DNA from: a virus | Taxonomy: Duplodnaviria > Heunggongvirae > Uroviricota > Caudoviricetes | IMG/VR virus record: IMGVR_UViG_2609459852_000006 | DNA: 7,115 nt | Strand: one strand, 5' to 3' | Shown: piece by piece, positions 1 through 7,115 of the stretch | How positions within the stretch are numbered: position 1 is the stretch's first letter | Layout of the letters: each line of letters opens with the position of its first letter | Made by a program: the position numbers and the translations under genes | Notes under the pieces: generated by a model | Seen by the model: the letters and a program-made list of their open reading frames with translations, nothing else | The model's database searches: none | What the model was told of the DNA's origin: nothing

Positions 1-265
1 CAGAAATAAATAACGCGTCGCCGGAAGCCACGTCATAAACCGTTTTACCCCGATGATCTTCAACGAGATGCCACGATGCCTCATCACTGTTGAAAACAGC
101 CACGAAGCCTGCCGGAATATCTGGCGGTGCAATATCGATACTGTTTGCTGGCAGACCTGTATGAGGCGGAATATATGCGTCACCTTCACCAATAAATTCA
201 TTAGTTCCGGCCAGCAGATTATAAATTTTTATGGTCCGTGGTTGTTCACTCATTCTGAATGCCAT
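1..265 (-). CDS. tfa: Tail fibre assembly protein (lambda Tfa-like chaperone), N-terminal 88 codons only; CDS continues past the low-coordinate edge of the window
   Basis: Manual reverse-complement translation from the ATG at 265..263 gives [88 protein letters not shown]..., which matches lambda Tfa as I recall it. No stop before position 1, so it is absent from the ORF track. The start ATG overlaps the stf stop (TAATG). An alternative in-frame ATG lies at 253..251 (MSEQ...). Confidence 0.9.
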
Positions 266-3200
266 TATGCAAGCCTCACAATATAGTTAAATGCGATGTT
301 TTTGACGGTGTTTTCCGCGTTACCAGCAGCGTTAACGGTGATGGTGTGTCCATGTGAACCAATCGCAACGGAGTGCGTATGAGCACCAATACCGACAGTA
401 TGCGCGTGTGCACCTGCAGATGCTGCTGTGCCGGACAGTGAGTGGCTATGATTACCATCTGTACTGGTATTAGCTAACCACCCCGTAGACATACCTACTG
501 AGCCTTGTACACCCCAGGTATTTTGACCTGAGCTTGTATAACCATATTGATAAGTATCTTTAAAAACACTGGGGTTAAATCGACGGCCATCTCTATGGCT
601 GTGATTACCAGCTGCATTCGTGCTGCCACTTAAACTATGGGTATGCGCACCAGTGTTATTCGTGGATTTAGTGCCGTAATCAAACGACGATGTGGTTTTC
701 GTCCCCAAATCCGTACTGGATGCGCTGGCGCTGTGGGTATGCGATTTAATGCCGTCCTGTTCCTGAGACAATACGGCCCGACCACTGGTAGGTTTGCCCT
801 TAATCGTCCAGCCACGCATATCAGGGATCACGCCTGACGGATAAGCCGCTGCAAGTTTCGGGTATGCAGATTTGTCAAAAGTCTGCCCCTGCATCAGGGC
901 ATAGCCAGACGGAACGGTATCTGATGGCCACGGGATTGGTGCGCCAGGCGGATAAAACTGCTCTGATGGCGTATAGAGTGAATAAACTGTACCGTCCGTT
1001 AACCCTTCCGGCTTATTAGCAGAATATGCTGGTGACGTATGAATCGTCACGCTGGCATTACTGGTATAATCCCATTGAATATTTACACCAGTCGCATAAT
1101 TTCCGATTGCAACGTAAATATCGTAAGTATCACCAGATGTATTGACCCAGGCAAAATTTGTAAACCCTGTCGATGTGCGCTGCCATAAAGCACCAGTAAT
1201 CCCCTTCGGATTACCATTACCTGCACGTAAAACAAGTTCAGATATACCTGCCTGTTGAGGTGACCCCACGTTAAATCCAGCGCCACCAATCAACGTAATT
1301 GAAACAACAGAACTCGCCTGTGGCATGGTTACCGTTGCTAATTTGAACCAACCAGCACCACCGCTGAATGACATTGTTGTTGAGTTAAGCGTACCAATAT
1401 CTTTCGGCGTCAGTGTTATATCCGCTGAAAGCGCCTTACCATTCACCTTACGGGCAGAAGGTACCCGACCATTCGCATTGTCATTAGCTGCTTTCACTGC
1501 TTTCGGTGTCGCAGCAAGCGTTTCAGATGTGCTGTTGGTTGCACTACTGAGCTGGACAATTCCTTTTTGTGCTGTCGTAGCGTCCTGTGCGGTGTATTTC
1601 CCGTTAGCCAGGTCATACGCGGCCTTAACGGCTTTTGGCGTTGCCGCCTGTGACTCGGAAGTGCTGTTAGTCGCACTGCTGAGCTGAACTATCCCTTTCT
1701 GTGCTGTCGTTGCATCCTGTGCGGTGTATTTCCCGTTAGCCAGGTCATACGCGGCCTTAACGGCTTTTGGCGTTGCCGCCTGTGACTCGGAAGTGCTGTT
1801 AGTCGCACTGCTGAGCTGAACTATCCCTTTCTGTGCTGTCGTTGCATCCTGTGCGGTGTATTTCCCGTTAGCCAGGTCATACGCGGCCTTAACGGCTTTT
1901 GGCGTTGCCGCCTGTGACTCGGAAGTGCTGTTAGTCGCACTGCTGAGCTGAACTATCCCTTTCTGTGCTGTCGTTGCATCCTGTGCGGTGTATTTCCCGT
2001 TAGCCAGGTCATACGCGGCCTTAACGGCTTTTGGCGTTGCCGCCTGTGACTCGGAAGTGCTGTTGGTCGCACTGCTGAGCTGTACTATCCCCTTTTTCGT
2101 CGTGCTCGCATCCTCAAGCGCCACGGCGGATGCAATATCCTCTGCCCGTTTTGCTGCTGTCTCGGCGCGCGTTGCCGCGGATTCCGCCGTACTTTTGCTC
2201 TGTGCTGCCGCTGCCGCACTGCCAGCAGCCTCTGTCGCCTTCGTGGATGCCGTCGTGGCGCTGCCCCTCGCTGCTGACGCCTGTCTGGTCGCCTCATCTT
2301 TTGAAGCAGACGCAGATGATGCCGATGACGCCGCCGAACTGGCGGACGATGCGGCAGCCGTTTTTGAGGATTCTGCGCTGGTTTCCGACGCTTTCGCGTT
2401 CGTTTCGGATGTCTTCGCTGCGGAAGCAGACCTCGCTGCTGCGCTGGCCTGTTCAGTGGCTTCGCCAGCCTTCGTTGTGGCTGTTGAAGCGGATGATGCG
2501 GCGCTTTCTGCCGATTTTCCGGCGGCGGTGGCACTGACTGCTGCCTCCTCTGCCTTAATGGACGCCTCACGGGCCGATGATGCAGCTGCTGTCTCAGAGT
2601 CTGCCGCAGCTGAGGCGCTCTGTTCCGCTGCCGTTTCAGAAGACCTGGCATTCGTCTCGGACGTTTTTGCCGCCTTCACGGAATTTCCTGCCGCCGTTGC
2701 CGAGGAGGCTGCACTGCTGGCGCTTGTGGAGGCGTTCGTTTCTGATGATTTTGCCGCCTCTTTGGAGGCCGCCGCATCTCTGGCTGAAGTGGCGGCTTCT
2801 GACGCTTTCGTCGTCGCAGTGGATGCAGAAGTGGCTGCTGATTTTTGTGACGCTGCAGCATTCGTTTCTGACGTTTTCGCCGCACCGGCACTGGTGGCCG
2901 CCGCGCTTTTTGAGGACTCTGCAGCGGCAGCACTTTTTGATGCTTCAGTGGCCTTTGTTGATGCCGTTCCTGCGCTGGAAGACGCCTCCTGAGCCGAAGT
3001 CGCGGCCTGTCCGGCTGACGTGCTGGCTGCACGCGCTGAGCCTGCAGCATCAGTCGCATGGGTTGCCGCCTCACGGGCAGATGTGCCGGCATCACTGGCT
3101 GACTTCTTCGCGGCTGCCGTGTTCTGTGCCACCGCGGACGCGTTACGCGTCACCTCTTCCACCATCAGTTCAAAACGGCGCAGAGCCTCCGGACGGGCAT

Positions 3201-3489
3201 CATCCTCCGTCATGGCACCGAGAAAATCATTCAGCGTACCGGGTCGGGAATCTTCATACACGGTGATGGTCCCGGCATGTGACGGCGGGAATCCTTCCAC
3301 CAACAGAATAACGCTGTACTGACCGTACTCAACGTCCATGCTGTAACGCCCGGCTTCATCCGGATTTTCTGAGGCCAGCGTGTTCACCACCACCGTGGTG
3401 CTGTTACGTTTTGCTTTCAGCTGGATTGTGCAGTTCTGTACCGGTTTTCCTGTGCCGTCTTTCAGTACACCTGAAATCTTTACTGCCAT
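265..3489 (-). CDS. stf: Side tail fibre protein (lambda Stf-like), intact 1074-aa single ORF; N-terminal tail-attachment domain, Ala/Ser/Thr-rich shaft, five tail-fibre repeats, divergent central segment, conserved HxH-rich C-terminal tip
   Basis: ORF track 265..3495 (-). The track's first codon is GTG at 3495..3493; the conserved start [26 protein letters not shown]... is the ATG at 3489..3487, preceded by GTGGGGTGAAT. The C-terminus ...[29 protein letters not shown] matches the lambda Stf C-terminus from memory. Stop TAA at 267..265. Confidence 0.95.
1480..2094 (-). repeat. In-frame tandem repeat inside stf: four near-identical 132-bp units (1567..1698, 1699..1830, 1831..1962, 1963..2094) plus a degenerate partial fifth unit (~1480..1566); each unit encodes a 44-aa tail-fibre repeat
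   Basis: The string gtgcggtgtattt recurs at 1587, 1719, 1851 and 1983, an exact 132-bp period. The two central units are identical by eye and the outer two differ at a few, apparently synonymous, positions. The protein shows [44 protein letters not shown] four times, then [29 protein letters not shown]. Confidence 0.9.
2095..3150 (-). other. Ala/Ser/Thr-rich low-complexity shaft region of Stf (approx. residues 115-465), GC-rich and internally degenerate-repetitive ([24 protein letters not shown] motifs recur)
   Basis: Translation is dominated by A, S, T, E and K with recurring short motifs. The same DNA yields several long spurious ORFs in other frames and on the plus strand (1988..2992, 2085..2651, 2130..2537, 2577..3266, 2676..3095), typical of GC-rich GCN-codon tracts. 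Confidence 0.8.
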
Positions 3490-3492
3490 ATT

Positions 3493-3498
3493 CACCCC
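3493..3498 (-). promoter_or_regulatory. Probable Shine-Dalgarno element for stf (minus strand GTGGGGTGAAT-ATG)
   Basis: G-rich purine tract 3-5 nt upstream of the ATG at 3489 on the minus strand; imperfect match to AGGAGG. Confidence 0.45.
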
Positions 3499-3500
3499 AC

Positions 3501-3527
3501 AAAAAAGCCCGCCTGAACCGGCGGGCT
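3501..3527 (-). terminator. Rho-independent terminator between lom and stf (minus-strand orientation)
   Basis: GC-rich inverted repeat agcccgcc (3506..3513) / ggcgggct (3520..3527) with 6-nt loop tgaacc. On the minus strand the stem is followed directly by TTTTTT (plus-strand A-run 3501..3506). Lies 26 nt downstream of the lom stop. Confidence 0.7.
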
Positions 3528-3553
3528 GTCATAACACTGTGTTACCTGGCTAA

Positions 3554-4153
3554 TCAGAACTTATAACCGACACCCACGATGAAACCGTCAGTGCGCCAGT
3601 CGCCACTGCCGGAGCCTTCATAAGCAATATCAATGGCCACGGATTCGGTCGGGTTAAACTGCACGCCAGCTCCCCACGCCAGAGACGTGTTGCTGTGGCG
3701 ACCGTCATCACTTCCGGTCAGCACGTCGTGCGTTTTCCCCTTGTTGTCAGTTACGCGGAGATAATCCCCGGAGAAAGTCGACACACGGCTGTAAGCCACA
3801 CCCGCCATCGCATACGCGCTGAACCATTCATTCACGCGCACAGACGGCCCCGCCATTACGCTGAACCAGCGGTTACGAACGGAATCTTCATGCCAGCGAG
3901 TATCGCTGTAATGGGTCAGCTGGCGATTCTTGTCTCCTGCATAGCTGAATGACGTCACCAGCCCCAGCGTATCCGTAAACTCATAACGGTATTTCACGTT
4001 AATCCCGTTCAGATCATCACTGCCGGGAACGTTGGTCCGGGCATGAAGATACCCCGCGCTCAGCGTGGACTGATGTTCAGACGCCCATGCAGGCGCACCG
4101 GATACGGCCAGACAAATGGCTGCGGACAAAATGGCGGCACAAACTTTACGCAT
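3554..4153 (-). CDS. lom: Outer-membrane beta-barrel protein Lom (Ail/Lom/PagC/OmpX family), 199 aa with N-terminal signal peptide; lysogenic-conversion (moron-type) gene
   Basis: ORF track 3554..4153 (-): MRKVCAAILSAAICLAVSGAPAWA|SEHQSTLSAGYLHA...GFIVGVGYKF. It has a signal peptide with an AxA cleavage motif and a C-terminal aromatic residue (F) typical of OMP beta-signals, and is near-identical to lambda Lom as I recall it. RBS GAGAGG 5 nt upstream of the ATG. Confidence 0.95.
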   Translation of the reverse strand: MRKVCAAILSAAICLAVSGAPAWASEHQSTLSAGYLHARTNVPGSDDLNGINVKYRYEFTDTLGLVTSFSYAGDKNRQLTHYSDTRWHEDSVRNRWFSVMAGPSVRVNEWFSAYAMAGVAYSRVSTFSGDYLRVTDNKGKTHDVLTGSDDGRHSNTSLAWGAGVQFNPTESVAIDIAYEGSGSGDWRTDGFIVGVGYKF

Positions 4154-4158
4154 AATTA

Positions 4159-4164
4159 CCTCTC
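4159..4164 (-). promoter_or_regulatory. Shine-Dalgarno element for lom (minus strand GAGAGGtaattATG)
   Basis: Plus-strand cctctc at 4159..4164 is GAGAGG on the minus strand, 5 nt upstream of the lom ATG (4153..4151). Confidence 0.6.
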
Positions 4165-4174
4165 GCTTTTCTGC

Positions 4175-4201
4175 AATAAAAAAGGCGTCATTCCTGACGC
4201 C
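4175..4201 (-). terminator. Rho-independent terminator immediately downstream of J (minus-strand orientation; position corresponds to the terminator after J in lambda)
   Basis: Inverted repeat ggcgtca (4184..4190) / tgacgcc (4195..4201) with loop ttcc. On the minus strand it reads GGCGTCAggaaTGACGCC followed by TTTTTTATT (plus-strand A-run 4178..4183). Lies 23 nt downstream of the J stop (4226..4224). Confidence 0.65.
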
Positions 4202-4223
4202 ATTTATTGGGGTTATAAATATT

Positions 4224-7115
4224 TCAACGAATACTGATGCCGGAAGCCGCTTTTTTGGTCACAATCACCGTACAGTCGGTGATATTGCCTGCCCCCTGAT
4301 TGCCTTTCTGGAAAATCTTAAACTCCAGAGTGACGCTACCACCACCACTAGGCATATCAATAACTGCACTGTAACTACCGGGAATGGCCCCTTTAGTTTC
4401 TCTGGATGCGATTAATACGCCGTTTTTGCGAACTTCAAAACCATAACCCGTGTATCGCGTGCCTCCCGGGTTATTTCCGCTCCCCGGATCGTCATACGCT
4501 ATACCGTTAAAAATAATGGGCGGAATAATAATCTGGCGGTCAAAGTTATGATCATCGCTGATGGTGACTGTAACCGTACCGTTTGGTGTTTCCGTGTTAC
4601 CCCACGTACCGACTTTTTTCGGGAAGGCTTTTGATACAGCTTTAACGAAATCCCCTCTGACCTGGGTCGCCTCCAGCATGCCCTTAATCGTACAGTTTTC
4701 ATTTACCGTGACATTGTTGAGCGTTCCTGAGTTCGCATTCACACTACCACTGATATCCGCATTTTTAGCGGTCAGCTTTCCGTCTGATGTCAGGGAAAAT
4801 ACCGGAGGACTGCCACCGCTGGTAATGGTGGGGGCTGTCAGGCGCTTCAGGAACACGTCGTTCATGAATATCTGGTTGCCCTGCGCCACAAACATCGGCG
4901 TTTCATTCCCGTTTGCCGGGTCAATAAACGCGATACGATTGGCGGCAACCAGAAACTGGCTCAGCTTGCCTTCCTCCGTGTCCTCCATGCTGAGGCCAAT
5001 ACCCGCGACATAATGTTTGCCGTCTTTGGTCTGCTCAATTTTGACGCCCCACATAGCATTCCATTTATCGTTAGCGTCCTTCCACTCTTTCGAAAACTCA
5101 TCCAGTCTGCTGGCGTTATCCTCCGTCAGGTCGACTTTTTCCAGCAGCTCTTTACCGAGATGGGATTCGGTTATCTTGCCTTTGAAAAAATCCAGGTAAC
5201 CTTCCGCATCATCGCTCGCCCGACCGACGGCCTCCACGAATGCCGATTTGCCAACGGTGTTCACACTGCGGATATAAAAGTAATAATCATGGCCCGGTTT
5301 GATATTGATACTGGCGGCTATCCAGTACAGCCCCGTGCCAAGGTAGCGGGCTGTGGTTTCAACCTGCCTGATATCGGTAATCCGCGTTTCCGAGAACCAG
5401 AACTCAAACTGTACCGTCGGATCATAAACCGCAAGATGCGGCGTGGCGGTTATCTGAAAATAGCCCGGCGTCAGCTCAATCCGCGACGGCGCTGCCGGGG
5501 CGGCAATCCGGAACGATACCGACGCCGGATCGCCCTGCTGTCCCCGGGCATTTACCGCCCGGACCGTCAGCGTGTAACGCCCCAGCGCCAGTTGCCTGAA
5601 GCGGTAAGTGGTTTCCGTCGTCCGGGCCGTGCTGACCAGCCGCTCACTGCCGTCATCGGCGGCCACGGTCAGGCGAAGCATAAAGCTCACGCCCTTCACC
5701 ACCTTCGGCGTATCCCAGCGCGCCAGCACCTGGTATTCCCCGCTGTCTGCGGTGACTTCGGCGGTCAGGTGCTGCACCGCTGGCGGCGTGACACCATTCA
5801 CCGTGCCGCTCTGGTCGCCGTCAAAGTGCGCCCCGTTATCCACGATGGCTTCTTTTTCCGGTACATGCTGCACGGCGGTGATGGCATACGTGCCGTCGTC
5901 GTTCTCACGGATACTCACGCAGCGGAACAGGCGCTGGCGCAGCGTCGGCAGCTTCAGCCCCCACACGCTGTATTCAGCAACGCCGTCAGGAACACGGCTC
6001 ACTTTCACCTTCACGCCGTCGGTGACGGACTGAACCTCCACGCTGACCGGATTGCCACTTCCGTCAACCAGGCTTATCAGCGTGGTACCGGAGGATGGCA
6101 GCGTGATTTCACGGTCGAGCGTCAGCGTCCGGGTCTGGCTGTTTACCGCCAGCACGCGACCACCGGTGCTGATACCGGCATAGTCATCATCGCAGATTTC
6201 AATGACATCGCCCGGTACATGGCGAAGCCCTTCAGCACCCACGCTGAAGTCCACGGTCTGCGTTTCCAGCAGTTCCGTTTTAATCAGCCACAGCCCGGCG
6301 CGGTGCGCCTGCCCCCGGCTGGTACAGCCAAAGGCATCCATCTTCGTGACGTTACGACCGTAACGGGCAATGGCCTGCGTATCTTCAACAAGCTCTGTCG
6401 CCGTCTCCCAGCCGTTATCCGGGTCAATCCAGTTCACCTCAACGGCATTATGGCGGTCCTTCAGGGCGCTGAAACTGTAGCGGAACGGCGCGCCATCATC
6501 CGGCATCACCACATTACTGCGGTTATAGGTCCACACCTTATCTGATGGTCGGTCCTGCACGAACGTCAGCGTCTGCCCGTTCCATACCGGCATACAGCGC
6601 ATCGCCGAGCAGAAATCACTGAGCACATCCCACGCCTTACGCTGTGTGGTCAGGTAGGCATTACAGGTGATGCGCGGCTCCGTGCCGCCAAAACCGTCCG
6701 GCACTGACTGGTCGCAGTACTGGCCGATGACATACAGCGCCCATTTATCCACATCCGCCGCACCAAGACGTTTCCCCATGCCGTAGCGCGGGTGGGTCAG
6801 CATATCCCACAGACACCAGGCCATGTTGTTGCTGTATGCCGGTTTAAACGTTCCGTCCCAGATACCGCTGTATTGCCGCGTCTGCGGGTTATAATTCGAC
6901 GGCACCTGCAGAATGCGCCCGCGCAGATGATAATTACGGCTCACCTGCTGGCTGCCGAACTGCTCCGAATCCACCTGCACGCCGACCAGTGCCGTGTTCG
7001 GGTAGCCCTGTTTCACATCGATGATTTCGGTGTATGACGACCAGAGCGTTTTGTTCTGCAGCTGGTCTGTGGTGCTGTCCGGCGTCATCCTGCGCATCCG
7101 GATATTAAACGGGCG
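4224..7115 (-). CDS. J: Tail tip host-specificity protein J (lambda gpJ-like central tail fibre), C-terminal 963 codons; N-terminus lies beyond the high-coordinate edge of the window
   Basis: The ORF track shows 4224..7097 (-) starting at an internal Met, but the frame stays open to the window edge (7115..7098 reads RPFNIR before [30 protein letters not shown]...). Long stretches such as [33 protein letters not shown] and [40 protein letters not shown] match lambda J from memory. Stop TGA at 4226..4224. Confidence 0.95.

Follow-up and report, generated by a model that had tools for sequence, protein, structure and literature searches.

A non-lambda cassette with a predicted all-beta knob between conserved flanks of the side tail fibre gene in a lambda-like Escherichia coli prophage

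Mosaicism of tail fibre genes across lambdoid phages, P2, P1 and Mu, and T-even phages is long established and has been documented since about 1989-1994. The works reportedly behind this view are those of Montag in 1989, Haggard-Ljungquist in 1992, Hendrix and Duda in 1992 and Sandmeier in 1994. The same statement, with citation of the older literature, is found in a study which also reported that lambda recombines experimentally with the stf/tfa regions of the Rac and Qin prophages by homologous recombination (PMC3945230). As for the structure of the side tail fibre (Stf), a cryo-EM/ET study of Ur-lambda gpStf in 2025 divided the protein into StfN (residues 1-91), which surrounds the tail as a dodecameric collar, a linker (92-101), a proximal coiled coil (102-393), a hinge (394-422) as well as the distal coiled coil (423-525), and then the gp37-like receptor-binding domain (PMC12617516). 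Two further structures are of use for comparison, namely gp37 of T4 with its seven di-histidine motifs (PMC12609058), and WceF, in which a 137-residue eight-stranded jelly-roll sandwich (531-667) comes after a short triple beta-helix (PMC7949094).

Here we describe a stretch of 7,115 nucleotides (hereafter the window) from the IMG/VR record IMGVR_UViG_2609459852_000006. By its open reading frame (ORF) list it has, all on the minus strand, the C-terminal part of J, lom, stf and the beginning of tfa (Table 1); stf lies between lom and tfa, and the order J - lom - stf - tfa is the same as in the annotation of lambda and of E. coli EC93. The start codon of tfa (265-263) overlaps the stop codon of stf by 1 nt. 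Complete E. coli genomes match the whole window at 99.6-99.8% identity, and at least 80% of the window is present in 1265 of 5426 genomes. In EC93, the closest complete genome, the region adjoins ydfJ, ydfK, pinQ and tfaQ, i.e. the Qin prophage locus, with the recombinase gene pinQ just past tfa, and the gene 99.8% identical to our stf bears the RefSeq label 'prophage tail fiber N-terminal domain-containing protein'. The window represents the J-lom-stf-tfa end of a lambda-like prophage, located at the Qin locus in EC93. Long plus-strand ORFs opposite stf (e.g. 1325-1687 and 1988-2992) were set aside as artefacts, antisense to a coding sequence that is repetitive and Ala/Ser-rich, there being no independent support for them, and an Rfam scan of the whole window returned no RNA family.

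Table 1. Genes and Stf segments in the window (amino-acid numbers refer to Stf)
Feature	Position	Strand	Basis or remark
J, C-terminal 957 codons	4224-7097	minus	ORF list; J comparison
lom	3554-4153	minus	ORF list; Lom comparison
stf, 1074 aa from MAVKISG, stop codon 265-267	265..3489	minus	ORF 265..3495, ATG at 3489
tfa 5' part, first 88 codons, continues beyond window edge	1..265	minus	Translation; tfaQ in EC93
N-terminal tail-attachment domain, aa 1-134	3088..3489	minus	PF08400 phage_tail_N, E 3.6e-71, full profile
Ala/Ser/Thr-rich shaft, aa 135-455, counterpart of lambda proximal coiled coil	2125..3087	minus	Lambda identity 80% (aa 1-352)
Five Phage_fiber_2 repeats, aa 456-672, left conserved flank of cassette	1474..2124	minus	PF03406, 5 stretches, E 5.6e-89
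Non-lambda cassette, aa 673-843, 171 aa	961..1473	minus	No HSP with lambda Stf; DNA homology gap
Cassette part 1, single ~28-aa unit of fibre repeat	1390..1473	minus	Recurs in tandem elsewhere; differs in JL22
Cassette part 2, ~140-aa predicted all-beta knob domain, aa 701-840	970..1389	minus	
Collar domain, aa 849-896, conserved flank of cassette on the right	802..945	minus	PF07484, E 6.8e-12
gp37-like needle and receptor-binding tip, aa 897-1074	268..801	minus	71% identity to lambda aa 530-774; seven HxH motifs
Second mosaic patch inside tip, aa 942-1013	451..666	minus	DNA homology gaps vs lambda and stfR

Judged by its N-terminal domain, gene order, collar and needle, Stf is a member of the lambda-type side tail fibre family. 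Pfam detects PF08400, five stretches of PF03406 and PF07484, while PF03335 on the tip scores 19.1 bits, slightly under its cut-off of 20. With the intact Stf of the Ur-lambda-type record KT232076 (774 aa) as the lambda reference, BLASTP aligns aa 1-352 at 80% identity (E 5e-104) and carries the match through the Phage_fiber_2 repeat up to about aa 677, so the lambda likeness that the first-pass annotation had noted for the N-terminus and the repeat motif is confirmed. The shaft has a GC of 0.618 and a GC2 of 0.788, which reflects its Ala codons. Among the Phage_fiber_2 repeats, whose cores lie at aa 466, 510, 554, 598 and 642, four of the five are encoded in a tandem array found by TRF at 1529-2091 (period 132 nt, 4.3 copies, 97% matches). 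The copy number is five here vs one in lambda and two in PhiR42_1, and the best complete-genome matches have two units fewer than the window; this number alone, coming from near-identical 132-nt units, is still exposed to assembly error.

On the other side, aa 846-1074 align with lambda 530-774 at 71% identity (E 3e-112), and from window 945-959 downward the nucleotide identity of the collar is 86% to lambda, 95.6% to stfR and 97.7% to PhiR42_1. The seven HxH motifs lie at aa 917, 949, 963, 1014, 1028, 1037 and 1046. Thus the C-terminal ~200 aa are like those of lambda as had been proposed, except for the second patch, in which DNA homology is interrupted from 667 to 450 against lambda and from 625 to 450 against stfR, and is contiguous with PhiR42_1 at 97.7%. 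The GC3 of this patch is 0.306, and among lambda, stfR and PhiR42_1 it is common only to PhiR42_1. A lambda-type Stf is expected to bind OmpC and to speed up adsorption; since the patch is not of lambda type, OmpC specificity cannot be assumed for this fibre. In comparison with Ur-lambda gpStf, our protein shares the J-lom-stf-tfa position, the PF08400 domain, the proximal shaft, the Phage_fiber_2 repeat, the collar, and the HxH needle with the gp37-like tip; it differs in having five Phage_fiber_2 repeats instead of one, in the diverging tip patch, and in a cassette of repeat unit plus knob where Ur-lambda has the hinge and distal coiled coil. The likeness to the tip of T4 gp37, that is the collar domain and the seven HxH motifs downstream of the cassette, concerns the flank and not the cassette itself.

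Regarding the limits of the cassette, BLASTP against lambda Stf gives no HSP over aa 678-845, and DNA homology to lambda, PhiR42_1 and K-12 stfR ends at window 1475-1493 and restarts at 945-959, which together delimit the non-homologous block given in Table 1. The first-pass annotation had placed a segment of ~210 aa unlike lambda Stf between lambda-like ends at 850-1480. The lack of lambda likeness holds, but the low end of this range runs ~100 nt into the lambda-like collar domain and the length is overstated, as the string quoted for the segment has 174 aa (window 949-1470); the string itself is exact in the minus-strand ORF. Alignment to lambda Stf, one of the checks that had been proposed, is not collinear throughout and breaks at the two borders above. 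What lambda has in this place is also clear: its residues without counterpart (395-529) are the hinge and distal coiled coil, and no alignment to this lambda part (aa 394-525) is found in our Stf. The cassette is therefore a substitution and not an addition, contrary to the suggestion that it could add a domain to the fibre. Since StfR and PhiR42_1 also do without hinge and distal coiled coil, these belong to the lambda allele and are not a trait of the family.

The composition of the cassette sets it apart as well. Its GC is 0.453, whereas the Ala/Ser shaft reaches 0.618 and the repeats 0.546, and its GC3 of 0.345 is significantly below that of the repeats (0.558, Fisher p 4e-5), the shaft (0.517, p 3e-4) and the collar (0.541, p 0.002). 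The greater AT richness than in the upstream shaft, which had been noticed by eye, is thus real, the profile is not flat but has GC3 steps at the cassette borders, and the low GC is not merely a matter of amino-acid composition or of Ala codons in the shaft.

Database models say little of this segment. No Pfam or NCBIfam model covers the cassette: the only Pfam match in the range first proposed is the collar domain at its overshooting end, and the NCBIfam match to PrtP (E 0.017, 13.8 bits vs a cut-off of 300) is noise. Three PHROGs do match, namely 3299 (E 5.2e-95, segment residues 1-173), 21552 (E 3.8e-92, residues 1-174) and 6722 (E 2.1e-70, residues 1-153). With phmmer, run exhaustively against 1.84 billion cluster representatives, 672 proteins were obtained at E<=1e-3, and in these matches segment residues 1-~33 recur as 4-21 tandem copies independent of the knob, while residues ~28-167 form a separate domain, of which some proteins have two copies. 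Because the two parts match separately, we regard the cassette as two units.

An AlphaFold2 monomer model built from 44 homologues (pLDDT 72.6, pTM 0.70) shows nine to ten strands and is all-beta, in agreement with the early guess of a beta-rich module; it is a monomer model of moderate confidence for a protein which in reality is a trimer. The repeat unit appears in it as two short strands at low pLDDT, and the conserved Gly-rich loop at segment residues 64-71 falls below 50. The knob is predicted to be a beta-sandwich of jelly-roll type. In BFVD the model has its matches in tail fibres of phages, in gp37 proteins and in EPS depolymerases, and structural alignments to Pantoea stewartii WceF (PDB 6TGF) and to C-terminal domains of Acinetobacter phage tailspikes have sequence identities of 12-19%; judging from the aligned length and the all-beta content, the part of WceF matched is probably its jelly roll at 531-667. 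In WceF, as in the Acinetobacter phage tailspikes 6C72, 8OQ0, 5W5P and 6E1R, such C-terminal domains follow a catalytic beta-helix, which is absent from Stf here. By sequence, the PDB returned no match at E<=10 for the single sequence, WceF included, and the profile matches obtained (Mu S 8JU3/5YVQ, S16 gp37 6F45 and lambda StfN 9E7M) were rejected, as they involve only flanking columns from other alignment rows and none in the knob.

Searching with the segment alone, tblastn found relatives in several unrelated phage groups. The closest is in the P1-like phage JL22 (Punavirus), with 85% aa identity when the 174-aa query is taken whole and ~99% when only the knob core is, followed by a T5-like fibre at 63%, and by fibres of Felixounavirus (Felix-O1-like), gp37 of T2 type and proteins of Acinetobacter phages at 30-50%. 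In JL22 the fibre is annotated stf, belongs to a Cin-invertible region and has the same order knob-collar-needle-tfa, and knob and collar form one block 91.7% identical in nucleotides (window 667-1399), which starts 13 nt past the 602-nt inverted-repeat arm of the Cin-invertible segment. It differs in that it belongs to a myovirus baseplate and its N-terminal part is unrelated, and further in its tip patch and in the ~28-aa unit preceding the knob, which is different though the knob is nearly identical. In all of these relatives, those in Acinetobacter phages included, the domain is internal and stands beside other types of modules; it occupies aa ~303-458 of 1071 in the T5-like fibre, 471-612 of 839 in Felixounavirus and 761-865 of 1282 in T2-type gp37, the tips of these three being of other types. 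The T2-type copies, 40-50% identical, are mid-shaft and upstream of the Peptidase_S74 chaperone domain, and gp38 is the adhesin there. The homologous domain is not described in the paper on the Felixounavirus Bas63.

What the knob would do can be considered from its place in the fibre. Stf is a trimer, a side fibre made of exchangeable blocks, i.e. attachment domain, coiled-coil shaft, five Phage_fiber_2 repeats, cassette, collar, and HxH needle with tip. By homology with lambda, the N-terminal domain would anchor the fibre to the tail, the Ala/Ser-rich region would be a coiled coil, and receptor specificity would stay with the gp37-like collar, needle and tip with the help of Tfa. The cassette would contribute one layer of beta-hairpin-type repeat and, immediately on the proximal side of the collar, a globular trimeric knob, and we infer that this knob may mainly serve to fix the geometry, the length or the rigidity of the distal fibre and to assist the registration of the trimer, so that length and flexibility of the distal fibre would be altered with respect to the hinged coiled coil of lambda. 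Such a mainly structural role, suggested by position, is the most likely one, because the domain is mid-shaft in fibres with unrelated tips and because the same tip is found with a different cassette.

The other way to read the knob is as a lectin-like accessory adhesin, which would offer the fibre, besides the gp37-like tip, a second site to bind, for example, LPS core, O-antigen or some other glycan of the surface, so that a swap of the cassette would itself change the host range. We consider this unlikely. Its similarity to CBM and galectin folds is no more than expected of any beta-sandwich, no ligand-binding residues can be identified in it, and in T2-type gp37 and T5-like fibres the domain sits mid-shaft, far from the tip. 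Moreover, PhiR42_1 combines the same tip (97.7% in nucleotides) with a different cassette, which suggests that the tip works independently. The wider proposition, that the knob is a widespread lectin-like module for binding surface glycans, common to fibres of enterobacterial phages of the lambdoid, P1-like, T-even, T5-like and Felix-O1-like groups, appears less probable again. If it were true, swaps would adjust the host range without involving the gp37-like tip, and the knob would be a new portable handle for fibre engineering.

As to how the cassette got into its place, an exchange of fibre modules is well supported by the comparison of alleles, in line with the horizontal module exchange that the first-pass annotation had proposed. 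The flanks are common to lambda, K-12 Rac StfR and PhiR42_1, with nucleotide identities of 80-98%, but the insert that separates the collar from the last Phage_fiber_2 repeat is a different and unrelated one in each. In StfR the cassette is of ~405 aa and includes a Gp34_trimer domain, and in PhiR42_1 it is of ~250 aa. The likeness outside the cassette is high, with the shafts of K-12 Rac StfR and PhiR42_1 / mEp460 Stf at 94-97% protein identity and the collar plus C-terminus at 97.7% (PhiR42_1) and 95-97% (StfR) nucleotide identity. It is the combination of different cassettes in common flanks, low GC3 and relatives in unrelated phages that supports the exchange. From the comparison of the alleles and of JL22, the junctions in use are at window ~1475-1493, ~1399, ~945-959, ~625-667 and ~451, and those adjoining the cassette coincide with domain borders. 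The cassette would have been brought in by recombination in the conserved flanks, i.e. in the last Phage_fiber_2 repeat on one side and in the collar on the other. Its ultimate source may be a phage gene pool of lower GC, in agreement with the GC3 of 0.16-0.29 measured for the homologous segments of virulent phages (T5-like, Felix-like and T2-type). A recent donor was not found among the matches, where the best non-lambdoid DNA match is JL22 at 91.7% and the relatives in virulent phages are at most 63% identical in protein. The low GC3 could in part be the own codon usage of the module lineage instead of a sign of recent import.

Homologous recombination in the flanks is not the only conceivable route, for fibre genes also undergo site-specific inversion and recombination by invertases of Cin/Pin type. 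The block common to JL22 begins immediately beyond an arm of the Cin segment, pinQ lies next to tfa in EC93, and invertases have been suggested as a driver of ancient stf gene transfers (PMC3945230). Nevertheless, no direct or inverted repeats bounding the cassette were found in window 700-1700, which leaves a site-specific cassette without support. The breakpoints against lambda, StfR and PhiR42_1 lie in long DNA of 80-98% identity, which fits homologous recombination, and the left junction varies with the comparator (1475-1493 vs ~1399), as expected of homology-driven crossovers at several sites. We therefore hold the site-specific route to be quite improbable.

It could further be argued that no exchange took place at all, and that the segment is collinear with that of lambda and diverged beyond recognition under diversifying selection, since distal parts of tail fibres evolve fast and the two lengths are roughly alike (171 vs ~135 aa). 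However, the lambda segment is a hinge plus an alpha-helical coiled coil whereas the cassette is predicted all-beta, identity changes abruptly at both borders together with a stepwise change of GC3, a 91.7%-identical copy occurs in a P1-like phage with unrelated upstream sequence, and other alleles have cassettes of 250-410 aa in this place; the chance left for divergence alone is very small, and this reading is effectively refuted. That the mosaic is a chimeric contig, as could be thought from the near-identical 132-nt repeats adjoining the cassette, which are hard to assemble, and from the two extra units relative to the best complete-genome matches, is for the cassette already refuted and next to nil in probability, with the whole window at 99.6-99.8% in complete genomes, at least 80% of it in 1265 of 5426, and the cassette at least 99% identical in 1219 records.

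On the whole, the best explanation is a block-built trimeric Stf in which a recombined-in cassette replaces the hinge and distal coiled coil and the knob serves as a mainly structural node, and this is probably correct in our judgement. The cassette is by no means rare: at least 80% of it is present in 1287 of the 5426 genomes, and roughly one in four complete E. coli genomes has the allele. As an instance of the mosaicism long known from phage tail fibres it is clean but ordinary, and it adds little new biology. What it does bring forward is the knob, a common fibre domain that so far has neither a Pfam model nor a solved structure. What is more, the mapped junctions are natural and tolerated splice points, and the end of the last Phage_fiber_2 repeat, the border of repeat unit and knob, the border of knob and collar, and the His-box borders of the tip patch are candidate points which could serve as a guide when chimeric Stf fibres are designed for delivery particles based on lambda (PMC11338833).

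In E. coli EC93, the closest complete genome, the prophage end adjoins a truncated ydfJ, with ynfT, ydfK, pinQ and tfaQ alongside. This site corresponds to the attachment region of the Qin prophage, which in K-12 persists only as a remnant, and the window therefore represents an intact Qin-type tail module. The coordinates of all features are collected in the table.

Features of the tail module and of the compared genomes (aa, Stf residues unless a length is stated)
Feature	Coordinates	Details
Tip patch, between His boxes	window 451-666	aa 942-1013
ORFs antisense to Ala/Ser-rich stf shaft	window 1325-1687, 1988-2992, 2577-3266	+ strand; lengths 120-334 aa
Repeat unit of ~28 aa	window 1390-1473	aa 673-700
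Tandem array of 132-nt units coding for Phage_fiber_2 repeats	window 1529-2091	4.3 copies, 97% matches
Lom homologue	window 3554-4153	
Diverged C-terminal end of J	window 4227-4640	final ~135 aa
Prophage end in EC93	L004 2382-6265	
Inverted-repeat arms, Cin-invertible segment of P1-like phage JL22	L005 4461-5062 / 9323-9924	602 nt
Knob plus collar block common to JL22 and window	L005 5075-5807	

Regarding the fibre shaft, the best complete-genome matches to the window span 6851 nt against 7115 nt here, and Stf has 986 aa in EC93 against 1074 aa in the window. Because the gap of 264 nt is exactly two 132-nt units, either the number of Phage_fiber_2 units varies between strains and alters fibre length, or the assembly is uncertain at this array. 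The long plus-strand ORFs opposite the shaft were rejected as genes: their translations are low-complexity, an Rfam scan of the window gave no match, no other evidence supports them, and most likely they are mere by-products of a coding strand that is repetitive and rich in GCN codons. The ~28-aa unit preceding the knob, the predicted all-beta domain of the cassette, is a free-standing fibre repeat: in the library of 1.84 billion proteins it recurs in 4-21 tandem copies in proteins that lack the knob. It matched no model in a Pfam search.

Divergence from lambda is also found outside stf. The Lom homologue, which RefSeq assigns to the outer-membrane beta-barrel proteins of the Ail/Lom family, shares only 45% identity with lambda Lom. 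J is 58% identical to lambda J over its last 250 aa; its receptor-binding end is strongly diverged, the ~115 aa just before it are nearly identical, and GC drops from about 0.6 upstream to 0.45-0.49 in the diverged part. This end is a further module swap and suggests a receptor different from LamB.

Within Stf, the tip that binds the receptor contains a second mosaic patch. This patch has a GC3 of 0.306, is homologous to neither lambda nor K-12 stfR in the DNA comparison, and is contiguous with the PhiR42_1 allele. Receptor specificity is probably set by this patch, and binding to OmpC should therefore not be assumed. In JL22, the shared knob-collar block starts 13 nt past an inverted-repeat arm, and the knob of this phage is part of the switchable, host-range-determining portion of the fibre gene.

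Follow-up and report, generated by a model that had tools for sequence, protein, structure and literature searches.

The side tail fibre gene (stf) examined here ends in a stretch crowded with His-x-His (HxH) motifs, which raises the question of whether the tip of its product is, as an original prediction made from the letters alone had proposed, a metal-stabilised receptor-binding needle of the kind found at the tip of the T4 long tail fibre protein gp37, folded with the help of the downstream Tfa chaperone. The window, by which we mean the whole stretch of DNA analysed (7,115 nt), holds four genes, all on the minus strand and in the lambda order J, lom, stf and tfa, with the following features:

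4224–7097, minus strand: J, with Pfam tip attachment protein J domains; its true N-terminus lies beyond the end of the window
3554–4153, minus strand: lom (Pfam Ail_Lom, E 2e-123)
265–3495, minus strand: stf, side tail fibre gene, the ORF as listed (GTG at 3495, 1076 aa; stop TAA at 265–267)
Stf aa 3–136, minus strand: phage_tail_N (PF08400), the prophage tail-fibre N-terminal domain (Pfam, E 3.6e-71)
within Stf, minus strand: five Phage_fiber_2 repeats (Pfam, E 5.7e-89)
1–265, minus strand: 5′ part of tfa (first 88 codons), which runs off the window; its ATG (263–265) overlaps the stf stop

Stf residues are numbered here on the 1076-aa ORF from GTG 3495; the true start is probably ATG 3489 (1074 aa), which would make all residue numbers 2 lower, because an RBS-like GGGGTG precedes that ATG and the protein would then begin with MAVKISG, as in lambda and the EC93 RefSeq entry. 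With its N-terminal prophage tail-fibre domain and its position after J and lom, stf is of the lambda type. A scan of the whole window against Rfam returned no RNA family.

Genomically, E. coli chromosomal prophages match the window over its whole length at 99.6–99.8% nucleotide identity. In the nearest genome, E. coli EC93, the element occupies the Qin locus, adjoining ydfJ, ydfK, pinQ and tfaQ, and its Stf is 100% identical to ours save for the number of copies of a 44-aa repeat (3 versus 5 in the window). Stf proteins of this kind in E. coli prophages go by the name stfR or by ‘prophage tail fiber N-terminal domain-containing protein’. Ur-lambda (orf-401 + orf-314) has the same J-lom-stf-tfa order and the same N-terminal domain, with a tip that is 71% identical and a Tfa that is 98.9% identical, but its Stf differs from the one described here in head sequence and central shaft. 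Lambda Stf carries a single fibre repeat of the type present five times in the Stf of the window.

One alternative is that stf is left over, unexpressed, from a defective prophage, in which case the motifs have been kept by descent and have no current function here. Qin, where the EC93 element lies, is a cryptic-prophage locus, and even laboratory lambda carries a frameshifted stf (orf-401/orf-314). Against such a relic, the 1076-codon stf ORF is intact and free of frameshifts, J and lom are likewise intact, EC93 has a complete complement of tail genes upstream, several genomes encode an identical Stf protein, and the tip is shared by active phages, mEp460_ev081 among them. The prophage may be cryptic in this genome, yet we regard a functionless stf as unlikely.

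Returning to a working fibre, translation of the stf ORF gives exactly seven HxH motifs, all of them in the last 158 residues of the protein (window 346–741), which agrees with the seven originally reported for the last ~160 residues, the first motif standing 158 residues before the C-terminus:

733–741, minus strand: SHTHS (Stf aa 919–921)
637–645, minus strand: first AHTHS (aa 951–953)
595–603, minus strand: NHSHR (aa 965–967)
442–450, minus strand: NHSHS (aa 1016–1018)
400–408, minus strand: AHAHT (aa 1030–1032)
373–381, minus strand: second AHTHS (aa 1039–1041)
346–354, minus strand: SHGHT (aa 1048–1050)

The span first flagged for these motifs (268–745) corresponds to Stf aa 917–1076, and the Gly/Ser/Thr setting ascribed to them holds as well, the C-terminal 160 residues being rich in Ser, Thr, Gly and Ala. 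Together, the motifs hold 14 of the 17 histidines of the entire Stf protein. When the last 160 residues of Stf were shuffled 100,000 times, the shuffled sequences contained a mean of 1.13 and a maximum of 6 HxH motifs, and none contained seven; the seven-motif pattern is thus far beyond chance. Overlapping out-of-frame and antisense ORFs in 268–837 were unsupported and were taken as spurious.

Structurally, a phmmer search with Stf residues 766–1076 against all PDB chains returned the T4 gp37 tip (2XGF chain A) as the best match (E = 4.5e-86), spanning Stf 834–1076 and gp37 799–1026 (query 69–311, chain 15–242); the sole other PDB match was a Sf14-type short tail fibre (9CUY), at the collar region. 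Identities amount to 159 of 228 aligned positions (69.7%) in the phmmer alignment, and the alignment to gp37 divides the tip as follows:

268–996, minus strand: homologue of the gp37 receptor-binding tip, comprising collar, needle and head (Stf aa 834–1076; phmmer/2XGF and tblastn)
802–945, minus strand: collar domain (aa 851–898; Pfam PF07484, E 6.8e-12, 45.6 bits against a cut-off of 24)
595–801, minus strand: outgoing needle half, with HxH motifs 1–3 and TDLGTK/FDYGTK repeats (aa 899–967; alignment to gp37)
463–594, minus strand: distal head, a divergent segment presumed to contact the receptor (aa 968–1011; alignment to gp37)
268–462, minus strand: returning needle half, with HxH motifs 4–7 and the conserved C-terminus (aa 1012–1076; alignment to gp37)

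As in gp37-type tips, the Pfam collar domain stands N-terminal of the needle. The likeness to gp37 is unevenly distributed along the tip: it is strongest over the collar and outgoing needle (Stf 847–967 versus gp37 812–931, 99 of 120 residues identical, 83%), nearly as strong over the returning needle (Stf 1012–1076 versus gp37 962–1026, 50/65, 77%), and falls away in the head (Stf 968–1011 versus gp37 932–961), in which 6 of 30 residues are identical and Stf is 14 residues longer (44 versus 30). The histidines pair one to one. On the outgoing side, Stf H919/921, H951/953 and H965/967 align with gp37 H883/885, H915/917 and H929/931, and on the returning side Stf H1016/1018, H1030/1032, H1039/1041 and H1048/1050 align with gp37 H966/968, H980/982, H989/991 and H998/1000. 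Every His of either chain falls in a column where both chains have His, and these 14 are the only histidines in the aligned part of gp37. Gaps between successive motifs are 32, 14, 51, 14, 9 and 9 residues in Stf against 32, 14, 37, 14, 9 and 9 in T4, the gap across the head alone being different, which suggests that the two scaffolds would be superimposable save for that one segment. The proposed T4-gp37-like needle is therefore borne out as strong homology with all 14 histidines in equivalent places, the comparison being one of aligned sequence against a solved structure; histidines in non-equivalent positions, or a tip lacking similarity to the needle, were not what the alignment returned.

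Beyond the alignment, T4 gp37 and Stf share the collar-needle-head order, seven HxH motifs, an identical C-terminal sequence and a gp38/Tfa-type gene directly downstream. They differ in what lies N-terminal of the tip, which in Stf is carried on a siphophage shaft (phage_tail_N, an Ala/Ser-rich region and Phage_fiber_2 repeats) and not on a gp37 shaft. Two further analyses did not enter the classification of the tip. Pfam PF03335 (Phage_fiber, a 14-residue repeat) scored 19.1 bits against a cut-off of 20, below its gathering threshold, and its sole stretch (Stf aa 946–959, around the second HxH) was marginal and was set aside. A single-sequence AlphaFold2 model of the 243-aa tip as a monomer, a form that cannot represent an intertwined trimer, had a pLDDT of 37 and a pTM of 0.13 and was discarded as unusable.

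The literature on the homologous tips gives these pairings a structural meaning. The gp37 needle holds seven iron atoms along its length, coordinated by paired histidines (PMC6957217), with octahedral geometry at the HxH pairs of 2XGF according to the summary given in PMC11705849, so that the iron initially ascribed to the HxH motifs of T4 accords with both sources. With six ligands at each of seven sites, shared among three chains, every chain must supply 14 His, which is the number counted in the aligned part of gp37 and in Stf. The sites also matter to the phage, since replacing either H929 or H931 of gp37 with Ala abolishes plaque formation, both being essential (PMC6957217). For lambda, the HxH motifs have been reported as conserved (PMC11705849), and Stf 578–774 has been modelled on 2XGF as a collar, a six-stranded needle and an OmpC-binding domain (PMC7291167). 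The homology between the lambda Stf and T4 gp37 tips and the HxH-iron sites are thus already published, and the HxH feature is not new; such a tip is an ordinary, previously described trait of lambda-type fibres in E. coli prophages.

Taken together, we consider it very probable that the Stf C-terminus is a gp37-like receptor-binding tip (785–1026 in 2XGF) of an E. coli lambdoid prophage, forming a trimeric needle with seven metals and assembled with the assistance of Tfa. We infer the trimer geometry, metal identity, chaperone dependence and receptor role of Stf from its homologues. By analogy with gp37, three Stf chains would intertwine, each running through the collar, down a thin beta-strand needle to the head, and back up to the C-terminus. 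Each chain would supply one HxH pair at every one of seven levels on the threefold axis, such that six imidazoles per level would hold one metal octahedrally, presumably iron as in T4, and the seven metal sites would act as rivets of the needle. Receptor specificity would be set by the divergent head (aa 968–1011), and the coupled downstream Tfa, a gp38 homologue, would probably be needed to start Stf trimerisation at the C-terminus.

As for the metal, the needle fold could be the same and yet hold zinc or nickel in place of iron, or a metal that varies with growth conditions. The identity of a metal is not readable from sequence, and the Stf collar region also matches the short tail fibre structure 9CUY. 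Zinc-binding phage fibres do exist, as exemplified by the T4 gp12 short fibre, whose His-lined axis binds zinc. The ligand set of Stf, however, with six His per site and seven sites, equals that of the iron-holding gp37 sites residue by residue, and we consider a metal other than iron to be quite improbable.

Should the needle hold iron, the ions might do more than rivet it, and a ‘Ferrojan horse’ role has been published for HxH-bearing fibres, in which iron held by the fibre acts as a lure for host receptors of siderophores or iron uptake (PMC11705849). By homology with gp37, though, the ions of Stf would lie along the core of the needle. In the paper describing the 2XGF structure the iron ions are reportedly buried in the needle. 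The receptors reported for the T4 and Ur-lambda tips are, moreover, OmpC and LPS (PMC6957217, PMC7291167), and nothing within the window points to siderophore receptors, all of which makes an iron bait in Stf highly doubtful.

Turning to the chaperone, the stop of stf and the start of tfa overlap in TAATG (263–267), which suggests translational coupling. By direct alignment, Tfa over its 88 residues in the window shares 98.9% identity with lambda Tfa and only 35.5% with T4 gp38 (76 residues aligned); the matching genomes annotate tfa as tfaQ or tail fiber assembly protein, and the 88-aa fragment gave no match in Pfam. A gene for a gp38/Tfa-family chaperone hence lies directly downstream of stf, as judged from an 88-aa fragment cut by the window edge. 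The same arrangement recurs in other phages: a ‘T4- and lambda-based’ family of receptor-binding proteins spans more than 200 phages, all of which have a gp38-like chaperone alongside, and the same source, citing Montag 1989, has lambda Tfa able to replace gp38 (PMC9659904), while assembly of the Stf trimer is aided by Tfa (PMC7291167). Against the products of T4 genes 37 and 38, identity is thus ~70% for the Stf tip (gp37) and the lower value given above for Tfa (gp38).

Evolutionarily, the tip is widespread. A tblastn search with the 243-aa tip matched 636 of 50,697 phage records, 331 of them with at least 80% coverage, with identities of 95.8% in mEp460_ev081, 76% in ev099, 71% in lambda and 65% in T4, and with further relatives in other T4-like myophages (Straboviridae), Nonagvirus, Peduoviridae and Felixounavirus. 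When 12 diverse tips covering lambda, T4 and those same groups are aligned, 10 of the 14 His columns are invariant; the remaining four, which belong to the motifs flanking the head, lack His only in the short, headless tips of SEN4 and Yersinia phage 636. Scanning IMG/VR yielded at least 588 relatives, and among the matches listed the identical 243-aa tip (100%) occurs in many prophage contigs, while 35 distinct close variants conserve all 14 His at 100%. Variation among these 35 variants concentrates at aa 954–1013 and upstream of the collar, the head being the most variable block. The idea that the HxH pattern simply reflects low-complexity Ser/Thr/Gly/Ala/His repeats and lacks any specific structural function can be dismissed as next to impossible, for in spite of the biased composition and the internal repeats (GIGAHTHS/IGSHGHT and TDLGTK/FDYGTK), the shuffled sequences never reached seven motifs, the match to 2XGF is a strong one to an ordered, solved structure, and the histidines are conserved in distant homologues while the residues adjoining them vary.

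Phage mEp460_ev081 also delimits the unit that is exchanged. Its nucleotide identity to the window is 99.1% and unbroken over positions 1–959, and then ends; a single mosaic module hence carries the Tfa N-terminus, head, needle and collar together, and this alignment places its boundary where the collar begins (Stf aa ~846, near window 959). The Stf of this phage accordingly has the same head as ours and differs upstream of the collar. For annotation and engineering, the value of the locus lies in this delimited module (window ~1–959, consisting of the collar, seven-site needle, head and cognate Tfa N-terminus), which is exchanged between phages; such tip modules serve to redirect delivery vectors when grafted onto lambda particles (PMC11338833).

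What is mildly new concerns the length of the needle and the receptor of the head. Lambda Stf has eight HxH motifs, with one more SFDYGTK repeat and one more GAHxH unit, and hence a longer needle than the seven-motif Stf of the window. The needle seems to be made of paired length modules, in which one outgoing FDYGTK unit would be matched with one returning GAHxH unit and would thus supply one metal site; if this is true, insertions or deletions occurring in pairs would account for tips with 5, 7, 8 or 9 metal sites.

The head is a divergent segment of variable length that sits, in the alignments, between the needle strands and opposite gp37 932–961. In gp37, I933 to about S958 form the tip subdomain, in which receptor-contacting residues have been mapped by mutagenesis (PMC6957217), and given the divergence of the Stf head its receptor contacts probably differ from those of T4. 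Divergence from T4 in the head is also what is expected of a receptor-contacting part. We posit, as a plausible if tentative reading, that the head (aa 968–1011, window 463–594) is a distinct and common specificity cassette, possibly for a receptor other than OmpC or LPS, set on a T4-length needle with seven metals and matched length modules. Knowing the receptor of such a very common head variant would help predict the host range of the prophages that carry it. Of 5426 complete E. coli genomes, 1142 contain the head DNA (window 440–610) with an identity of at least 95%; the gene is annotated as stfR in some of these and as a prophage tail fibre protein in most.

Comparison of tail fibre tips in the 12-tip alignment (window 268..996 aligned with the tips from L001-L011) revealed that additional HxH motifs come with additional units on both strands of the needle. 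The five tips that contain 8-9 HxH motifs (lambda, VR25, JenK1, CkP1 and REP12) all carry an additional SFDYGTK repeat in the outgoing strand, together with at least one additional GAHxH unit in the returning strand, and the two tips with 5 HxH motifs lack the head as well as both head-flanking HxH motifs. From the alignment, needle length thus looks modular. At the base of the tip, the near-identity (99.1%) to the closest phage, mEp460_ev081, covers tfa and the Stf tip and ends where the collar domain begins, and matches to other phages break at window 945 or 952. Window ~945..959 is a mosaic recombination junction. Directly past tfa, the closest genome (E. coli EC93) and the closest phage both encode a serine recombinase, in each case outside the window:

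L012 (EC93) 2002..2592, serine recombinase pinQ
L003 (mEp460_ev081) 4396..4986, Ser recombinase

Gin/Cin/Pin invertases are switches of tail-fibre tips, and the position of these genes beside tfa is reminiscent of them.

Length variation also extended to the Stf shaft, where TRF detected five tandem repeats of 132 bp (44 aa) each (window 1529..2091), corresponding to Phage_fiber_2 repeats:

Stf aa 468, 512, 556, 600 and 644, starts of the Phage_fiber_2 protein repeats

The EC93 Stf has three 44-aa repeats, whereas five are present here, and the rest of the protein is 100% identical; this difference in repeat number explains why the genome matches differ in length by 264 bp. The repeat number in Stf is a copy-number polymorphism, which would alter fibre length. 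Between Stf aa ~121 and ~460 (window ~2115..3135), the shaft is rich in Ala, Ser and Thr (38% Ala, 22% Ser). This segment gives rise to extended open frames, both antisense to stf and in alternative frames, such as:

1988..2992, plus strand, open frame of 334 aa
2085..2651, minus strand, open frame of 188 aa

As genes, these are almost certainly spurious.

At the other end of the fibre gene, the stf ORF is listed from GTG 3495, with an alternative ATG at 3489 preceded by GGGGTG. Because the ATG start agrees with the lambda Stf N-terminus (MAVKISG) and with how RefSeq annotates the identical protein of EC93, the true Stf is probably 1074 aa long. Upstream, two terminator-like hairpins flank lom on both sides:

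3506..3527, minus strand, GC hairpin with T-run, just after lom
4184..4201, minus strand, GC hairpin with T-run, just after J

Since these hairpins bracket lom, and the post-lom one ends only a few bases ahead of the stf ribosome-binding site, their arrangement suggests that lom is an insert with its own, separate transcription.

Follow-up and report, generated by a model that had tools for sequence, protein, structure and literature searches.

The distal end of the late operon in this 7,115-nt stretch of lambdoid phage DNA (the whole of which we call the window) raises a simple question: lom lies between two hairpins, each followed by a run of T's, so how is it transcribed, and how are stf and tfa expressed downstream of both? 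A sequence-only reading of the locus had proposed an insulated moron-style cassette, and had named terminator read-through or a promoter lying within the 3' end of J as possible sources of lom transcripts. The comparison with relatives leads us to a different arrangement, to which we give a probability of about 0.72: J, lom, stf and tfa would form one late operon in which the hairpin after J (T1) is resident and a promoterless unit consisting of a short leader, lom and the hairpin after lom (T2) is optional, with lom reached by Q-dependent read-through in the lytic cycle and by leakage past T1 in the lysogen.

All four genes lie on the minus strand in the order J, lom, stf, tfa (Table 1), and the tfa ATG overlaps the stf stop codon. 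The J part matches the Pfam families Ig_J, Phage-tail_3, Phage_Tail_Tip and Ig_GpJ_C, and its C-terminus is 47% identical to that of lambda J. A program-made open reading frame puts the start of stf at a GTG at 3495; annotated relatives use the ATG at 3489 (MAVKISG...), which sits 5 nt past the GGGG RBS. Across the approximately 1.3 kb around lom, many E. coli lambdoid phages, among them 434, mEp460 and long-tailed Stx-converting phages, show 96-98% identity to the window, whose close relatives are complete lambdoid phages.

Table 1. Coordinates of the genes, hairpins and signals discussed in the text.
Feature	Position	Strand	Remarks
J, 3' part	4224..7115	-	Tail-tip host-specificity gene, 434-type C-terminus; gene runs past the right window end (ORF 4224..7097)
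Promoter-like site TTGATA-16-TAGCGT	4360..4333	-	Inside J, ~130 nt upstream of T1; top PWM score on both strands (10.3)
T1 hairpin	4201..4184	-	GGCGTCA-GGAA-TGACGCC; 7-bp stem, GGAA loop
T1 T-tract TTTTTTATT	4183..4175	-	Doubles as left endpoint of the lom indel
Optional lom cassette	~4174..3502	-	21-nt leader with RBS, lom, 26-nt spacer, T2 and its T's
lom RBS GAGAGG	4164..4159	-	lom ATG at 4153
lom	3554..4153	-	Full-length Ail/Lom protein, Pfam PF06316
T2 hairpin	3527..3506	-	AGCCCGCC-GGTTCA-GGCGGGCT; 8-bp stem with 7 G-C pairs, 6-nt loop
T2 T-tract TTTTT	3505..3501	-	Tail given as TTTTTT overall; stf RBS immediately after
stf RBS GGGG	3498..3495	-	stf ATG at 3489..3487
stf (side tail fibre)	265..3489	-	ORF; Pfam phage_tail_N, Phage_fiber_2, Collar
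tfa, 5' part (tail fibre assembly)	1..265	-	Translation; runs past the left window end

The assignment of lom to the Ail/Lom family, already suggested by the sequence-only reading, holds over the whole protein: PF06316 is matched across residues 1-199 of 199 (E 2e-123; 410 bits against a cut-off of 23). Window Lom is 96-100% identical to many prophage copies and 45% identical to lambda Lom. With these two proteins as queries we collected ~160 lom loci from IMG/VR, and the layout recurs with three types of Lom protein: that of 434, that of lambda, and a third with 61% identity to the lambda protein. The record of phage D2 (OM475427), in which J and lom appear to be fused, is partial and contains N's, and was left out. 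The G+C content of lom (54-58%) falls within the J/stf range (45-66%) and so does not deviate as that of a moron would; base composition gives no sign of a foreign origin, since lom resembles its neighbours in this respect. At ~3640, about 28 codons before the lom stop, DNA identity to lambda rises abruptly from ~50% to 90% or more, and it stays at that level through T2 into the 5' end of stf, which places the mosaic joint inside lom and not at a terminator.

Both hairpins, T1 between J and lom and T2 between lom and stf, have the canonical shape of an intrinsic terminator, a stable G+C-rich stem-loop with a T run right after the stem on the sense strand, and a consensus scan ranks them at the top, both on the minus strand. 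Taken alone, the T1 stem folds at -11.4 kcal/mol (z-score -5.2) and the T2 stem at -17.6 kcal/mol (z-score -4.4), with 0/200 shuffles equally stable in either case; folded with more of the surrounding sequence, T1 reaches -16.3 (z -4.8) and T2 -20.7 (z -2.1). The folding check named in the sequence-only reading, which would have counted against both hairpins had neither been stable, thus came out in their favour. A loose terminator pattern is not enriched in the window (6 found, 6.8 expected). Under strict criteria (a perfect stem no shorter than 7 bp, with 5 or more G-C pairs, and 6 or more T in 8), the two strands of the window together hold exactly two matches, T1 and T2, both of them intergenic and on the coding strand, at the positions where that reading had seen them; 300 dinucleotide shuffles averaged 0.02 such matches per window, and none of the 300 held two or more. 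From these features we infer that T1 and T2 are rho-independent terminators at which transcription would end. Read on the plus strand (4184-4201), T1 has the tail ATTTATTGGG and is called a weak antisense terminator by the scan; this tail is absent from the other T1 alleles, and bidirectionality is therefore not conserved.

The remark that the layout leaves no promoter room is likewise borne out, with only 30 nt from the end of the T1 stem to the lom ATG and 16 nt from the end of the T2 stem to the stf ATG. Given this lack of room, stf and tfa must rely on read-through, and late antitermination, the answer already expected for them and the established one in lambda, would presumably provide it.

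What distinguishes the two hairpins is seen in relatives without lom. A query with the segment from T2 to stf turned up phages that match only from the T-tract onward. In phage 21 (OL657228.1, L170) and Lambda_4C10 (L171), J is followed by ATTTTATAACCCAGATACG, GGCGCCAGAAATGGCGCC and TTTTTTATT, and then directly by TGTGGAGTGAATATG, the start of stf; the cassette edges in phage 21 were set by direct comparison together with BLAST coordinates. Over the 55 nt past the phage 21 T-tract, 49/55 positions match the window from 3501 downward, against 14/55 from 4174 downward, that is, in the lom leader. The exact empty J-stf junction is present in 60 IMG/VR contigs that have several J C-termini and T1 alleles as in lom-plus phages. 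These lom-less alleles include GGCGCCA/TGGCGCC and GGCACCA/TGGTGCC, with the same J stop and spacer, and with TTTTTTATT followed by the stf RBS; one 51-nt sequence covering the J end and T1 is identical between lom-plus and lom-less contigs. Because phages without lom have T1 joined to the stf RBS, T1 belongs to the J-stf junction and not to lom, and because the same T1 alleles occur without lom, only the leader, lom and T2 are optional. By this comparison, T1 is the resident terminator of the J end, standing before stf. The boundaries of the optional cassette are uncertain by 1-3 nt, since both sit in T runs.

The idea of an insulated moron-style cassette survives in part. As in a moron, lom is missing at the same junction in phage 21, Lambda_4C10 and the 60 IMG/VR contigs, and it has its own terminator, T2, inside the optional unit. 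The parts that fall away are the upstream terminator, which is resident, the deviant composition, and a promoter of its own, for the cassette includes just 21 nt ahead of the ATG and holds no promoter-like site there. With T1 resident and T2 borne by the cassette, the double bracket arises by placement: it is therefore a gene with its own terminator set beside a pre-existing terminator, and no purpose-built insulator.

What leads into stf is the same in all contexts that we inspected: a hairpin, then a T-tract, the RBS and the ATG. These contexts are lom-plus T2, the lom-less T1-type site, an alternative lom-stf spacer (L130 and L249), Fels-1 and Gifsy-1, and the hairpin sequences are unrelated to one another. 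Fels-1 has an empty J-stf junction with an unrelated hairpin and T7. In Gifsy-1 (L172 1229-1471, NC_010392) the J-stf gap holds, instead of lom, an 80-aa ORF (STM2589.1n) with a signal-peptide-like N-terminus and with hairpin-plus-T sites on either side. The alternative spacer, ~150 nt long, lies at 1822-1975 in L130 and occurs also in L083, L131, L132 and L249; it contains an extended -10-like sequence, TGGTATAAT (1857-1865), and ~60 nt on, just before stf, a 13-bp hairpin with a T-tract (1927-1956), and could give a transcript of ~95 nt. A genome-contig search with the Stf N-terminus added little diversity, as it returned mostly lambda DNA contaminating unrelated assemblies: the lambda lom-stf junction appears on low-coverage contigs of ~48.4-48.5 kb, or on fragments, in assemblies of Leeuwenhoekiella, Pseudomonas, Shewanella, Oceanobacillus, Kitasatospora and others (L236-L254 among them), where it is almost certainly lambda DNA contamination.

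T1 is also the more informative hairpin as regards sequence variation. At least 13 distinct versions occur across the three Lom types, with stem alleles that include GTCA/TGAC, ACCA/TGGT, GCCA/TGGC, ACCT/AGGT and, in lambda, CGTCCG/CGGGCG. In an alignment of the distinct versions, 96.7% of cells are paired and 5 of the 7 pairs show compensatory changes, a pattern that none of 500 shuffles matched, and registers slid along the alignment pair only 31-54%. The helix expected of an intrinsic terminator is thus upheld by compensatory substitutions in relatives, and the T-tract has at least 7 T in 9 in 13/13 distinct variants (TTTATTATA in lambda, TTTTTTATT in the other 12). This strong covariation points to selection on the T1 structure. 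T2 is near-invariant among relatives, with only G-U-preserving substitutions, and is too conserved for a covariation analysis.

Several rearrangements touch T1. In two loci they affect the T1 region some 40-60 nt ahead of lom: in L147 the loop is flipped from GAAA to TTTC while the stem is unchanged, and in L158 the left and right arms come from different alleles and form two G-U pairs, as a crossover in the loop would produce. Insertion sequences lie in or beside T1 among three IMG/VR loci with lom on the plus strand (L048 ~550-1960, L142 and L080 ~1-1960): an element with an IS4-family transposase has its junction in the T1 left arm in two independent contigs, and an element of the IS66 family stops immediately 5' of the lom RBS.

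Searches for a promoter gave little to set against these results. On the minus strand, the consensus scan gave no promoter-like site anywhere in the window. We also applied a sigma-70 PWM built from approximate hexamer frequencies, which recovers lambda pR, pL, pR' and pRM as controls; its best match in the window is the site at 4360..4333. No conserved sigma-70-like site lies within 420 nt upstream of lom, the PhoP box and sigma-E consensus are likewise missing upstream of lom (counts at chance level), and Rfam at a permissive threshold returned sub-threshold matches only, driven by the terminators. The TTGAAA hexamer that the sequence-only reading had singled out as lacking a convincing -10 element (4227..4222) indeed has only TAAATG at a 15-nt spacing, with a weak PWM score. 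A promoter in the T-tract and leader was rejected, as the window allele contains no TAnnnT hexamer there; lambda has TATTAT/TATAAA. The small RNA 24B_1, described as lying 'between lom and vb_24B_43', was set aside as well: it belongs to the 933W/Phi24B context and is absent from lambda according to its authors (PMC4426718).

Lom has been termed moron-encoded (PMC3594210), and lom could be a moron of the classical kind, driven by a constitutive promoter of its own that lies in the J 3' end or overlaps T1, with T1 as an insulator or attenuator. We regard this as unlikely. In its favour, the window's best sigma-70-like match is found upstream of lom in the right orientation, lambda lom is reported to be transcribed in lysogens (PMC1151598, PMC7067206), and the lambda T1 tail holds TATTAT/TATAAA hexamers ~7-15 nt before the RBS. 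The site at 4360..4333 may be a weak intragenic promoter, and we treat it as a candidate only; as a selected promoter it was rejected for want of conservation, since its -10 hexamer reads AAGCGT in most close relatives, AAACGT in lambda and TCACAT elsewhere, with the first T not conserved, and its -35 (TTGAYA) arises from the conserved J codons I/V-D-M. Conservation thus lends no support to the suggested promoter in the J 3' end, and promoter prediction on the minus strand upstream of lom, proposed as a check, yields an empty consensus scan and a best PWM match that is not conserved. A transcript from this site would, moreover, still meet T1, and everything upstream of 4174, including the J 3' end and the T1 alleles, recurs in phages without lom and hence has no specific tie to lom. 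As for lambda, its T1 is shorter and weaker than the window's (6 bp with a G-U pair, -9.0 kcal/mol, tail TTTTATTAT) and carries the hexamers that the window allele lacks, so lambda data may not transfer to the window's 434-type allele, and lysogenic lom expression in lambda may rest on a basis that this allele lacks. The lambda data themselves are mixed, an array study having failed to detect lom in the lysogen while noting that little is known of the lom promoter (PMC2147009); where PMC9836094 cites Liu et al. 2013, it describes lom as strongly expressed in the lytic cycle.

Other readings take the hairpins to do something besides termination. Their main task in the late mRNA might be to stabilise RNA 3' ends or to be sites of processing, setting the ratios of J, Lom and Stf, with termination secondary. 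The selection apparent on the T1 structure would suit such a role, as would the hairpin-plus-T sites of the lambda late operon at E-FI (L085 7163-7180) and I-J (15465-15480), which lie among essential genes, positions at which complete termination, were there no antitermination, would be lethal; terminator-like late-operon elements are, by these examples, not confined to the flanks of lom. The T-rich tract right after the stem in every variant is a terminator hallmark that a stabiliser would not need, though, and a hairpin with T's is kept before every stf inspected despite unrelated sequences, which makes a primarily stabilising function quite improbable; the two roles are not mutually exclusive. 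We consider it very improbable that the hairpins are DNA-level recombination joints or insertion targets at module boundaries whose resemblance to terminators is secondary. The indel endpoints in the T-tracts, the recombinant and inverted-loop versions of T1, and the IS4-family and IS66-family insertions in or beside it all fit that idea. Against it, the compensatory changes in T1 tolerate G-U, which indicates that pairing in the RNA is what is selected, as a G-T pair would be unstable in a DNA cruciform; the T-tract is found only on the coding strand; and the mosaic joint between window and lambda falls inside lom (~3640), not at T2. The embedded-promoter, stabiliser and DNA-level explanations are all less well supported than read-through past resident T1 and cassette-borne T2.

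Under that preferred arrangement, Q-modified polymerase from pR', which like the Q gene and the qut site lies outside the window, would ignore T1 and T2 during lytic growth, by analogy with established lambda biology, and all four proteins, J, Lom, Stf and Tfa, would come from a single transcript. In the lysogenic state, polymerase that lacks the Q modification and sets out from weak sites within J would mostly be halted at T1, leakage past T1 could express lom, and T2 would halt the leaked transcripts, with stf and tfa staying silent. The unit of leader, lom and T2 would have been gained or lost by an event with endpoints in both T-tracts. Since the cassette is promoterless, lysogenic lom expression in lambda is not explicable by a promoter that the cassette brings along, and the question of the lom promoter narrows to leakage through T1 or a weak start in the last 400 nt of J. 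We extend this picture only tentatively, holding it possible but doubtful, to the lom of lambda-type siphophages in general, as promoterless cargo behind resident T1, with T1 as an attenuator whose leakage sets the lysogenic level, and with the J-stf terminator as a general docking site whose cargo (lom, or the Gifsy-1 80-aa secreted protein) is swapped by T-tract recombination.

Much of this architecture is familiar from characterized phages. Read-through of terminators by Q-modified polymerase is textbook lambda biology. Phages 434 (OL657226.1) and mEp460 (JQ182728.1) are 96-97% identical in DNA to the window over 3300..4600, and their GenBank records annotate terminators at the positions homologous to T1 and T2; the 434 T1 stem is GGCACCA/TGGTGCC where the window has GGCGTCA/TGACGCC, a set of compensatory differences, and otherwise essentially nothing differs. 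Lambda itself has the window's gene order across J-lom-orf401 (NC_001416, 18903-19650), with a hairpin and T-tract after J (18920-18935) and another after lom (19612-19633), sites that the lambda records do not annotate as terminators. Tandem late-operon terminators distal to lambda J, t'J1 to t'J4, were reportedly described by Luk and Szybalski (1983, Mol Gen Genet 189:289). Phage 21 and other lom-less lambdoids agree with lom-plus phages in the J 3' end, the T1 allele, the T-tract and the stf RBS and start, and the phage 21 hairpin at the place of T1 is annotated as a terminator; this type differs from the window in having neither lom nor T2, and hence one terminator where the window has two.

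The comparison with morons, as defined for HK97 and HK022 (Juhala et al. 2000; reviewed in PMC3594210), runs both ways. Like those genes, lom is an optional late-operon gene that is absent in close relatives and has its own terminator, and its lambda orthologue has been reported to be prophage-expressed and beneficial to the host; unlike them, the window's lom has no promoter of its own in the 21 nt before its ATG and is similar in composition to its neighbours. The lom of 933W/Phi24B-type Stx phages offers a further contrast. It encodes an Ail/Lom homologue of ~41% identity and is followed by a hairpin and T7 terminator, but it sits in a different tail module behind an AT-rich upstream region of ~90 nt, and its expression is reported to be constitutive and uncoupled from phage regulation (PMC3342100, PMC4651098), which makes it a textbook moron and sets it apart from the window copy. 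T1 and T2 are therefore real, ordinary and, in 434 and mEp460, already-annotated architecture. What the comparison clarifies is that the optional unit comprises leader, lom and T2, is promoterless, and owns one of the two terminators, and that the J-stf terminator appears to be a recurrent site of cargo exchange in E. coli and Salmonella prophages, its cargo including virulence-associated outer-membrane proteins.

Follow-up and report, generated by a model that had tools for sequence, protein, structure and literature searches.

The C-terminus of gpJ determines host specificity (PMC3509688, PMC11101478). The stretch of DNA analyzed here (the window, 7,115 nucleotides from a virus of the Caudoviricetes, IMG/VR record IMGVR_UViG_2609459852_000006) carries a J gene that had been described, from the letters alone, as near-identical to J of phage lambda up to its last ~165 aa, and for these last residues a receptor other than that of lambda, LamB, had been predicted. 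The locus therefore raises the question of what kind of C-terminal domain the gene encodes, how the domain came to be joined to a lambda-like J and which outer-membrane protein it would recognize. The features of the window, with all genes on the minus strand, are as follows.

4224..7115, minus strand: J, tail-tip attachment (host-specificity) protein, partial; from the ORF and its translation, Pfam domains and alignment to the J proteins of lambda and 434
4722..7115, minus strand: conserved J body, consisting of hub domains, FNIII/Ig domains, helical shaft and central straight fibre; from alignment
4685..4720, minus strand: mosaic junction in J; from base-by-base alignment and a 60-nt identity profile
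4227..4721, minus strand: receptor-binding (specificity) cassette of J, 434 type, 165 aa; from sequence, Pfam, PDB and fold matches
4184..4201, minus strand: terminator-like hairpin and T-run directly 3' of the J stop codon; counterpart of the terminator that the phage 434 annotation places after J
3554..4153, minus strand: lom, outer-membrane beta-barrel of the Ail/Lom family, 199 aa, 434-type allele; Pfam Ail_Lom, 410 bits
265..3495, minus strand: stf, side tail fibre, 1076 aa; Pfam phage_tail_N, five copies of Phage_fiber_2, and Collar
From 265 leftwards, minus strand: tfa, first 88 codons only

The 5' end of J is cut by the window edge, such that the first ~174 codons are absent and the 963 aa that are present correspond to lambda J residues 175-1132; the stop codon occupies 4224..4226. 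Segments that are 99.6-99.8% identical to the whole 7.1 kb are found in prophages of many E. coli chromosomes (among them EC93, O166:H15 JNE21-003 and RM10466), and identities of 95-96% are obtained with sequenced lambdoid phages (mEp460_ev081 and PhiR26_1, for example).

The mosaic junction in J

With lambda J (NC_001416) as the reference, the upstream 798 aa of the window protein align without gaps and are identical at 773/798 positions (96.9%), so that the near-identity originally noted for this part of J is borne out; the same body is 98.1% identical, again gap-free, to J of phage 434. The last 165 aa, for which translation of the ORF at 4224..7115 agrees exactly with the sequence first quoted (ending in ASGISIR), behave very differently. 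Here 65 of 171 alignment columns match lambda (38%; 64/155 or 41% when ungapped columns only are counted) and five indels are present, at lambda residues 1011, 1043, 1078, 1099 and 1109-1114. The contrast in identity between body and C-terminus is far above chance (Fisher p ~1e-70). The high identity to lambda J over residues 973-1132 that marks the LamB-type receptor-binding domain (RBD) is thus not seen, and the 38% that is found is far from the >90% that the original prediction had named as evidence against itself. What the two C-termini do share are the blocks TVTV..DDHxFDRQI, (V/I)DMPxGxG and KKxAxGIS, which had been noticed beforehand as scattered anchor motifs and which the alignment shows to be real conserved blocks.

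At the DNA level, identity to lambda calculated per 60 nt is 85-100% down to ~4686 and 33-63% thereafter, and in a base-by-base alignment mismatches first cluster at 4717. Together these values place the mosaic junction at ~4685-4720, an interval over which identity to lambda drops from at least 85% to ~50% or lower and identity to 434 remains at 92-100%, and the recombination breakpoint proposed near 4720 on the basis of the sharp switch is therefore correct to within ~35 nt. The value of 4720 that had been given for the end of the feature lies in the right region but is one base short, since in frame the cassette occupies 4227..4721, followed by the stop codon. Divergence from lambda extends beyond the end of J and takes in the intergenic terminator as well as most of lom, an extension absent from the original prediction; the divergent block ends at ~3633, and identity to lambda is back above 90% inside the final ~90 nt of lom. 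The cassette junction most likely arose by homologous recombination within the conserved J body, with the cassette acquired at the junction interval given above.

Several patches of lower DNA identity are also observed inside the J body, which is otherwise 95-100% conserved (5346..5405, 5526..5585, 5646..5705 and 5046..5105). Identity in the patch at 5346..5405 is 83% with lambda and 98% with 434, and in that at 5646..5705 it is 83-87% with both; such patches suggest that J is mosaic on a small scale upstream of the RBD junction as well.

Allele class, fold and prevalence of the C-terminal domain

The last 165 codons of J are of the phage 434 class of lambdoid central-tail-fibre RBDs. The encoded residues are identical to the C-terminus of 434 J (UMO75286) at 159/165 positions (96.4%) with no gaps, the six substitutions being V6I, E8Q, N47D, I136V, Q138H and G143R, and comparison with J of the sequenced lambda h434 imm21 hybrid gives 95.8% identity. 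Identities of 98-99% are found for the Stx2c phage 2851 (98.8%), several Stx-converting phages, mEp332, PhiR34_1 and others, with 2-3 residue differences from the window in phage 2851, mEp332 and PhiR34_1 and four in PhiR26_1. The host given in the records of mEp332, PhiR34_1 and PhiR26_1 is K-12 MG1655. Phage 434 has the same J-body junction, the same terminator and the same downstream lom allele as the window, with DNA identities of 92-100% across all three, but its stf is different, 1,314 nt in length (~437 codons) as compared with the much longer window gene of 1076 aa.

When the phage collection is ranked by identity to the window domain the records fall into discrete classes, with 74 at 90% or above, 169 below 60% and 0 between; lambda is at 38%. 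The gap argues for an exchangeable cassette rather than a continuum of drift, and a reading in terms of fresh divergence is rejected on its account. The earlier description of the C-terminus as diverged from the lambda domain is therefore accurate as far as the low identity is concerned, yet misleading as to its nature. Modularity of this kind has been described before. Maddamsetti et al. (2018), analyzing ~1,200 natural J homologues, found that residues 960-1132 constitute a 'specificity region', recombining and evolving independently of the remainder of J, and that indels at positions 1012, 1048, 1077 and 1107 define distinct J lineages (PMC6646904). The indels in the window fall on these four hotspots, and the window provides one more instance of the module.

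The cassette consists of a linker of ~25 aa followed by an Ig-like beta-sandwich. In Pfam it is recognized by PF12421, Ig_GpJ_C ('Tip attachment protein J, C-terminal receptor binding domain'), with a score of 88.7 bits (cutoff 26.2), the match extending over J aa 827-962 (window 4230..4637) and covering profile positions 1-134 of 135. Domains upstream follow the canonical order for J, FNIII-A_GpJ, Phage-tail_3, Ig_J, Ig_J_second and Phage_Tail_Tip, with Ig_GpJ_C last. Among PDB sequences the best relative in a phmmer search is A8 gpJ (9wca/9wcb, E=1.8e-34), and lambda gpJ (8xcj, 8iyk) is matched with E ~1e-24.

A monomer model of the RBD was calculated with AF2 from a shallow alignment of 11 rows; the word-indexed homologue search that served this small alignment yielded for the most part fragments that were short, partial or chimeric. 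The mean pLDDT is 76, with low confidence for the first 20 residues. Structure prediction for the last ~170 aa had been recommended as a check, and the model has the fold of the solved gpJ RBDs. The top four Foldseek matches in the PDB, 9wcb, 8xck, 8xcj and 9wca, have E ~1e-12 and query-normalized TM-scores of 0.70-0.71, and the next match, with E ~1e-3, is worse by nine orders of magnitude. Entry 9wcb is the 'open state of A8 gpJ 713 with OmpC' (OmpC of EDL933), 8xck is the closed form of lambda gpJ and 8xcj is lambda gpJ with LamB. In the model the indels relative to lambda map to inter-strand loops or their edges.

The window domain can be compared with two solved ones. The lambda gpJ RBD (residues ~973-1132) has the same Pfam family, Ig-like fold, fibre-tip position and core-strand motifs as the window domain, but it is the low-identity relative described above and its receptor is LamB. 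The A8 gpJ chimera, in which a natural prophage gpJ C-terminus has been grafted onto lambda J, binds OmpC and has been used for OmpC-targeted DNA delivery; its RBD is ~47% identical to that of the window (74/156) and belongs to a separate allele class with loop lengths of its own.

Of 5426 complete E. coli genomes, 2114 (~39%) carry DNA of the 434-type cassette, in up to 7 copies per genome and nearly always at 90% identity or higher, with 7 records at 80-90%. The LamB-type cassette of lambda is found in 98 of the same 5426 genomes (~2%), in all cases with at least 99% identity, and the five matches listed are all laboratory strains derived from K-12 or B/BL21(DE3). From these numbers the 434 type is the ordinary natural form and the lambda type is rare. 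The domain is accordingly a known allele of an exchangeable module that has been described before and offers no novelty; since what has been re-identified is the classical h434/OmpC allele, together with published J modularity, we attach little weight to it as a discovery. The prevalence counts may be of use in predicting receptors of lambdoid prophages or in the choice of gpJ for delivery vectors.

Probable receptor and proposed mode of binding

Lambda that carries the J/tail-fibre gene of 434 binds OmpC, the receptor of 434, and not LamB (PMC3509688, PMC11101478). Placement of the window domain in the 434 class on the basis of its sequence thus supports the original prediction of a receptor different from that of lambda and would supply its name. 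We consider it very probable, by analogy with 434, that the window RBD is an OmpC-binding domain with the same working mode as the lambda RBD, and a label such as '434-type, predicted OmpC-binding' for the central fibre of the prophage would be of value in annotation.

The mode of action that we propose is modeled on the solved complexes of lambda gpJ with LamB and of A8 gpJ with OmpC. In lambda the RBD is an Ig-like domain whose four bottom loops, L1-L4, insert into LamB's extracellular lumen, and on binding the RBD trimer is splayed at its base, with a signal that travels up the fibre and opens the tail tip (PMC11101478). By the same scheme, three copies of the Ig-like domain would make up the distal tip of the window fibre, with their bottom loops entering the extracellular mouth of the trimeric porin; binding would then spread the base of the trimer and signal up the fibre, leading to opening of the tail tip and DNA ejection. 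The conserved strands that hold TVTV..DDHxFDRQI, DMPxGxG and KKxAxGIS would maintain the fold and the trimer, and specificity would be set by the loops, which contain all five of the indels relative to lambda.

A classical hybrid bears on the assignment. The h434 host-range allele has been known since the 1960s-70s. In lambda h434 imm21, for which a sequence exists (OM418627), the crossover from lambda to 434 lies inside J, at nt 17619-17637 (aa ~705-711), so that the classical h434 allele includes the RBD cassette; downstream of the crossover 434 DNA continues through lom and stf. We have therefore rejected the hybrid as a map of host range to the RBD alone, since 434 lom and stf are carried as well, and regard it as consistent with the RBD being responsible.

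What doubt there is about OmpC derives mainly from the fact that sequence class and receptor are not related one-to-one. Other classes of gpJ also use OmpC, including A8 and 1A2 (PMC11338833) and phi330 (PMC12502783), and the RBDs of A8 and phi330 share only about 35-47% identity with the 434 class. For the exact allele of the window OmpC is most likely the receptor that is used. Literature searches for receptor data on the window sequence, mEp460, mEp332, the PhiR phages and phage 2851 returned none, and a 2026 receptor-prediction preprint covers virulent phages and not the mEp, PhiR or 2851 lambdoids.

The few residues at which the allele departs from its relatives deserve comment, as N47D, G127R, Q138H and G143R (relative to the versions in 434 and the Stx phages) are located in or beside loops that align with the lambda host-range hotspots. 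It is conceivable, albeit unlikely, that these changes tune the domain to OmpC alleles of wild E. coli, in which case the common '434 class' would be a set of sub-specificities that follow OmpC polymorphism. A more drastic version, in which the six substitutions relative to 434 direct the domain to a target other than K-12-type OmpC, such as OmpF, a porin unrelated to LamB or only certain OmpC alleles, appears improbable to us. Q138H and G143R do fall in the stretch aligned to lambda residues 1099-1104, beside the loop that aligns with host-range residue 1107; in lambda four point mutations suffice to add the use of OmpF (PMC6646904), and the gpJ chimeras A8 and 1A2 accept different OmpC variants (PMC11338833). 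However, mEp332, PhiR34_1 and PhiR26_1, all with MG1655 recorded as host, likewise have Q138 and G143 and differ at 3-4 residues, and the tight conservation of the class over its 2114 genomes argues for a single target.

A separate concern is whether the domain has any present function, as it would not if the prophage had decayed and could no longer be induced. Many lambdoid prophages of E. coli are defective, and with only 7.1 kb visible and J cut at the window edge the concern is a natural one. Nevertheless, the ORFs of J (as far as it is present), lom and stf are intact and the terminators are in place, the same 7 kb is conserved at 99.6-99.8% in many chromosomes and plaque-forming phages carry near-identical RBDs, so that we judge decay to be quite improbable; in any event it is a statement about activity and not identity and is compatible with the assignment of an OmpC-binding domain of the 434 type. 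Finally, retention of LamB binding, with the low identity to lambda reflecting neutral drift about a conserved binding mode, would fit the shared fold and core motifs of lambda gpJ but is very improbable given the five indels exactly in the specificity hotspots, the 38% identity, the discrete class structure and a near-identical 434 J that confers dependence on OmpC and not LamB.

The neighboring lom gene and side tail fibre

The product of lom is 96.5% identical to Lom of 434 and 45% identical to that of lambda. Because most of the gene lies inside the block that diverges from lambda we have asked whether the lom and RBD alleles vary together. Co-adaptation of the two was rejected, as their classes assort independently: Turner, 2H10 and Stx2a_JNE130812 combine RBDs of other classes (44-45% identity) with this lom allele (95-97%), and in 4A7 and Lambda_2G7a lom is missing from the corresponding place. 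The same lom beside unrelated RBDs, and its absence from some phages, indicate that the J RBD and lom are separate, adjacent mosaic units; lambda lom is simply another odd allele. A second GC-rich hairpin with T-run lies directly after lom (3506..3527, minus strand) and matches a terminator annotated in 434. Terminators thus follow both J and lom, which suggests that lom is a separate transcription unit.

Within stf, positions 1529..2091 (minus strand) contain a 132-bp tandem repeat in 4.3 copies with 97% matches, encoding a 44-aa unit that corresponds to the five copies of Pfam Phage_fiber_2. The corresponding segment of the best-matching E. coli chromosomes is 6851 bp long as compared with 7115 bp in the window, a gap of exactly two repeat units, and the number of repeats, and hence the length of the side fibre, therefore varies among prophages that are otherwise 99.6-99.8% identical. 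Stf residues ~140-460 (~2100..3100) form a long low-complexity stretch rich in Ala, Ser, Thr and Glu that yields long antisense or out-of-frame ORFs of up to 334 aa, for example on the plus strand at 1988..2992 and 2577..3266; these are almost certainly compositional artefacts and not genes.

The C-terminal ~229 aa of Stf (268..951) are 71% identical to the C-terminus of lambda Stf (orf-314), and the distal part of the protein contains a series of His-x-His motifs (GAHTHS, GNHSHS, GAHAHT, GAHTHS and GSHGHT). The Stf of Ur-lambda has been reported to bind OmpC (PMC11338833) and, by analogy, the J fibre and Stf of the prophage might both target the same porin.
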